Assembly: GCA_018814765.1 (NCBI GenBank)
Contig: JAHIZJ010000099.1
Coordinates: 1 to 46,077, forward strand
Reading direction: 5' to 3'
Source of the DNA: Patescibacteria group bacterium
Lineage (GTDB): Bacteria > Patescibacteriota > Patescibacteriia > JAHIZJ01
Length of the DNA stretch: 46,077 bases
In this document: in pieces, positions 1 to 46,077 of the stretch
Position numbering within the stretch: the first letter of the stretch is position 1
How the letters are laid out: every line of letters begins with the position of its first letter
Notes under the pieces: generated by a model
Databases searched by the model: none
Seen by the model: only the letters and a program-made list of their open reading frames with translations
What the model was told of the DNA's origin: nothing
Translations under genes and position numbers: made by a program

Positions 1-869
1 CCAAGCTTTCGACCGCTCTAAGCCGATATCCGCAGGTATTCAGCGAGTTTTTTGTTCATATGATACGTTCAGGAGAAACGACGGGAAAGCTGGACGAGAC
101 ATTGAATTATTTGGCTGATCAGCTGGAGAAGGACTATGATCTGAACAGTCGAATACGCGGAGCCATGATATATCCTGCATTTATATTGTTTGCCCTAACG
201 GGCGTTGGTGTTGCTATGATGATTTTTGTTATTCCAAAACTGACAGCCGTATTGGAGGAAAGCGGAGCGGAACTACCAATCACTACTCGAATACTGATTG
301 CCACTAGTGAGTTCTTACAGAATGACTGGTGGATACTTGTGTTAGTTATTATTGGTGCTATTTTTGCGTATCGTTCTCTGGCCAGTAGTGAAGCAGGCAG
401 AAGGATGCTTGATAAAATAAAAATACGCTTACCGATAGTAGGAAATTTATTTGTAAAAATCTATCTGACTCGTTTTGCCAGAAGTGTATCGACTTTGATA
501 GCCGGCGGAATACCGCTGACCAGAACAATGGAAATTGTGGCGGATATTGTGGGCAATACCGTTTATCGTGATCTGACGCTGAATACCATTAAAGTGATCG
601 AAGACGGTAATTCAATCGCGACGCTCTATGCTAGGAGCAGTGATGTACCGCCTATGTTGACACAGATGATGGCTGTGGGTGAGCAGACAGGTAAGCTGGA
701 TATCATTTTAAGCAAGTTGTCGGACTTTTATGCCAAAGAAGTTGAGTCAATGATCCATAACTTGGTTACTCTGTTAGAGCCGGTAGTTATGCTTGTCCTG
801 GGCGCGGCAGTGGCGGTGATGATTACAGCCATTCTTCTGCCTATGTATCAGCTATCCACATCAATGTAA
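1..869 (+). CDS. pilC: Type IV pilus / T2SS platform protein, PilC/GspF family, C-terminal part (5' end outside window)
   Basis: The frame is open from nt 3 (KLSTALSRYPQVFSEFFVHMIRSGETTGKLD...), so the 269-aa track ORF is the distal GspF-type half of a longer protein. It has hydrophobic TM stretches and sits next to pilins and a prepilin peptidase. Confidence 0.8.
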   Translation, partial: KLSTALSRYPQVFSEFFVHMIRSGETTGKLDETLNYLADQLEKDYDLNSRIRGAMIYPAFILFALTGVGVAMMIFVIPKLTAVLEESGAELPITTRILIATSEFLQNDWWILVLVIIGAIFAYRSLASSEAGRRMLDKIKIRLPIVGNLFVKIYLTRFARSVSTLIAGGIPLTRTMEIVADIVGNTVYRDLTLNTIKVIEDGNSIATLYARSSDVPPMLTQMMAVGEQTGKLDIILSKLSDFYAKEVESMIHNLVTLLEPVVMLVLGAAVAVMITAILLPMYQLSTSM

Positions 870-930
870 TAGGATTTATGCGTACACCGTTTTTTAGTCC
901 GGCCAAACGTTAGTCCCATATAATACGAAT

Positions 931-1500
931 ATGATTATGAATGTAAAAGACAATAAAAAAGGATTTACATTAATCGAGCTGTTGGTTGTGATTGCTATCA
1001 TTGGTTTACTATCTACATTAGCCATAGTGTCCTTAGCCACTACGCGACAAAAATCTCGTGATTCCAGAAGGTCTTCAGATATTCGCCAGATGCAGACAGC
1101 GGTAGAGATGTATAACAACGAGACCGGTTCGTATCCTAGTAATGTTTCATGGGCGCTTTTGCAGGTGGACATTGGACCGTATCTGGTAGGGGGCGTACTT
1201 CCGACTCCGACTGACCATCCGGGCGATTGTGCTGACGATCCTGCTCCCGACGGTAATCCCTGGGAAAATACTGCGGACAGTAACGTTGATTGCTACATTT
1301 ATTGCTCGAATGCCGATGGTTATTTATTAGGTGCGCGTCATGAGGACAACGGTGCAATAGATGAAGATGTAGATGGTCCTCCTACATCATATCTTGCTGG
1401 AGAGTGTGTTACTGACACTTATCCAATTGCTCAAGTCCCTGCTTTTACCTGTTTGGATGAGCAGGTTGATTACTCCGGCTTCTGCCTGGGTACGCTATAA
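931..1500 (+). CDS. Type IV pilin-like protein (paralog 1)
   Basis: N-terminus MIMNVKDNKKG|FTLIELLVVIAIIGLLSTLAIV is a class III prepilin signal (Gly-1, Phe+1, Glu+5). The C-terminal domain has DCYxYC, GEC and FCLGTL motifs shared with three paralogs. Confidence 0.85.
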   Translation: MIMNVKDNKKGFTLIELLVVIAIIGLLSTLAIVSLATTRQKSRDSRRSSDIRQMQTAVEMYNNETGSYPSNVSWALLQVDIGPYLVGGVLPTPTDHPGDCADDPAPDGNPWENTADSNVDCYIYCSNADGYLLGARHEDNGAIDEDVDGPPTSYLAGECVTDTYPIAQVPAFTCLDEQVDYSGFCLGTL

Positions 1501-1515
1501 AATGCTCGAGTAACA

Positions 1516-1544
1516 TTGCTTTTCTCCTTTATATATGCTATAAT
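1516..1544 (+). promoter_or_regulatory. Sigma70-like promoter of pilin paralog 2
   Basis: TTGCTT (1516-1521), 17-nt spacer, TATAAT (1539-1544). The same block is repeated at 3305-3333. Confidence 0.5.
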
Positions 1545-1654
1545 GTTAATAAGTAAAGAATGTAAGTTAGTTAATTAGTTTAATTAAAATCCTTTCTTCT
1601 TAGAGCTGTCACTAGTGTAGCTTTAAAAGAATCCCATGAAAGGGGGTGAAATAA

Positions 1655-2170
1655 ATGAAAAACAAAAAAGGTTTTACATTGATTGAATTATTGGTTGTTA
1701 TCGCTATTATCGGTCTGCTCTCAACATTGGCTATCGTTTCATTGAACACAGCCCGTGAGAAATCACGTGACTCAAAGAGAGCTTCGGATATCCGCGTAAT
1801 CCAATCAGCTATTGAACTTGAAGTTAATGAGGAGGGTGCTCCACCAACAGCAGCTGACTGGGCAGCTCTCAATACTGCAGTAGGTGAGTATGTAGTTGGA
1901 GGTGCTCTGCCGACTCCTACAGGAACACCTGCTTGTGCTGCTCTTGATGCCGATCCGACTGGAGATTGCTATCTTTATTGTGAAAACGGCAGTGATTATT
2001 TACTAGCAGCTATGTTTGAATCTGGCGGTCCTGGCGATATTACAGGTGACCTGGACGGTGTTGCAGCAAGCTATGCCGCCGGTGAGTGTATTGCCAATAG
2101 TGGTGCACTTACAGCCGATCCAGTCGATATCGATTGTGTTGATCCAAGGTTCTGCTTAGGAACACTCTAA
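1655..2170 (+). CDS. Type IV pilin-like protein (paralog 2)
   Basis: MKNKKG|FTLIELLVVIAIIGLLSTLAIV prepilin signal with a GGGGGTGA RBS upstream. The first ~46 codons are nearly identical at the nucleotide level to paralog 3. The C-terminus ends RFCLGTL. Confidence 0.9.
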   Translation: MKNKKGFTLIELLVVIAIIGLLSTLAIVSLNTAREKSRDSKRASDIRVIQSAIELEVNEEGAPPTAADWAALNTAVGEYVVGGALPTPTGTPACAALDADPTGDCYLYCENGSDYLLAAMFESGGPGDITGDLDGVAASYAAGECIANSGALTADPVDIDCVDPRFCLGTL

Positions 2171-2186
2171 ATAGAATATAAAAAAA

Positions 2187-2213
2187 GGGAGTCGGTGTTT
2201 CGACTCTCTTTTT
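2187..2213 (+). terminator. Intrinsic terminator after pilin paralog 2
   Basis: Stem GGGAGTCG (2187-2194) pairs with CGACTCTC (2201-2208) with one G-U pair, followed by TTTTT. Confidence 0.6.
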
Positions 2214-2242
2214 GATATAAGGAAACATATTAAAAACATTGG

Positions 2243-3294
2243 CTACATTCAATGTTTTAGTGCAACACAGTGATTAAATACTTGTTGTGGTGTTTTGTAG
2301 TCCAATCGTTTCCTTGGCCTATTATTCAATCGTCTTTCAATAGTTTGTATCTCTTCGTTAGATATGGTAGCAAAGTCAGTACCTTTGGGGAAGTAGTATC
2401 TGATTAACCCATTGGTGTTTTCGTTACACCCCCGTTCCCAGGAATGATAAGGATGAGCAAAGTAAATAGGCATATTCAGTTGTTTAGTTATTTCTTTATG
2501 TTTAGCGTTCTCACTACCGTTATCAAGAGTCATAGTCTTCCGTAGATAACTAGGCACTCGTTGCAAGCGTTTCGTGATAACACGTTGTGTTTCACGACTC
2601 GTTCTGTTCACTATTTTACTGATCTTTACTAATCCACTGACTCGTTCGACAATTGTATTTAATCCCACCTTGCTTTTCTTGGAAACAACAGAGTCTCCCT
2701 CCCAGTGCCCAGATTCAACCCGAAGATCAACCACCACTGGTCTCTGATCAATCAAAACCCTGTCTTTTATTGCCCCCTTTTCGACTTTGAAATGTACTTC
2801 CTTTCTTTTTCTAACTTTATGTTTTCTCTTAAGATAGATTCTTAAGTTTTCACCAACCAAAACTCCATAACCTCCTCTAGTATATTGAGAATAGATATAC
2901 TGATAGATGGCTTCATGACTAACTGTTGTTCCCAGTATCTTTTGAGGTAGTGTTCCAGCGATTTGCTCAGGGGACCAATGGTTTGTTTGGAGTCCTTCCT
3001 TCACATAATCCCTGATACTCTGTTCCTTTAATCGAGGACGTTGGCCACGTTGTTTAATGGTTGTCTTAGCTCTCTCATGGGCCAGACGAGGGGCGCTGCG
3101 CCGGATAGTTACGCGTAAGCTCTCGACTAATGGTAGAAGCAGCTCTGCCAAGCTCAGTGGCTATCATGCGTATACTTTTACCCTCCCACAAGCCTAATTG
3201 TATTGCTTCTCTCTCCATAATGGATAATTGTTGATATTTTCTCATATACCCTTCATTCTACATGGTGTTGCACTTACTTGTGGGTAGAATGTAG
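2243..3294 (-). mobile_element. IS30-family insertion sequence (about 1.05 kb)
   Basis: Imperfect inverted ends: 2243 CTACATTC...AGTGCAACAC 2268 matches the reverse complement of 3261-3294 (CTACATTC...AGTGCAACAC). They enclose a single IS30-type DDE transposase gene. The element sits between the pilin-2 terminator and the pilin-3 promoter. No clear target-site duplication was found. Confidence 0.7.
2249..3245 (-). pseudogene. IS30-family DDE transposase, split by a +1 frame change
   Basis: The 300-aa body has IS30 hallmarks (HWEGD, NENTNGLIRYYFPKG, NNRPRKRLDYKTP). The HTH N-terminus MRKYQQLSIMEREAIQLGLWEGKSIRMIATELGRAASTISRELTRN starts at ATG 3245 in another frame and stops at TGA 3075-3077. 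The body frame only has a TTG at 3151. Confidence 0.65.
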
Positions 3295-3304
3295 GATACT
3301 GACA

Positions 3305-3333
3305 TTGCTTTTCTCCTTTATATATGCTATAAT
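3305..3333 (+). promoter_or_regulatory. Sigma70-like promoter of pilin paralog 3 (duplicate of 1516-1544)
   Basis: TTGCTT (3305-3310), 17-nt spacer, TATAAT (3328-3333). Confidence 0.5.
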
Positions 3334-3431
3334 GATAATAAGTAAAGTGTAATAAGTTTAATTAGATCTTTTCTTCTTAGAGCTGTCACTAGTGTAGCTT
3401 TAAAAGAAATCCTTGAAAGGGGGTGAAATAA

Positions 3432-4022
3432 ATGAAAAACAAAAAAGGTTTTACATTGATTGAATTATTGGTTGTTATCGCTATTATCGGTCTGCTCTCA
3501 ACATTGGCTATCGTTTCATTGAACACAGCCCGTGAGAAATCACGAGACTCAAAGAGAGCTTCGGATATGAGAGTTATTCAATCAGGCGTAGAACTGTATA
3601 TTAATGAGACAGGTATGGCACCATCCGCTGATGATTTAGTTGTAGCAGGTAAAACATGGGCTGAATTAGAGGATATGATAGGTACGTATGTGGTTGGAGG
3701 AGATCTACCATTACCTCCAACGGATAATTGTAATGAAGTAGGCGGGTCTGCTGATTCTGATACTGACTGCTACGTCTATTGTGTTGATGATACTGGTGCT
3801 ACCTCTACAGGTAATTACCTCTTGAAAGCCACGATGGAAGCAGACGCAGAAATAACAGGAGATCTGGATTTTGCTAATGATACTTCATATGACACTATCG
3901 GTGAATGTATCTATGTAGATGATGGAGGAAACAGCGTTACCACAACTGTAGTACCAGTGATTAATTGTAATGAAACTGAAGGTGGTACTGGAAATGACCA
4001 TTTCTGCTTAGGCTCTGCCTAG
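3432..4022 (+). CDS. Type IV pilin-like protein (paralog 3)
   Basis: Same prepilin signal and N-terminal helix as paralog 2. The C-terminal domain is divergent but keeps DCYVYC, GEC and HFCLGSA. Confidence 0.9.
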   Translation: MKNKKGFTLIELLVVIAIIGLLSTLAIVSLNTAREKSRDSKRASDMRVIQSGVELYINETGMAPSADDLVVAGKTWAELEDMIGTYVVGGDLPLPPTDNCNEVGGSADSDTDCYVYCVDDTGATSTGNYLLKATMEADAEITGDLDFANDTSYDTIGECIYVDDGGNSVTTTVVPVINCNETEGGTGNDHFCLGSA

Positions 4023-4039
4023 GTATATAGATACAGAGA

Positions 4040-4070
4040 GAGGGCGCGAATTACGTCCTCTTTTTGTTTT
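4040..4070 (+). terminator. Intrinsic terminator after pilin paralog 3
   Basis: Stem GAGGGCG (4040-4046) pairs with CGTCCTC (4054-4060) with one G-U pair, followed by TTTTTGTTTT. Confidence 0.6.
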
Positions 4071-4114
4071 CCCAGCCCTGTGACACAGAGAGTGTTTTGT
4101 AGTATAATTAAACC

Positions 4115-4654
4115 ATGAAAAAACATGTTGGTGGATTTACTTTAATTGAACTATTGGTTGTTATTGCTATTATAGGCCTGCTCTCAACAATGGCCATAGT
4201 GTCACTGGAGTCAGCTCGAGCCAAAACGCATGATAGCAAAAGACTGTCGGACCTAAAAACGCTTATGACAGCGGTTTAGCTGTATATCAATGACAATGGC
4301 CAACCCCCGCCAAACAATGCTGTTGACCCTCCTTGGGCCAATTTACTAAATAGGATTGGTGATTATATCGTTGGAGCACAGTTACCCGTTCCGCCCGGTA
4401 ACTCACCCTGTATATCTACCGGTAATGATCCGACTGGAGATTGTTATACCTACTGTGAAAATGGAACGATCTATCTCCTAGCCGCTGAACTAGAGGAGGA
4501 TACTGCAGTTATCAATGGAGACATAGATGGTGATATTGCAGGTATCTATACAGCACCTGGTCAATGCATTACACAACTTGATGCATTAGGTACAGTCCCA
4601 TATGTTGTTTCGTGCAATGACCCTACATTTTGTCTGGGCCCAAAGCAGGAATAA
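4115..4654 (+). pseudogene. Type IV pilin paralog 4 with an in-frame TAG at codon 55
   Basis: Hand translation gives MKKHVGG|FTLIELLVVIAIIGLLSTMAIVSLESARAKTHDSKRLSDLKTLMTAV*LYINDNGQ...GDCYTYCENG...GQCITQ...VSCNDPTFCLGPKQE. The TAG at 4277-4279 replaces the Glu seen in the paralogs (AIELEV, GVELYI, AVEMYN). The gene is missing from the ORF track because of the split. Confidence 0.75.
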
Positions 4655-5066
4655 TCCATTGATATAAATTTTCAATTATCAATGACCAATTTACAATGAA
4701 TTTTTAATCAACCAATTTTCAGGCTGAGATTCATAATTGATAACTAATCTTATATTGATTTGTAACCTGTAGTCCGTCATCCTAAATTCTTTGTCCCATG
4801 TATGTGCAAGAAACACTCTGATAAACATCGCCGAAAACGCATCCCGATATTCATAAGGAAATTGATCAGCGGCTACGAGATGATTAATTAACTCTGGCTT
4901 TGCCAGATCAAGCAATGCTTGACAATTACCCGATCAACCGATGTAGTTCGTAAGCAATGGGCCTGTATCTAGGGTCTGGCTCAAAGTAGAAATGTAGGAG
5001 TAGAACTAAGGATCATTAATGACAAAATAGCGAAATTCTGGTAGAATCAATAGTGAAGGACCGTGT

Positions 5067-5474
5067 ATGTTTAGCTTTAATAAAACAAAGATCATCGTAA
5101 TAGTGGCTGTAATTATTGTTGTATCTGCTGGTTGGATATGGTGGATAGCCCATGAAAATAAACGCAGTCGTGATATAGAGAGGCTGAGGCACGCGCATAT
5201 CATACAAAACGCCTTTGAGCAAATGTATCAGCATGATCGCAGTTACGAAGCGGCAGCTGAAAGGGGCTGTTCAGAAGAAGGGCAATCTGTCAGAAAATGC
5301 CAGCTCAGAGATTATTACAAAGACATGCCCAAGCTGTATGATCCGGGTAATAAAGATTATGTAGTTACTCAAGTACCAAGCCGGGACAATTATGAGGTTA
5401 CGTTTTGGCTGGAGCTTGGCTACGGAGACGTTGAAAAAGGAGAGCATAAAATTTCACCTGAAGGAATAAAATAA
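5067..5474 (+). CDS. Membrane-anchored hypothetical protein, distantly pilin-like
   Basis: An N-terminal hydrophobic helix (KIIVIVAVIIVVSAGWIWWIA) is followed by KRSRDIERLRHAHIIQNAFEQMY. This parallels the SRDSKRASDIRVIQSAIE segment of the pilins. There is no G|FTLIE cleavage motif. A GAAGGA RBS-like motif lies upstream. Confidence 0.55.
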   Translation: MFSFNKTKIIVIVAVIIVVSAGWIWWIAHENKRSRDIERLRHAHIIQNAFEQMYQHDRSYEAAAERGCSEEGQSVRKCQLRDYYKDMPKLYDPGNKDYVVTQVPSRDNYEVTFWLELGYGDVEKGEHKISPEGIK

Positions 5475-5564
5475 TTTTCCAGGCTTCGCCTGACAACGAT
5501 CAATAACCAATTTTCAATTTACTATAATTATTAATTCTGAATTTTGAATTCTGAATTGTAAACT

Positions 5565-6320
5565 ATGATTACTTTCACAGCCCTACTTATTTTCATCGTT
5601 GGAATCAATATTGGAAGTTTTTTGAATGCTATTATCTGGCGCCTTCATACAAAAGAAGGCTTTTTACGTGGTCGCTCATATTGTCCTAAGTGCAAGACGT
5701 CAATCAGGGCAAGAGACCTTGTGCCGTTATTAAGCTATGCCTTATTAAGGGGTCGGTGTCGTGACTGCCAAAAACACATTGACTGGCAGTATCCTCTGGT
5801 TGAGCTTATCACCGGAGTCCTTTTTGTAATCACTTATTTAAAATTTTCCTTAAGCGAAGAATTTATTGTCTACGCTATCTATGTTTCCTTTTTAATCGTA
5901 GTGTTCGTTTTTGACCTCAGACATTATTTGATACTTGATCGGGTTATGCTTCCGGCCGGGATTGTGGCGTTGTTTGGCAGTTTAATTTTGGGCGTTGGAT
6001 TTTTCAATATACTCATTGGCATAATAATTGGCGGTGGTTTCTTCTTTTTGCAATACGTCTTATCACGAGGCAAATGGATTGGCGGAGGTGATATAAGACT
6101 GGGCCTTGTGATGGGCTTGATGCTGGGCTGGGAAAAGTTGTTGGCTGCCTTATTTGTGAGCTATCTAATCGGTTCGGTTGCCGGGATTTCATTGGTGCTA
6201 TGGAAACAAAAAAAATGGCAGAGTCGTTTGCCTTTTGGAGTATTTTTAACCACAGCCACATTTGTCACCCTAGTTTGGGGAGAAGTTTTGATTAATTGGT
6301 ATTTGGATCTAGTGGGGTAA
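5565..6320 (+). CDS. pilD: Prepilin peptidase (A24 family, PilD-like)
   Basis: Has the Cys-rich box CPKCKTSIRARDLVPLLSY...GRCRDCQKHIDWQYPLVEL, multiple TM helices and a GGGDIRLG motif, within a pilus-locus context. Confidence 0.9.
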   Translation: MITFTALLIFIVGINIGSFLNAIIWRLHTKEGFLRGRSYCPKCKTSIRARDLVPLLSYALLRGRCRDCQKHIDWQYPLVELITGVLFVITYLKFSLSEEFIVYAIYVSFLIVVFVFDLRHYLILDRVMLPAGIVALFGSLILGVGFFNILIGIIIGGGFFFLQYVLSRGKWIGGGDIRLGLVMGLMLGWEKLLAALFVSYLIGSVAGISLVLWKQKKWQSRLPFGVFLTTATFVTLVWGEVLINWYLDLVG

Positions 6321-6326
6321 ATATTT

Positions 6327-6938
6327 ATGAGAATCGACAAAGGCTATACGTTAATTGAGTTGTTAGTAACTATTTCAATATTTATTATTATTTCCACTGT
6401 TGGGTTGGTATCATTTCTACGACACCGCCAAGCGACCGATCTGGATAGTAGCGTATCTGAGCTGTCCAGCAATATCAGAAAAGTACAGGGCTATACACGT
6501 TCAGGTAGGGGTGAAGGCGGTCTTCATCCACGTGCTTATGGTGTGAGTATTGATCTTGATACCAATGACTCTTATATTTTATATGCTGACGCTGACGAAT
6601 TACCTGGTTTTGATCCGAGCACATACTGTTATGCTTGTTATGGGGAGGCAGATGTTCTCATTGATGATTATAGTCTGCTTAATAATACAACCCTGGATGC
6701 TATCAATATTACTGGACTTGCAACGATAGCGGATATTACAAAAGTTTATCTTGTTTTTATTGTTCCAACATCTGAACTAAAAATAGTATATGAGGACCCA
6801 GACGCTGGTGGTTTTGTTTCTTATGAAGTACCGGGAGAAAAAGAGGTCAGAATCACCGTTAAACATCTGAAGTCTGAAGACACAAAGACAGTAAAAGTTA
6901 CTGGTGGGGCTTTTGGTGGCGTAACAGTTGAAGAATAA
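6327..6938 (+). CDS. Minor pilin / pseudopilin-like protein
   Basis: MRIDKG|YTLIELLVTISIFIIIS is a class III signal peptide. Confidence 0.75.
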   Translation: MRIDKGYTLIELLVTISIFIIISTVGLVSFLRHRQATDLDSSVSELSSNIRKVQGYTRSGRGEGGLHPRAYGVSIDLDTNDSYILYADADELPGFDPSTYCYACYGEADVLIDDYSLLNNTTLDAINITGLATIADITKVYLVFIVPTSELKIVYEDPDAGGFVSYEVPGEKEVRITVKHLKSEDTKTVKVTGGAFGGVTVEE

Positions 6939-7644
6939 TATTATGAGACACAAGAAGAATCAAAAAGGCATTACTATACTGGAAACAATTATCGCAATCT
7001 TTGTAATTATGGTTGGTATTACCTCTGCGGTTGTGCTAATAATTGCCAGTACATCAGCTGCCAGAAAGACTAAAAATGAACTAATCGCGTCAAATCTGGC
7101 ACGTGAAACTATCGAAGTGATACGCAATAAACGCGATTCAAATTGGCTAAAGATTGAATCTGGTGAATTAGCCAGCAGTATGTGGGATGACGGATTGGGT
7201 GATTATATTAATAATTATTATGATGGAATTTATCACTTTGATGACGAAGGAATCGGTCCGGATGATCCAGCATTCGGTTGGACCTTTTTCTATGAAGATG
7301 ATTACGACATTGATGATCTAAATGATTTACGACCCCAGATTTATTATCATGACGATTCTGGAGCTAAACTTTACAATCAGTATGATGGAGCTATATTTTT
7401 ACCACCAGCCGGACAGAATACAATATTTAGAAGAGTTTTTGAGACAAATCCGATTTGCTATGACGAGACTGTAGTCCCACAAGAAATGATTGCTACCACA
7501 GAGTCTGGAGATGATTGTGACAGCCTACCTGATAATAGGAAAAAGATTGGCATTCAAGTTGTTGTTCATGTTCACTGGCGTGATGTAGGGAACAATAAAA
7601 CGTTTGAACTGATTCAAGAAGACCGTTTATATAATTGGAAATAA
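6928..7644 (+). CDS. Minor pilin / pseudopilin-like protein
   Basis: ...KKNQKG|ITILETIIAIFVIMVGI is a class III signal. The start could instead be the Met at 6943. Confidence 0.7.
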   Translation: MKNNIMRHKKNQKGITILETIIAIFVIMVGITSAVVLIIASTSAARKTKNELIASNLARETIEVIRNKRDSNWLKIESGELASSMWDDGLGDYINNYYDGIYHFDDEGIGPDDPAFGWTFFYEDDYDIDDLNDLRPQIYYHDDSGAKLYNQYDGAIFLPPAGQNTIFRRVFETNPICYDETVVPQEMIATTESGDDCDSLPDNRKKIGIQVVVHVHWRDVGNNKTFELIQEDRLYNWK

Positions 7645-7647
7645 CGT

Positions 7648-8316
7648 ATGAGACTTAAATTCACAAAAGATAGTCGAGGTATTGGTCTGATGGAAACGGT
7701 TATAGTTACCGGTATATTCGCAATTTCCATGGGGATTATTTCTGTCATAATGATAAACAGTATTAAACATCAGCGGATAGTTCATGCCGAACAGGTTGTA
7801 GTGGGCGCGGCTCGTGATACTATTGAAACCCTGGCTCGTGAAATACGTCTGGGCTATATTGATTATATGGCGCATATAGATGCATCGGACCGTATCAGTG
7901 ATGATGAACCGGATAGTAATCCTACGACAAATCTGCATATTAAATCGTATGCAGGCAGTGATATTGAAATTACTACTAACGCCGAAGGTGAAGTTATGGC
8001 CGGTAATTTAAAAATCAGCTCTGACGAAATAAATGTAACGGATTTAACGTTTTACGTACAACCAACTTCTGATCCTTTTTGGGTGAAGCGCTGTGATAGT
8101 CCTAATGACTGTGATTATACTAACATGCCAGTTATGAAAGACCCTACAGGACTTCCTGGAGGATTTTGTACACCCGTAGGTATCTGTCTTATAGAGGATG
8201 AACAGCCTCGTGTAACTATTGTTATGCGGGCTGAAACAAACGAGCCGGCGGATTCGGATAGATTTACTGTTATTGATTTACAAACCACTGTCTCTACAAG
8301 GACATATCAACGATGA
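7648..8316 (+). CDS. Minor pilin / pseudopilin-like protein
   Basis: ...KDSRG|IGLMETVIVTGIFAISMG is a class III-like signal with Glu+5. Confidence 0.7.
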   Translation: MRLKFTKDSRGIGLMETVIVTGIFAISMGIISVIMINSIKHQRIVHAEQVVVGAARDTIETLAREIRLGYIDYMAHIDASDRISDDEPDSNPTTNLHIKSYAGSDIEITTNAEGEVMAGNLKISSDEINVTDLTFYVQPTSDPFWVKRCDSPNDCDYTNMPVMKDPTGLPGGFCTPVGICLIEDEQPRVTIVMRAETNEPADSDRFTVIDLQTTVSTRTYQR

Positions 8317-9110
8317 TAAAAAACTTTCAAAAAAATCAAGCCGGTGCCACTTTAATCTTAGCCATACTGACAATGGCTGCAATTACCGCCGTGGCTGTAG
8401 CTATCTCCGTTTTGATATTAAATGAAGTTATCACAACGCGTGGCATTACTTATTCCGTTAAGTCATTTTATTCAGCGGAGGCTGCCACAGAACAAGCGCT
8501 TTGGAAAGTGAGAGATGTTCAGCTGAGCGGTGGGACAATAGAGGATGCCGAAGCGGTCATTGATGGGATGAATGGTACTCTAGAAGATTCGCGCGTATCC
8601 TGGGAGCGTACAGCAATTCATAAGAAAGAGTCTATTTCGTTAAACTTAGTCCAAGACGAATCAGTATTCCTTAATGTCTACGATGAAGGTGGACTAGTTC
8701 CCGGTATTTTCCGGATAGAAGATTGTCCTCTTATTGCCAACGTAGAGGCTACCTGGTCGGGTTGGGATCCGGCTTTAGGCTTTTCTGATCAAACCTACAA
8801 ACAGTATCCCGTAGCATGTGATACGGACTATACAATAACACAGCCGGTAGGCCATAACCAGAACAAGTTTAGTTTTCAGTTAAGAGCCTTCGATAATTCC
8901 GTAGTAGATAAGGAATTTATTATTAAAACAGTGGCCGGCGTACCCATTGAAATACCCAGTGAAATACAGATAATTTCAACCGGCGAATATCCCAAGGGAG
9001 GTGCTTACTCGGCAGCTCAAGCTATCCAGGTAAATTTCCCTTGGCTACTACCGATATCAGGTGTTTATTCTTATGTGTTGTTTTCTGATTCGGAATTGAA
9101 TAAAGATTAA
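8313..9110 (+). CDS. PilX-like minor pilus protein (hydrophobic N-terminus without Glu+5)
   Basis: MIKNFQKNQAG|ATLILAILTMAAITAVAVA. It overlaps the previous gene by 4 nt and is the last gene of the pilin block. Confidence 0.6.
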   Translation: MIKNFQKNQAGATLILAILTMAAITAVAVAISVLILNEVITTRGITYSVKSFYSAEAATEQALWKVRDVQLSGGTIEDAEAVIDGMNGTLEDSRVSWERTAIHKKESISLNLVQDESVFLNVYDEGGLVPGIFRIEDCPLIANVEATWSGWDPALGFSDQTYKQYPVACDTDYTITQPVGHNQNKFSFQLRAFDNSVVDKEFIIKTVAGVPIEIPSEIQIISTGEYPKGGAYSAAQAIQVNFPWLLPISGVYSYVLFSDSELNKD

Positions 9111-9195
9111 TAATATTACTTGGTCTATAGGTCGAGTCCAAAATACATTAGTCGTAACTGTTTAATATAACGGAGTTTTAATACAGTGTTATTAT

Positions 9196-11214
9196 ATGAA
9201 CAAAGAGCAGGCTAAAAATCGTATAGCCAAACTAAGACAAGAAATTAACCATCATAGACATCTCTATCATGTATTAGATAAGGTTGAAATTACGGATGCA
9301 GCGCTTGACTCCTTGAAGCATGAGCTAGATCAGCTGGAAAGCCAGTACCCTGATTTAATAACTCCGGAATCTCCCACTCAGCGGGTAGGGGGAAAGCCAC
9401 TTAAAAAGTTCAAAAAAGTTCGGCACACTGCGCCCATGCTTTCACTCAACGACTTGTTTTCCGAAGAAGAGCTAAGTGCTTGGGAGAAGCGCTTGCTTAA
9501 ATTATTGCCGTCACAAACCCGCCTGGATTATTATTCTGAAGTAAAGATGGATGGCTTAGCCGTTACCCTAATTTATCGCCAGGGGGTTTTGCATATTGGT
9601 GCAACACGAGGGGATGGACAAATCGGGGAAGACGTTACACACAATATAAAAACAATTGAAGCAATCCCATTAAAGCTGGAGATTGACCGATTACCAAAAA
9701 AGTTTCGCCAGACAGCCTTAAACGAGGTGGAAATAAGAGGTGAGGTTTTTATGACTAAGGATGTTTTTAAAAGAATAAACCATATCCAAAAAAAGAAGAA
9801 TGAACCGGAGTTCGCCAACCCACGCAATGCCGCCGCCGGTTCTATCAGACAGCTTGATCCTCGGGTTGCAGCCAGAAGAGAGCTTAGCTTCTATGCTTAT
9901 GACTTAGTATCCGATTTAGGTCAGAAAACACATGCTGAGAGTCATGAGCTAGCTAGCCTGCTTGGATTTAAATACAACAAAGAAAACCAATACTGCCGTA
10001 ATCTTGAAGAAATTGTCCTCTACCACAAGAAGATTGATAAACGCAGACAGAAGTTACCCTACCAAATAGATGGAGTCGTGGTGAATATAAATAATCTGGA
10101 AACGTATCAGAAGCTAGGGGTGGTCGGCAAGGCTCCACGTGGAGCGGTAGCCTACAAATATCCTGCTGAGCAAGCTGTATCAATCGTGGAAGCAATAAAG
10201 GTTCAAGTGGGCAGAACGGGCGCCTTGACTCCTGTTGCTTGGTTAAAACCGGTAAAAGTAGCGGGCTCGACTATCAGTCGTGCTACATTGCACAATGAAG
10301 ATGAAATCAAACGACTGGATGTTCGTGTGGGCGATACGGTGATTATACAAAAAGCAGGTGATATAATTCCTGACATTGTGAAGGTGTTGGTAAAATTAAG
10401 AACTGGTAAAGAAAAAAAATTCTATTTCCCCAATCAATGTCCTGTGTGTGGTTCAAAGGTAGCACGTCAGGAGGATGAAGTAGCGTACTACTGCACAAAT
10501 CAAAATTGTTATGCTCAGCTAAAAGAAAAGTTATACCATTTTGTCTCCAAGAAAGCATTTAATATTGATGGTTTGGGTCCAAGAATTATAGATCAGTTAT
10601 TAGAACGGGAGCTAATAGTTGATCCGGCTGATTTATTTACGCTAAAAGAAACCGACGTTGAACCGCTTGAAGGATTTGCAGAAAAAGCCGCTAAAAATTT
10701 AATAGAATCTATTCAGGCGAAGAAAGCTATATCTCTGGGTAAATTAATCTATGCTTTGGGTATTCGTCATATAGGCGAAGAAACGGCCAATGATCTGGCG
10801 GAACACTTTGGTAGTTTGGAAAAGCTTGAGTCTGCTAATATCGAAACATTGTCTCGCATCCATGAAATAGGTGATGTCATGGCTCAAAGTTTATTTAAAT
10901 ACTTTAGACACCCTGAAAATAAAAAATTACTCAACAAGCTTAGACAGCAGAAAATTAAAACATTAAATCCAAAAAAACGTTCCACTAAACTACAAGGCAA
11001 GACATTTGTTCTAACCGGGACTCTAGAAAAGTTTACCCGTGATGAGGCAAAAAATCTTATACGTTCTCTAGGAGGAAGCGTAATCGGCTCAGTCAGTAAA
11101 AAAACGAATTACTTGGTTGCAGGTGGCGAGCCAGGCTCAAAGTATGCGAAAGCAGTCAGCTTAAATATCAAAATAATTACTGAGCTAGAGTTTATTAACC
11201 TTCTGGGCATCTAG
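9196..11214 (+). CDS. ligA: NAD-dependent DNA ligase
   Basis: 672 aa with the adenylation motif EVKMDGLA, a Zn finger CPVCGS...YYCTNQNC, HhH repeats and a C-terminal BRCT (GKTFVLTGTL). Confidence 0.95.
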   Translation: MNKEQAKNRIAKLRQEINHHRHLYHVLDKVEITDAALDSLKHELDQLESQYPDLITPESPTQRVGGKPLKKFKKVRHTAPMLSLNDLFSEEELSAWEKRLLKLLPSQTRLDYYSEVKMDGLAVTLIYRQGVLHIGATRGDGQIGEDVTHNIKTIEAIPLKLEIDRLPKKFRQTALNEVEIRGEVFMTKDVFKRINHIQKKKNEPEFANPRNAAAGSIRQLDPRVAARRELSFYAYDLVSDLGQKTHAESHELASLLGFKYNKENQYCRNLEEIVLYHKKIDKRRQKLPYQIDGVVVNINNLETYQKLGVVGKAPRGAVAYKYPAEQAVSIVEAIKVQVGRTGALTPVAWLKPVKVAGSTISRATLHNEDEIKRLDVRVGDTVIIQKAGDIIPDIVKVLVKLRTGKEKKFYFPNQCPVCGSKVARQEDEVAYYCTNQNCYAQLKEKLYHFVSKKAFNIDGLGPRIIDQLLERELIVDPADLFTLKETDVEPLEGFAEKAAKNLIESIQAKKAISLGKLIYALGIRHIGEETANDLAEHFGSLEKLESANIETLSRIHEIGDVMAQSLFKYFRHPENKKLLNKLRQQKIKTLNPKKRSTKLQGKTFVLTGTLEKFTRDEAKNLIRSLGGSVIGSVSKKTNYLVAGGEPGSKYAKAVSLNIKIITELEFINLLGI

Positions 11215-11274
11215 ACCAGAAGATCCGATTTATATTTTGAAACATTAGAAATAAGTGATATAGTAACCAGTATT

Positions 11275-11568
11275 ATGACAGAAATTACAAAAAAAGAAGT
11301 TGAACACATTGCTGATTTAGCTCGGGTTGAGTTAACCAAACAGGAGCTAGAGATTTTTCAAAAGCAGCTTTCTTCGGTTTTGGATTATATGAAAATATTA
11401 GAGCAGGTTAAGACGGAGCAGGTTAAAGCAACTGCCCACGTAATAGGCCTCAATGGTGTTATGCGCAATGATCTTATGACGGACTGTAAATGCCAAAAGG
11501 ATATTCTTAAGCAAGTACCCATAACTGAGGGTAGAAGCGTAAAAGTGAAAGCGGTTTTCAAAAAATAA
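11275..11568 (+). CDS. gatC: Asp/Glu-tRNA amidotransferase subunit C
   Basis: 97 aa, EVEHIADLARVELTKQELEIFQKQLSSVLDYM, located directly upstream of gatA. Confidence 0.85.
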   Translation: MTEITKKEVEHIADLARVELTKQELEIFQKQLSSVLDYMKILEQVKTEQVKATAHVIGLNGVMRNDLMTDCKCQKDILKQVPITEGRSVKVKAVFKK

Positions 11569-11573
11569 ATAAT

Positions 11574-13034
11574 ATGGAATTAACTAGATTAACTTTAAAA
11601 GAAGCAAATCAGGGCTTGTCCACTAAGCAGTTTTCTTGCAGGGAGCTGATTCAGGCAAGTATTGATCGGATAAACAGTACCGATTCAAAGATTAACGCGA
11701 TCATAACAAAGACAGACTCAAACGCACTGGACCAGGCTGATAAGCTAGACCAGCTAATAATGAAGGGTCACAAACCTACCGCCCTGGAGGGCGTCCCTGT
11801 TGGCCTTAAAGACAATTTGGTCACGCAAGGGATAAAAACCACCGCTGGCTCAAAAATACTTGAACCGTATGTTCCACCATATACCGCCACGGCTGTCGAA
11901 AAACTAAACAAAGCAGGCGCTATTACAATAGGTAAAACAAATTGTGATGAATTTGGTATGGGTGCTTCGGGAGAAAATTCAAGCTATAAGCCCACAAAAA
12001 ACCCTTGGGACCTAAAACGGGTACCTGGAGGATCTTCTTCGGGCTCTGCAGCAGCCGTATCAAGCGGTCAATGCCTATTTGCCCTAGGAACAGATACAGG
12101 TGGATCTGTCAGGCAACCAGCCAGCTTTTGTAATTTAGTCGGACTGAAGCCAACCTATGGTCGTATCTCGCGATATGGAGTAATTGCTCTGGCTTCGTCT
12201 TTGGATCAAGTGGGGGTTCTGTCACGTACGGTTGACGATGCAGCTGCCATACTTCAGTGTATTGCCGGGCATGACAAAAAAGACTCAACGAGCCTTAGAA
12301 AGGCCGTCCCGAATTATACAAAAGAAATAACAGACGTATCTCCAAAATTAAAGATTGGTGTACCGAAAGAATTTTTTATAGATGGAATGGATAAAGGGGT
12401 GGAGGAACTTATTAAGGACGTGATTCAGTTTTATAGTGATAGCGGACATGAAGTTACTGAAATAAGCTTGCCTCATACTGCAGAGGCCTTGGCCGTTTAT
12501 TATCTGATTCTAACGGCGGAGGCATCATCGAATTTAGCCAGGTATGATGGTGTGCGGTTTGGTCTTTCAAGGGACGATAAAGCCAAGAGTCTGATTGACT
12601 TTTATCGACAAACACGAGCTGCTGGCTTTGGTCCAGAGGTAAAACGGAGAATAATGCTGGGGACATATGCACTATCATCGGGATACTATGAAGCATATTA
12701 CCTAAAAGCCCAAAAGGTCAGAACACTGATTATCGATGATTATCAAAAGGCTTTTAAAAAAGTGGATTGCTTGATAACTCCGACTGCTCCAACACCGGCA
12801 TTTAAGCTGGGTGAAAAATATGAAGACCCCTTAACTATGTATTTATCTGACATCTTTACCGTTTCTGCTAATATTGCTGGCTTACCGGCAATTTCAGTGC
12901 CTGCAGGATTGTCGCAGGGACTACCTGTGGGTATGCAGATTATGGGTCAACACTATCAGGAGCTACAAATACTACAGCTGGCTCATCTTTATCAGCAGAA
13001 AACAAAGTGGCAGAAACAATATCCGAAGCTATAA
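11574..13034 (+). CDS. gatA: Asp/Glu-tRNA amidotransferase subunit A
   Basis: Amidase signature GGSSSGSAAAV and GTDTGGSVRQPA, 486 aa. Confidence 0.95.
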   Translation: MELTRLTLKEANQGLSTKQFSCRELIQASIDRINSTDSKINAIITKTDSNALDQADKLDQLIMKGHKPTALEGVPVGLKDNLVTQGIKTTAGSKILEPYVPPYTATAVEKLNKAGAITIGKTNCDEFGMGASGENSSYKPTKNPWDLKRVPGGSSSGSAAAVSSGQCLFALGTDTGGSVRQPASFCNLVGLKPTYGRISRYGVIALASSLDQVGVLSRTVDDAAAILQCIAGHDKKDSTSLRKAVPNYTKEITDVSPKLKIGVPKEFFIDGMDKGVEELIKDVIQFYSDSGHEVTEISLPHTAEALAVYYLILTAEASSNLARYDGVRFGLSRDDKAKSLIDFYRQTRAAGFGPEVKRRIMLGTYALSSGYYEAYYLKAQKVRTLIIDDYQKAFKKVDCLITPTAPTPAFKLGEKYEDPLTMYLSDIFTVSANIAGLPAISVPAGLSQGLPVGMQIMGQHYQELQILQLAHLYQQKTKWQKQYPKL

Positions 13035-13038
13035 ACCC

Positions 13039-13067
13039 TTGCCCAAATAAAATACATATGGTATAAT
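13039..13067 (+). promoter_or_regulatory. Sigma70-like promoter upstream of the receiver gene
   Basis: TTGCCC (13039-13044), 17-nt spacer, TATAAT (13062-13067). Confidence 0.45.
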
Positions 13068-13098
13068 CCCTAGTGATAAACATTTAATAAAACAGACA

Positions 13099-13476
13099 AT
13101 GGCCAATAAATTGAAAGTACTCTTAGTCGAAGATGAAAAAATGCTTTCCTCAATGTATGCTACAAAGTTTACCAAAGAGGGGTATGATTTATCTGCCGCC
13201 TATGATGGTGAGGAGGGACTAGCTAAAGCCAAAAGCTTGAAACCCGATATAATTCTATTGGACATAATAATGCCAAAGATTGATGGCTTTGTAGTACTAA
13301 AAGCCCTCAAAGAAGATCCAGAGCTGAAAAAAATACCCGTTATTCTTCTCACTAACCTAGGTCAAGATGAAGATATTAAAAAGGGTAAAGAGCTTGGGGC
13401 TTGTGATTATTTTATAAAGGCGAACCACACACCAGCTGAAGTAGTGGAAAAGGTTCAATCAGTTTTTGAGAAATAA
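13099..13476 (+). CDS. Stand-alone response-regulator receiver domain (CheY-like)
   Basis: 125 aa with VLLVEDE, LLDIIMPKIDG (phospho-acceptor Asp) and ILLTNLG...KANH. There is no output domain. Confidence 0.85.
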   Translation: MANKLKVLLVEDEKMLSSMYATKFTKEGYDLSAAYDGEEGLAKAKSLKPDIILLDIIMPKIDGFVVLKALKEDPELKKIPVILLTNLGQDEDIKKGKELGACDYFIKANHTPAEVVEKVQSVFEK

Positions 13477-13477
13477 T

Positions 13478-14080
13478 ATGACCAAACAAGACTTTGCACA
13501 TGAAAAAACAGTAGTCCTAGTAAAGACAGACGGCGTACGTCGTGGCTTAATAGGAGAAATACTACAGCGCTTTGAAAAAGTTGGCCTAAAGATTGTAGCA
13601 TTAAAAATGGTTTGGGTGGACAAAGACATGGTAGCAAAACATTATCCTGACAGTAGAACGGAATTATTAGAAGGGATAGGCAAAAAGACCTTAGCTACAT
13701 ATGAAAAGTACGGTCGCGACCCAAAAGAGGAGCTGGGTACAATGGTTCCTTTAGAGATTGGTCGCATGGTAAACAAGTGGAATATGGAATTTTTAAGTTC
13801 CGGCCCGGTTGTAGCTGTGCTTATACAGGGATTGCATGCTATCGATAATGTTCGCATGATGGCCGGCCATACATTGCCTACCTTTGCAGAGCCGGGCACT
13901 ATTCGTGGTGATTACTCCATTGACTCCCCGGTATTAGCCAATGAACGTAAGCGTACTGTTAGAAATGTCATGCATGCGTCAGGTAATTTGGAAGAAGCAA
14001 AATATGAAGAGGAGCTTTGGTTTAAAAAGGAAGAAATATACGACTACAAGAGAAGCGACGAAGAAATTATGTTTGAATAG
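13478..14080 (+). CDS. ndk: Nucleoside diphosphate kinase (long form)
   Basis: EKTVVLVKTDGVRRGLIGEILQRFEKVGLKIVALKM and RNVMHASG (catalytic His). ATG 13478 is preferred over the track's TTG at 13466. Confidence 0.85.
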   Translation: MTKQDFAHEKTVVLVKTDGVRRGLIGEILQRFEKVGLKIVALKMVWVDKDMVAKHYPDSRTELLEGIGKKTLATYEKYGRDPKEELGTMVPLEIGRMVNKWNMEFLSSGPVVAVLIQGLHAIDNVRMMAGHTLPTFAEPGTIRGDYSIDSPVLANERKRTVRNVMHASGNLEEAKYEEELWFKKEEIYDYKRSDEEIMFE

Positions 14081-14087
14081 CCTATAC

Positions 14088-14115
14088 TTGACTTGTGGTC
14101 TGGTTTGGGTATAAT
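14088..14115 (+). promoter_or_regulatory. Sigma70-like promoter upstream of a small ORF
   Basis: TTGACT (14088-14093), 16-nt spacer, TATAAT (14110-14115). Confidence 0.4.
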
Positions 14116-14124
14116 AAATATATT

Positions 14125-14238
14125 ATGAAAAATAAAAGTTTTTCCGCAATCCTATCTCAACAAGTCTTTTTTATAGTTAGTGTAATGCTAATGTCCGCTG
14201 TATGGATATACGAGTTTCTGGTGATAACACGCAGATAA
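14125..14238 (+). CDS. Possible 37-aa small membrane protein
   Basis: Hand translation gives MKNKSFSAILSQQVFFIVSVMLMSAVWIYEFLVITRR. It lies between a consensus-like promoter and a hairpin plus T-run at about 14256-14285. It is below the ORF-track length cutoff. Confidence 0.35.
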   Translation: MKNKSFSAILSQQVFFIVSVMLMSAVWIYEFLVITRR

Positions 14239-14419
14239 ATAGTGGAGTAATAAAAAATGGTCTATTACTAGGCCATGTTTTTATTTACTAATATTCAGGT
14301 TTTTTAAGATAAATGTTACAATGCACAAGCAGGCATCCTTTATTCTGTGGAACCCCACCTGCTACATTCCGCTTTGTTCCGGACTATTTAAGGCTTCTGT
14401 GCATAGGCATATAACCATT

Positions 14420-14496
14420 CGGGGTATAGCGCAGTTGGCTAGCGCGTACGCATGGGGTGCGTGAGGTCGTGGGTTCGAGTCCCACTACCCCGACCA
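14420..14496 (+). tRNA. tRNA-Pro (anticodon GGG), CCA encoded
   Basis: Hand-folded cloverleaf: CGGGGTA|TA|GCGC-AGTTGGCTA-GCGC|G|TACGC-ATGGGGT-GCGTG|AGGTC|GTGGG-TTCGAGT-CCCAC|TACCCCG|A|CCA. Confidence 0.9.
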
Positions 14497-14520
14497 AGGT
14501 GTAGCTGAAAAAACATCTAT

Positions 14521-14703
14521 TTAGGTTTTTGCTTGTTTCTTTGTAAGGGTTTTTTGACAGTTTGAGCAAATCTTCAGTTTTTTTCCATCAACTACTTGTT
14601 TCTGAACATTCAAATATTTACTTCTTTTAGTCGCTATATTTGAATGACTTCTTGAAACCGACGACTGTGTACCACGCTGACAAATATCACATGCTCGAGA
14701 CAT
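14521..14703 (-). CDS. rpmB: 50S ribosomal protein L28
   Basis: MSRACDICQRGTQSSVSRSHSNIATKRSKYLNVQ matches the L28 N-terminal pattern (MSR.C...G......SHS...TKR...N.Q). Confidence 0.8.
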   Translation of the reverse strand: MSRACDICQRGTQSSVSRSHSNIATKRSKYLNVQKQVVDGKKLKICSNCQKTLTKKQAKT

Positions 14704-14778
14704 AAATTGATCATTAGTTTATTTAATATAAATCCATAAATCTAACTATATAACAATCTATACAAATAATCAATATTG

Positions 14779-15399
14779 ATGCTTATTAGCCTACTCTTCA
14801 CAAATACACCATTTTTTATATCTTGGGTAGTTGCAATTATTATTGCTATAACTTTCCATGAGTTCTCTCATGCTTTAGCTTCGTCTGTGCAAGGAGATAA
14901 AACCGCTCAATATGCGGGTCGGCTGACATTAAACCCGTTAGCTCACTTAGACCCACTAGGTACTTTAATGTTGTTGTTTATTGGTTTTGGTTACGGTCGT
15001 CCTGTGCCATTCAATCCCTTTAATTTAAAGAATCAACGTTTTGGTCCGGCCATTGTAGCAATAGCGGGTCCGGCCTCAAACTTGGTAATGATATTTCTAT
15101 TTGGTTTTTTATTGAAGCTCCTTATCCCATATTATGATGTCGACAATTTATTGATCATTTTTCTGGTCAATCTTGTCCAGATAAATGTAATACTGTTTGT
15201 ATTTAATCTATTCCCAATACCACCATTAGATGGGTCAAAGGTGTTATTTGCTATACTACCACCAGCTTTTGAGAACGTTAGAACCTTTTTAGAGCAATAT
15301 GGACCGTTTGTATTGCTGGGGCTTCTGTTCTTTGGGCAGGGAATATTTCGTGTTGTTTTTGACTTTTTTCTAAATTTAACGTATAACATACTATCATAG
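14779..15399 (+). CDS. Site-2 protease family (peptidase M50) membrane metalloprotease
   Basis: HEFSHAL (HExxH) lies in a TM helix, with a later NLFPIPPLDGS motif. ATG 14779 is preferred over the TTG at 14776. Confidence 0.8.
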   Translation: MLISLLFTNTPFFISWVVAIIIAITFHEFSHALASSVQGDKTAQYAGRLTLNPLAHLDPLGTLMLLFIGFGYGRPVPFNPFNLKNQRFGPAIVAIAGPASNLVMIFLFGFLLKLLIPYYDVDNLLIIFLVNLVQINVILFVFNLFPIPPLDGSKVLFAILPPAFENVRTFLEQYGPFVLLGLLFFGQGIFRVVFDFFLNLTYNILS

Positions 15400-15482
15400 G
15401 AATTGACCTTAGTATAAATTAATGCTAATCTAAGATAGAAATTTTACTAGCAGTAGATCTAACCCGAATAAATTAGGCTGAC

Positions 15483-15908
15483 ATGCCAACAATCAACCAA
15501 TTAGTAAGAAAAGGGCGAAAAACCCAAATAACTAAATCAAAGACCCCAGCCTTGTCGACCGTTCTTAATGCTCTCAAGAGACGTCGCTATAAATTGCCTC
15601 GTGGGAGTGCGTTTAAACGTGGAGTTTGTGTTAAAGTAACTACCGTAACGCCAAAAAAGCCTAATTCAGCCCTTCGTAAGATAGCTCGCGTTAAACTCTC
15701 AAATGGAATGGAAGTTACAGCGTATATCCCAGGAATAGGTCATAATTTGCAGGAGCACTCAATTGTTATGATTCGTGGAGGCAGAGTTAAGGACTTACCT
15801 GGAGTTAGGTATCATATTGTTCGCGGAGTTTATGATACACTAGGGGTGGAGGGGCGAAAACAAAGCCGTAGTCTCTACGGTACTAAAAGAGAAAAAGCTA
15901 AAGCCTAA
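15483..15908 (+). CDS. rpsL: 30S ribosomal protein S12
   Basis: [13 protein letters not shown]...[10 protein letters not shown]. Confidence 0.97.
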
Positions 15909-15911
15909 ACT

Positions 15912-16379
15912 ATGAGATCAAAACGTGCACCCGTAAGAAAAATATTGGCAGACCCGAAATATAATAATATTACGATCGGTAAGTTTATTAATTATATTAT
16001 GCAACGGGGTAAAAAAACTGTAGCCCAAAAGGTTGTCTATGATATGTTGGACCACATTTCTAAAGTTTCAAAGCGTGACCCTCTTGAAATGTTTGATCAA
16101 GCCCTAAATAATGTAACCCCGGTCTTGGAAGTAAAATCTCGTCGAATCGGTGGAGCTAATTATCAAATACCCATTGAGGTGAGAGGCAGTCGAAAAATGA
16201 CTTTAGCAGTTCGTTGGATAATCGCTGCAGCCAAAGGTCGTAAAGGTAAATCTATTTCAATACGTCTGGCCGAGGAGCTATTAGCAGCTGCAGACAACCA
16301 GGGCGAAGCTATTAAAAAGAAAGAAGATGTCCATCGAATGGCTGAGGCTAACCGCGCCTTTGCTCACTTTGCTAGATAG
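15912..16379 (+). CDS. rpsG: 30S ribosomal protein S7
   Basis: Follows rpsL; contains VEVKSRRIGGANYQIPIEV. Confidence 0.95.
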   Translation: MRSKRAPVRKILADPKYNNITIGKFINYIMQRGKKTVAQKVVYDMLDHISKVSKRDPLEMFDQALNNVTPVLEVKSRRIGGANYQIPIEVRGSRKMTLAVRWIIAAAKGRKGKSISIRLAEELLAAADNQGEAIKKKEDVHRMAEANRAFAHFAR

Positions 16380-16482
16380 ACATGTTGTGATACAGAAGAA
16401 TGAATTATGAAAGTTGGCATGATGAGAGAATATTTAGTCAGGATGAGCGCACCGTACTTTCGTTCACTTTGTATAGGCAAAA

Positions 16483-17133
16483 ATGAATAAGACAAGAAAG
16501 AAGCTTTTTTTAATATCTATGATAGTTCTGACTCTAGTTATAGTTGGAGCTAGCTGTGGAAGCTCTTTTACGAGCACAAAGACTGCATCATTTCAAGATT
16601 TTAATATTACGGATGCTCAGTTGGAAAGTGAAAAATTTCTTCAGCGAATTGATGAAGCGGAAGTCAAAGCCCAAGAATGGCAATCTGATGCATACCTTTT
16701 TACGATAAATATATATTTTGAAAATGAGATAATCTCATCTGAAATAAAACCGATACTCTATTATACTTCTTTAGATGAAGGTGGAAATAACGATTTCTAC
16801 GTAGAGCTGAGTAAGGACTTGAACGAATTAGTTGCCTGGGGTGAAGAGCCAAGACTATCGGAGGACGTTGGAAGCGAATTTTTAGAAATATTTACTGATG
16901 AAATTGTCTATGGTTATGCTCAGGCTTTGGAAATAGCTGAACAAAACGGTGGCAGTGAATTTCGTAGCGAACATGATGACACACAAACCATTTTGGATTT
17001 ATATAAAAACTATCAAGTAGGTCTGGAGTGGGGAGTGTATTATGCAGAGATGTCAACGCTCGATGAATATGACGTTTTGAGAGTGTTTATTGATCCGGTC
17101 GAGGGTCAAATAATAGAAATTGTAAATAATTAA
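16483..17133 (+). CDS. Hypothetical exported protein / putative lipoprotein
   Basis: Signal-like N-terminus MNKTRKKLFLISMIVLTLVIVGASCGS with an acidic body. It is inserted between rpsG and fusA. Confidence 0.55.
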   Translation: MNKTRKKLFLISMIVLTLVIVGASCGSSFTSTKTASFQDFNITDAQLESEKFLQRIDEAEVKAQEWQSDAYLFTINIYFENEIISSEIKPILYYTSLDEGGNNDFYVELSKDLNELVAWGEEPRLSEDVGSEFLEIFTDEIVYGYAQALEIAEQNGGSEFRSEHDDTQTILDLYKNYQVGLEWGVYYAEMSTLDEYDVLRVFIDPVEGQIIEIVNN

Positions 17134-17150
17134 ACGAAGGAGAGTAAAAA

Positions 17151-19238
17151 GTGCCACGAAAATTTCCATTAGAAAAAACAAGAAATATCGGAATTATTGC
17201 TCATATTGATGCGGGCAAAACCACCGTTACTGAGCGTATTCTTTTTTATACAGGAAAAAAACATAAGATTGGCGAAGTACATGAAGGAGAAGCTGAAATG
17301 GACTGGATGGAACAGGAGCAGGAGCGAGGTATTACTATAACCTCTGCTGCTACTACCTGTTTTTGGAAAGACCATTTGATTAATATTATTGATACACCTG
17401 GTCATATAGATTTTACAGTTGAAGTTCAGCGTTCGCTTCGTGTCCTAGATGGTGGAGTTGTGGTTTTTGACGGAGTTGCCGGTGTGGAGCCTCAATCAGA
17501 GACAGTCTGGCATCAGGCAGAAAAATTCAGCGTCCCACTGGTTGCTTTTATCAACAAAATGGACAGAACAGGAGCTGATTTTTACGCTGACCTGGATTCA
17601 ATATATGAACGACTAACAACACACGCTCATCCGGTGCAGTTACCTATTGGCGCTGAAGACAATTTTCAAGGCATTGTCGATCTTTTTACTCGCAAAGCTC
17701 GTATTTATAAAGATGATTTAGGCAAAGAATGGGAAGACACCGATGTCCCCGATGACCTCAAGGATAAAGTTGAAGAGTATCACAGTAAGTTAGTTGAAGC
17801 GATTGCTGAGCATGATGATGAATTACTGCAGAAGTTTCTTGATGGCCAGGATATAGAAATAGATGATCTAAAACGTGTTTTAAGAAAAGCTACGATCGAA
17901 AATAAGATTGTACCGGTCTTATGTGGCTCGGCACTGAAAAACAAAGGTGCTCAGTTTTTATTGGATGCTGTCAATGAATATTTACCCTCTCCTGTGGATG
18001 TAAAGGCCGTAAGCGGATTTAATCCAAATACAGAAGCCAAAGAAGAACGCTCAGCCGACGATGCTGCTCCTTTTTCTGCTTTGGCGTTTAAAATAGCTGC
18101 TGATCCCTATGTGGGAAAATTATGTTTCTTTCGAGTTTACTCTGGGACATTAAACTCCGGATCATACGTTCTTAATACTTCAACCGGTGAGAAGGAACGC
18201 GTTGGTAGAATAGTTCGAATGCACGCTAACCATCGAGAAGAAGTTGAGCAGGTATATGCCGGTGAGATTGCTGCCGCAGTAGGCCTTAAAAAAACAACTA
18301 CCGGCAATACTTTATGTGACACTGATAAGCCAATAGTTTTAGAGTCAATTACTTTCCCCGAGCCGGTTATTTCTATGGCCATTGAGCCAAAGACAAAAGC
18401 TGACCAGGAAAAGATGGGTATTGCCATTGCTCGACTGGTTGAAGAAGATCCTACCCTGAAAGTGAAAACCAATGAAGAAACCAATCAGACAGTTATATCT
18501 GGAATGGGAGAGCTACACTTGGACATTATTATCGACCGAATGAAGAGAGAGTTCAAGGTTGAGGCAAGCACTGGCAGTCCCCAGGTTGCTTACAAAGAAA
18601 CAATCAAACAAATGGCTGAAGCGGAAGGTAAATATGTTCGTCAGTCGGGTGGTCGAGGACAATACGGTCATTGCTGGTTAAGGGTTGAGCCTCAGGAACG
18701 TGGTAAGGGATTTGAATTTAAAGACGAGGTTAAGGGTGGTGTGATTCCAAAAGAATATATTCTTCCTATTCAAAAAGGTGTGGTGGAGGCGTTAAGCAAT
18801 GGCGTTGTGGCGGGTAATCCCATGATTGATGTCAAAGTAACTGTTTATGATGGTAGTTATCATGAAGTTGATTCCTCAGAGGGGGCGTTCAAAATAGCTG
18901 GCTCCATCGGTTTCCAGGCAGCAGCAAAAAAAGCTAAACCAATTATACTCGAACCAATAATGAAAGTTGAGGCGATAGTGCCAGAACAATATATGGGGGA
19001 TGTTATTGGTGATCTAAACTCAAAGCGCAGTCAAATACAGGAAATGCGTGATCGTGGTAATATGAAAGTCATTGATGCCCATACTCCGCTAGCCGAGATG
19101 TTTGGTTATGCCACACAGCTACGTTCCATGACGCAAGGGCGCGGTAGCTATAATATGGAATTCTTAAACTACTCCGAAGTACCAAAGCAAATAGTGGAAC
19201 AGATGAAAGAGGAACAAGGAAGTAGCAAGAAAGAATAA
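17151..19238 (+). CDS. fusA: Elongation factor G
   Basis: GTG start 7 nt after GGAGAG. G-domain motifs [14 protein letters not shown] and NKMD; 695 aa. Confidence 0.97.
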
Positions 19239-19262
19239 TTTTTTATTATTAATATTAAGATT

Positions 19263-19817
19263 ATGAACAATCAAGGGATTGGCCAAATTGGGGGAACCTT
19301 ATTATTATTGTTACTAGCTATTGGCGGTGGATATGGGATATATGCCACAGCTTCGGGTGTGGAGCAGACAGATAATGAGAGTATATCTGTTTTTCGACCA
19401 GTAGAAGACGCGGTATTTGATGGTACTGACACAGATTTATATGTTAGCGATGAGTATGGTTTTCATCTTGTAGCACCTGAAGGCTGGAGCTTGTCCAAAA
19501 TTACACCTTCGGATGGGTCTGGAAATACATATATATCTATGATTTTAAAACATAATGTAACGGAAGATTTTGTTTCATTTAATGTTTTAAATCCGGAAAT
19601 GGAGTCTATTGTAAGAAGCTCAATAAGCATAAAAGAAGAAACTGACACAACAATGGGTGGCCAAACAGCGGTTCAACTAGAAGGTACAGACTTAAAGGAT
19701 GGCTCCAAGGTTAGTATTCGATTGTCTAATAGGGATACATATTTGTATCAATTAACAAGTTATACGCAGCCTGAGGCGCTTGACATTATTCTGTCAGGCA
19801 TTACTATACTAGAATAA
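19263..19817 (+). CDS. Hypothetical membrane-anchored protein
   Basis: N-terminal TM segment IGGTLLLLLLAIGGGYGIYATA. It is inserted between fusA and tuf. Confidence 0.5.
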   Translation: MNNQGIGQIGGTLLLLLLAIGGGYGIYATASGVEQTDNESISVFRPVEDAVFDGTDTDLYVSDEYGFHLVAPEGWSLSKITPSDGSGNTYISMILKHNVTEDFVSFNVLNPEMESIVRSSISIKEETDTTMGGQTAVQLEGTDLKDGSKVSIRLSNRDTYLYQLTSYTQPEALDIILSGITILE

Positions 19818-19876
19818 GGTTTAGTTCTGTTTCTTATGGGCTATTTTGGCTGCAATAGGGAATAGTTGTAGCCAGC

Positions 19877-19905
19877 TTGCCAAAAATAGGGCAGTTTGCT
19901 ATAAT
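19877..19905 (+). promoter_or_regulatory. Sigma70-like promoter upstream of tuf
   Basis: TTGCCA (19877-19882), 17-nt spacer, TATAAT (19900-19905). Confidence 0.45.
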
Positions 19906-19985
19906 CATGAGAGCAATTAATTAACAATAATAATCAAAGGTTAAACTAGAGGTTTTAAAGGCCTCATTAATCAAGGAACAATACA

Positions 19986-21170
19986 ATGACAGAAAAATTT
20001 GATCGTAGTAAACCACACATAAATGTTGGTACTATTGGACACGTAGATCATGGTAAGACTACATTGACAGCTGCTATTCTAAAAGTACTCAGAGATAAAG
20101 GCTTTACTTCTCAGGATAAAAGCGTTGATCAGATCGATAGCGCCCCAGAAGAAAAAGAACGTGGGATTACTATTGCTACGGCTCATGTTGAATATGAGAC
20201 AGAGAAACGCCACTATGCACACGTTGATTGTCCTGGTCACGCAGACTATATTAAAAATATGATAACTGGCGCAGCTCAGATGGACGGTGCGATTCTTGTT
20301 GTTTCAGCTGCCGACGGTCCCATGCCTCAAACCCGTGAACACATTCTATTAGCATATCAGATTGGTGTACCGGCAATCGTTGTCTATTTAAACAAGACTG
20401 ATCAAGTAGACGACAAAGAATTGATTGACTTAGTTGAAGTTGAGGTACGTGATTTGCTGAAGAAATATAAATTTCCTGGCGATAAAATTCCAATCATCAA
20501 AGGTTCAGCTCTCAAGGCTCTAGAGGGTGACAAGGAGCAAGAGAAGAGTATTTTAGATCTCATGGAAGCTCTTGATACATTTGTACCTGAGCCAGAAAGA
20601 CCTACTGACAAGCCATTTCTTATGCCAATTGAAGATATTTTCTCTATCGAAGGCAGAGGCACTGTAGTAACTGGTAGAATCGACCGTGGTGTTGTCAATG
20701 TCAACGACGAAGTGGAAATAGTTGGTTTGAAAGATACTCAGAAAACAGTTGTCACAGGAATTGAGATGTTTAACAAATCACTAGAAGAAGGAAAAGCAGG
20801 GGACAACGCAGGTGTACTGATCCGTGGTACTAAGAAAGAAGAAGTAGACAGAGGTCAAGTTTTGGCAGCGCCTGGTACAATCACTCCTCACCAAGAATTT
20901 GAAGCTGAGGTTTACGCATTGACAAAAGACGAAGGTGGTCGACATACTCCATTCTTCACTGGATATAAACCACAGATTTATGTGCGTACAACTGATGTTA
21001 CAGGTGAAGTTACATTGCCAGAAAAAACTGAGATGGTTATGCCTGGTGATACAATTAATGTAACTGTTAAATTAATTGCCCCAGTAGCCTTAGAAGAGAA
21101 AGTGCGGTTTGCTATTAGAGAAGGTGGTCGTACTGTAGGTGCGGGTGTTGTTACTAAGATAATCAAGTAA
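19986..21170 (+). CDS. tuf: Elongation factor Tu
   Basis: [15 protein letters not shown] and NKTD motifs; 394 aa. Confidence 0.98.
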
Positions 21171-21221
21171 AAAATATCCTTGTTAAAGGGGATCTGAACA
21201 TTAACTATCGTCTGAGAGTGT

Positions 21222-21560
21222 ATGGTAAACGAAGAGAATAAACTTGCTGTAGAGGACAAACAGCGTATTCGGATAAAAATTCGGGCCTATGATCATAAGA
21301 TTATTGATCAATCAACCCGAACAATTATTGATACGGCTGAAAGAAGCGGAGCCCAAGTGTGTGGCCCTATACCACTACCGACCGAGAACAGTAAGTACAC
21401 TGTTATACGTTCACCATTTGTTCATAAAGATTCCCGAGAACAGTTTGAAATGCGGGTACACAAAAGATTGATTGACATTATTAGCCCGACAGCCAAGACT
21501 GTTGATTCACTGATGAGCTTAAATCTTCCTGCCGGAGTAGACATAGAAATAAAAATGTAG
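21222..21560 (+). CDS. rpsJ: 30S ribosomal protein S10
   Basis: [18 protein letters not shown]...[14 protein letters not shown]. Confidence 0.95.
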
Positions 21561-21904
21561 TAGATTACAAGTTAATAGCTAATATAGCAAAAGTAGATAG
21601 GTTCTGAGGATGACAATACAGTGTATAGTTTTCCTAGGGTTTAATCCTCAGATAACGATCTGCTATGTAAAGAGCCGGAATATTTCTGGAATTTGCTAGC
21701 AGAATCCGGTTTTTTTGATAGAAAATATGAAATGCATCTCGACGAGTGTCTGGTTTTTCCCCTAGCTCACCGAGTGTCTCTGCTCGGTGAAGATTGCCAG
21801 AGCGCAGAGACTCTGGCAGCTGGTACATTCGTCCTAAGCCGGGTAGAAGCTTTACTTACGCTTACACGAATCGATAATGTAAGACAAGGCCATATAAACA
21901 ATTT
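21561..21904 (+). promoter_or_regulatory. Unusually long hairpin-rich spacer inside the S10 operon (candidate attenuator or leader)
   Basis: Four hand-folded hairpins: 21604-21611 with 21644-21651; a terminator-like 21675-21709 plus T7 run at 21710-21716; 21767-21774 with 21783-21790; and 21795-21802 with 21811-21818. The loops of the last two hairpins are mutually complementary (GTCTCTG and CAGAGAC). Confidence 0.4.
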
Positions 21905-22537
21905 ATGAAATTTATTCTAGGAAAAAAAATAAGCATGTCACAGTTATTTCTGGACGATGATAAGGTGGTTCCGGTCACTTTAGTTCAAGCTGGCCCTTGC
22001 CACGTCGTACAGACCATGACTGAAGAGAAAAATGGCTATCAGTCAGTCCAGATCGGCTATGGAGATAAAAAGAAACTTACAAAGCCACTCAAAGGACATT
22101 TAAAAGATTTGCCAAATTTAAGACACTTGCGTGAATTTAGAGTTGCAGATAGTTCAAAATATAAAAGAGGTGATGTAATAAAGACTGATATTTTTGAAGT
22201 TGGTGATATAGTAAAAATTACTGGAACTTCAAAAGGCAAAGGTTTTCAAGGCGTAGTTAAAAAGTATAATTTTAAAGGTGGTCCCGCATCTCATGGACAC
22301 AAGGATAATTTACGCGCTCCAGGATCCATTGGTGCTACTGAACCGGCCAGAGTGTTCAAAGGAACTCGAATGGCGGGGCGATTAGGCGGTAAACAAGTTA
22401 GCACACGAAATATGTCAATTGTAAAAGTCGATAATGAAAAAAACATACTCTGGCTTAAGGGTGCCGTACCTGGTGCCAGAAATTCAAATATTATGATTCA
22501 GACATTAGATAAAGTCAAGAAAGCGAGCCATGATTAA
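21905..22537 (+). CDS. rplC: 50S ribosomal protein L3
   Basis: MKFILGKKISMSQLF...FKGGPASHG, in S10-operon order. Confidence 0.95.
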   Translation: MKFILGKKISMSQLFLDDDKVVPVTLVQAGPCHVVQTMTEEKNGYQSVQIGYGDKKKLTKPLKGHLKDLPNLRHLREFRVADSSKYKRGDVIKTDIFEVGDIVKITGTSKGKGFQGVVKKYNFKGGPASHGHKDNLRAPGSIGATEPARVFKGTRMAGRLGGKQVSTRNMSIVKVDNEKNILWLKGAVPGARNSNIMIQTLDKVKKASHD

Positions 22538-23162
22538 AGTAAAGGTTATAGACCAAGCTGGAAAGGAAGTTGGAGAAGAAAAACTGGATCCAAAGATATT
22601 TGAAGTACCCATAAAACAAGACTTGGTTCACCAAGCAGTTGTAGCTCAACAGGCGAACACACGACAGGTTATTGCACACACCAAAGATCGTTCTGAGGTC
22701 AGAGGCGGTGGTCGAAAACCGTGGCGCCAAAAAGGTACCGGTCGTGCTCGTCACGGATCAAGTCGCTCTCCCATTTGGATTGGTGGTGGGATAACCTTTG
22801 GGCCTAGAAATGACAGAAACTTTTCCAAGGGAATAAATAAGAAAGTAAAACGTCAAGCTCTACTAATGGGTTTGAGTGACCGTGCTAAGAATGGTAAAAT
22901 CACTATTCTAGATAAATTGGAACTAACTTCACCGAAAACAAAAGCTATTGCTGAGTTACTAAAAAATGCAAAGTTTAATACAGGTAGCTTGATAGTTATC
23001 GCAAAAAAGAATGACGCCATTAAACAATCTGTAAGAAATATAAAAAAAGTAAACCTACTACCAGCTAACAGTTTAAATATATTATCAATCTTGAAGCATC
23101 CACGCTTGTTGATAACAAAGGATTCATTAGCTGTTTTAAAAAAGACATACTTAGCTGAATAA
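22530..23162 (+). CDS. rplD: 50S ribosomal protein L4
   Basis: RGGGRKPWRQKGTGRARHGS. Confidence 0.95.
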   Translation: MIKVKVIDQAGKEVGEEKLDPKIFEVPIKQDLVHQAVVAQQANTRQVIAHTKDRSEVRGGGRKPWRQKGTGRARHGSSRSPIWIGGGITFGPRNDRNFSKGINKKVKRQALLMGLSDRAKNGKITILDKLELTSPKTKAIAELLKNAKFNTGSLIVIAKKNDAIKQSVRNIKKVNLLPANSLNILSILKHPRLLITKDSLAVLKKTYLAE

Positions 23163-23165
23163 TAT

Positions 23166-23618
23166 ATGGGAATTTTTGACCGGATAAAAGGAAAACAGTC
23201 GACAGAGAAGAAAACTGTTATAAAAGACACAAAGCCTGACAAGCAAAAAAATAAGGCTTTGGTTAAAGATGCAGATTCCAAAAAAAAGCCCACGCAGGAC
23301 AAAAAGACCGTCTTGCCTAAAATGAAAAAACCAGCCCAGGCTGATAAAAACATTATTGAGCCGGTTATTACAGAAAAAGCAACAAGCCTTGGCCAGTTCG
23401 GTAAATATGTCTTTCGCGTACCGAAAACAGCTAACCGTATTGAAATTGCCAAGGCTATCAGAAGCATATACAAAGTAACTCCTACAAAGGTAAATATGAT
23501 TAACGTTTCCGGAAGAGATGTCCGCTATGGCAAGTCTGAAGGTCGCACAAAGGACTGGAAAAAGGCCATAGTGACCTTAAAAGAGGGAGAAAGTATAAAT
23601 ATCCAGGATGGAGTATAA
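23166..23618 (+). CDS. rplW: 50S ribosomal protein L23 with a Lys-rich N-terminal extension of about 55 aa
   Basis: The L23 core starts near [11 protein letters not shown]. The upstream 55 aa are Lys-rich. An alternative start at Met53 (23322) would leave a 160-nt gap in a tight operon. Confidence 0.85.
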
Positions 23619-23620
23619 AT

Positions 23621-24451
23621 ATGGCTATTAAACGATACAAACCAACAACACCCGGGCGTAGGAGTTCTAGTGTTGTAGTAAATAAAAAGCTTAGTAAAAA
23701 GCGACCGCCAAAAAGCTTGTTAAAACCCATTAAGAAAACAGGAGGTCGCAATCAATCCGGCCGCATTACTGTCAGACATAAAGGCGGTGGTCATAAGAGA
23801 TTTTATAGATTAATAGATTTCAAACGTACTCGTTATGATCAAGAGGCCAAGGTTTTATCGATTGATTATGATCCAAACCGTTCAGCAAATATTGCACTCA
23901 TACAATATGAAGATGGAAAAAAGAGCTATATCATTGCACCTGTTGGCCTAAAAGAAAATGATACGGTTATGTCTTCACGGAACAAAATTGACATAAAGCC
24001 GGGCAATCGTTTACCATTAGAAAAAATTCCTGTCGGAGTGATGCTATATAATATTGAATTAATGCCGGGTAGTGGCGCTTCAATTGCCCGTTCGGCTGGT
24101 AATACTGTTAGTCTGATGAGCATGGAAGGGAAGAATGCACAATTAAAACTTCCCTCAGGAGAGGTTCGTATTTTTCGCAACACCTGCATGGCTACTATTG
24201 GTACTGTCAGTAACACAGATTTTAAAAATCTTAGATGGGGAAAAGCCGGTCGCAAGCGATGGCTGGGTATTCGACCAACTGTACGTGGTAAGGCTATGAA
24301 TCCAGTCGACCATCCTCATGGTGGAGGTGAAGGGCGAGCACCTATAGGCCTGAAACATCCTAAGACGCCTTGGGGCAAACCTGCGCTAGGCGTTAGAACT
24401 CGCCGACTTCGACAATCTGATCGTTTGATTATTAAGCGCCGAAAGAAATAA
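23621..24451 (+). CDS. rplB: 50S ribosomal protein L2
   Basis: [14 protein letters not shown]...[12 protein letters not shown]. Confidence 0.97.
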
Positions 24452-24455
24452 TACT

Positions 24456-24791
24456 ATGTCCAGAAGTTTAAAAAAAGGTCCCTTCATTGATCCGAAACTA
24501 TTGAAAAAAGTTGGGAATGTAAAACAGGGAGACAAGACTGTAATAAAGACTTGGTCTAGAGCTTCGGTTATTTCTCCGGAAATGGTGGGTTTTACATTTG
24601 GAGTACATAATGGTAAAGAACATATCCCGGTATTTGTTGTTGAGAACATGGTGGGGCATCGTTTAGGCGAATTTTCACCTACTCGCAAATTTTACAGACA
24701 TGGTGGACGTATGCAAAAAGAGCAAGAGCAGGCCGCCGCCGACGCTGAACGCAAAAAGAGCAGTGATGTTAAAGAGCCCGATAAGAAATAA
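24456..24791 (+). CDS. rpsS: 30S ribosomal protein S19 (C-terminal extension)
   Basis: [19 protein letters not shown]...[11 protein letters not shown]. Confidence 0.95.
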
Positions 24792-24812
24792 GACAATATT
24801 TGTTAGATATTT

Positions 24813-25349
24813 ATGGAAATTAAAGCACAGCTAAAACATATACGTATTTCAGCCAGAAAGATTCGCCTTGCTGTTGGCTTTCTAAAAGGCTACGATGTGA
24901 CTGAGGCATTGCATCAGTTAGAGTTTTCTAAAAAAGGTTGCGCCCCTCCGGTAATAAAATTACTAAAATCTGCCATTGCCAACGCTTCCAATAATCATGA
25001 AATAGAAAAGAACAATTTATATATAAAGGAAATTCTAGTAGATGAAGGCACTACGCTAAAGCGATTCCAGCCGCGCGCATTTGGTCGAGCCGGCACTATT
25101 AGAAAAAGATCTGCGCACATAACAGTAGTGTTAACTGAGAAGAAGGTGTCAAAGAAGAAATCAGCAAAGAAAAAGGAAGAAGCCAAAGACACAGTAGTAC
25201 CAAAGGAAATTGCAGACTACAAAGACATTGTCAAAGAAGCGGTTACAAAGAATAAAGCAGGCTTTCAAGAGATAAAAAAAGACGAAAAACCAATAGGTAA
25301 ATTTCAGTCAATAAAAGATAAATTTATACGCCGTACAGGCAAAAAATAA
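24813..25349 (+). CDS. rplV: 50S ribosomal protein L22 with a Lys-rich C-terminal extension of about 65 aa
   Basis: MEIKAQLKHIRISARKIRL...RAFGRAGTIRKRSAHITVVL followed by a KK-rich tail. Confidence 0.9.
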   Translation: MEIKAQLKHIRISARKIRLAVGFLKGYDVTEALHQLEFSKKGCAPPVIKLLKSAIANASNNHEIEKNNLYIKEILVDEGTTLKRFQPRAFGRAGTIRKRSAHITVVLTEKKVSKKKSAKKKEEAKDTVVPKEIADYKDIVKEAVTKNKAGFQEIKKDEKPIGKFQSIKDKFIRRTGKK

Positions 25350-25351
25350 TT

Positions 25352-26014
25352 ATGGGACATAAAGTAGATCCAAGAAGTTTCCGCTTAAAGCAAATAACAA
25401 CCTGGAAGTCAAAATGGTTTGCCAGGAAGAACTTTAGTGGGTACCTGAAAACAGACGACTTAATAAGAAGTTTTTTATTAAAAAAACTAAAGGATGCCGG
25501 CGTAGCAACTGTTGAAATTGAAAGATCAGCCAAGGCGATTGAGGTAATAGTGAAAACATCACGTCCGGGCGTTGTCATAGGTCGCGGTGGTGCCGGCATT
25601 GAGGATTTGAAGAAAATACTAAAGGATAAATTTCTAGCTTCAGACCAAGTATTAAATGTTAAAATACAGGAAGTAACCAAGCCCTATCTAAATGCTGAGC
25701 TGGTAGTACGTATGATGGCTGAACAGATAGAAAAGCGTATGCCGTTTCGCCGTGTTATTAAACAAGCAGTTTTGCAAGTAGAAAGAGCCGGTGCCAAAGG
25801 TGTCAAAGTTAGTGTTGCCGGCAGATTGAATGGAGCAGAAATTGCACGGACAGAAAAGCTAAATTCAGGCAGCATACCCTTGCATACGATTCGTGCTGAT
25901 ATTGACTACGCACAAGGAGTAGCCCATACAACATACGGAGCTATCGGGGTTAAGGCATGGATATATAAAGGAGAGGTATTTAAAAAAGATAGTAAGTCAA
26001 CCCAGGATAATTAA
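25352..26014 (+). CDS. rpsC: 30S ribosomal protein S3
   Basis: MGHKVDPRSFRL...KH domain GRGGAGIEDLKK. Confidence 0.96.
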   Translation: MGHKVDPRSFRLKQITTWKSKWFARKNFSGYLKTDDLIRSFLLKKLKDAGVATVEIERSAKAIEVIVKTSRPGVVIGRGGAGIEDLKKILKDKFLASDQVLNVKIQEVTKPYLNAELVVRMMAEQIEKRMPFRRVIKQAVLQVERAGAKGVKVSVAGRLNGAEIARTEKLNSGSIPLHTIRADIDYAQGVAHTTYGAIGVKAWIYKGEVFKKDSKSTQDN

Positions 26015-26016
26015 AC

Positions 26017-26427
26017 ATGAGCCTTCTCACACCTAGAAAAGTAAAACACAGAAAGACTATGCGCGGAAAGCAACGCGGTACTGCTACCCAGAAGCTTAAA
26101 ATAAACTTTGGTAGTTATGGTTTAAAGGCTATGTCAGGTGCCTTAATTACAGCCAGACAGATAGAATCTGCCCGTAGAGCTATTACGCGCTATGTTCAAA
26201 AAGGTGGTAAAATCTGGATTCGGATATTTCCCGACAAGGCAGTTTCAAAAAAAGGCTCAGAGGTTAAAATGGGCGGTGGTAAGGGAGCGATTGATCATTA
26301 TGCAGCAGTAGTGCGCCCTGGAAACATTATTTTTGAGATAGATGGGATTGAAGAAGATATGGCCAAACAGGCATTTCGCTTGGCTTCATATAAGTTACCT
26401 ATAAAAACTAAGTTTATTGTCAAATAG
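26017..26427 (+). CDS. rplP: 50S ribosomal protein L16
   Basis: LTPRKVKHRKTMRGK... Confidence 0.95.
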   Translation: MSLLTPRKVKHRKTMRGKQRGTATQKLKINFGSYGLKAMSGALITARQIESARRAITRYVQKGGKIWIRIFPDKAVSKKGSEVKMGGGKGAIDHYAAVVRPGNIIFEIDGIEEDMAKQAFRLASYKLPIKTKFIVK

Positions 26428-26428
26428 A

Positions 26429-26638
26429 ATGAAAATTGAAGAACTACGCGCCAAACCGGCCAAGGAATTAAATATACTTTTACAGGAATTACGAGAAAAA
26501 GAACGTGACTTGAGATTTAAAATCTCTGCCAAACAAATGAAGAATGTTCGTGAATTACGTGATATAAAAAAAACTATTGCCAAAATATTTACCGTACTAA
26601 ACTCAAAACAATCTAAGCCGTCTAATACAAAGCCATAA
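26429..26638 (+). CDS. rpmC: 50S ribosomal protein L29
   Basis: MKIEELRAKPAKELNILLQELREKERDLRF. ATG 26429 is preferred over the track's TTG at 26417. Confidence 0.9.
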   Translation: MKIEELRAKPAKELNILLQELREKERDLRFKISAKQMKNVRELRDIKKTIAKIFTVLNSKQSKPSNTKP

Positions 26639-26901
26639 TGACTGAAATCGTAGATGTAAAAAAAAGAATATTGAAAGGTATTGTAACCAGCGATAAGATG
26701 GATAAAACAGTTATAGTGCTAGTAAACCGTACCAAAATAAACCCTCTGTATAATAAAAGATATCAAGTAAGCAAGAAATATTTTGCTGATGATCCAAAAA
26801 ATGAGTATCATATTGGCGATAAGGTAACAATCAGTGAGGGCAGGCCCATGTCAAAGCGAAAACGATGGATAGTAGCTAACAAATTTAATAAAGCAGAGTA
26901 A
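26638..26901 (+). CDS. rpsQ: 30S ribosomal protein S17
   Basis: [17 protein letters not shown]...SKRKRW. Confidence 0.93.
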
Positions 26902-27272
26902 TGATCCAGGCAGAATCAAGACTAAAAGTGGCTGATAACTCCGGAGCAAAAAGGCTGAAATGCATAAAAGTGTTAGGTGGTAACCGAAAACGCTATGCCA
27001 GGATCGGTGATATTATTACAGTTTCTGTTAAGGAAGCTGTGCCTCATTCAGAAGTCAAAAAGGGGCAGGTTATGCATGCGGTCATTGTGCGCCAGTGTAA
27101 AGAGGTGCGGAGAGATGATGGAAGCTACATACGATTTGATGACAATGCTGCAGTCTTAATTGATAAAGAGACAAAAGAGCCAAAAGGTACTAGGATTTTT
27201 GGACCAGTAGCGCGCGAGCTTAGGGCTAAGGGATACAATAAAATTATTTCACAAGCTCCAGAGGTGCTATAA
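26901..27272 (+). CDS. rplN: 50S ribosomal protein L14
   Basis: [17 protein letters not shown]. Confidence 0.97.
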
Positions 27273-27285
27273 CCGATATATTATT

Positions 27286-27597
27286 ATGAAGATAAAGAAA
27301 AACGATACAGTAAAAATAATCAGCGGTAAGGATAAAGGGAAGAAGTCCAAAGTACTTCAAGTACTACCTGAAGACAATCGTGTTGTAGTGGAAGGTGCCA
27401 ATGTGTTTGTAAAACACATGAAACCTAAAAAGGCCCGAGAGAAGGGTCAGAAAATTCATTTTAATGCACCGCTAAACGTCTCCAACGTAATCTTGATATG
27501 CTCCAAGTGTAACAAGCAGACACGGATCGGCTATAAAAAATTAGCCAATAACAAAAAAGTGCGCATATGCATAAAATGTAAGGAAGTAATAGATTAA
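27286..27597 (+). CDS. rplX: 50S ribosomal protein L24 (with a CxxC...CxxC cluster)
   Basis: KOW motif KKNDTVKIISGKDKGK. The C-terminus has CSKCNK...CIKCK. Confidence 0.92.
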   Translation: MKIKKNDTVKIISGKDKGKKSKVLQVLPEDNRVVVEGANVFVKHMKPKKAREKGQKIHFNAPLNVSNVILICSKCNKQTRIGYKKLANNKKVRICIKCKEVID

Positions 27598-27602
27598 ATT
27601 AA

Positions 27603-28151
27603 ATGAATCAGCTAGAAAAAAAATTTATTGATACCATCATTCCCGAAATGCGTAAGAGATTTAATATTAAAAATGATTTGGCAGTGCCCAAATTGGTAAA
27701 AATTGTGGTAAATGTAGGTACAGGCGCCAATGATGACAAGCAAAGGGCTATGATTGAAAAAACTTTAAGCAGAATTACCGGACAGAAGCCACGTGTCAAC
27801 AAGGCAAAAGTATCTGTTTCAAGCTTTAAGCTACGCAAGGGGATGCCAATTGGAGCTAGCGTGACACTACGAGGAAAGAGAATGTATGATTTTATCGATA
27901 AGCTGGTTAATGTGACCCTACCTCGAGTACGTGATTTTCGCGGCATATCAAAAAAGATTCTTGACGGACAAGGCAATTTAAATATTGGATTCAAAGAACA
28001 TACGATATTTCCTGAAATTATGCCAGATGAGATAGAAATAGTGCATGGTTTGGAAGTGGCTATCGTTACAAGTACAAAAAATAATGAGCAAGCCTTAGAA
28101 CTGTTTGAATTACTAGGTTTTCCATTTAGAAAGGAAGAAACAAATGGCTAA
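27603..28151 (+). CDS. rplE: 50S ribosomal protein L5
   Basis: Assigned from operon position and the motif [10 protein letters not shown]...[10 protein letters not shown]. Confidence 0.95.
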
Positions 28152-28329
28152 AAAATCACTAGTCGTAAAAGCTGAAAAGAAACCTAAGTTTTCGACTCGT
28201 AAAATTAACCGTTGCTGGCGCTGTGGCAGAAAACACGGTTTTATGAGAAAGTTTGGGATATGCAGAATCTGTTTTCGTGAGTTAGCAAATCGGGGAGAAA
28301 TTCCCGGTATTACAAAATCTAGTTGGTAA
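28144..28329 (+). CDS. rpsN: 30S ribosomal protein S14, type Z (zinc-binding)
   Basis: 61 aa, [23 protein letters not shown]. Confidence 0.93.
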
Positions 28330-28396
28330 TACAGTCAGTAATTCGAAATTATAATTAACAAATAACAAGTAGAGTTTAAGAGTAATAATCAATACT

Positions 28397-28789
28397 ATGA
28401 TAACCGACCCTATAGCAGACATGTTAACACAGATAAGAAACGTCTTATTGATAAATAGATCAGAGTTGATAATTCCATTTTCAAAGTTGAAATATTCTAT
28501 TGCTAAAATATTGGTTAAGGAAGGTTACCTAAAAGCAGCTGAGGAAATATCTGACAAACCAGCCAAGCTAAGAATTGTACTTAAATATACAGATGAAAAA
28601 AAACCATCAATTACCAGCATTAAGCGTGTAAGTAAGCCAGGGCGACGTGTCTATGCTAATTGGGACAAGCTACCTTGGGTCCTAAATAATTATGGAATTT
28701 CAGTGATTTCAACATCGCATGGAATGATGACGAACAGGGATGCACGTAAGAAGAAAGTGGGCGGTGAGATAATTTGTGAGGTTTATTAA
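28397..28789 (+). CDS. rpsH: 30S ribosomal protein S8
   Basis: MITDPIADMLTQIRN. Confidence 0.96.
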   Translation: MITDPIADMLTQIRNVLLINRSELIIPFSKLKYSIAKILVKEGYLKAAEEISDKPAKLRIVLKYTDEKKPSITSIKRVSKPGRRVYANWDKLPWVLNNYGISVISTSHGMMTNRDARKKKVGGEIICEVY

Positions 28790-28794
28790 ATATT

Positions 28795-29352
28795 ATGTCT
28801 AAAATTGGAAAAACTCCAATCACAATACCTTCAGGAGTCGACGTTAAAGCCGAGAATGGTTTGATTACAGTAAAGGGTCCAAAAGGTGAGCTAAGCCAGT
28901 CCTACGATCCTAACGTTATAATTAAACTAGAAGACAACCAAGCTTTTGTTACAGTAAAAGATAAAGACAACCGAATACATCGGGCATTTTGGGGATTAAC
29001 TCGGTCGTTATTAAACAATATGATTATTGGGGTATCACAGGGGCATGAAAAAAAAATGGAAATTAATGGAGTAGGCTATCGTGCTGAGATGAAAGGTAAA
29101 GTACTAAACCTCAAGCTGGGTTATTCGCACCCAATCGACTATCAGATACCTGACCAGATAGAAGTAAAAGTAGAAAAAAATATAATTTCAATAGCAGGTA
29201 TTGATAAACAAGTTGTTGGTGAGACTGCTGCAAGTATTAGAAAATTTCGTCCACCCGAACCATACAAAGGCAAAGGTATTAAATATGTTGATGAAGTAAT
29301 AAGACGCAAGGCAGGAAAGGTTGCCAAATCTGCCGAAGGTGATTCTAAATAA
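28795..29352 (+). CDS. rplF: 50S ribosomal protein L6
   Basis: [17 protein letters not shown]...[11 protein letters not shown]. Confidence 0.96.
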
Positions 29353-29359
29353 AAATATT

Positions 29360-29716
29360 ATGACGAGCTTACAAAAGAAAAAAGTTATCGGGCGACAACG
29401 CAGACGAATTAGGGTACGAGCTAAAGTGATGGGAACGTCCGCTCGTCCGCGTATGTGTGTATTTCGAAGTTTGAAGCATATTTATGTACAGCTGATTGAC
29501 GATCAGAAGGGGCGTACTCTTGTCTCTGTATCCGATGAATCATTAGATAAATCACTCAAGGGGTCGAAGGCAGCAGAGGCGGTTGGCTTGAGTGTTTCAA
29601 AGAAAGCCTTGGCCAATAAAATAACACAGGTAGTTTTTGATAGAAGTGGTTATAAATATCATGGACGTGTAAAGGCTCTAGCTGAAGCTACTCGAAAAGG
29701 CGGATTAAAATTTTAA
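29360..29716 (+). CDS. rplR: 50S ribosomal protein L18
   Basis: [23 protein letters not shown]...[20 protein letters not shown] 29360 is preferred over the overlapping track start at 29321. Confidence 0.93.
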
Positions 29717-29728
29717 TAAATAGAATAT

Positions 29729-30220
29729 ATGATGTCAAAAAACACAAACGATAAGTCATTTAAAAGACCTGCTAAAAAAGACCAGGAATTTGAACAGCGA
29801 GTGATTGAAATTGCCAGAGTAACCCGTGTTATGGCCGGTGGTAAGCGTATGCGTTTCAGGGCTTGCGTGGTAATTGGTGACATGAAGGGGAGAGTGGGTT
29901 TTGGCATAGCAAAAGGAGCAGATGTTACAATAGCCATTAACAAGGCGGTAGACAGAGCAAAAAAAACAATGGTTCGAGTGAACATGGTAAATGGCACAAT
30001 TCCACATGAAGTTAGGCTAAGACATAAGGCCGTTAATGTTCTATTAAAGCCGGCTCCACAAGGTACTGGAGTGGTAGCTGGCGGACCGACTCGCGCAGTA
30101 GTAGAATTAGCCGGATATAAGAACGTAGTAATAAAAATGATAGGTTCACGAAGTAAAATTAATAATGTCCAAACTACTTTCAAAGCCTTACAATCTTTGA
30201 AGCAACCTAAAGGTAAATAA
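29729..30220 (+). CDS. rpsE: 30S ribosomal protein S5
   Basis: VIEIARVTRVMAGGKRMRFRACVVIGD...GTGVVAGG. Confidence 0.96.
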   Translation: MMSKNTNDKSFKRPAKKDQEFEQRVIEIARVTRVMAGGKRMRFRACVVIGDMKGRVGFGIAKGADVTIAINKAVDRAKKTMVRVNMVNGTIPHEVRLRHKAVNVLLKPAPQGTGVVAGGPTRAVVELAGYKNVVIKMIGSRSKINNVQTTFKALQSLKQPKGK

Positions 30221-30221
30221 A

Positions 30222-30674
30222 ATGGAACTAAGTCTGAGCAATCTAAAACCTAAAGCTAGAAAAAAGCGACGACGTGTTGGTCGAGGAAATGCTTCCGGTA
30301 AAGGTACTTATTCGGGACGCGGTCTAAAGGGCCAGAAGTCACGATCTGGTGGTAGTCTACGACCCGGCTTTGAAGGTGGTAGAATGACGCTCGTACAACA
30401 ATTGCCAAAGAGCCGTGGCTTTAAAAGCTTTAAAGTAAAGCCAGCAGTAATTAATGTTTCTGACCTTCAGGCGTCTTTTAATAATAATGATGTAGTTACG
30501 CCGGCGAAGCTACGGTCTAAGGGCTTAATACACAAGGCCGGTTCACTCATTAAGGTTTTAGGAGAAGGGAAGATTGAGAAAAAATTAACTGTTACTGCTG
30601 ATGCGTTTTCAAAGTCAGCAAATGATGCTATAACTAAGGCAGGTGGCAAAATAGTCTTAAGAAAGAAAAAATAA
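30222..30674 (+). CDS. rplO: 50S ribosomal protein L15
   Basis: RRVGRGNASGKGTYSGRGLKGQKSRSG. It starts 2 nt after rpsE, leaving no room for rpmD. Confidence 0.95.
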   Translation: MELSLSNLKPKARKKRRRVGRGNASGKGTYSGRGLKGQKSRSGGSLRPGFEGGRMTLVQQLPKSRGFKSFKVKPAVINVSDLQASFNNNDVVTPAKLRSKGLIHKAGSLIKVLGEGKIEKKLTVTADAFSKSANDAITKAGGKIVLRKKK

Positions 30675-31988
30675 ATGTGGGAAAAACTGCTCCAGCTTTG
30701 GCGCATAAAAGACTTACGTAAAAAGGTGCTATTTATATTAGCTATCTTGGTTGTTTTTAGAATTGCCGCTCATATACCTGTTCCTGGGGTTGACGTTGAA
30801 AACCTCAAACAGTTTTTCGGCTCGAGTCAGATTCTGGGACTTTTAAATATTTTTTCTGGCGGAGCCTTAGAGAACTTTTCCATAGTAATGCTTGGTTTAG
30901 CGCCGTATATAACCGCCTCGATTATTTTTCAGTTACTAACTATGATTATCCCTAAGCTTGAGGAAATACAAAAAGAGGGGGAGCGTGGCCAGCAAAGGAT
31001 AAATCAATACACCAGACTTTTAACGATACCATTGGCTTGTTTACAGGCGTACGGTACGATAACATTGTTAGGACGTAGTCAGGGAGTACAGGGAATACTA
31101 GGGGGTTCCTCAAATGCTCCAACGGGGATTATTGGCGATCTATCATTATTCCAATGGGTGACCGCTATCGCTACTATTGTAGCGGGAAGCTTGTTTCTTA
31201 TGTGGCTGGGTGAGCTAATCACTGAAAAGAATATTGGCAATGGTATATCATTATTGATTTTTGCGGGTATAGTTGCTGGTGTGCCAACTTCTATTCAACA
31301 AACCGTAGCTATATTCGATCCGGGTCAAATGCTGGGCATATTGGTATTTATTGTTATAGGCGTAATAACTATTGCCGGTGTTGTTTTTATTACTGAAGGA
31401 CAAAGAAATGTTCCGGTTTCATATGCTCGACAAATACGAGGACGGAGAGTCTATGGTGGAACTAATACTCACTTACCACTACGTGTTAATCAGGCCGGTG
31501 TAATCCCAATAATTTTTGCCATCTCTCTTTTATTAATACCGCCTATTGTAGCTGGTTACTTGGCTCAGTCTGGTACAGGAATGTTGGCAAACTTTTCTCA
31601 GGGGATAGTTAACTTGTTTAATAATCAGGTTTTTTATGGTGGGTTCTATTTTGTTTTAGTTGTGGCATTTACCTATTTTTATACAGCGGTTATTTTTCAC
31701 CCGGAACAAATATCAGAAAACTTGCAAAAACAAGGTGGTTTTGTACCTGGAATAAGACCCGGACGACAGACTGCGGAATACTTGAGTTCAGTGAGTAATC
31801 GCATTTTATTAGCTGGGGCGCTATTTTTAGGAACAATTGCCGTATTACCGTTTATCGTTCAAGGCGCCACCGGCATTGGGACTCTTGTGGTCGGAGGCAC
31901 TAGCCTGTTGATTGTCGTTAGTGTAGTGCTGGAAACAGTTAAACAAATAAATTCGCAGCTTCAGATGAGAGACTATGAGGGATTTTAA
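30675..31988 (+). CDS. secY: Preprotein translocase subunit SecY
   Basis: 437 aa, about 10 TM segments, operon position after rplO. Confidence 0.96.
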
Positions 31989-32062
31989 AAGTAATTTCAA
32001 ATAATCAATTTACAACTAATAATTACTAGTTATTGGTTGATAGTTGGTCATTGAAAATAGTT

Positions 32063-32755
32063 ATGGTTACTTCGATTCCAAAATTGATTATCATAATGGG
32101 GCCACCGGGATCAGGAAAGGGTACCCAGGCACAACTTCTCAAAGAGAAATATTCTTGTAATTATATTGCCACAGGCGACTTGGTTCGTGAGATGTATAAA
32201 AAAGCAGCTACGGGTGATCCATTGGGACTGGAGGTGAAAAAACGGTATGACAGAGGTGAGCCACAGCCGGATGATATAATTTTAAAATTTGTTAGGCAAA
32301 AACTTATCACTATAGATACACAGAGGGGGATTATTTTTGATGCTTTCCCACTATCCGAAGCGCAGGCTCGTGGTTTAGATGAAATTATAAAAGATTTTAA
32401 ACTGGATAAGCCGGTGGCTATCAACATTAAGGTGGGAGAAGAAGATGTTGTTCAGCGTCTGAGTTTAAGAAAATATTGCCCAAAAGATAATTCAGTGTAC
32501 TATCCTAAGTCACCTACGTATGACTCAAACAAATGTGAGAAATGTGGTAAGGGGTTAATTCGACGGGCAGACGATGAAGCAGGAGTGGTTAGAAAACGCT
32601 ATAAAAAATATATCGATCGGATAAATGTCTTGGTAATGTATTATGAAAAACGAAATCAATTGATAAGCATAAACGGCGAACAATCGGTAGAGAAGGTGGC
32701 CAGTGAGATTGAACAAAGATTGTCTACCTATCAATCAGATTATGCGCAAAAATGA
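32063..32755 (+). CDS. adk: Adenylate kinase (zinc-lid type)
   Basis: P-loop GPPGSGKGTQ and lid CPKD...CEKCG. ATG 32063 is preferred over the TTG at 32033. Confidence 0.93.
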   Translation: MVTSIPKLIIIMGPPGSGKGTQAQLLKEKYSCNYIATGDLVREMYKKAATGDPLGLEVKKRYDRGEPQPDDIILKFVRQKLITIDTQRGIIFDAFPLSEAQARGLDEIIKDFKLDKPVAINIKVGEEDVVQRLSLRKYCPKDNSVYYPKSPTYDSNKCEKCGKGLIRRADDEAGVVRKRYKKYIDRINVLVMYYEKRNQLISINGEQSVEKVASEIEQRLSTYQSDYAQK

Positions 32756-33504
32756 TAATAGTTAAGACTGCCAAAGAAATAGAGATATTAAGACAGGGTG
32801 GAGCTTTACTCGCCCGTATTTTATATAAGGTAATTGACAATGTAATGCCCGGGGTTACCACCCAAGAGTTGAATGATTATGCCGAAGAATTGATTCGCCA
32901 AAATAAGGCCCAGCCCTCTTTTAAAAATTATCAAAACTTTCCTGCAGCTTTATGTGCATCTGTAAACGAACAGGTAGTTCATGCTATTCCTAGGTCAGAC
33001 GTTGTACTTCGCCAGGGCGATATAATCGGCCTTGATTTGGGAATCTGGTATGAAGGCAGATGTACTGATATGGCGCGTACTGTTCCTGTGGGGACTGTGT
33101 CTGCCCAAGCCATGAAGTTACTCCGAACTGCAAATAAAGCTCTAGATGAGGGCATTAGGCAGGTAATACCAGGTCATAGAATAGGCGACATATCAGCGGC
33201 TATTCAGGTGGTCTCTGAAAAAGGCGGCTATTCAGTGGTGCGTACTTTATTCGGTCACGGAGTAGGTCGCAAGGTCCATGAGGAGCCACGCATACCCAAT
33301 TTTGGCCAGCCGAATACTGGACCCATGTTGAAACCGGGCATGGTTATTGCGATTGAACCAATGCTGGCTATTGGCCAGCCCCAAGTCAAGACAGCTTCGG
33401 ATGGTTGGTCTATTGCTACGGTTGATGGTTCACTCACCGCCCATGCAGAGGATACAGTTGCAGTGACTGATGATGGCTATGAAATTTTAACCAGAAAGCA
33501 ATGA
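32752..33504 (+). CDS. map: Methionine aminopeptidase type I
   Basis: Follows adk in the usual operon position. Contains DIIGLDLG, FGHGVGRKVHEEP, IAIEPM and HAEDTV segments consistent with the MetAP-I metal-binding sites; 250 aa. Confidence 0.93.
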   Translation: MIIVKTAKEIEILRQGGALLARILYKVIDNVMPGVTTQELNDYAEELIRQNKAQPSFKNYQNFPAALCASVNEQVVHAIPRSDVVLRQGDIIGLDLGIWYEGRCTDMARTVPVGTVSAQAMKLLRTANKALDEGIRQVIPGHRIGDISAAIQVVSEKGGYSVVRTLFGHGVGRKVHEEPRIPNFGQPNTGPMLKPGMVIAIEPMLAIGQPQVKTASDGWSIATVDGSLTAHAEDTVAVTDDGYEILTRKQ

Positions 33505-33911
33505 GTAAGATATTAGCCATTGATTTTGGTTTAAAGCGTCTTGGTATAGCTATTTCAGACGAGCAAGAAAATCATGTTTTTGGTCGTCCTACTGTTATGG
33601 TAAAACAATGGCGAGACGCCGTACCCATAGTATTAGATCTTTGTCAGGACGAAGGAGTCGGTGAGATAGTTGTTGGATGGCCAATTTCTTTGTCAGGCCA
33701 AGAGAATAGGATAAGCCGAGACTTGAAACAGTTTGTTGATATAATATCAAATAAGACCAGCATAGCTGTGAAAACATTTGACGAAAGACTTACATCACGT
33801 TTGGCACAAAGGCAGCTAAATGATATGCCCCATCGTAAAAAGAAGGGTGAACGGGACTGTTTGGCCGCACAAATAATTCTTCAGGACTATATAGATAGTA
33901 AAAGGAAGTAG
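33501..33911 (+). CDS. ruvX: YqgF/RuvX-family putative pre-16S rRNA nuclease / Holliday junction resolvase-like protein
   Basis: ILAIDFGLKRLGIAISD N-terminus, 136 aa. Confidence 0.8.
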   Translation: MSKILAIDFGLKRLGIAISDEQENHVFGRPTVMVKQWRDAVPIVLDLCQDEGVGEIVVGWPISLSGQENRISRDLKQFVDIISNKTSIAVKTFDERLTSRLAQRQLNDMPHRKKKGERDCLAAQIILQDYIDSKRK

Positions 33912-33915
33912 TAGC

Positions 33916-35043
33916 ATGTCGTATTTATATTACATATTTACATTTATTATAAGCGTGGGCTTGGCTTTTATTCTTACCTACTATGCTCGTAAGTTAGCAC
34001 TAAAGTTTAATATTGTTGATAGACCCGCCACAGACTCCAGCAGAAAAATCCACCAAGCACCTATGCCATTATTAGGAGGGTTGGGTATTTTTTTAACCAT
34101 TCTGATCCTTGTGATATTCTTTACTAGTATAAACAACCAGCTTTTGGGAGGTTATTTGTTGGTGAAGCACTTGCTAGGAGTTATCATAGGTGGATGTGTG
34201 ATTATGCTGGGTGGTTATCTGGATGATCGCTATCGTTTGACACCTAGTCGACAAATTATATTTCCTGCCATAGCTGCGTTAATTATTGTAGCAAGCGGTG
34301 TGGGTATAGAATATATTTCTAATCCTTTTGGTGATTCATTTAGGCTCGATAGTATTCAAATAGAGCTGTTTCGTTTGGGTGGCTTACCCTACACGATAAC
34401 ATTGTTGAGTGACGCTTTTGTGTTTATCTGGCTAATGGGCATGATGTACACAACAAAGTTTTTAGATGGCCTAGATGGACTGTCTACCGGAATAACCACA
34501 ATAGGCGCTTTTATAGTTTTCTTTCTAAGTATCAGCCAGACTGTAGCCCAACCTGAAACTGCACTATTGGCTATAATATTCGCTGGAGCCGGTCTTGGTT
34601 TCTTATTGTGGAATTTCCATCCAGCTAAGGTATTTTTGGGAGAGGGGGGCAGTGTGTTTGTCGGATTTATGTTGGGAGTATTGTCAATAATCTCTGGGGC
34701 CAAGATTGCCACAGCACTTCTAATAATGGGAATTCCTATCCTAGATGTAATTTGGGTGATAATACGAAGATTGTTTATTGAAAAAAAATCACCCACCATG
34801 GCTGATAATAAGCATTTACATTTTCGTTTACTCGACATGGGTTTGTCGCACAGACAAGCCGTGATCTTTCTCTATGTACTAACAGTACTATTTGGTATCA
34901 CCAGTCTCTTTTTTACAGGAAAAGACAAGGTAATTTCTCTAGTAATACTAGTGGGAGTTATGATAGTTTTAGCCAGCATTCTAGTAGTTGCTTATAAACG
35001 AAAAAATTGTAGTATTTCGGATATAGAAGTTGACAATCAATAA
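33916..35043 (+). CDS. Glycosyltransferase family 4 (MraY/WecA-like polyprenyl-phosphate sugar-1-phosphate transferase)
   Basis: About 10 TM helices, with DRPATDSSRKIHQAPMPLLGG, FLDGLDGLSTG and NFHPAKVFLGEGGS. Confidence 0.8.
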   Translation: MSYLYYIFTFIISVGLAFILTYYARKLALKFNIVDRPATDSSRKIHQAPMPLLGGLGIFLTILILVIFFTSINNQLLGGYLLVKHLLGVIIGGCVIMLGGYLDDRYRLTPSRQIIFPAIAALIIVASGVGIEYISNPFGDSFRLDSIQIELFRLGGLPYTITLLSDAFVFIWLMGMMYTTKFLDGLDGLSTGITTIGAFIVFFLSISQTVAQPETALLAIIFAGAGLGFLLWNFHPAKVFLGEGGSVFVGFMLGVLSIISGAKIATALLIMGIPILDVIWVIIRRLFIEKKSPTMADNKHLHFRLLDMGLSHRQAVIFLYVLTVLFGITSLFFTGKDKVISLVILVGVMIVLASILVVAYKRKNCSISDIEVDNQ

Positions 35044-35085
35044 ATCTACGTGTACACTACCTATTGTAATTAATAATAAAATACC

Positions 35086-35406
35086 ATGATTGCAGTAATA
35101 AAAACGGGCGGAAAGCAATATACAGTAGAGGAAAATGACAAGATAAAGATTGAAAAAATACCTGGAAAAGAGGGTGCTAAAGTTTCTTTTAAAGAAGTCT
35201 TGTTGATTTCTGATAAGTTAAGCAAGGCTTTAAAAGTTGGTACGCCCAAAGTGGCCAAAGCCCATGTTGAAGCAAAAGTGCTAAAACAAGACAAGGATAA
35301 AAAAGTTACTGTAATAAAATACAAATCCAAAATCCGCTATCGTCGGCAGTATGGCCATCGACAGCTATATACTCAGGTGCAGATTGAAAAGATAGTAACT
35401 GCTTAA
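35086..35406 (+). CDS. rplU: 50S ribosomal protein L21
   Basis: MIAVIKTGGKQYTVEENDKIKIEKI. Confidence 0.92.
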   Translation: MIAVIKTGGKQYTVEENDKIKIEKIPGKEGAKVSFKEVLLISDKLSKALKVGTPKVAKAHVEAKVLKQDKDKKVTVIKYKSKIRYRRQYGHRQLYTQVQIEKIVTA

Positions 35407-35426
35407 ATAAATATATAAAAAAAAGA

Positions 35427-35449
35427 CCTGGTTATCATCAGGCTTTTTT
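35427..35449 (+). terminator. Intrinsic terminator after rplU
   Basis: CCTGGT (35427-35432) pairs with ATCAGG (35437-35442) across a 4-nt loop, then a T6 run. An A-run upstream means it could act in both directions. Confidence 0.6.
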
Positions 35450-35491
35450 AATTACGTCCCATGATGGTTCAGGTTAGCGCCATCACCCAAA

Positions 35492-35592
35492 CTGTCATGC
35501 CGTCCCCCACCCTTTAACAAAAGGGTGGGTGGATCGGCATCTCAAAAGGCACCATCTCTCTGGAGACCCCGGATCGCGGTTCGGGGTGACAG
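35492..35592 (+). repeat. 100-nt structured repeat element, copy A
   Basis: CTGTCATGCCGTCCCCCACCCTTTAACAAAAGGGTGGGTGGATCGGCATCTCAAAA... The first 56 nt are identical to 39667-39722. The element closes with CTGTCA/TGACAG and has four internal hairpins. Confidence 0.7.
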
Positions 35593-35685
35593 GAGGAGGG
35601 TGTTTTTGGAAGGGTATCTTATATAAATTGAATTAATTGTTAATTTACGAACCAGCTATTCCATTTTGTAAGGTGCAGTGAAAAA

Positions 35686-36282
35686 TTAATATATCTCCCA
35701 CTGTGATAATTGATGGTTCCATTTATATTCTTGGGCGAGAATATTTGTTGCATTATTCATGAAAATATACTGATATTCGATCGTTAACCTTACACTTGTT
35801 TTGGAAGGATCAATGTTTAAAATATCAAAGCCCTTAGCTGATAAAATTTCTGCTGTTTTGAAAGTTCTTTGTCGTGAGTCTTGGCCAGGCATATTCATCT
35901 TCGATCTGAATATATCACTAATATCGATAACCTTATTGTTGGCGTAAACTGATATATTAAACGTTAAGTCGAAAAAAGTATTATTGGTTACATTTCTGTA
36001 GTGAATTTGTGTATATGGAACATTATTTTCTTTACCACTATTTACTTGAATTAGCAATGATGGTTGTTGACTAAGGACGAACGCTGCGTTGGTTAATAAA
36101 TAGCTATTAATTACGAAGACAACAGAAATTATTGCGACTGATAACGCAACGAGAGCTATTAAATTTTGTATCTTTTGATTATTATCAAGACCACAATTAC
36201 AATTGAAAATGAAAATACCAACTATTATTGCACCTAACAACACTAATACAGAAATTATTGTGGGTATTCGGATATTTATCAT
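35686..36282 (-). CDS. Hypothetical membrane protein (two N-terminal TM helices)
   Basis: 198-aa ORF with hydrophobic stretches IISVLVLLGAIIVGIFIF and LIALVALSVAIISVVFVI. No family was recognised. Confidence 0.5.
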   Translation of the reverse strand: MINIRIPTIISVLVLLGAIIVGIFIFNCNCGLDNNQKIQNLIALVALSVAIISVVFVINSYLLTNAAFVLSQQPSLLIQVNSGKENNVPYTQIHYRNVTNNTFFDLTFNISVYANNKVIDISDIFRSKMNMPGQDSRQRTFKTAEILSAKGFDILNIDPSKTSVRLTIEYQYIFMNNATNILAQEYKWNHQLSQWEIY

Positions 36283-36310
36283 AATTTATTATTTCATAAA
36301 ACTTTAGGCT

Positions 36311-36910
36311 TTAATGCCTCCCCTTCAGAGCACTGGCCAGGGTAATCTCATCTGCATAGTCTAGGTCACCACCGACAGGTAAACCCCTGGCTAGGCTGGT
36401 GATTTTTTGGACATAAGGTCGAAGTATTTTTCTGAGGTAAATAGCAGTTGACTCACCTTCGACATCAAGGTTAAAAGCCAGAATGACCTCTTGTATTTTT
36501 GGCTGGCTGTTTTTAAGTCGCTCTATCAATTGTTTGATGCGTAAATTGTCGGGCGTTACTCCATCAACCGGATTTAAAACCCCACCCAGCACAAAATATA
36601 GCCCCTTATGTTCACCGGTCTTTTCAAAGAGGGATATTTGAGGCGATTGAGCTACTACACAAAGTATAGTATTATTCCTACTTTTATTTTGGCAGATACT
36701 ACAAGGGCTTGTCTCAGATAGGTTAAAACACTGCGTACAGGTGTTTATCCTTTTCTGAATCACCTGTAAAGCTCGAGTTAGTTTTTCAATTTCTGAGACT
36801 GGGCGCTGTAGTAAATAATACGTAAAACGCTCGGACGTTTTTGGTCCGATGCCAGGGAATTTATTGAATTCTTCAATTAAATTTTGGATTGGTTCTGGAT
36901 ATTGATTCAT
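36311..36910 (-). CDS. recR: Recombination protein RecR
   Basis: HhH N-terminus, C4 zinc finger CTQCFNLSETSPCSIC, Toprim domain. Confidence 0.93.
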   Translation of the reverse strand: MNQYPEPIQNLIEEFNKFPGIGPKTSERFTYYLLQRPVSEIEKLTRALQVIQKRINTCTQCFNLSETSPCSICQNKSRNNTILCVVAQSPQISLFEKTGEHKGLYFVLGGVLNPVDGVTPDNLRIKQLIERLKNSQPKIQEVILAFNLDVEGESTAIYLRKILRPYVQKITSLARGLPVGGDLDYADEITLASALKGRH

Positions 36911-36914
36911 GGAA

Positions 36915-37208
36915 TTAGCCCATTCCTGGTAGATTGAATCCTCCGCTCGAACGCATTTTTTCCAACATTATCTGTTGGACCTTTTTAACACCCTGGTTAA
37001 AAGCCTTGCATAAAGAGGACTCGAGTTCATCCTTTTTTTCCGGAGTAAACATTTCAGGATCAATGGTTATGCTCTGTACTTCCTGATTTCCATCCATGAC
37101 CAAATGTATACCGTTTTCATCTACAGCGACCGATTCTTCGCTTAATTGATTTTTAATGTTTTTTGCTTGATCGCGTAGATCTTTGTATTGTTTTAATTTT
37201 TGGAACAC
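36915..37208 (-). CDS. ybaB: YbaB/EbfC-family nucleoid-associated protein
   Basis: 97 aa, upstream of recR as in many bacteria, with a GGFNLPGMG tail. Confidence 0.85.
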   Translation of the reverse strand: MFQKLKQYKDLRDQAKNIKNQLSEESVAVDENGIHLVMDGNQEVQSITIDPEMFTPEKKDELESSLCKAFNQGVKKVQQIMLEKMRSSGGFNLPGMG

Positions 37209-37297
37209 TGTTGTTAGTTTAAAATGTAAAATTTAAAAAATGCAAAATGATTATATATAATTTACATTCTTAATTATAAATTCTGAATTTTGAATTA

Positions 37298-38707
37298 TTA
37301 AAACGGGCTTTCTTCTGATTCCGAATAGCGCTTGCCAATGTCATTCTCAAAACACACACTGTTTTCATTGAAACGTAATTTAACAATGCCGGTTGGTCCG
37401 TTGCGATGCTTGGCAATATGAATTTCTGCTAGGTTAATGTCTTCAGGCTTTATGTCCTCTTTCTGATAATTGCGATCCATGGCTTTTCGATAGATAAACA
37501 TTACTACGTCCGCGTCTTGCTCAATAGAGCCGGATTCACGCAAGTGGGCTAATTTAGGAATAGCCGGCGTACTCATTTCCACAGCACGTGATAGCTGTGA
37601 TAAGCCTATAACAGGCACATTAAGTTCTCTGGCTACAGCTTTTAACCCACGTGTGATTTCCGCTACTTCTTGTACACGGTTATCGGAATTACCACGTCCT
37701 TCCATCAATTGCAGGTAATCCACTATGATTAAATCTAGTCCGTGCTCTGATGCTAAGCGTCTTGACTTGGTGCGGATTTCCATAACATTGGCAACAGCAG
37801 AATCATCAATGAATATCTTGGCTTCAGACATTTTCCCCATTGAATGTGCAATATTGGTGAAATCATTATCTTCACCTTGGTCTGACAGTCGGCCCGTGCG
37901 GAATTTCCAAAGACTTACTTTGGCCTCTGAACAGAGCATACGGTCAATCAATTGCTCTTTTGACATCTCTAAGCTAAATAATGCCACTGATGCCTTATTC
38001 TTGATAGCCGCCTGTCGTGCAAAATCAAGCGCCAGAGAGGTTTTACCGATTGATGGACGGGCAGCTAGGATGATAAGATCAGATTTTTGAAAGCCTGCCA
38101 GTACGTTGTCTAGGTCAGGAAAGCCACAAGCCAAGCCACGCAGTTTGCCCGTGTCCCTGTGAAGCTCATCCATGCGATCGAATGCCTCGGACAATAAATT
38201 TTGAATTGGTATGAAGCCTTGTTTTAAAAATTTCTGAGAAACCTCAAAAACCGATCTCTCGGCTTTATCCAGAAGAGAATCAACTTCTTTCTCCTCGTCA
38301 TATCCCATTTGAGCAATTTCACTAGCGGAGTTTATCAGGCGCCTCAAGGTGGCCTTCTTTTGTATCATATTGCTATAATGCACCACATGGCTGGAAGTAG
38401 GAACAACATTGGCCAATGTGGCTAAATATGAACGCCCGCCAACTAGGTCTAGCTTTTGTACTTCTTCTAAGCGATTTGACAAACTCAACAGGTCTATCGG
38501 TTCGCGTTTTTCGAATAGATAGAGCATCGATTCAAGTATAATCTGGTGAATGTCTTTATAAAAGTCACCAGGTGTAATGATATCAGCAACTTTAATAATT
38601 GCCTCTTTGTCAATTAATAAAGAACCCAAAACAGCCTGCTCAGCTTCAATATTATGAGGAGGCACCTTCATTAGCGTGTCTTTTTTATTTGTATTCCCGT
38701 CTGACAT
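37298..38707 (-). CDS. dnaB: Replicative DNA helicase DnaB
   Basis: PPHNIEAEQAVLGSLL N-terminus, Walker A ARPSIGKTS, 469 aa. Confidence 0.96.
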   Translation of the reverse strand: MSDGNTNKKDTLMKVPPHNIEAEQAVLGSLLIDKEAIIKVADIITPGDFYKDIHQIILESMLYLFEKREPIDLLSLSNRLEEVQKLDLVGGRSYLATLANVVPTSSHVVHYSNMIQKKATLRRLINSASEIAQMGYDEEKEVDSLLDKAERSVFEVSQKFLKQGFIPIQNLLSEAFDRMDELHRDTGKLRGLACGFPDLDNVLAGFQKSDLIILAARPSIGKTSLALDFARQAAIKNKASVALFSLEMSKEQLIDRMLCSEAKVSLWKFRTGRLSDQGEDNDFTNIAHSMGKMSEAKIFIDDSAVANVMEIRTKSRRLASEHGLDLIIVDYLQLMEGRGNSDNRVQEVAEITRGLKAVARELNVPVIGLSQLSRAVEMSTPAIPKLAHLRESGSIEQDADVVMFIYRKAMDRNYQKEDIKPEDINLAEIHIAKHRNGPTGIVKLRFNENSVCFENDIGKRYSESEESPF

Positions 38708-38767
38708 AGTTTATAACCACTTTTTGTCTTTAAATCTTAACCAATCAGCCAGAATTAAGCAAGTTGA

Positions 38768-39379
38768 ATGTCGCACAGTTTTTCAACTAAGTTATCCCCA
38801 ATAAATAAATTGCTAAATATTCGAATATTTACTAGAATTTCATGTATTATGCAAGAAAAAGAATTCATTATAGTAGATGTTGAGACTACCGGCTTTCGAC
38901 CAAATGATGGCCATTCGATTATTGAAATTGCGGCAGAACGCATGCTTAACGAAAAGATTATTGATGAATTTCATTCTCTTGTTCTGCCGGAGCAGTTTCC
39001 GTTAGACAAAGAAGCACAGGCGATTCATGGTATATCCGATGAGCTATTGCAGAAAGAGGGCCGACCAAACCATATTGTTATTCCCGAGTTTGTAAAATTT
39101 GCGCAGGGTTTGCCACTGATTGGACACAATATAGGCTTCGATGTTTCGTTTATAAATTCACATCTAGTTCGGCTCAACCAGCCGACTCTAAGTAATAAAA
39201 CAATTGACACGCTTCAGCTAGCTAGAAAATACCTGATCATACCAAGCTACAGCTTAGAAAAAGTATCTGCCTATTTGAAGGTCCCACAGCCATCAGCCCA
39301 CCGAGCCAAAGTTGACGTTGAAGTCACTCGACAGGTTTTCTTAAAACTAAACGAGAGAGCTCAACTTAGAAGTAAATAG
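38768..39379 (+). CDS. DnaQ-like 3'-5' exonuclease (DEDDh)
   Basis: Exo motifs FIIVDVETTG, GHNIGFDVSF and HRAKVDVE. The true start may be Met28 at 38849. Confidence 0.85.
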   Translation: MSHSFSTKLSPINKLLNIRIFTRISCIMQEKEFIIVDVETTGFRPNDGHSIIEIAAERMLNEKIIDEFHSLVLPEQFPLDKEAQAIHGISDELLQKEGRPNHIVIPEFVKFAQGLPLIGHNIGFDVSFINSHLVRLNQPTLSNKTIDTLQLARKYLIIPSYSLEKVSAYLKVPQPSAHRAKVDVEVTRQVFLKLNERAQLRSK

Positions 39380-39666
39380 ACTTTTACTATACGCAAAACC
39401 AGCAGTCTATTCTAATGCTAGTGTTTTTTGCTGTGTGTTCGCCACTTTTCTTTTAGCCCCTCACCACGTAGGGTTCGGGACAGGAAAGAAAAGGCAATAA
39501 AAAACGCAGGCGAGGATGATCCCCGCATCAAGTGCGAGACATGGATTAAAAAAAGGGTAAATAAAAGAATATCCGCCAGAGGCGGATTCGCCCTTCGTGG
39601 CGGAAAGCCGTAGCTGCCAAACTTGCTCAAGATATTATTATTCCTATTTGATACTTTCCATACATA

Positions 39667-39766
39667 CTGTCATGCCGTCCCCCACCCTTTAACAAAAGGG
39701 TGGGTGGATCGGCATCTCAAAAACCACGGTCTCTCTGGAGACCCTGAAACAAGTTCAGGGTGACAG
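39667..39766 (+). repeat. 100-nt structured repeat element, copy B
   Basis: The first 56 nt are identical to copy A. The distal hairpin differs by paired changes (CCCTGAA...TTCAGGG here, CCCCGGA...TTCGGGG in copy A). Confidence 0.7.
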
Positions 39767-39848
39767 TTCGGGTGGCGGCGCATTTGGTTGATGCTTGATA
39801 ACTGTCTGGTACTAGGTTTTTTATGCCAAGTATAAATAATGTAAAAAA

Positions 39849-39875
39849 CCAGCAGTTCACTTTGCTGGCGTTTTT
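39849..39875. terminator. Bidirectional intrinsic terminator
   Basis: CCAGCA (39849-39854) pairs with TGCTGG (39863-39868), flanked by A6 upstream and T5 downstream, at the 3' end of the minus-strand gene 39902-40399. Confidence 0.55.
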
Positions 39876-39901
39876 ATAATTTGAATTGTATTTCAATGAT
39901 T

Positions 39902-40399
39902 TTACTCCTTTTGTTCGTAATAGAGTCTTTCAATTTCTTTCAGGTCTTCAACAGGTTCAGTATCGTAGGTGGCTTCCAGCAGCTCACCCTTATCCTTATC
40001 TTCCATAACAATATTCCATCTGCCTACCTGATCATTATAGCGACACTCGGGAAAGAAGACATGATGATGCCAGGAAATTTTTTTGGAGTTCATGTCTTCA
40101 GCTCGAGCGACCATCTTCTTAATATTGGGATGCTGGGGAGGACCCGCTTTGTCGGATTGTTTTAATATCTTTTCACCGTGTAGGAGCTGAACAAGCTTTT
40201 TTCCAATGGCAAGTTGACGTTTGTCAGTATAGACAAAAAAACTCTCATCATCTGAAGTATTTTCCAGAACCAGCGAGTGCTTATCATTACTATCATTAAA
40301 CAAACAGTCCGGAGTGAGCATATGAAAATGCCACCTTTTTTCGGCTGTTTGCCACTCTTTGGCTTTAGTTAGTACTTCTTTTAAATCGATTTCTTCCAT
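39902..40399 (-). CDS. Hypothetical protein with a tandem W-H-x-H...P-[DE]-C-x-x-N repeat
   Basis: RWHFHMLTPDCLFNDSNDKHSLVLEN and SWHHHVFFPECRYNDQVGRWNIVMED are two copies of one module. No family was recognised. Confidence 0.6.
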   Translation of the reverse strand: MEEIDLKEVLTKAKEWQTAEKRWHFHMLTPDCLFNDSNDKHSLVLENTSDDESFFVYTDKRQLAIGKKLVQLLHGEKILKQSDKAGPPQHPNIKKMVARAEDMNSKKISWHHHVFFPECRYNDQVGRWNIVMEDKDKGELLEATYDTEPVEDLKEIERLYYEQKE

Positions 40400-40439
40400 A
40401 CATTTATGATGACGCAGATTAATAAGTTAGTCAAATAAA
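40366..40439 (-). repeat. Direct repeat copy 1 (start codon, first codons and upstream region of gene 39902-40399)
   Basis: 40385-40439 is identical over 55 nt to 41087-41141. Weaker similarity extends to 40366. Confidence 0.8.
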
Positions 40440-40483
40440 AAACACCCCTTTAGCAGGGATGCTTTTTTAGTAAATAATTACAA

Positions 40484-40975
40484 CTAATTAGGCACTGTTA
40501 AAACAGTCTTGTCGGCACCATTAATGTCCAATGCTTTTATAACTTCAACAGCCCAGCCAATATCACAAGGCCCTACAGTTAGATCCTGGGTATTGATAGG
40601 TTCTTTTGATGTTGCTGCATACTCTTTGTAAATAACATGAGATTTGAAAGTATGGGCTTGGAGGCAAACAAAACTGCCCGGTTTGATTACAACATTTTCG
40701 ATAAATTCTACTGTATATATACCTCCGTCTTCACGGTTGAAGGTTGCGGTTTCGCCAGGTTGCAAGGTTGCTAACGACCCTTGATTAAAGTAGTTGTCTG
40801 TTTCAATTGCGTTAACAATTTTTGTAGTCAAGAGCGAAAAACTTGACACATTGTCTTTTCCGGATACGATTGATAGAGCAAAAAAACCTGCAGCTGAAAC
40901 TGCAAATACTCCAAGAATCACCGTTAAAGTAGTGATTGTTTTTGTTTTTTGTTTCGTAGAAATTTTCTGTTCCAT
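40484..40975 (-). CDS. Hypothetical membrane-anchored / secreted protein
   Basis: N-terminal TM segment TLTVILGVFAVSAAGFFALSIV. The gene is bracketed by the 55-nt direct repeats. Confidence 0.5.
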   Translation of the reverse strand: MEQKISTKQKTKTITTLTVILGVFAVSAAGFFALSIVSGKDNVSSFSLLTTKIVNAIETDNYFNQGSLATLQPGETATFNREDGGIYTVEFIENVVIKPGSFVCLQAHTFKSHVIYKEYAATSKEPINTQDLTVGPCDIGWAVEVIKALDINGADKTVLTVPN

Positions 40976-41059
40976 AGATGTTTCATTAATTATTTATCAT
41001 GATGTGCTGTCTTGTCTTATATTTGAGCTCCGACCGCATTGTGAATAAAGGTCTAAAAT

Positions 41060-41141
41060 TCTTTGGCTTTGTTTAGCACTTTTTAGATCGATTTCTTCCA
41101 TACATTTATGATGACGCAGATTAATAAGTTAGTCAAATAAA
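41060..41141 (-). repeat. Direct repeat copy 2, carrying a truncated 5' gene fragment (MEEIDLK...)
   Basis: 41087-41141 is identical to 40385-40439. The minus strand reads ATGGAAGAAATCGATCTAAAA... and then diverges and decays. Confidence 0.75.
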
Positions 41142-41146
41142 TCAAT

Positions 41147-41413
41147 TTATTTTGCAATCGATAAATCCTCTCTAAGGATATATTTCAAAGTTGTTTTACC
41201 TTTATTAGTTTTAAAATATCGCTCACGACGAAGTGTATCAAACTTTGATCGATGGGCTTCAAAATAAATTAATTCAAATGGACGCCTTTTGGATGTCGAG
41301 ATGTTTTCACCACGATTATGTTGAGAAACGCGTCTTTCTATGTTTCTCGTATAACCAATGTAAAATTTGCCATCTTTTATACTTCTTAGAATATAAACAA
41401 AATGCCAGGTCAT
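41147..41413 (-). CDS. GIY-YIG nuclease-domain protein (small, stand-alone)
   Basis: WHFVYILRSIKDGKFYIGYTRNIERRVSQHN...YFE...REKYF-like RERYFK. Confidence 0.85.
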   Translation of the reverse strand: MTWHFVYILRSIKDGKFYIGYTRNIERRVSQHNRGENISTSKRRPFELIYFEAHRSKFDTLRRERYFKTNKGKTTLKYILREDLSIAK

Positions 41414-41447
41414 AATTTTCTGTACTCCCTGCCACTTTGATTACTTA

Positions 41448-41545
41448 GTAGTGAACCACTCGCTTTGCTTGGGTTCACTACATGAACCACTCACTTTATT
41501 TGATATGGCTGCACCATGAACTCGAACGAAGTGAGTAGTTCATGG
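41448..41545. repeat. Cluster of long palindromic hairpins sharing a TGAACCACTC core
   Basis: GTAGTGAACC (41448-41457) pairs with GGTTCACTAC (41472-41481). CATGAACCACTCACTT (41481-41496) pairs with AAGTGAGTAGTTCATG (41529-41544). CCATGAACT (41514-41522) pairs with AGTTCATGG (41537-41545). Confidence 0.6.
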
Positions 41546-41619
41546 TGGGAGCAGGAGGATTCGAACCTCCGACCGTCTGCTTAAAAGGCAGCTGCTCTAC
41601 CTAACTGAGCTATACTCCC
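41543..41619 (-). tRNA. tRNA-Lys (anticodon UUU), CCA encoded
   Basis: Hand-folded on the minus strand: GGGAGTA|TA|GCTC-AGTTAGGTA-GAGC|A|GCTGC-CTTTTAA-GCAGA|CGGTC|GGAGG-TTCGAAT-CCTCC|TGCTCCC|A|CCA. Confidence 0.9.
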
Positions 41620-41679
41620 ATGTTGTTACGTTGTGTACTTATTTAGTAAAGAGGGTTAAGTAAACCTTTTTAACTGAGC

Positions 41680-41759
41680 CCCGACGAGATCGCTCCGCGA
41701 TCTGTCGGGATCCCGATTGGTCTCGAGCGAAGTCGAGAGGCCACTTCGGGGCATCGGGA
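41680..41759. repeat. GC-rich double hairpin (REP-like)
   Basis: Hairpin 1: 41680-41692 pairs with 41698-41709 (12 bp, one bulge). Hairpin 2: TCCCGAT (41711-41717) pairs with ATCGGGA (41753-41759) and encloses CTCGA-GCGAAG-TCGAG. It shares the 12-mer GAGCGAAGTCGA with 42834-42845. Confidence 0.5.
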
Positions 41760-41816
41760 CTATACTCCTGACATAACTTTAACAATATTAACAGGCTTTT
41801 ATGGTTTTAGCAAGGC

Positions 41817-41845
41817 TTGACATATTTCAATAAACATGATATTCT
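41817..41845 (+). promoter_or_regulatory. Sigma70-like promoter upstream of the DGR target gene
   Basis: TTGACA (41817-41822), 17-nt spacer ending in TGA (extended -10-like), TATTCT (41840-41845). Confidence 0.4.
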
Positions 41846-41883
41846 ACCATGTCTGTACTTTACATGGATATATTTACTTGCAT

Positions 41884-41966
41884 TGTGGCCATAGCTAAAA
41901 GTAACTGGAAACCACCCTGAGCATTAGCGAAGGGCCTTTCGGTAATTTCTAGCTATGGCTACCACA
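41884..41966 (+). promoter_or_regulatory. Long stem-loop in the 5' leader of the DGR target gene
   Basis: TGTGGCCATAGCT (41884-41896) pairs with AGCTATGGCTACCACA (41951-41966): 13 bp with a 3-nt bulge. The 54-nt interior contains a CGAAG-GGCC-TTTCG hairpin. It ends 50 nt before the ATG. Confidence 0.45.
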
Positions 41967-42015
41967 GACGGTGATAGCCCGATAGCGATACTCCAAACTA
42001 GAGGAGGATGACGCC

Positions 42016-42678
42016 ATGTCGAAAGATGTGTCCCCATCCGAAGTAACCATCACGAAAGGCCAGTGTTGCAAGCTCATGGATGTGGGCGCGGACGCGCTGG
42101 TCAAGAGCGGCCTGCCCAGCAAGGAGACCCAGGACGTGATCGAAGAGGAGGGCGCGGAAATTGCCAAAGTCCTGGTCGCGGATGTCCGCCGCAGAGTTGA
42201 GGCACGCCTGCGTGCCATCGAACCCCACGTTCTGGAACGTCTGCCTTTCGACCCCGAATCCTTCTCGGGCAAGGGGTGGGAGGTTGACGAGCGTGTCGGC
42301 AACCGCACCGGAGGAAACCTCGACGCGGGACAGATTGTCCGCATGGACTACCTGCGTGAGGGCGAGACCTACATCACCGGAGATGAACGTCTCCATCGTA
42401 TCAAGGAAGCACCCGGAGACATCCAGCTCGACGCCGAGGACTTCCTTGCCTTGTGGCAGGAGCAGGGCCACGCCACCCTCCGGTGGCTGTACGACACTAA
42501 GGGTATCACCTGGCTGTCGTTTTGGGGTACGGTTCTCCGCGACTCAGGCAGCCGCGGCGTCCTCTGCCTCTCTCGCGATGACGGCGGTTCCTGGGACTGG
42601 GACTACCGCTGGCTCGGCAATGACTGGGTCTACTACTACCCGGCGGGTGTCCTCGCAAGTAACCCCCGCACCGAATAG
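42016..42678 (+). CDS. DGR target (variable) protein, 220 aa, no signal peptide, GC-rich
   Basis: GAGGAGGA RBS 7 nt upstream of the ATG. The C-terminus GVLCLSRDDGGSWDWDYRWLGNDWVYYYPAGVLASNPRTE carries the variable repeat. Chosen over the overlapping GC-artefact ORFs. Confidence 0.75.
   Translation: MSKDVSPSEVTITKGQCCKLMDVGADALVKSGLPSKETQDVIEEEGAEIAKVLVADVRRRVEARLRAIEPHVLERLPFDPESFSGKGWEVDERVGNRTGGNLDAGQIVRMDYLREGETYITGDERLHRIKEAPGDIQLDAEDFLALWQEQGHATLRWLYDTKGITWLSFWGTVLRDSGSRGVLCLSRDDGGSWDWDYRWLGNDWVYYYPAGVLASNPRTE
42592..42658 (+). repeat. DGR variable repeat (VR)
   Basis: 67 nt, in frame (codons 193-215). 58 of 67 positions are identical to 43176-43242, and all 9 differences lie opposite adenines of the other copy. 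Confidence 0.8.
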
Positions 42679-42686
42679 GTGCGGGG
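42664..42686 (+). promoter_or_regulatory. GC-rich hairpin immediately 3' of the VR (candidate DGR target-recognition hairpin)
   Basis: CCCCGCACC (42664-42672) pairs with GGTGCGGGG (42678-42686), loop GAATA. It spans the TAG stop codon. No T-run follows. It is absent next to the TR. Confidence 0.5.
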
Positions 42687-42866
42687 CAGGTAGTTCTTGG
42701 AACTTGACCTCCTAGACCTCTTTGGTCTTTGGATTCAGTTCTTAGAGCTTTGTCCGCTCGGCCCGCGCTGGTTTCTACACTGGCGCGGGTCATTTCTTTT
42801 TGACGCGAAGCGTCATGTCGAGCGACCTGTGGTGAGCGAAGTCGAACCAAGTCGAGACATCTCATT

Positions 42867-42895
42867 TTGCTTTTGGTGTTTGTTTTGGATATACT
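42867..42895 (+). promoter_or_regulatory. Sigma70-like promoter upstream of the template repeat
   Basis: TTGCTT (42867-42872), 17-nt spacer, TATACT (42890-42895). Confidence 0.4.
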
Positions 42896-43175
42896 AACTT
42901 TGGTACTAGGTTAATCAGTCAGCGACTATTGTTGCTGACGACCGAATCCAGTGACCATATTACTCAGAGTACCGCAGGCCACGGTTTGCGGCAGCGTGGA
43001 ATACGGCGCTCAAAAAACGATGTTACTTGGTATAGCGCGTTAAGGCATTTAATATGCCGGATACGATACAGCCCCAAGAGTACTCAAAGGGCAGTGGCAT
43101 GGACGGCACGCTGTACAGAACCGCAACGCTGATGGCAATATCAACGTCCGTTACCTCAACTGGGATGATGACAGG

Positions 43176-43242
43176 TGGAACTGGAACTACAACTGGCTCG
43201 ACAATGACTGGAACTACAACAACCCGGCGGGTGTCCTCGCAA
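43176..43242 (+). repeat. DGR template repeat (TR) core; the TR-like Asn-codon-rich stretch may extend 5' to about 43074
   Basis: Noncoding: in-frame stops at 43041 and 43050, and no ATG in that frame. It is AAC/AAT-rich (reads WNWNYNWLDNDWNYNNPAGVLA). All 47 non-A positions are identical to the VR. Confidence 0.8.
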
Positions 43243-43254
43243 ATTACCTCGTTT

Positions 43255-43283
43255 CTCTCCCTTGTTTGGGAGAGTTTTGTTTT
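43255..43283 (+). terminator. Terminator-like hairpin directly after the TR
   Basis: CTCTCCC (43255-43261) pairs with GGGAGAG (43268-43274), followed by TTTTGTTTT. Confidence 0.45.
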
Positions 43284-43301
43284 GTAAGTTGGCCGTTCTA
43301 G

Positions 43302-43550
43302 CCTCCTACTAATAAGGTATCTATTAAAACCGTGGCTTCGGGAGTGGATTTTCTGGGCTGGGTGCATTTTCCTAACCATCGGGTATTGAGGACTGTTGCA
43401 AAACGTAGGATGTTAAAGAATCTTGATATCAAACAAGGTGAGAACGCAACAGCACAGTCGTATATTGGTCTGTTACAGCACGGGAATACTAAGAAGCTAT
43501 CCCAACGAGTATCTGATGTGTCAGGAAATAGCGAGCAGTACAAAAATTGA
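43302..43550 (+). pseudogene. DGR-type reverse transcriptase, C-terminal fragment only (about 82 codons)
   Basis: PPTNKVSIKTVASGVDFLGWVHFPNHRVLRTVAKRRMLKNL...SYIGLLQHGNTKKL parallels the end of the Bordetella phage Brt (..SRGINFLGYRIWPTHKLLRKSSVKRAKRKV...SWSGHAQWADTHNL, recalled from memory). There is an in-frame TAG at 43299, no ATG, and no palm domain or YxDD motif anywhere upstream. Confidence 0.6.
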
Positions 43551-43585
43551 AAAAAAACTCATATATTGGTATAGTAATAAACAGT

Positions 43586-46077
43586 ATGTCTATACAAAAA
43601 AGCTACAATCTGACACAAATAAAAGTTTTTGAGTTATTAAAAACTCGTAAGTTCGGCTTGACTGGTAAGGAAGTCACTGCGCGTCAAAAGAAGTATGGCC
43701 AGAATTCTTTACCAGAGGGCCATCGCGCCTCCCGACTAATATTGTTATTAAACCAGTTCAAAAGCTCACTCGTCTATATACTATTAGGAGCGGCTGGGAT
43801 AAGTCTACTTTTAGAATCTTTTGTGGACATGTATGTTATTTTGTCTGCTGTTATTGTTAATGTAATAGTAGGATATGTCCAAGAGAGCCGAGCCATGAAA
43901 GCGATGGAGAAATTGAGAAGAATAGTCCAATTTCAAGCACTTGTGGTGCGCAATGGAGAAGAAAAAAACATTAATGTAAAAGACCTGGTTCCGGGTGATA
44001 TAGTTGTATTGGAGCCTGGCTATAAAATACCGGCTGATATTCGGTTTTTTGATACGGTCAATCTTAGGATTAACGAAGCACGATTGACCGGTGAATCACA
44101 CCCCGTTACAAAAACCACAAAACCATTAACCGGAGACTTGGTTTTAGCCGACAGAACAAATATGGGATTTATGGGTACTGTAGTAGTGGGTGGATCTGGC
44201 AGGGGTGTGGTTTGTCAGACAGGCACAGAAACAGAGCTGGGTCAGATAGCTCAGATGATTAAAGACACTAAAGAAGAGAAGACGCCCTTGCAAGAAAGGC
44301 TAAGCTCCCTCAGTAAACTTCTCGGGGGTATGATTTTATTGATCTGTTTATTCATTTTTGCTTTCGGATATTTTGCTGGTCATGGATTTCTAGAAATGTT
44401 TACTACTTCCGTAGCCATCGCAGTGGCGGCTATTCCAGAGGGCTTAGCTGTGGCTGTGACGGTAATTCTTGCGATTGGTATGCAGAGGATACTCAAACAC
44501 AAGGCCTTGGTGCGAAAACTAGTAGCGGCTGAAACTCTTGGTTCGACAACGGTTATCTGTACAGATAAAACCGGCACTCTAACAGAAGGTGAAATGAAAG
44601 TAGTAAGAGTTATCACCAATAATCAAGACTTTGAAACGCACGAAGACAAATTCAGAACCCATTTAAAAGAAACTGGTGCAAGCTTTATTAAAGCTCTTGA
44701 GATCGGCGTCTTATGCAATGATGCACACATTGAAAATGAGTATAGTGATATAAAAGACTGGGTGATCTTTGGTAATCCGACTGAGAAAGCTCTTATATTG
44801 GCGGGCAGTCAGGTTGGCTTGAACCGTAGTAATTTAGAGAAAGTTACCCCGCGCATTGATACTGTTCCCTTTACCTCTGAACGAAAGTTCATGATGACAC
44901 TACACCATGATAAAAAAGACAATAAGGTTATTTATCTGAAAGGTGCTCCTGAAAAAGTACTTGAAATGTCAGACTCGATAGATGTTGATGGAAAAATTGA
45001 AAAGCTTACCCCAGCAAAATTAGAAAAACTGAAAAAGCGCTATGAGTTGCTTAGCAATAAGGGCTTAAGAATTATTGCCTTAGCTTATCGATCTAGAGCA
45101 ATAGATTTTACCAAGATGATAGAGAGCCCCGGTTTATATGAACAATTTGTTTTTGTTGGATTTATGGGCATCAAAGACCCCCTAAGAAAAGAGACCAAAG
45201 AAACAATTGACCTATGTAAAAAGTCTGGTATAAAAATTGTGATGATAACGGGTGATCATAAATTAACAGCCCAAGCTATTGCAAATGAATTAGGCTTACC
45301 GGCTAAAGCAGAAAACGTACTCGAAGGGGCTGAAATGTCAAAAATGAATAACACGCAACTACAAGAACGCGTTAAGAAAATATCTGTCTATGCCCGAGTA
45401 ACCCCAAAGGATAAATTGCGCATAGTTGATGCTTGGCAGGCCATAGGAGAGGTGGTGGCTATGACCGGTGATGGGGTTAATGACGCCCCAGCTTTACGTG
45501 CCGCCGATATCGGTGTAGCAGTTGGATCTGGTACCGATATAGCCAAAGAAACAGCCAGCTTAATAATACTGGATGACAATTTTAAAACCATTGTTGAGGC
45601 TGTGCGTCAAGGGAGAGTAGTCTTTGACAATATCCGTAAGGTGGTGTTGTATTTACTTTCTGATAGCTTTTCTGAAGTAATAATGATTTCAGTATCTTTA
45701 CTTTTAGGTTTCCCACTTCCTTTGTTGGCTGCACAAATTCTTTGGATAAATTTGGTGACAGATGGATTTCCAGATATTGCCCTTACTCTTGAGCCACCCG
45801 AAAAAGCAGTTATGGAAGAGCCACCTATTCGTCGTGATGAACCTATTGTTAATAACGAAATGAAAATATTGATAGGTGTAATAAGCTTGGTCACTGGCTT
45901 GGTCACTCTGGGATTGTTCTATTTTTTTTACAAAGCTACTGACGATCTTGATTTAGCTCGAACCATCGCTTTCGTTTCAGTTGGTATCGACTCTCTGCTT
46001 TATGTCTTTAGCTGTAGATCGCTTCGTACATCTATCTTTAAAAAGAATCCATTCTCCAATATTTATTTAATTATTGC
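43586..46077 (+). CDS. P-type cation-transporting ATPase (type II-like), 3' end outside window
   Basis: Hand translation from ATG 43586 gives MSIQKSYNLTQIKVFELLKT...TGESHPV...ICTDKTGTLT (Asp codon at 44564, in frame)...VAMTGDGVNDAPALRAADIGVAVG. The frame is open to the window end, so the gene is absent from the ORF track. Confidence 0.9.
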   Translation, partial: MSIQKSYNLTQIKVFELLKTRKFGLTGKEVTARQKKYGQNSLPEGHRASRLILLLNQFKSSLVYILLGAAGISLLLESFVDMYVILSAVIVNVIVGYVQESRAMKAMEKLRRIVQFQALVVRNGEEKNINVKDLVPGDIVVLEPGYKIPADIRFFDTVNLRINEARLTGESHPVTKTTKPLTGDLVLADRTNMGFMGTVVVGGSGRGVVCQTGTETELGQIAQMIKDTKEEKTPLQERLSSLSKLLGGMILLICLFIFAFGYFAGHGFLEMFTTSVAIAVAAIPEGLAVAVTVILAIGMQRILKHKALVRKLVAAETLGSTTVICTDKTGTLTEGEMKVVRVITNNQDFETHEDKFRTHLKETGASFIKALEIGVLCNDAHIENEYSDIKDWVIFGNPTEKALILAGSQVGLNRSNLEKVTPRIDTVPFTSERKFMMTLHHDKKDNKVIYLKGAPEKVLEMSDSIDVDGKIEKLTPAKLEKLKKRYELLSNKGLRIIALAYRSRAIDFTKMIESPGLYEQFVFVGFMGIKDPLRKETKETIDLCKKSGIKIVMITGDHKLTAQAIANELGLPAKAENVLEGAEMSKMNNTQLQERVKKISVYARVTPKDKLRIVDAWQAIGEVVAMTGDGVNDAPALRAADIGVAVGSGTDIAKETASLIILDDNFKTIVEAVRQGRVVFDNIRKVVLYLLSDSFSEVIMISVSLLLGFPLPLLAAQILWINLVTDGFPDIALTLEPPEKAVMEEPPIRRDEPIVNNEMKILIGVISLVTGLVTLGLFYFFYKATDDLDLARTIAFVSVGIDSLLYVFSCRSLRTSIFKKNPFSNIYLII

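What the first reader, a model, noticed from the sequence alone, without database searches (positions are those of the whole stretch)
1513..4022. Two pilin genes share a near-identical promoter, leader and N-terminal block with sharply divergent C-terminal domains
From about 1583 to about 1790 and from 3360 to 3580 the sequence is almost identical. This covers the leader, the RBS and the first ~46 codons, up to ..SKRASDI/M. There are only a few substitutions (for example cgT/cgA in the Arg codon of SRD). Identity collapses immediately afterwards, and the mature C-terminal domains differ in length (171 and 196 aa) and sequence. Paralog 1 encodes the same N-terminal peptide with quite different codons. 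The identity of 2 and 3 therefore reflects recent duplication or gene conversion, not selection on the protein. This is the architecture expected for recombinational switching or shuffling of surface-exposed pilin domains on a constant assembly helix.
Basis: seen in the sequence. Interest (0 to 1): 0.65.

Follow-up and report, generated by a model that had tools for sequence, protein, structure and literature searches.

The report
Two pilin genes sharing one front end
Two neighbouring pilus-subunit genes of an uncultured groundwater bacterium (Patescibacteria type) carry a recently copied, almost identical promoter, leader and first 45 codons in front of old, very different surface domains. 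This is a real but fairly ordinary product of recombination between gene copies, and no evidence for a programmed switch was found.

Summary
Window 1513-1790 and 3302-3567 are 93% identical. This block covers a TGnTATAAT promoter, a ~105-nt leader, the ribosome-binding site and codons 1-45. The coding part has 1 difference in 137 nt; the rest of the genes has 152 in 364 (breakpoint test, 0/2000 permutations).

Synonymous divergence is 0.03 between pilins 2 and 3. It is saturated (0.93) against pilin 1, whose peptide is 88% identical. The identity is therefore recent recombination, not protein constraint.

Three independent metagenome runs support both copies and all unique junctions, so this is not an assembly artefact.

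Both genes are complete transcription units with their own terminators, in direct orientation. I found no silent cassettes, invertase or G4 element. The IS30 element between them is a recent insertion, absent in a 99.8%-identical strain. Programmed switching is not supported.

In strains ~99.7% identical elsewhere, the two variable domains are replaced by divergent alleles. Two other Patescibacteria pilin arrays show the same mosaic with a similar boundary.

Best reading: co-regulated, co-assembling major pilins with a homogenised expression-and-assembly module and exchangeable heads.

The parts
60..869 (+). 3' part of pilC (T2SSF platform protein), upstream of the pilin array
   Evidence: Pfam PF00482, E 8e-38
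931..1500 (+). Pilin 1. Same family, old paralogue. N-terminal peptide 88% identical to pilins 2 and 3, but nucleotides only 70% identical.
   Evidence: PF07963; pS 0.93 versus pilin 2
1513..1654 (+). Block copy 1, non-coding part: -35-like TTGCTT 1517-1522, extended -10 TGcTATAAT 1536-1544, ~105-nt leader with hairpin 1596-1630, Shine-Dalgarno AGGGGGTGA 1641-1649
   Evidence: Alignment and sequence read. The promoter is assigned by eye; the consensus scan did not list it because only 3 of 6 positions match in the -35. Leader folds.
1655..1789 (+). Constant coding part of pilin 2: 6-aa leader peptide MKNKKG, then FTLIEL..., codons 1-45
   Evidence: 1 difference in 137 nt versus copy 2; PF07963 / TIGR02532
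1790..2170 (+). Variable part of pilin 2 (rest of helix alpha-1 plus the globular domain); 171-aa precursor in total
   Evidence: About 42% nucleotide differences and 41-52% aa identity to pilin 3. 1832-2139 is not found at 80% or more in strains X4 and X5.
2187..2214 (+). Intrinsic terminator of pilin 2
   Evidence: Hairpin -18.3 kcal/mol, z -6.9, followed by a U run; listed by the scan on the minus strand
2241..3296 (-). IS30-family insertion sequence. The transposase is split into two overlapping frames (3245..3075 HTH_38; 3151..2249 catalytic). The ends are approximate: imperfect inverted repeats CTACATTC ... AGTGCAACAC. No clear target duplication.
   Evidence: NF033563, E 7e-76; frames. 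An X5 contig joins 2221 to 3303 through 27 nt, i.e. an empty site. Single-copy depth in X1-X3.
3302..3431 (+). Block copy 2, non-coding part (same promoter, leader and Shine-Dalgarno; 12 nt shorter in the AT-rich patch)
3432..3566 (+). Constant coding part of pilin 3, codons 1-45
3567..4022 (+). Variable part of pilin 3; 196-aa precursor in total
   Evidence: AF2 model pLDDT 85.6, helix residues 9-60 then a beta domain. Strain X4 carries an allele about 80% identical starting exactly at 3568, and is identical again from 3996.
4040..4070 (+). Intrinsic terminator of pilin 3
   Evidence: Hairpin -19.5 kcal/mol, z -5.3, followed by a U run
4115..4654 (+). Pilin 4, a pseudogene: in-frame TAG at 4277-4279 (codon 55, a nearly invariant Glu of the family)
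   Evidence: Translation. Strain X4 has G at 4277 (GAG); X1-X3 have T. E54 is nearly invariant in alignment A1.
5565..6320 (+). Prepilin peptidase (PilD), which would process all four prepilins
   Evidence: PF06750 E 8e-31 and PF01478 E 2e-12
6327..7644 (+). Two minor-pilin-like genes (6327-6938, 6928-7644)
   Evidence: PF07963, E 1e-5 and 5e-4

Best explanation
The locus is the pilin array of a type IV pilus cluster (pilC, four pilins, pilD, minor pilins) on a contig of an uncultured Patescibacteria-type bacterium.

Pilins 2 and 3 are old paralogues. Their globular domains are as different from each other as from pilins of other species. Their whole front module has recently been made identical by non-allelic homologous recombination. 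That module comprises the promoter, the ~105-nt leader, the ribosome-binding site, the 6-aa class III signal peptide and the first ~39 residues of the mature alpha-1 helix.

Two routes are possible and are not resolved here:
- a partial gene conversion or segmental copy of the front module, or
- a tandem duplication of one unit, followed by replacement of one head by an imported allele.

Shown here: the sharp two-sided block, the synonymous-site contrast, the presence of both copies in three runs, the independence of the two transcription units, the recency of the IS, and strain-level replacement of the heads.

Inferred consequences:
- The two genes are transcribed and translated under the same control.
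- Both are cut by the same PilD.
- Both present the same filament-core helix, so both can enter the same pilus. The pilus could be heteropolymeric, or a mix of filaments.
- They display two different surfaces, probably for attachment to different partners or surfaces.

The identical block also serves as the upstream homology anchor through which heads are exchanged between strains. Further conversion between the now-identical copies would keep the block homogeneous.
For: Block anatomy and statistics.

Synonymous divergence over 40 codons is 0.03 for pilin 2 versus 3. It is 0.93 for pilin 1 versus 2 despite 88% aa identity, and 0.61 for pilin 2 versus 4.

Pilin identity and cluster context: PF07963 / TIGR02532, pilC, pilD and minor pilins. 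The AF2 model has a 52-residue N-terminal helix plus a beta domain, and the top Foldseek hits are type IV pilins.

Separate transcription units: each gene is followed by a strong terminator hairpin.

Both copies are real: the junction contigs and the k-mer depth model hold in X1-X3.

The IS is secondary: strain X5 shows the empty site with the second block still in place.

Exchangeable heads: X4 and X5 are 99.7-99.8% identical to the window in 3.8-4.1 kb of flanks (11/3787 and 8/4146 differences). Yet 1832-2139 and 3568-3995 are below 80-93% identity or missing. The X4 divergence starts exactly at the 3' edge of the block, with 3 differences in 202 nt followed by 11 in 55 nt.

Recurrence: the same mosaic occurs in two unrelated Patescibacteria contigs with a different pilin subfamily.
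- L015 genes 3 and 4: 100% identical from about 105 nt upstream to about codon 49, then 55%.
- L022 genes 2 and 3: identical block from about 90 nt upstream to about codon 46-58.

Precedent for several tandem major pilins with an identical alpha-1: Streptococcus sanguinis PilA1/PilA3 are identical over residues 1-53 (PMC11121087). Its pilus is called heteropolymeric in PMC11623550.
Against: No expression data exist: no RNA run holds the locus. The promoter is assigned by eye, and the consensus scan did not list it.

Co-assembly is pure inference.

The 5' edge of the block abuts non-homologous DNA in both copies (the pilin 1 stop codon versus the pilin 2 terminator). A classical two-sided conversion tract does not explain this, and it favours a duplication-type junction.

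The array is visibly in flux: pilin 4 is a pseudogene and an IS has landed in the array. The homogenisation may therefore have no adaptive meaning.

The phasing of the copy-specific variants rests on the deposited assembly. k=31 contigs cannot phase across the block.

The Foldseek matches to solved pilins are weak (best E 0.012).
Confidence: 0.68

Rival explanations
1. Programmed recombinational switching or shuffling within a cell line. The duplicated block would be the crossover site of a device that alternates or reshuffles pilin heads at high frequency, as in antigenic or phase variation.
For: There are two about 270-bp direct repeats at 93% identity, with 132 nt of perfect identity. This is enough for RecA-type recombination. 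The heads vary between near-identical strains.
Against: Both copies are complete expressed-type genes. There are no promoterless or 5'-truncated donors, no inverted copy of the block in the window and no G4 motif in 1-6000. No invertase or tyrosine recombinase lies in the neighbourhood, and the IS30 transposase is frameshifted and strain-specific.

A crossover between direct repeats gives only an irreversible deletion. The depth of 1738-3331 equals that of the flanks in three runs (47.4 vs 48.6; 13.1 vs 14.4; 52.6 vs 50.6).
Confidence: 0.07
2. Neutral by-product. The block is simply the scar of a recent partial duplication or conversion in a decaying, fluctuating pilin array. It has no selected role in co-expression or co-assembly, and one of the two genes may be redundant.
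For: Pilin 4 carries a nonsense codon. An IS has inserted in the array. Only 3 of 81 examined loci show such blocks.
Against: Both open reading frames, the signal peptides, the ribosome-binding sites and the terminators are intact. The block is kept in strains X4 and X5, with only differences that are shared between the copies. The same module, with a similar 3' boundary inside alpha-1, recurs in two independent lineages. That argues for a constraint on where chimeras are tolerated.
Confidence: 0.2
3. Assembly artefact. One copy would be a duplicated or strain-chimeric stretch created by the metagenome assembler.
For: The window is a MAG contig. The copy-1-specific leader (1545-1737) is absent from the Logan contigs of X1-X3 at 95% or more.
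Against: Three runs each give the unique junction contigs pilin1-to-block, block-to-pilin2-IS-to-block and block-to-pilin3 at equal depth. The collapsed block contig consists only of window 31-mers, and its depth fits two non-identical copies. The missing leader variant is what bubble popping in k=31 contigs would produce. Strains X4 and X5 also show two entries into the block.
Confidence: 0.03
4. Selection at the nucleotide level. A regulatory RNA or translation signal spanning the leader and early codons would keep the two sequences identical without recent recombination.
For: The leader contains a conserved hairpin (1596-1630) and a possible hairpin that sequesters the Shine-Dalgarno sequence. 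The latter is kept in both copies despite 3 changes.
Against: There is no Rfam match and the folding z-scores are not significant (-1.7, -0.7, -1.4). Pilins 1 and 4 lack the leader entirely, and synonymous sites in the same codons are saturated against pilin 1 and strongly diverged (pS 0.61-0.62) against pilin 4. The closest species (L003) shares the coding block at only 86% and does not share the leader.
Confidence: 0.04

Closest known systems
Multiple tandem major pilins of Streptococcus sanguinis type IV pili (PilE1/PilE2; PilA1-3 in strain CGMH010)
   Same: Several full-length major pilin genes sit side by side in the pil cluster. Their alpha-1 regions are identical (PilA1/PilA3 identical over residues 1-53) and their globular parts differ. 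The filaments are reported as heteropolymeric (PMC11121087; PMC11623550).
   Different: There the paralogues are similar over their whole length (70-94% aa). Here the heads are only 41-52% identical, and the identity includes the promoter and a long leader. Each gene here has its own promoter and terminator. Co-assembly has not been shown here.
Neisseria pilE/pilS antigenic variation
   Same: Homologous recombination acts on pilin genes, the N-terminus is constant and the exposed C-terminal part is variable.
   Different: The architecture is the opposite. In Neisseria the constant 5' part and promoter exist once, and the silent copies hold only variable parts. Here the constant part with its promoter is duplicated and both genes are complete. 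No G4 or sRNA initiator was found.
Invertible or shufflon pilin systems (Moraxella tfpQ/I with Piv; R64 PilV shufflon with Rci)
   Same: Alternative C-terminal pilin segments are joined to one constant N-terminal segment.
   Different: Those systems need inverted repeats and a dedicated site-specific recombinase. Here the repeats are direct and no such recombinase gene lies near the array.
Concerted evolution and partial interlocus gene conversion of bacterial paralogues, and tandem archaeal pilins or archaellins with identical N-terminal hydrophobic domains (Haloferax PilA1-6; from my own knowledge, not checked here)
   Same: A segment of two paralogues is far more alike than the rest, with a sharp boundary. 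In those families the constant part is the assembly helix.
   Different: The tract here includes the whole promoter and leader and ends at non-homologous DNA on the 5' side. That fits a duplication junction better than a classical conversion tract.
Pilin allele replacement between strains (for example the Pseudomonas aeruginosa pilA groups; from my own knowledge), and clade-specific pilins with conserved machinery in Saccharibacteria (PMC7739484)
   Same: The machinery and flanks are conserved, while the pilin head is replaced between close relatives. This has been proposed to track the specificity of the partner or host.
   Different: Here the replacement is seen between strains about 99.7% identical, at two adjacent genes, with the left crossover boundary coinciding with the duplicated block.

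Membership tests
Type IV pilin (class III signal peptide prepilin) | Short basic leader ending in Gly, then F/M at +1 and Glu at +5, followed by a hydrophobic helix (N-methylation motif) | tested here: met
   MKNKKG|FTLIELLVVIAIIGLL. PF07963 E 5e-10 and 7e-10; TIGR02532 E 3e-9 and 4e-9.
Type IV pilin (class III signal peptide prepilin) | Lollipop fold: N-terminal helix of about 50 residues packed on a beta-sheet globular domain | tested here: met
   AF2 model of pilin 3: pLDDT 85.6, helix residues 9-60, four strands. The top Foldseek PDB hits are gonococcal pilin, TcpA and C. difficile PilA1, but they are weak (best E 0.012).
Type IV pilin (class III signal peptide prepilin) | Encoded with the assembly machinery (platform protein, prepilin peptidase, minor pilins) | tested here: met
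   pilC 60-869, pilD 5565-6320, minor pilins 6327-7644.
Type IV pilin (class III signal peptide prepilin) | Polymerises into a surface filament | not testable with these tools
   Needs microscopy or biochemistry.
Multi-major-pilin (heteropolymeric) type IV pilus, S. sanguinis type | Two or more adjacent full-length major pilin genes with an identical alpha-1N | tested here: met
   Pilins 2 and 3 are identical over precursor residues 1-45.
Multi-major-pilin (heteropolymeric) type IV pilus, S. sanguinis type | Both subunits expressed and found in the same filament | not testable with these tools
   No RNA run holds the locus.
Interlocus gene conversion / concerted evolution | A segment of the paralogues has much lower synonymous divergence than the rest, with a significant breakpoint | tested here: met
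   pS 0.03 in the block. Third positions differ at 1/45 versus 69/122. Maximum chi-square 79, 0/2000 permutations.
Interlocus gene conversion / concerted evolution | The tract is flanked by homologous sequence on both sides | tested here: not met
   On the 3' side homologous coding sequence continues. On the 5' side the block abuts unrelated DNA (the pilin 1 stop at 1500 versus the pilin 2 terminator and spacer), also in the IS-free strain X5. This points to a duplication-type junction for the original event.
Neisseria-type pilE/pilS antigenic variation | Silent donor copies that lack the promoter and the 5' constant coding part | tested here: not met
   Both copies have a promoter, Shine-Dalgarno sequence, ATG and the constant part.
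Neisseria-type pilE/pilS antigenic variation | G-quadruplex or sRNA initiator next to the expression locus | tested here: not met
   No G3+N1-7 x4 motif on either strand of 1-6000.
Invertible-segment or shufflon pilin switches | Inverted repeats bounding the alternative segments | tested here: not met
   Only direct copies of the block are present, with no inverted copy in the window.
Invertible-segment or shufflon pilin switches | Adjacent site-specific recombinase (Piv, Rci or Hin type) | tested here: not met
   Genes in 1-13 kb were annotated. The only recombination enzyme is an IS30 DDE transposase.
IS30 family insertion sequence (element 2241-3296) | DDE transposase of the IS30 type with an N-terminal HTH | tested here: met
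   NF033563 E 7e-76; HTH_38 E 7e-18.
IS30 family insertion sequence (element 2241-3296) | Single intact transposase frame, terminal inverted repeats and a 2-3-bp target duplication | tested here: inconclusive
   The frame is split between 3245..3075 and 3151..2249. The inverted repeats are imperfect (an 8-nt core plus a 10-nt subterminal match, read by eye). No target duplication could be recognised. Mobility is shown by the empty site in strain X5.

The most novel reading that the evidence does not exclude
In Patescibacteria pilin arrays, the stretch from the promoter to about residue 40 of alpha-1 behaves as a portable, repeatedly homogenised expression-and-assembly module. Its 3' edge is set by the structural boundary between the filament-core helix and the part of alpha-1 that packs on its own head. 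It acts as the standing homology anchor by which lineages stack or swap partner-binding pilin heads through ordinary homologous recombination. This would give these host-dependent bacteria a fast way to change what they attach to.

The recurrence of the same mosaic in three unrelated lineages, and the head replacement between 99.7%-identical strains, are compatible with this reading.
Probability: 0.25. Interest if true: 0.55.

Novelty: new member of a known kind. Interest (0 to 1): 0.35.

Why it matters
Type IV pili are the best candidate organelles for attachment of Patescibacteria (CPR) to their partner cells. Pilin diversity has been proposed to follow partner specificity (PMC7739484; PMC11623550).

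This locus gives a concrete, sequence-level picture of how that diversity is organised:
- One constant front end secures equal regulation, processing and filament compatibility.
- The heads are old, different and exchanged between nearly identical strains.

This is an example of a known evolutionary process, not a new mechanism. It does offer a testable system with defined breakpoints, two natural head alleles under one promoter type, and sister strains with other heads.

For annotators it is also a caution. Blocks like this break short-read assemblies and can hide pilin copies.

Tried and rejected
1. I tried to test alternative junctions with reads. Only Logan k=31 contigs were available for X1-X5, with no raw reads. 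A 270-bp repeat cannot be phased or checked for chimeras with them. Only the depth comparison and the k-mer model were possible.

2. An exact 29-mer of the block found nothing in the JGI metagenome contigs. The second scan that was allowed was not used, because a near-identical relative was evidently not in that collection.

3. No RNA run holds the locus, so there are no transcription start sites or expression data.

4. Rfam found no family in 800-5100 at E up to 1, and only two tRNAs in the whole window. The leader folds are not significant. A riboswitch-type leader, such as the c-di-GMP control of C. difficile pilA1, is therefore not supported.

5. Diversity-generating retroelement: rejected. 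The block has a single T/A difference, the head differences involve all bases, and no reverse transcriptase is among the genes annotated next to the array. The rest of the window was not scanned for one.

6. IS-mediated origin of the duplication: rejected. Strain X5 has the second block without the IS.

7. Orthology of the two heads in the nearest species (L003, L004) could not be resolved. The C-terminal identities form a star (42-58%).

8. Among the 59 best of 4030 family members that I fetched, none has the exact block peptide ...AREKSRDSKRASD with another head.

9. Base composition of the heads gave no clear sign of foreign origin.
Full report
**Source and context**

The window is the complete 46,077-bp contig JAHJGH010000040.1 of the metagenome-assembled genome GCA_018824475.1. 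Near-identical DNA is present in two groundwater runs and one biofilm metagenome run (X1-X3). They hold 93-94% of the sampled words, at about 48x, 14x and 52x depth. A closely related strain is present in two further groundwater runs, X4 and X5.

The nearest relatives of the pilins are all from Patescibacteria (CPR) genomes. They include Komeili-, Buchanan-, Kuenen- and Falkowbacteria-type bins and "Patescibacteria group bacterium" records. Some TPA records carry other labels.

The first 9 kb of the window hold a type IV pilus gene set:
- the 3' part of pilC (60-869, PF00482)
- pilin 1 (931-1500)
- pilin 2 (1655-2170)
- an IS30-family element on the minus strand (about 2241-3296)
- pilin 3 (3432-4022)
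- pilin 4 (4115-4654, with an in-frame stop)
- a small ORF (5067-5474)
- the prepilin peptidase (5565-6320)
- minor-pilin-like genes (6327-7644), followed by two further ORFs without family matches (7648-9110)

ligA and gatA follow.

**The observation**

A global alignment, the repeat finder and BLAST of the block against the window agree. Window 1513-1790 and 3302-3567 form a direct repeat of 278/266 nt at 92.8% identity. The window holds no further close copy and no inverted copy.

The differences cluster in two places:
- an AT-rich stretch of the leader (1546-1594, with an 11-12-nt length difference)
- three bases just upstream of the ribosome-binding site (1632/1633/1636 versus 3409/3410/3413)

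From there to the end of codon 45 there is one difference, the synonymous cgT/cgA at 1768/3545. Codon 46 is Ile in pilin 2 and Met in pilin 3. Synonymous differences begin immediately after it (CGC/AGA, GTA/GTT, ATC/ATT).

On a codon alignment the maximum chi-square breakpoint lies at CDS nt 137. Differences are 1/137 to the left and 152/364 to the right, and none of 2000 permutations reached the observed value. Third positions differ at 1 of 45 codons before the break and 69 of 122 after it, so the heads are close to saturation.

**Not protein constraint**

I compared the 40 codons from the Gly of the cleavage site onward:

| Pair | aa identity | nt identity | pS |
|---|---|---|---|
| Pilin 1 vs pilin 2 | 88% | 70% | 0.93 |
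| Pilin 2 vs pilin 4 | 82% | 74% | 0.61 |
| Pilin 2 vs pilin 3 | 100% | 99% | 0.03 |

The same peptide is conserved in many species. The closest species-level relative, L003, shares the coding block at only 86% nucleotide identity and does not share the leader. In addition, 142 nt of non-coding DNA belong to the block. The identity is therefore a recent recombination or duplication event.

**Not an assembly artefact**

In each of X1, X2 and X3 the Logan contigs reproduce three unique pieces without a single difference:
- 1-1542
- 1738-3331 (pilin 2 head, terminator, IS, start of block 2)
- 3515 onward

Their depths are equal: 48.8 / 47.4 / 48.5, 14.3 / 13.1 / 14.6 and 53.5 / 52.6 / 47.7.

The block itself appears as one short contig of 243-267 nt. 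Its sequence is a mosaic of the two window copies. All of its 31-mers exist in the window, 113 in both copies and 100 in one. The mean depth predicted from that is 73.8, 78.5 and 20.7. The observed values are 72.2, 86.6 and 22.7. A perfectly identical two-copy repeat would give 96, 103 and 28.

The apparent absence of the copy-1 leader variant from these contigs is what bubble removal in k=31 contigs produces. The same depths show that no sizeable part of the population lacks the pilin 2 plus IS segment.

**Anatomy of each unit**

The block begins with TTGCTT (1517-1522), followed by 16 nt and TGcTATAAT (1536-1544), an extended -10 element. I read this by eye. The consensus scan did not list it because the -35 matches in only 3 of 6 positions.

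The leader of about 105 nt contains a hairpin (1596-1630) and a strong Shine-Dalgarno sequence (AGGGGGTGA, 1641-1649). It matches no Rfam family and its folding energies are not significant.

Each gene ends with a strong hairpin plus U run:
- 2187-2214: -18.3 kcal/mol, z -6.9
- 4040-4070: -19.5 kcal/mol, z -5.3

The two genes are therefore separate, similarly equipped transcription units.

The prepilins start MKNKKG|FTLIEL (PF07963, TIGR02532). An AlphaFold model of pilin 3, built on 40 family members, has pLDDT 85.6. It shows a helix from residue 9 to 60 followed by a small beta domain. The best Foldseek matches in the PDB are type IV pilins, but they are weak.

The block thus covers the signal peptide and the first ~39 residues of the mature alpha-1. 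It ends inside the C-terminal half of that helix.

**The IS**

The element encodes an IS30-family transposase (NF033563, E 7e-76; HTH_38) that is split over two frames. It is at single-copy depth in X1-X3.

In strain X5 a contig joins 2221 to 3303 through 27 nt. This skips 1081 nt and is the empty site. The second block starts at the same place there. The IS is therefore a recent insertion between the pilin 2 terminator and the promoter of pilin 3. It did not create the duplication.

**Variation between strains**

X4 and X5 are 99.7% and 99.8% identical to the window over 3.8 and 4.1 kb of flanking contigs (11/3787 and 8/4146 differences).

Within the array the picture differs:
- The block is conserved. 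X4 has 1 difference in 1580-1791. X5 carries the copy-2 letters at 1632-1636.
- The X4 allele of pilin 3 has 3 differences in 202 nt of block and then 11 in the next 55 nt. It is not found at 80% or more between 3623 and 3995, and it is identical again from 3996.
- Pilin 2 is matched in X5 up to 1831 and again from 2140, but not between.
- Both strains show two different entries into the block, so they also have two copies.

The heads are therefore replaced between very close strains, with the left boundary at the edge of the block.

**Recurrence elsewhere**

Among 81 loci with relatives of the pilin, I compared 291 same-strand pilin pairs. Most have 35-55% nucleotide identity over the 126 nt that follow the cleavage-site Gly codon.

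Two other contigs show the same mosaic, with a different and shorter pilin subfamily:
- L015, genes 7187-7624 and 7721-8164: 100% identical from about 105 nt upstream, including TATAAT-like elements, to about codon 49. After that they are 55% identical in nucleotides and 41% in amino acids.
- L022, genes 774-1259 and 1356-1781: a shared block from about 90 nt upstream to about codon 46-58.

L026, in contrast, holds paralogues that are similar over their whole length. The front-module mosaic is thus occasional but recurrent, and its 3' edge falls in the same part of alpha-1.

**Interpretation**

Shown:
- two real copies of a sharply bounded block
- recent origin of the identity
- old heads
- independent transcription units
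- a secondary IS
- strain-level head replacement
- recurrence in other lineages

Inferred:
- The same promoter, leader and Shine-Dalgarno sequence give the same regulation.
- The same signal peptide and alpha-1N give the same processing by PilD and compatibility in one filament.
- The two different heads give two surfaces.

The closest experimentally studied parallel is the set of tandem major pilins of Streptococcus sanguinis. They have an identical alpha-1 and form heteropolymeric pili (PMC11121087; PMC11623550).

The route to the present state is open. The 5' edge lies against unrelated DNA in both copies. This fits a duplication junction, or a one-sided copy event, better than a two-sided conversion tract. 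A duplication followed by import of a different head through the conserved block is equally possible, and would match what is seen between strains. Once identical, the 132-nt perfect stretch is long enough for further RecA-dependent conversion, or for deletion of the segment between the copies.

**Why not a switch**

- There are no silent or truncated cassettes, no inverted repeats, no nearby invertase or shufflon-type recombinase, and no G4 motif.
- Both genes are "on" by design.
- The only product of a crossover between the direct repeats is loss of pilin 2 and the IS.
- No such subpopulation is visible in the depth.

The direct read-level test could not be run, because only contigs were served.

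**Verdict**

The switching idea is not supported, although exchange of heads on a constant helix does happen between strains.

This is a clean new example, in an uncultured lineage, of known phenomena: tandem major pilins with a common assembly helix, partial concerted evolution, and allele replacement at pilin loci. Interest is moderate to low. The most novel admissible reading is a recurrent, structurally bounded module that serves head exchange in CPR bacteria. It deserves a genome-wide survey.

Noticed in passing
window 4115-4654 (stop at 4277-4279): Pilin 4 is interrupted by TAG at codon 55, at a Glu that is nearly invariant in the family. Runs X1-X3 all have T. The related strain X4 has G (GAG). 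This is therefore a population-specific nonsense mutation, i.e. a pseudogene.
   Followed up: yes
window 2241-3296: The IS30-family element has its transposase split into two overlapping frames (shift near 3085-3110). It is identical in three runs, at single-copy depth, and absent from strain X5. Its end lies within about 7 nt of the start of the duplicated block. No target duplication was recognisable.
   Followed up: partly
window 918-937 and 4080-4117: Pilins 1 and 4 have a TATAAT only about 6-8 nt before the ATG. For pilin 4 this is GTGACA-17-TATAAT, an 11/12 match, with no Shine-Dalgarno sequence. This suggests leaderless mRNAs. Pilins 2 and 3 instead have a ~105-nt leader with a strong Shine-Dalgarno sequence.
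   Followed up: no
window 1546-1594 / 3335-3372: The AT-rich part of the leader (TTAGTTAATTAG-like units) differs in length by 11-12-nt steps. This holds between the two copies and among strains; X5 has a further 12 nt. The meaning is unknown.
   Followed up: partly
window 5067-5474: This 135-aa ORF has a hydrophobic N-terminal helix followed by a pilin-like RSRDIERLRHAHIIQNAFEQMY stretch. It lacks the G/FTLIE cleavage motif and has no Pfam match. A promoter-like site lies at 5019-5047.
   Followed up: no
window 41900-43400: This is a GC-rich island (56-62% GC against about 40%) next to tRNA-Lys (41543-41619). It has overlapping ORFs on both strands. The 220-aa ORF 42016-42678 has no Pfam match, and there is no Rfam match. 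It could be foreign DNA or a mis-join.
   Followed up: partly
window 35488-35592 / 39663-39766 and 40356-40439 / 41060-41141: Two further short direct repeats in the window (89% over 105 nt; 93% over 84 nt).
   Followed up: no
L015 5985-8164: Four tandem pilins follow pilB and pilC. Different pairs share different near-identical stretches, so this is a mosaic array with several conversion or duplication events.
   Followed up: partly
alignment A1 (pilin family): The family has conserved Cys positions (DCYxYC, ECx, a Cys about 13 residues before the end, and FCLG at the C-terminus). This suggests two disulfides in the head.
   Followed up: no

Follow-up and report, generated by a model that had tools for sequence, protein, structure and literature searches.

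The locus raises the question of why a stretch of about 0.9 kb in a small, AT-rich genome is so rich in GC. The window, by which we mean the whole stretch of 46,077 nucleotides that was analyzed, belongs to a Patescibacteria MAG (G000; 1.38 Mb, genome-wide GC 0.401), and the island within it is the variable-protein gene of a broken diversity-generating retroelement (DGR) in a small groundwater bacterium. The original prediction had placed an island of about 65% GC at 41990-42870, against a background of about 37%. An island does lie there: the segment has 59.9% GC (0.599) compared with 39.9% (0.399) in the window minus the island, and a maximum-scoring segment search (GC>0.5) over the entire window gives nearly the same interval (41957-42838, GC 0.604). 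The place was correct, and the levels need revision, the island being lower than 65% and the background, at 0.40, higher than 37%. In 200-nt windows, GC is 0.60-0.64 across 42000-42699, with 0.405 (41800-41999) and 0.49 (42700-42899) in the flanks. Among all 700-nt windows from contigs of 5 kb or longer (n = 11362, mean 0.398, sd 0.046), the top value, 0.623, is that of the island.

The 220-aa target ORF (GC 0.621; GC1/2/3 = 0.66/0.45/0.75) ranked first in GC3 among the 962 ORFs of at least 120 aa on contigs of at least 5 kb in the MAG (mean 0.359, sd 0.073), in keeping with the predicted GC3 bias of its codons, and first of the 962 also in C at four-fold sites (C4 0.53), where tuf shows the opposite usage (C4 0.10, T4 0.51). 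The spurious long ORFs anticipated on both strands are present as well, four of them overlapping the island: 41949-42344(-), 41998-42471(-), 42161-42715(+), and 42506-42865(-). The other parts of the cassette are lower in GC (leader 0.44, TR zone 0.54, RT stub 0.42, VR–TR spacer 0.49), the first three near the values estimated beforehand. The target gene is compositionally foreign to the host genome. Other genes are also GC-rich, with GC3 of at least 0.55 in about 25 of the 962 ORFs, yet the target ranks first; the island is the extreme of a small GC-rich tail and not unique. A second 0.62-GC island lies at C56:10147. The two highest 700-nt windows from contigs of 5 kb or longer are both inside target-type genes, namely the gene described here and that at C56:9863-10830, whose N-terminus shares 56% identity with the N-terminus of a bona fide L104 target.

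A GC-rich piece from another organism, joined by chimeric assembly or faulty binning, would give such a step, and the original prediction had named coverage across the GC boundaries as the check. The MAG consists of 139 contigs, several of which are 2-kb, high-GC, and resemble contaminants. Against this, Logan contigs from three runs bridge both GC boundaries with 0 differences from the window (X1, 1259 nt, 41598-42856; X3, 1284 nt, 41572-42855; X2, 1031 nt, 41818-42848), joining tRNA-Lys, leader, target, and spacer. This evidence comes from per-run contigs, which cannot show read-pair consistency; the runs belong to two studies, of 2016 and 2024, and the source of the MAG may be among them. 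The run contigs chain onward to the ATPase at comparable depth (36/33/12.7 on the island and 43-49/42-48/12-16 beside it in the three runs), the exact target protein occurs on three contigs of a protein collection, and on either side of the GC step the cassette is laid out as in relatives. A chimera is thus not supported, and we regard it as extremely unlikely. In a further run from a third study (X4, low depth), the leader (41572-41858) and the ATPase are covered and the island is not. Summed over two upstream alleles, depth slightly exceeds that of the island. A strain that lacks the cassette may occur alongside.

The cassette and its borders are as follows:
41543-41619, minus strand: tRNA-Lys(UUU) (ARAGORN; Rfam 71 bits), left border of the insertion
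41620-43545, plus strand: relic DGR cassette of 1.93 kb (leader, target, spacer, TR, Avd remnant, RT stub)
43547-46075, plus strand: P-type ATPase, a host gene and the right border, with orthologues of 71-73% identity in G001, G003, G005, and G006

The whole cassette is a lineage-specific insertion between tRNA-Lys and the P-type ATPase. Homology to same-family genomes stops at 41612/41613, by tRNA-Lys, and resumes at 43545, the insert ending exactly at the RT stop codon. The syntenic site is free of DGR parts in all four same-family genomes examined (G001, G003, G005, and G006); tRNA-Lys is 40 to ~360 bp from the ATPase orthologue in G001, G003, and G006, and G005 has 1.7 kb at this position. 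The target has a homologue in none of six same-family genomes. The recent acquisition suggested in the original prediction is borne out to the extent of this insertion, and we infer that the cassette arrived horizontally. No integrase ORF was found in 41620-43545, and a search for flanking or att-like direct repeats gave only weak repeats of 20-27 nt; Rfam returned nothing in the whole window beyond two tRNAs. From an alignment of upstream regions, the true start of the ATPase is likely the ATG near 43587, and the promoter scan placed a promoter-like site upstream of it (43547-43575).

The features of the leader, target, and spacer are listed below:
41675-41762, plus strand: GC-rich structured repeat in the leader, 77% identical to C114:7643-7722 (fold z -3.96)
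41817-41845, plus strand: promoter-like site, TTGACA-17 nt-TATTCT with TG (consensus scan, 10/12)
41937-42015, plus strand: conserved 5' leader, with the 3' hairpin arm and the ribosome-binding site
42016-42678, plus strand: target gene, which encodes the 220-aa variable protein and makes up the body of the GC island
42760-42801, plus strand: terminator-like site with a 13-pair stem and then a T run (consensus scan)
42819-42856, plus strand: short repeat, multi-copy in metagenomes (depth 93-104 vs 33-36 adjacent)

Homology of the leader to L011, L013, L018, L019, and L021 in blastn begins at 41937-41949, within the leader hairpin (41884-41966, z -3.44). The promoter scan of the region gave three sites where 2.1 were expected, and it is position that singles out the candidate at 41817-41845. 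The leader repeat at 41675-41762 had no match in the other cassette loci; further copies are implied by loose metagenome contig ends at 41675 and 41713. Many loose ends also lie at 42819 and 42852-42856, the edges of the short repeat.

For the target, 687 clusters at 50% identity were counted. The target has 48 homologues at E<=1e-3, overwhelmingly from Patescibacteria or unbinned contigs; the closest (P0002-P0004) share 73-80% identity with it; the best (80% identity) is on a 3.3-kb contig labelled Zixiibacteriota, and the other named ones are Patescibacteria. BLASTP had been proposed to find the donor; no donor lineage of matching composition was identified among the homologues. The family is patchy, being present in nine of 401 genomes of the phylum, G000 included, and its tree scatters hosts of 32-60% GC, with a 17-row clade that is internally unresolved. 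The AlphaFold2 model (pLDDT 89) has two N-terminal helices and an alpha/beta domain (72-213). Residues 70-219 of the model align weakly with TvpA (Z 3.6 over 127 residues) and Mtd (Z 3.4), and the structural matches at Z 2.4-4.8, a range that the tool calls common, are mostly to CLec-like folds (FGE-like and C-type lectin domains). Foldseek against the PDB gave no match to the model at E<=1e-3, and Pfam has no family for the target. The protein is probably built, as modeled, of an N-terminal helical hairpin and a compact C-type-lectin-like domain that bears the VR at its C-terminus. The VR is likewise at the C-terminal end in Mtd (1yu0) and TvpA (2y3c), the proteins of the weak alignment, whereas the two-helix N-terminal module (14-66) is absent from known CLec variable proteins.

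The VR and TR features are as follows:
42535-42591, plus strand: older 5' VR part, non-cognate with the present TR (~60% identity)
42592-42664, plus strand: 73-nt part of the VR copied from the present TR (85% identity to 43176-43248)
42664-42686, plus strand: GC-rich hairpin across the stop codon, 9-bp stem and 5-nt loop
42879-43119, plus strand: conserved pre-TR region (blastn: L004, L005, L011, L012, L014, L022, L057)
43120-43250, plus strand: template repeat (TR), aligned over its full length with the 125-135-nt TRs of L004, L012, L057, and L005
43253-43284, plus strand: terminator-like post-TR hairpin and T run, conserved in five loci

The VR is a mosaic in which only the 3' 73 nt have the present TR as template. 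Ten of the 11 differences between 42592-42664 and the cognate part of the TR (43176-43248) are at TR adenines, and the 5' part differs at about 13 non-adenine TR positions (hand count), has a 3-nt indel, and contains the GGTTCC insertion seen typically in repeats of the L004/L012 type. The 5' half of the TR is of the VRYLNW type and similar to the L011 TR whose partner is the second target of that locus. Because the 5' half of the VR is unmatched to the present TR, some reshuffling of target and TR has occurred. The hairpin after the VR is stable (dG -14.4 kcal/mol, z -4.05; 0/200 shuffles fold equally well). Homing of BPP-1 needs a GC-rich hairpin after the VR, according to PMC3240598; its loop is a 4-nt GRNA, compared with 5 nt here. 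In the run contigs of 2016 and 2024, which drop rare variants, no alternative letter was seen in 42592-42664.

Beyond the TR, two remnants are left:
43259-43306, minus strand: Avd remnant consisting of the final 16 codons, in which an in-frame stop occurs, reading GG*NGQLTKQNSPKQG
43308-43550, plus strand: RT stub, about residues 258-333 of a 333-aa DGR RT, with an open frame from 43332

The Avd C-terminus of L011 reads GGWNGQLIKQNSP... for comparison. The Avd of L004 matches Pfam bAvd, and no further Avd match was found in the MAG at E<=1e-2. The RT stub is 51% identical in tblastn to residues 242-325 of the L004 RT and gave no match in Pfam, including RVT_1; the YADD motif (residue 224 of the L004 RT) has no counterpart in the cassette. 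In L004 coordinates, the missing avd–RT span is 1114 bp (~1.1 kb). TR, pre-TR, and post-TR regions are conserved between the cassette and L004 and L057, which are complete, and L011 and L012, which hold Avd. The cassette is a relic DGR whose machinery has largely been deleted. With RT and avd lost, it lacks the means to diversify on its own, and its VR has probably been frozen. An RT of the L004 type occurs in 100 of the 401 Patescibacteria genomes searched and not in G000 (E<=1e-25 in both cases). A second RT fragment, apparently frameshifted, is at a contig end in the MAG (C74:4298-4661); given this fragment, a trans-acting RT may exist elsewhere in the genome.

The GC contrast within this cassette was compared with other DGRs of the phylum. 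The survey comprised 36 DGRs with adenine-specific VR/TR pairs, six of 40 RT loci having been dropped for want of a pair; their RT lineages are related and non-independent, and the gene calls are simple longest ORFs. GC of the target body exceeded that of the RT in 36/36 DGRs and that of the host genes in 32/36 (not above host in the other four), and RT GC was below host in 33/36. Target bodies are on average 8 points above host genes (14 at four-fold sites); relative to host genes, the mean four-fold-site GC is +0.144 for targets and -0.009 for RTs. A class-wide GC offset of targets is thus observed, and the present gene, with GC4 0.75 compared with 0.34 in the host and +22 points overall, is the extreme case of the class. 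The step begins at the start of the ORF, with no gradient toward the VR. The original prediction read the contrast as a sign of a target foreign to the retroelement that carries it; this reading does not hold, since the contrast is normal in all 36 DGRs and the inserted unit is the whole cassette. The survey points to the pairing of a GC-rich target with an AT-rich RT as the default in the phylum, and we consider it likely that high GC is a property of DGR targets in this group and not a mark of separate gene origin. In the literature text that was searched, we found no published report of targets that are systematically GC-richer than RT and host.

It is our tentative proposal, with the odds somewhat against it, that Patescibacteria DGR targets are held at a silent-site GC above that of host, RT, and Avd by a force that acts on the whole ORF. 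As to its cause, selection or GC-biased repair linked to recombination is a loosely held guess: the force might be selection acting at the level of the coding strand or mRNA, or else a GC-biased repair tied to repeated recombination of the target. Translational selection in the host was considered and rejected, tuf and the ribosomal-protein genes favoring T- or A-ending codons. A host-independent GC set point was suggested by the 25 loci of the target family (gene GC 0.445-0.621, flank GC 0.32-0.595, r = 0.09) and the first 17 DGRs, and was weakened with all 36, in which target GC partly follows host GC (r = 0.61, slope 0.58).

Two other origins of the contrast were weighed. If a foreign GC-rich gene had recently replaced, or joined, the target of a resident, host-like retroelement, one would understand why the VR is mosaic, matching the present TR at non-adenine positions only in its 3' 73 nt, with the 5' 58 nt ~60% identical and containing an indel; why the TR 5' half is like an L011 TR that is paired with a different target; and why the window has no second target corresponding to that of L011. 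The retroelement, however, is not resident, as the entire cassette including the RT stub was inserted; leader and TR region share their best-matching relatives (for example, L011); and the contrast is normal in DGRs with a full-length RT, all 36 of them. An equally good account of the mosaic is that a cassette with two targets lost one of them, after which the TR homed across into the VR that was left. A replacement of this kind is unlikely; the GC argument for it fails, whereas the mosaic VR and the TR 5' half are an independent sign that reshuffling took place. Recent transfer from a GC-rich donor, with donor composition kept and no gene-class effect, is also rather unlikely, if a little less so. 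The cassette is an insertion, its family is patchy, and an old-looking relic (L005, which has no RT and whose TR has 12 non-adenine mismatches) has a lower gene GC of 0.454. In addition, Wu et al. 2018 (PMC5758913) take a GC deviation of at least 5% as a sign of transfer, found in ~20% of DGRs. Yet at silent sites RT and Avd resemble the host and the targets of the same cassettes do not, which a uniform donor composition cannot yield. Moreover, the homologues, overwhelmingly from Patescibacteria or unbinned, are at nearest only 80% identical, and the host GC values are scattered over the family tree.

The remaining possibility, that the adenine mutagenesis of the DGR spread over the whole gene and depleted A on the coding strand, starts from the low A at four-fold sites of targets (0.03-0.21; 0.09 in the window compared with 0.30 in the host). 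Two-fold codons nevertheless shift alike to G (0.62 vs 0.38 in the host) and to C (0.62 vs 0.35), so that T is avoided as much as A. In 18 VR/TR pairs the changes are mostly A-to-G (190 G, 67 T, and 56 C), whereas the enriched silent base is C; the GC step lacks a gradient toward the VR; and a terminator-like site lies between target and TR. Besides, five of the eight other genomes that hold the family (G081, G200, G216, G247, and G288) are outside the RT-positive set, and the target of G081 (locus L054) is still +20 points. Adenine depletion was rejected as the cause of the GC excess on the symmetric two-fold shift, the A-to-G spectrum, and the absent VR gradient, and has very little probability.

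Insertion of a relic DGR cassette, together with the class-wide GC excess of targets, is the best explanation of the island and a probable one. Here, we propose a history that builds on the observed anatomy, insertion, and deletion and in which the order of events is inferred. A whole cassette, in the order leader, target, spacer, TR, antisense avd, and RT, was inserted between tRNA-Lys and the P-type ATPase in this Patescibacteria lineage. The element worked at least once, here or in the donor, when cDNA made from the present TR replaced the final 73 nt of the VR and brought in adenine-specific changes. A later deletion of ~1.1 kb, whose junction is bridged by contigs of 171-182 nt (43175/43186-43356), took almost the whole of avd together with RT residues 1 to ~257. 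In this extreme gene, the class effect may be reinforced by a recent arrival from a GC-rich donor.

An otherwise unexplained GC island thereby becomes an annotated relic, a variable-protein gene probably frozen after loss of its diversifying machinery, with a mosaic VR that records a TR acting on a non-cognate target. Atypical GC in a DGR cassette is commonly taken as transfer or replacement; the survey suggests that this reading would often be wrong in the phylum. If targets are indeed held at a raised silent-site GC, a single-gene GC island in a small AT-rich genome would be a usable signature of present or former DGR targets, orphans included. If the offset reflects a real force, it would be a new, testable feature of DGRs and a cheap finder of orphan or remote targets in AT-rich genomes.

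The cassette shares with tRNA-adjacent genomic islands its atypical composition, its site beside a tRNA gene, and its absence from relatives; it differs in having neither integrase nor flanking direct repeat, in its size of only 1.9 kb, and in abutting the tRNA 5' end, while such islands usually abut the 3' end. As in the BPP-1 DGR (mtd, avd, TR, brt), the VR is at the 3' end of the target, the TR is downstream, the differences are adenine-specific, a GC-rich hairpin follows the VR, and the intact relatives have a bAvd-like Avd and an RVT_1 RT. GC in BPP-1 runs in the same direction (mtd body 0.657, brt 0.613, avd 0.566), but its target GC equals that of the genome (0.654), and there is no island, unlike here. 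In contrast to BPP-1, avd is antisense in the intact relatives, avd and RT are reduced to stubs in the window, and the locus is not in a phage but chromosomal, in a ~1.4-Mb Patescibacteria MAG, with a 220-aa target outside any tail-fibre context. DGRs of the candidate phyla radiation are treated by Wu et al. 2018 (PMC5758913) and have reportedly been described by Paul et al. in 2017 and also by Roux et al. in 2021. The present cassette is like them in its small target, C-terminal VR, and signs of horizontal transfer, and DGR-type RTs are abundant in the phylum; it is unlike them in that the copy here is a relic with a mosaic VR.

The ORF at 42016–42678 encodes the variable protein (the target) of a relic DGR, whose cassette was acquired as one unit adjoining tRNA-Lys. 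The cassette layout is defined by two intact relatives: L004, with a target, a TR, an antisense Avd gene (Pfam bAvd), and a 333-aa RT (RVT_1), and L057, arranged in the same way. In two further related loci, L011 and L012, Avd is present before the contigs end. Conservation between these loci and the window covers the pre-TR, TR, and post-TR regions as far as 43306, and the following parts were recognized in the window.

42592–42664, part of the VR, 85% identical to the TR part, with 10 of 11 differences at adenines of the downstream copy
Across the target stop codon, a 9-bp GC-rich hairpin (z –4.05)
43176–43248, the matching part of the TR
43259–43306, minus strand, Avd remnant reading GG*NGQLTKQNSPKQG, the Avd C-terminus with stop
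From ~43308, plus strand, RT stub matching RT residues ~258–333

The stub is without the catalytic YADD motif (residue 224) and everything N-terminal of it, and the missing span corresponds to 1114 bp in L004 coordinates. A search of the source MAG (G000) at E ≤ 1e-25 found no further RT of the L004 type, which is present in 100 of the 401 Patescibacteria genomes searched. Weaker RT fragments were detected on two other G000 contigs, C74 (at the contig end, apparently frameshifted) and C114. The DGR-type fragment at C74:4298–4661 covers L004 RT residues ~219–279 plus a shifted-frame tail and runs off the contig end beside GC-rich sequence resembling a tRNA; a second DGR, potentially trans-acting, could be its source. 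The Pfam RVT_1 match at C114:23780–24357 consists of two pieces with one internal TAG, and no match to the L004 DGR RT was obtained at E ≤ 1e-2. Another relic of the same family (L005:10001–11160) retains a target and a TR, with no RT or Avd in the flanks covered (~3 kb downstream of the target). Of the differences between its TR and VR, 12 are at adenines and 12 at other bases, and the GC of its gene is lower (0.454).

The 220-aa target protein has 48 homologues at E ≤ 1e-3 (90% clusters; best identity, 80%), and nearly all of the named ones are from Patescibacteria MAGs. An exhaustive search extended the family to 687 clusters at 50% identity, with a conserved core at residues ~70–215. A hypervariable stretch close to the C-terminus is seen in the alignment. 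No Pfam family was assigned. The AlphaFold2 model (pLDDT 89) consists of two long N-terminal helices and an α/β domain (72–213); it gave no significant match in Foldseek, and in an exhaustive structural comparison all scores were weak (Z no higher than 4.8), yet C-type-lectin-like folds dominate the list, among them two DGR variable proteins, TvpA and Mtd.

Four same-family genomes possess an orthologue of the neighboring ATPase (71–73% identity), and three of these have tRNA-Lys(UUU) at a distance of 40 to ~360 bp from the ATPase start. The 1.7-kb tRNA–ATPase gap of the fourth contains unrelated ORFs and no DGR part. Homology to the relatives stops at 41612/41613 and restarts at 43545, the RT stop codon, and these break points indicate that the insert is the whole 1.93-kb cassette, not just the target. 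The target homologue was found in none of six same-family genomes and in only 9 of 401 genomes of the phylum, G000 included (E ≤ 1e-20). In a same-family genome (G001 contig C5, locus L039, reversed coordinates 6140–6620), a GIY-YIG gene lies between tRNA-Lys and the ATPase, and after it comes a second copy of part of the tRNA 5′ portion, as though the gene had been inserted in the tRNA region; the GIY-YIG gene of the window (41147–41413) is located across the tRNA from this position. Upstream of its target, L005 likewise carries a GIY-YIG ORF and a tRNA-like sequence.

The original prediction described a GC island (41990–42870) containing the target in an AT-richer genome. The island exists and is at the extreme of the genome, although the predicted figures slightly overestimated its GC and underestimated that of the genome. 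The sliding profile has a plateau of 0.60–0.64 at 42000–42700 between flanks of 0.405 (left) and 0.49 (right). The predicted span has a GC of 0.599, and scoring of GC-rich segments over the whole window put the maximum at 41957–42838 (0.604). In the MAG (1,381,188 bases, 139 contigs, 40.1% GC, estimated completeness 98.7%), windows on contigs of at least 5 kb have a mean of 0.398 (sd 0.046), and the highest of them all is a 700-nt window of the island (0.623). Among 962 ORFs, the target ranks first in both GC3 (0.75; mean 0.359, sd 0.073) and four-fold-site C (0.53). It has GC-rich company: ~25 of the 962 ORFs have a GC3 of at least 0.55, and a second island of 0.62 is present on contig C56. 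Seven whole contigs of ~2 kb (C1, C6, C13, C34, C61, C75, and C90), with peak 600-nt GC of 0.58–0.67 in this 40% GC bin, are probably binning contaminants. A single 417-aa ORF at C16:30846–32096 (minus strand; GC 0.58 in a 0.40 contig) looks by eye like an M20-type amidohydrolase.

The C56 island (9863–10830), the second most GC-rich of the genome, carries an apparently frameshifted gene. Over 61 aa, its N-terminus shares 56% identity with the N-terminus of a bona fide DGR target (L104), and it has weak similarity to the target of the window. Its 3′ end has a GC-rich hairpin like that of the window target, an IS30-like transposase ORF adjoins it, and no TR for it was found in G000. A 38-nt stretch of the window (39448–39484) matches the hairpin region that follows this gene at 82% identity; the stretch sits in an intergenic stretch of 0.46–0.49 GC, which is 1.9 kb long in the same-family genome G001.

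A chimeric assembly at the GC boundaries is not supported, within the limits that the public runs compared may include the source of the MAG and that contigs carry no read-pair information. The stretch is near-complete in three public runs from two studies, one of biofilm (2016) and two of groundwater (2024), and contigs of the runs themselves extend unbroken and without a mismatch from tRNA-Lys across the target as far as 42856 (X1, 1259 nt; X3, 1284 nt; X2, 1031 nt + 276 nt). Other contigs chain across the TR, and pieces of 171–182 nt bridge 43175/43186–43356 and continue to the ATPase. The depth on the island is similar to that beside it. Two alleles at 41300–41539 (6–7 differences per 108–148 nt; depths ~43 and ~16 in X1 and X2) show co-occurring strains, and the island has the depth of the major allele. 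In four runs, the short element at 42819–42856 has ~threefold depth and numerous loose contig ends; it is a repeat common to many genomes of these communities. A GC-rich repeat (41675–41762; 77% identity to C114:7643–7722) has a strong fold (z –3.96) and more copies in the metagenomes.

The VR provides independent, partial support for different histories of the target and the TR. In intact relatives, VR/TR pairs are 125–130 nt long and differ almost only at adenines. In the window, adenine-type pairing is limited to the last 73 nt of the VR; over the 58 nt before these, identity to the TR is only ~60%, and a hand count gives ~13 mismatches at non-adenine positions in addition to a 3-nt indel. 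The 5′ part of the VR has the GGTTCC insertion of L004/L012-type repeats, whereas the TR is of the short form and its 5′ half resembles the L011 TR. L011:160–2381 is a two-target DGR whose TR is cognate (adenine-only differences) to the VR of a second, different target (937–1500) and not to that of its first, window-like target; where L011 has the second target, the window has ~260 nt. The sharp switch from ~13 non-adenine mismatches (5′) to one (3′) favors partial homing, in which cDNA of a non-cognate TR entered the VR, over even decay. The predicted target swap is backed in part, as to separate histories, but this mosaic does not establish the target as the newcomer.

The target had also been regarded as foreign to its own retroelement because it is richer in GC than the TR region and the RT stub. 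At the 25 family loci whose flanks reach 1 kb or more, the GC of the gene (0.445–0.621) and that of the flank (0.32–0.595) are uncorrelated (r = 0.09), and offsets as large as that of the window occur at L055 (+0.226), L054 (+0.203), and L012 (+0.196). In the two complete relatives, GC is 0.53–0.56 for target and TR, 0.39–0.42 for Avd, 0.375–0.395 for RT, and 0.40–0.43 for the host. A survey of 40 RT loci of other Patescibacteria genomes gave 34 with an adenine-specific VR/TR pair and 6 without; with L004 and L057, these make 36 DGRs, whose targets belong to no fewer than five or six unrelated families. The target body (VR excluded) is richer in GC than the RT in 36/36 and than host ORFs in 32/36, and the RT is below the host in 33/36, counts that overstate independence because the elements are related and the ORF calls simple. 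Mean offsets from the host are +0.082 (target) and –0.051 (RT), and +0.144 and –0.009 at four-fold sites. RT GC follows host GC (r = 0.82, slope 0.68) more tightly than target GC does (r = 0.61, slope 0.58). The apparently foreign pattern is therefore what these elements usually show, and the GC richness of the window target is typical of its class.

As to the cause, the GC rise starts at the target ORF start, with no gradient in the direction of the VR. Translational adaptation to the host is unlikely, because tuf (C4 0.10, T4 0.51) and the ribosomal-protein genes alike differ from the target (C4 0.53). Gene-wide adenine mutagenesis is unlikely as well: the A-to-N changes in 18 VR/TR pairs are mostly to G, whereas the enriched silent base is C, and two-fold codons shift equally to G (purine-ending; 0.62 versus 0.38 in host genes) and to C (pyrimidine-ending; 0.62 versus 0.35). 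A terminator-like site between target and TR also speaks against this explanation, as does the family member at L054, which is still +20 points in a near-complete genome (G081) with no RT detected. A uniform donor composition cannot give host-like RTs next to GC-rich targets. Two explanations are left: some force acting on the target ORF, or a turnover of targets faster than that of RTs from a GC-richer pool.

In the 65% GC phage BPP-1, mtd has the GC of the genome, with lower values for brt and avd. The hairpin at the target stop codon of the window is of the kind shown to be necessary for homing in BPP-1 (PMC3240598).

Follow-up and report, generated by a model that had tools for sequence, protein, structure and literature searches.

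Organization of the cassette and the target gene

The stretch of DNA analyzed in this study, hereafter the window, covers positions 1 to 46,077 of contig JAHIZJ010000099.1 of a Patescibacteria group bacterium. It contains a cassette island that spans about 41815-43550 and that comprises a target gene with a variable region (VR), a template repeat (TR) and remnants of the avd and reverse transcriptase (RT) genes of a diversity-generating retroelement (DGR; Table 1). The GC content of the target gene is 62%, as compared to 40% in the rest of the window, and in 10 of the 12 related loci that were checked the target likewise exceeds its flanks in GC content, by 3 to 20 points. The closest cassette is that of L009, to which nucleotide homology begins at 41815. 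It is 83% identical to ours at the nucleotide level from the promoter onward, and is located in a different context, with Fic and AEP-TOTE genes adjacent. Taken together, the contrast in GC content and the different context of the L009 cassette suggest horizontal movement of the cassette.

A tRNA-Lys(UUU) gene (41543-41619, minus strand) and a gene for a stand-alone GIY-YIG domain protein of 88 aa (41147-41413, minus strand) are located just upstream of the cassette. Integrases usually use the 3' end of tRNA genes. Integration at a tRNA 3' end was considered and rejected, since the island lies directly against the 5' side of the tRNA-Lys gene and is not flanked by an att-like repeat. Further upstream, a 61-nt direct repeat (40379-40439 and 41081-41141; 98% identical, 702 nt apart) flanks an ORF of 163 aa (40484-40975, minus strand) and overlaps the start of another ORF (39902-40399, minus strand). 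A short repeat with GAGCGAAGTCGA was found at 41725-41736 and 42834-42845 in the window, at 5836-5847 in L008 and at 1143-1154 in L011; it is positioned after the target gene in the window and in L008, and between the VR and the TR in L011.

The target protein belongs to a family of 1185 representative clusters, as identified in an exhaustive profile search, of which 640 were recovered at E ≤ 1e-10. Most proteins in the best 150 of the 1185 clusters are about 160-240 aa long, with conservation concentrated in residues ~70-217. Searches of Pfam (36 members), NCBIfam and the PDB (sequence and profile) gave no match to the family, and the target protein has no recognisable TM segment. In the AlphaFold model, which is confident (pLDDT 88.7, pTM 0.70), the C-terminal domain is predicted to consist of three beta-strands and three alpha-helices followed by five beta-strands, with the VR on the last strands. 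The initial annotation had suggested looking for a C-type-lectin (CLec) or FGE-like fold, and the best whole-domain Foldseek matches of the predicted structure were indeed to C-type lectin CRDs (1egg, 1egi and 3wbr) and to a BFVD entry named "C-type lectin protein". These matches are weak, however, with E-values of 0.5-7.5 that lend no statistical support, and the target-normalised TM scores for the three PDB CRDs were 0.34-0.37. The model is suggestive of a CLec fold in the C-terminal domain.

Across all nine loci compared, the translation start context AAGGAGGATGNCGCCATG hardly varies, even at a protein identity of about 50%. For the long stem-loop in the leader of the target gene, some compensatory changes were seen in four loci (including L008, L009 and L011), although the alignment is poor and the covariation tentative; for a consensus structure of the leader across nine loci, no alignment was obtained. 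At the other end of the gene, the stop codon (42676-42678) spans the loop-stem boundary of a GC-rich hairpin, the conservation of which is not obvious in the relatives. In the BPP-1 DGR, a hairpin or cruciform after the VR is required for homing, and by analogy the GC-rich hairpin may have a role in homing. The noncoding segment upstream of the TR presumably forms the 5' portion of the TR transcript. All loci compared have a hairpin immediately 3' of the TR, with TTTTGTTTT(T)G after it; this hairpin may act as a terminator of the TR RNA or as the analog of a spacer for Avd binding or priming. A scan of the region with Rfam gave nothing except the neighboring tRNA-Lys.

Table 1. Features of the cassette in the window, with coordinates, strand and supporting observations.
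Feature	Position	Strand	Observations
Sigma-70-like promoter candidate, TTGACA-17-TATTCT	41817-41845	+	Consensus scan only; upstream of target gene
Long stem-loop, target gene leader	41885-41962	+	Inverted repeat; MFE -54.7 kcal/mol for 41850-42015, z = -3.9
DGR target (variable protein) gene, 220 aa	42016-42678	+	N-terminal helical hairpin and C-terminal alpha/beta domain ending in VR (model)
5' part of family-length VR	42533-42591	+	Variable among orthologues; non-cognate to resident TR (13/38 non-A, indels); closer to L011/L016-type TRs
VR tract cognate to resident TR	42592-42658	+	9/20 A-site substitutions, 0/47 non-A
GC-rich hairpin, 9-bp stem, 5-nt loop	42664-42686	+	-12.6 kcal/mol, z = -4.6; begins 5 nt past end of VR/TR homology
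Terminator-like hairpin and T-rich tail	42760-42791	+	After target gene
Noncoding segment upstream of TR	43012-43116	+	68-81% nucleotide identity to same segment of intact DGR loci
Family-length TR	43117-43242	+	AAC-rich, no ORF listed in VR frame; only 43176-43242 cognate to VR
Post-TR hairpin, 7 bp, then TTTTGTTTTG	43255-43284	+	In all 7 loci compared, with compensatory changes
avd 3'-end remnant (~residues 114-124 of 129)	43280-43312	-	Protein match E = 1.2, syntenic position; DNA homology to intact loci ends 43306
Deletion junction	43306-43312		Left homology ends 43306 in five loci; right starts 43297-43326, most often 43312
RT C-terminal remnant, ~70 residues (L001 equivalent 259-328)	43311-43550	+	Open to natural stop; without YxDD and all upstream motifs

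The VR/TR pair and the mosaic template

Related loci were fetched from GTDB representative genomes by alignment of the target protein and were searched with the RT of L001, the accessory ORF of L001 and the target of the window. The homologues were almost all from Patescibacteria MAGs. The family layout, target(+)-TR(+)-avd(-)-RT(+), is intact in five loci (L001, L010, L011, L023 and L024), and L016 has the same layout with a broken RT gene. The best NCBIfam match to the accessory ORF of L001, which is about 129 aa long in the relatives, was DivGenRetAVD at E = 3.7e-16, below the curated cutoff. The VR/TR pairs of L001, L011, L016, L023 and L024 span 123-132 nt and contain 15-22 mismatches, all or nearly all of which are at TR adenines. 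We also searched for sister VRs and TRs with the shared 20-mer CCCGGCGGGTGTCCTCGCAA, which gave six matches in metagenomes, all to unrelated high-GC sequences without homology to the target or the RT, and none in viral contigs.

In the window, the VR tract aligns without gaps to the last part of the TR (43176-43242), with 58 of 67 positions identical. Re-alignment reproduced the coordinates and the identity given in the initial annotation, and the nine mismatches were recovered at exactly the positions listed there, all of them TR adenines (43179, 43185, 43191, 43192, 43201, 43212, 43213, 43218 and 43221), which are replaced in the VR by G, G, C, G, G, G, T, T and T, respectively. The VR thus differs at 9 of the 20 A sites and at none of the 47 non-A sites, and synonymous positions are identical. 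The hypergeometric probability that nine out of nine mismatches coincide with the 20 A among the 67 TR positions is 3.9e-6, which is lower than the value of about 2e-5 estimated previously. When every A of the TR was replaced by N, the resulting pattern matched only the VR and the TR in the window, with zero matches expected.

The amino acid changes from TR to VR, in which Asn codons are altered to D, D, R, V, Y and Y and an Asp codon to G, are as originally described, whereas the codon count needs to be corrected: among the 22 codons of the TR segment there are 6 AAC and 1 AAT, not 7 AAC and 1 AAT. It had also been stated that the TR cannot be translated in the frame of the VR. There is indeed no ORF listed in this frame, but the TR region is free of stops over 82 codons (43053-43298), and it is the absence of a start, rather than the presence of stops, that makes it untranslatable. 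The VR ends 20 nt before the stop of the 220-aa target ORF, and the two copies part ways right after ...CTCGCAA, which is followed by GTAACC in the VR and by ATTACC in the TR.

The adenine-only mismatch pattern is real, and the assignment of the VR/TR pair as the signature of a DGR is supported by the RT remnant that adjoins the TR and by the five related loci with A-specific mismatches. The alternative that the two copies arose by simple duplication or share a conserved protein motif, with mismatches that happen to fall on adenines and no retroelement involved, has nothing more in its favor than the small number of mismatches (nine), and is effectively refuted by the low probability of the pattern, the identical synonymous positions, the lack of a listed ORF for the TR in the VR frame, the RT remnant directly downstream of the TR and the recurrence of the same A-specific pattern in five related loci.

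On the 5' side, the perfect agreement at non-A positions breaks off at 42592/43176, a sharp boundary to which the initial annotation did not draw attention. Further upstream, VR and TR differ at 13 of 38 non-A positions and their alignment contains six gap columns, as compared to 0 of 47 non-A positions downstream; the pair is thus cognate over 67 nt of the family length of about 126 nt. Two types of TRs could be distinguished in a multiple alignment of the loci. The 5' half of the window TR is of the L001/L010 type (…VRYLNWDDDRW…), and its 3' tail, CCGGCGGGTGTCCTCGCAA, is similar to that of the L011 type. For the 5' half of the window VR (…RDDGGSW…), TRs of the L011/L016 type are a better match, with 8-10 mismatches at 43-44 non-A positions. 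The resident TR is a mosaic that is cognate to the target only over its last 67 nt, and recombination between templates is the likeliest cause.

A mismatch between neighbors was also seen in L010, which contains avd and a full RT gene and appears to be an intact DGR. Its TR does not match the adjacent target VR (740-960 versus 1300-1520), with many non-A mismatches and indels, and either the cognate VR must be located elsewhere or the template must have been swapped.

Loss of avd and of the RT core

Across the 46-kb window, similarity to RT is limited to 43311-43520, which corresponds to residues 259-328 of the 329-aa RT of L001. This part is contained in an open frame of 82 codons (43302-43550), the product of which, NKVSIKTVASGVDFLGWVHFPNHRVLRT..., matches the C-terminal end of RT and is homologous to the RTs of intact DGRs. 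The YxDD motif (YVDD at residues 223-226 in L001) lies upstream of the part that has been kept, and an intact DGR-type RT with YxDD is absent from the locus. An intact avd gene is also absent, with only about 11 C-terminal codons left, and searches with the RT and the accessory ORF of L001 detected no further RT or Avd in the 46-kb window.

Nucleotide homology to the five intact loci extends from about 43012 through the TR and the hairpin as far as 43306, and is found again from about 43312 onward, within the RT gene. In comparison to these relatives, 1.08-1.13 kb is missing, which corresponds to avd codons 1 to ~113 and RT codons 1-258. The collinearity indicates that a single clean deletion of about 1.1 kb took avd along with the fingers and palm of the RT. 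The deletion is probably recent, since there is no non-A change in the VR/TR pair, the RT remnant is still open and the target gene is intact.

Since the contigs of other runs end at about 42850 and the junction was found nowhere else, both the linkage of VR to TR and the deletion rest on one assembly. The exact 41-mer across the junction gave no matches in JGI metagenomes, and an antisense ORF that spans the junction was found only in the source contig and in no other assemblies. Contigs from three other runs (SRR2544004, SRR27458547 and SRR27458548) are 100% identical to the window over 41572-42856, the VR included, and stop at 42848-42856, short of the TR, in a short repeat that is also present at 41725, which indicates that the assembly graph branches between VR and TR. 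The deletion could thus be an assembly artefact or be present in only part of the population, with an intact DGR in the real genome, or the VR and the TR could have been joined artificially via the small repeat at ~42811-42864. We consider this very improbable, as 450 nt separate the junction from that repeat and no repeat is present at the junction itself, and as both of its sides are collinear with the intact relatives in the manner of a simple deletion. Furthermore, similar but non-identical truncations are present in other assemblies (L022, L002/L003), and the spacing of 584 nt between VR and TR is comparable to the 448-566 nt in the relatives.

In L022 (4160-5043), RT residues ~265-325 begin about 90 nt after the target and there is no TR, while L002 (5980-6363, identical to L003 777-1160) contains RT residues 197-325 only, with no target nearby. 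These RT truncations have different end points and are independent events, which indicates that decay is recurrent. Targets without RT were found in seven GTDB loci for which 2.9 kb or more of sequence downstream was available, and in L008 (the target-alone loci being L008, L012-L014, L017, L018, L020 and L021). Among the loci examined, the window is the only one in which the TR has been kept and the enzymes lost.

Direct repeats of 44 nt (4753-4796 and 5990-6033; 93% identical) surround the solitary target in L008, which is without TR or RT, and these may be a trace of the insertion or excision of a cassette. In L013, a tandem duplication of about 330 nt (6516-6839 and 6984-7305; 70% identity) starts in the 3' part of the target (6001-6645) and shows no A bias; it may represent a second, paralogous copy of the target.

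Past activity and relation to known DGRs

The closest orthologous targets are those of L009 and L008, with 80% and 74% amino acid identity, respectively. Their VRs differ from the window TR at 13-14 of the 20 A sites and at 4-5 of the 47 non-A sites, and the differences at A sites indicate that diversification from near-identical templates has happened across lineages. In intact members of the family, a TR RNA composed of the conserved leader, the AAC-rich template of about 126 nt and the 3' hairpin/U-tract is reverse-transcribed by an RT-Avd complex that misreads adenines, and the cDNA replaces the C-terminal VR of the small (~217 aa) target protein. The last homing events at this locus probably replaced the terminal 67 nt of the VR with sequence copied from the resident TR, or from a TR that donated its 3' half, with changes at 9 of the 20 adenine-templated positions (6 Asn codons and 1 Asp codon). 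The single deletion of about 1.1 kb that covers avd and RT codons 1-258 would have followed, leaving the VR frozen in its present state.

In the prototype DGR, bRT, Avd and the DGR RNA are described as necessary and sufficient for the synthesis of cDNA (PMC6182149). With avd and the RT core deleted, and with RT, Avd and DGR RNA all required in the prototype, the locus is not expected to be autonomous; since avd and RT codons 1-258 were taken by the deletion, it would be unable to diversify on its own and its VR would be frozen. We interpret the locus as the footprint of a DGR of the Patescibacteria type that has lost its enzymes, that is, as a recently decayed copy, with a probability of about 0.8. 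The identical VR in the contigs of the other runs is what a frozen VR would give, but these are consensus contigs and may hide minority variants. Also, the zero non-A differences and the intact TR with its conserved flanks, which agree with recent decay, would be expected as well if the module were still in use.

The TR/VR module could then still be active and serviced in trans by the RT-Avd of another DGR in the same genome, with the local loss tolerated and the TR serving as a satellite template. The agreement of VR and TR at 47 of 47 non-A positions and the conserved, intact TR leader and 3' hairpin fit such use, targets are often without a local RT (the seven GTDB loci and L008 mentioned above), one contig of 1.07 Mb contains two paralogous targets, and remote targets are recognised in the literature (PMC8144416). 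Against this, there is no RT or Avd within the 46-kb window and the VR is identical in four assemblies. Moreover, processive cDNA synthesis by the prototype is described as restricted to the cognate DGR RNA through a segment downstream of the TR (PMC6182149), and a foreign RT-Avd may for this reason not accept the TR RNA of the window. Overall, we regard continued activity in trans as unlikely, and prefer recent decay. The mosaic TR allows for a broader and equally doubtful scheme of DGR template swapping, by which the chimeric TR confines mutagenic homing to the 67-nt end of the VR and the RT-less module is a satellite template that is diversified in trans. If this were true, templates and targets would be re-paired modularly and would outlive their own enzymes in the streamlined genomes of the Patescibacteria.

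DGRs in the Patescibacteria/CPR were reportedly first described by Paul et al. in 2017. We compared the cassette to DGR clade 2 of Roux et al. 2021, which is cellular, restricted to the Patescibacteria/CPR and has small targets without recognisable domains or TM segments (PMC8144416). Shared with this clade are the Patescibacteria hosts, the small target with neither TM segment nor Pfam domain, the C-terminal VR with A-specific mismatches and, in the intact relatives, the presence of avd and RT. Unlike clade 2, the copy in the window has lost avd and the catalytic core of the RT, and the match between its TR and VR covers 67 of about 126 nt. The element fits DGR clade 2, an assignment that is based on host taxonomy and target properties rather than on RT phylogeny. 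It thus belongs to the already catalogued DGRs of the Patescibacteria and does not represent a new mechanism.

The similarities to the DGR of Bordetella phage BPP-1 (mtd-avd-TR-brt) include an invariant A-rich TR that templates adenine-specific changes in a C-terminal VR, the divergence of VR and TR right after their shared 3' end, a GC-rich hairpin after the VR and a structured noncoding segment after the TR, as described for the phage element (PMC6182149). The two differ in gene order and orientation, since the family has target-TR-avd(-)-RT(+), in which avd is located between TR and RT on the opposite strand, and the present element is cellular rather than phage-borne, with no matches in viral contigs. 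Furthermore, its target has no sequence relationship to Mtd, with no match among PDB sequences, and its enzymes have been deleted.

Remote or orphan targets and degenerate DGRs have been noted in surveys of DGRs. As in these, the target in the window has been kept without a functional local RT, but the window differs in that it retains a TR that is perfectly matched at non-A sites. The value of the locus is modest and consists of a dated snapshot of DGR decay, in which the enzymes are gone and the template, the target and the A-specific footprint are pristine. It is relevant to the frequency with which hypervariable proteins become fixed in reduced genomes and to the question of whether templates can be used in trans, and it would be missed by DGR finders that are centered on the RT.

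A split or naturally short RT was suggested by the homologues of the RT remnant, 126 in total, all of which are 67-142 aa long and most of which start with MNEFDQF...YADD. The idea was rejected, as L001 contains an uninterrupted RT ORF of 329 aa for which the database holds only a 126-aa call and an antisense ORF. Since the ORF in L001 is of full length, most of the short RT proteins can be attributed to artefacts of gene calling and indexing in GC-rich cassettes, with L002/L003 and L022 being truly truncated. In public annotations, spurious antisense ORFs cover the TR/RT region (43023-43379 in the window and 5290-5943 in L001, both on the minus strand), and RT genes are cut to about 126 aa from an internal Met, which results in many "short RT" entries in the protein databases. 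Gene callers thus mis-annotate GC-rich DGR cassettes, both by calling antisense ORFs and by truncating the RT genes.

Follow-up and report, generated by a model that had tools for sequence, protein, structure and literature searches.

How does a DGR with a VR and an apparently complete TR come to stand beside nothing more than the C-terminal end of a reverse transcriptase (RT)? It may have lost its enzymes, its TR may be served by enzymes encoded elsewhere, or the gap may be a product of the assembly. The question is raised by a contig of 46,077 bp, complete as analysed here and called the window below. Comparison with more than 140 related cassettes indicates that the locus is very probably an ordinary decayed copy of a known and abundant Patescibacteria DGR family, in which a deletion of about 1.1 kb cost both the RT and the accessory gene avd. 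The features on which the argument rests are the following (locus L001 is an intact relative used as reference).

41147-41413, minus strand: GIY-YIG ORF in the 3' region of the contig
41543-41619, minus strand: tRNA-Lys, likewise in the 3' region of the contig
41817-41845, plus strand: promoter-like site (TTGACA-17-TATTCT, TG before the -10; 10/12 in the scan), predicted to serve the target gene
41885-41962, plus strand: 5' leader hairpin of the target gene, an inverted repeat (GCCATAGC...GCTATGGC); the same motif lies upstream of many relatives' targets
42016-42678, plus strand: target of the DGR, a gene of 220 aa and 60-64% GC whose 3' end contains the VR (ORF and composition)
42547-42664, plus strand: VR, core 42592-42659, 5' part drifted
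42760-42801, plus strand: intrinsic terminator of the target gene (13-bp stem and T-run) from the scan; relatives have an equivalent hairpin and T-run
42802-42875, plus strand: short-repeat insertion of about 75 nt (GAGCGAAGTCGA...GTCGAGACATCTC), from alignment A2, repeats and motif search
42867-42895, plus strand: putative TR-RNA promoter; -10 TATACT (42890-42895) conserved in the family, -35 TTGCTT (42867-42872) weak and specific to the window
42902-43133, plus strand: structured 5' domain of the TR RNA (RNAalifold covariation)
43134-43248, plus strand: TR, core 43176-43243, 81% identical over 171 nt to the TR region of L001
43253-43284, plus strand: hairpin and U-run, likely the 3' end of the TR RNA (scan, folding, conservation)
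43244-43306, minus strand: avd remnant, last 20 codons (translation GG, stop, NGQLTKQNSPKQGRETR, stop); a conserved Trp codon has become TAG
43307-43310: deletion junction; homology to the antisense of avd stops at 43306 and RT homology begins at 43311
43311-43550, plus strand: C-terminal RT stub (motifs 6-7 and thumb), corresponding to L001 RT residues 259-329, without a usable start codon
43586 to the end of the contig: P-type ATPase gene, which follows the RT stub and is cut off by the contig end

The RT stub, the avd remnant and the junction

Behind the TAG at 43299-43301 a frame of 82 codons is open from 43302 to 43547 and closed by the TGA at 43548-43550. A preliminary description of this DNA had read it as the C-terminal piece of a DGR RT, preceded by an in-frame stop, lacking a start and without the catalytic YxDD palm, and each part of that reading holds. 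The stub comprises the last ~70-79 residues of a DGR RT. A phmmer search against 5.8 billion proteins gave 126 matches (best E=3e-27), many of them with PF00078, and the stub retains all 18 columns that are invariant in the family alignment. The intact 329-aa RT of L001, used as tblastn query against the 46-kb contig, matched solely at 43311-43520 (residues 259-328, E=1e-21). YxDD (L001 residues 223-226) and everything 5' of it are therefore missing from the window, a full-length catalytic RT is not present, and this search found no other RT sequence on the contig. An HMM comparison with RT thumbs had also been proposed in that description. Pfam and NCBIfam gave no match for the stub, which does not refute the assignment because a family-specific HMM, built from 81 intact C-termini, matches it strongly (126.5 bits; family mean 122.7, sd 6.1; rank 60 of 81). 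In sequence the RT C-terminus of the window is 56-74% identical to those of the family, and among the phmmer matches listed from the 5.8 billion proteins none exceeds 74% identity to the stub. The clade belongs to Patescibacteria: most matches with a named source, like most related loci, bear the label of Patescibacteria or CPR lineages.

The 120 matches listed of these 126 are 67-142 aa long and many start with MNEFDQ, so that a conserved split RT or a stand-alone thumb protein was considered. This reading was rejected because the RT ORF of L001 is intact (329 aa) and the related loci are nearly all full length. In L001 a spurious antisense ORF (3290-3943, minus strand) overlies the RT (3392-4381, plus strand); the gene caller chose this ORF over the 5' half of the RT, which is GC-rich, and began the RT anew at an internal Met. 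Two of the MNEFDQ-type calls (~125 aa) located on long contigs were checked; one was an intact RT (L001) and the other a real truncation. Public gene calls of about 125 aa that start with MNEFDQ can hence be miscalled intact RTs, and protein-level surveys of the RT clade would undercount intact RTs or miscall them as fragments. At its other end, the stub overlaps in its stop codon with a promoter-like site (43547-43575, TTGAAA-17-TATAGT, with TG), which lies just 5' of the P-type ATPase gene.

The order of the family is target gene with VR (plus strand), terminator, TR-RNA gene (plus), avd (minus) and RT (plus). In every related locus with enough upstream DNA avd is found on the minus strand directly 5' of the RT and divergent from it; Pfam bAvd annotates this gene in L004 and L007, and RVT_1 also annotates relatives. 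Between TR and RT of the window a complete reverse-strand avd is missing, and only the 20-codon remnant with its internal TAG is left. In 28 relatives the sequence aligned with it is the antisense of the Avd C-terminus (..GKMLGGWNGQL..), and the same is true of the relatives' counterpart of the motif GTAAGTTGGCCGTTCTAGCCTCC, which follows the hairpin and U-run. No other Avd similarity was found in the window. The CTAG at the stop of the remnant also supplies the plus-strand TAG in front of the RT stub that had been noticed before. Position and orientation of the remnant fit an ancestry in the B3 architecture.

In the junction alignment (A2), the window from the end of the VR onward was set against 28 relatives. 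Homology is continuous through the target terminator, the -10 box, the conserved ~290 nt behind it, the TR, the hairpin and the Avd antisense as far as 43306, and then jumps to RT codon 259 at 43311. In comparison with L001 about 1.1 kb is gone (L001 ~3062 to ~4166), which takes in the first ~108 codons of avd, the first 258 of the RT and the divergent promoter region. Avd and the RT palm are both missing because the same single deletion spans the 5' ends of the two genes. The preliminary description had suggested a recently decayed DGR with a deletion from the spacer into the RT, whose junction was to be found by alignment with intact cassettes. The related cassettes support decay by a deletion that reaches into the RT, and the alignment puts the junction at 43307-43310; the left end has to be moved from the spacer into the antisense avd between TR and RT. 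The remark that no Avd ORF lies between VR and TR is correct, the avd of the family being located between TR and RT on the minus strand. The gene calls of this record also contain a 118-aa ORF on the minus strand (43023-43379), which runs opposite the TR, the avd remnant and the first part of the RT stub; it is almost certainly no gene.

Taken as a sequence of events, one deletion of ~1.1 kb across the divergently transcribed avd and RT would have led to the loss of both proteins. What survives is the target gene together with the VR, the whole TR-RNA gene (~385 nt), the last 20 codons of avd and the last ~79 codons of the RT. The retained TR-RNA gene consists of the -10 box, a structured 5' domain of ~290 nt which takes in the first part of the TR, the TR itself, and the hairpin with its U-run. 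In intact relatives, by analogy with the Bordetella phage paradigm, RT and Avd would copy the TR RNA into adenine-mutagenised cDNA by which the VR is replaced. Since neither RT nor Avd can be made in the window, the cassette is most likely inert and its VR frozen.

The same picture could arise from a collapse during assembly, or from a MAG that captured a minority deleted allele of a population in which the cassette is intact; this is judged very improbable. It is true that the junction is held by one assembly only; a look-up of the antisense ORF across the junction returned the source contig alone, contigs of other runs that carry the same DnaB or target gene break ~450 nt upstream of the junction, and an exact 34-nt pattern from the hairpin region was not found in JGI metagenomes. 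However, the junction lies outside any repeat that might mislead an assembler, the sole long repeat in L001, L004 and L007 being VR/TR. Furthermore, the avd remnant bears an inactivating TAG of its own, comparable deletions exist in independent relatives, and no intact allele of the lineage is on record, given the 74% limit among the phmmer matches listed.

The TR-RNA transcription unit

Counted from -10 box to U-run, its length is 395 nt in the window and 377-449 nt in 28 relatives. A TAnnnT box stands at its start in the 29 sequences, with the two T invariant and the A near-invariant, and TATACT of the window aligns with it. A promoter TTGCTT-17-TATACT had been proposed at this place. Its -10 box is borne out by conservation in the family; its -35 box is not, as TTGCTT agrees with the -35 consensus at 3/6 positions, is not conserved and lies at the edge of the window-specific ~75-nt insertion, and the promoter scan did not call the TR site (8/12). 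An extended -10 (TGn) is present in 19 of the 28 relatives, the window having GGA there.

The region 5' of the TR is structured. RNAalifold gave 50 pairs for the unit, 38 of them with compensatory changes; the helices of the 5' domain are located at 42920-42937, at 42959-43002, and at 43030-43041 with 43105-43116, the last enclosing 43045-43057 and 43071-43092. Paired cells make up 94.5% (40-51% with slid partners), and the covariation score is 0.65, compared with 0.13-0.19 for slid partners and with 500 shuffles of which none reaches 0.65. In the window 47 of the 50 consensus pairs are kept, which is the median of the intact loci. The alignments (A2, A3) place the structured RNA at 42902-43283 in the window, at 2641-3039 in L001 and in 26 other loci. 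No Rfam match exists for the structured TR RNA; on 41400-43700 the tRNA was the sole Rfam match.

The stem and U-run behind the TR, which had also been pointed out earlier, are well supported. The hairpin at 43253-43274 plus TTTTGTTTTG was called terminator-like by the scan and has a folding energy of -14.3 kcal/mol (z=-4.2). Its position is conserved in the family, and the stem sequences differ with compensatory changes in the relatives; the 3' end of avd, which converges on it, overlaps with it in intact relatives. The idea of an orphaned TR with its own promoter and terminator thus stands as regards the -10 box and the terminator, and falls as regards the orphan, because the arrangement is family-wide. 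A discrete TR RNA with its own predicted promoter and terminator is the norm of the family and not a result of orphaning. As a by-product this is more interesting than the cassette itself: throughout the family a separate RNA of ~390 nt appears to carry the TR, and its large 5' domain, backed by covariation, has no Rfam entry.

Target gene, VR and the age of the deletion

The C-terminus of the target is homologous to the VR-bearing targets of related cassettes; Pfam and NCBIfam gave no match for the target. The hairpin in the leader may be a leader RNA element. A rough alignment shows counterparts in L001 (~1840-1905) and in several of L004, L040, L049, L053, L072, L084 and L085. In base composition, the region 41900-43300 differs from its flanks, with 60-64% GC in the target gene, ~49-50% in the TR region and ~30-47% in the flanks; in L001-like relatives the target and the 5' half of the RT likewise look GC-rich. 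A GC-rich cassette could reflect horizontal origin or adenine-poor coding constraints.

In the VR/TR core of 68 nt (42592-42659 and 43176-43243) there are 10 mismatches, and all 10 are located at adenines of the TR. The VR ends 14 nt before the stop codon; a 20-nt stretch (CCCGGCGGGTGTCCTCGCAA) is identical in the VR and TR copies, after which the sequences diverge, an IMH/IMH*-like layout. Extension of the pair to 42547-42664 and 43134-43248 brings in 10 mismatches away from TR adenines together with a 3-nt indel, every one of them in the 5' part; the whole pair then has 19 adenine mismatches, 10 non-adenine mismatches and the indel. Intact cassettes, of which 54 were compared, have a median of 1 non-adenine mismatch and a 90th percentile of 3. 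Those of the window are confined to the 5' 47 nt, which under a uniform spread would have a probability of ~1e-4, and are therefore probably older than the loss of the RT and cannot be used to time it. We infer that the 5' part diverged while the 3' 68 nt were still refreshed by homing, so that the pattern records a shrinking VR and no clock for the RT loss.

With 47 of 50 RNA pairs kept and a stub that scores like an intact RT C-terminus, TR RNA and RT stub are without measurable decay, and the deletion therefore appears to be recent. The same preservation would also fit continued selection. The latter would apply if the orphan TR-RNA gene were functional and a second DGR in the genome supplied RT and Avd in trans, the VR still being diversified. 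This explanation is regarded as improbable, and an equally low probability is given to its corollary, a TR-RNA gene kept by selection as a stand-alone non-coding RNA gene for use in trans by the RT-Avd of another DGR. If true, several template/target modules would depend on one enzyme set, and a module could do without enzymes encoded in cis. Several observations are in agreement with it. The TR RNA is predicted to be an independent and structurally intact transcription unit (47/50 pairs), and the 3' 68 nt of VR and TR differ at adenines only. Moreover, genomes with two cassettes of the family exist (MFLL01 with L054 and L070), and in the Bordetella phage DGR avd, TR and brt can be expressed in trans from a plasmid (PMC5758913). 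The indirect evidence, however, goes against a supply in trans, which is not favoured: the 46-kb contig holds no RT or Avd elsewhere, in its 5' half the VR has diverged from the TR, with an indel, the family-typical extended -10 TGn is lost in the window, and with an undecayed stub recency alone accounts for the intact RNA.

The behaviour of the VR in other samples points in the same direction. In assemblies of three other sequencing runs, possibly from the same sample, the target gene including the VR is 100% identical at the nucleotide level. A consensus VR that is identical in all three counts against diversification in trans and hints at an absence of turnover, with the reservation that a consensus hides minor variants. 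The junction is present in one assembly, the contigs of the other runs stopping at ~42850, inside the short repeat. This repeat (GAGCGAAGTCGAGA core with the flanks GTCGAGCG and GTCGAGACATCTC) is located between the target terminator and the TR -10 box, is absent from this position in 28 relatives, and has a related copy at ~41660-41760, adjoining the tRNA-Lys and the GIY-YIG ORF. That the contigs of three other runs all break inside it suggests that it is multicopy in the genome.

Decay among relatives and comparison with known systems

The decayed, enzyme-less cassette that is preferred here belongs to a minority among its relatives. Full-length RTs were found in 80 of 80 loci from GTDB genomes (the best 80 of more than 600 matches, none of them from the assembly of the window) and in 64 of 67 evaluable metagenome loci, a sample picked by C-terminal similarity alone. 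The other decayed cassettes resemble the window in that the RT is inactivated by a deletion or a stop while TR and VR often persist. In L169 avd residues 84-114 are joined to RT residues 113-321, and VR and TR are clean with adenine-only differences; it represents the same class of deletion across the divergent 5' ends of avd and RT. In L004 and L005 avd, TR and VR are kept and the RT is reduced to residues 247-322. L008 and L009 have neither TR nor avd; a gap of 55 nt separates their VR-type target ORF from an RT stub with residues 247-321 (L008 3332-4291), a layout that may be due to a larger deletion or to VR x TR recombination followed by deletion. RT residues 197-325 remain in L002 and L003, with YAGD replacing YADD, and an internal deletion has removed RT residues 27-218 in L006. 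The otherwise full-length RTs of L007, L104 and L130 are interrupted by a single in-frame stop, which in L007 is a TGA (3998-4000) shortly after YADD. The stubs of L002, L004 and L008 and the interrupted RT of L007 are found at the bottom of the intact HMM distribution, in contrast to L006 and the stub of the window.

That template switching, for instance, had led to breaks again and again at the RT motif LHPxK was considered and rejected. The breakpoints differ (RT residues 27/218, 113, 197, 247 and 259), and the deletions are therefore independent accidents and no programmed event.

By itself the cassette is of small importance, since DGRs of this type are common in Patescibacteria and this copy is pseudogenised. 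It illustrates a route by which a DGR dies: a deletion across the divergent avd/RT promoter region kills both enzymes, and the RNA gene and the target stay. For annotators it is a warning that TR/VR pairs without RT, as well as RT stubs, exist, with ~3 of 67 related metagenome loci broken; a literature search found no specific description of RT-less or truncated DGRs. In addition, the locus is a natural "enzyme-null" allele whose presumably frozen VR could calibrate estimates of DGR activity.

Of the CPR DGRs, 90% have the architecture B3, TR-(avd)-RT (Wu et al. 2018, PMC5758913), and DGR clade 2 is restricted to Patescibacteria (Roux et al. 2021, PMC8144416). The family of the window is of B3 architecture and its RT clade corresponds to clade 2. 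Like other CPR B3 DGRs the window has a target with a C-terminal VR and a TR ~450-580 nt downstream, and it keeps the same TR-RNA unit (-10 box, 5' domain, TR) with the hairpin behind the TR. Unlike them, its avd is reduced to 20 codons with a stop and its RT lacks residues 1-258 including YxDD; in addition, the 5' half of its VR contains non-adenine mismatches and an indel, and the ~75-nt repeat precedes the TR promoter.

The DGR of Bordetella phage BPP-1 (PDB 8ub7) shares with the family the TR RNA, Avd, the RT and the adenine-specific differences between VR and TR. Its bRT is also the best PDB match of the stub (8ub7_A, residues 251-301), with marginal similarity (E=0.027). According to a preprint (bioRxiv 10.1101/2023.10.23.563531), avd is located upstream on the same strand in BPP-1, and the RNA needs segments flanking the TR on both sides. 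Unlike BPP-1, the window has a large conserved structured domain 5' of the TR and merely a short hairpin with a U-run after it.
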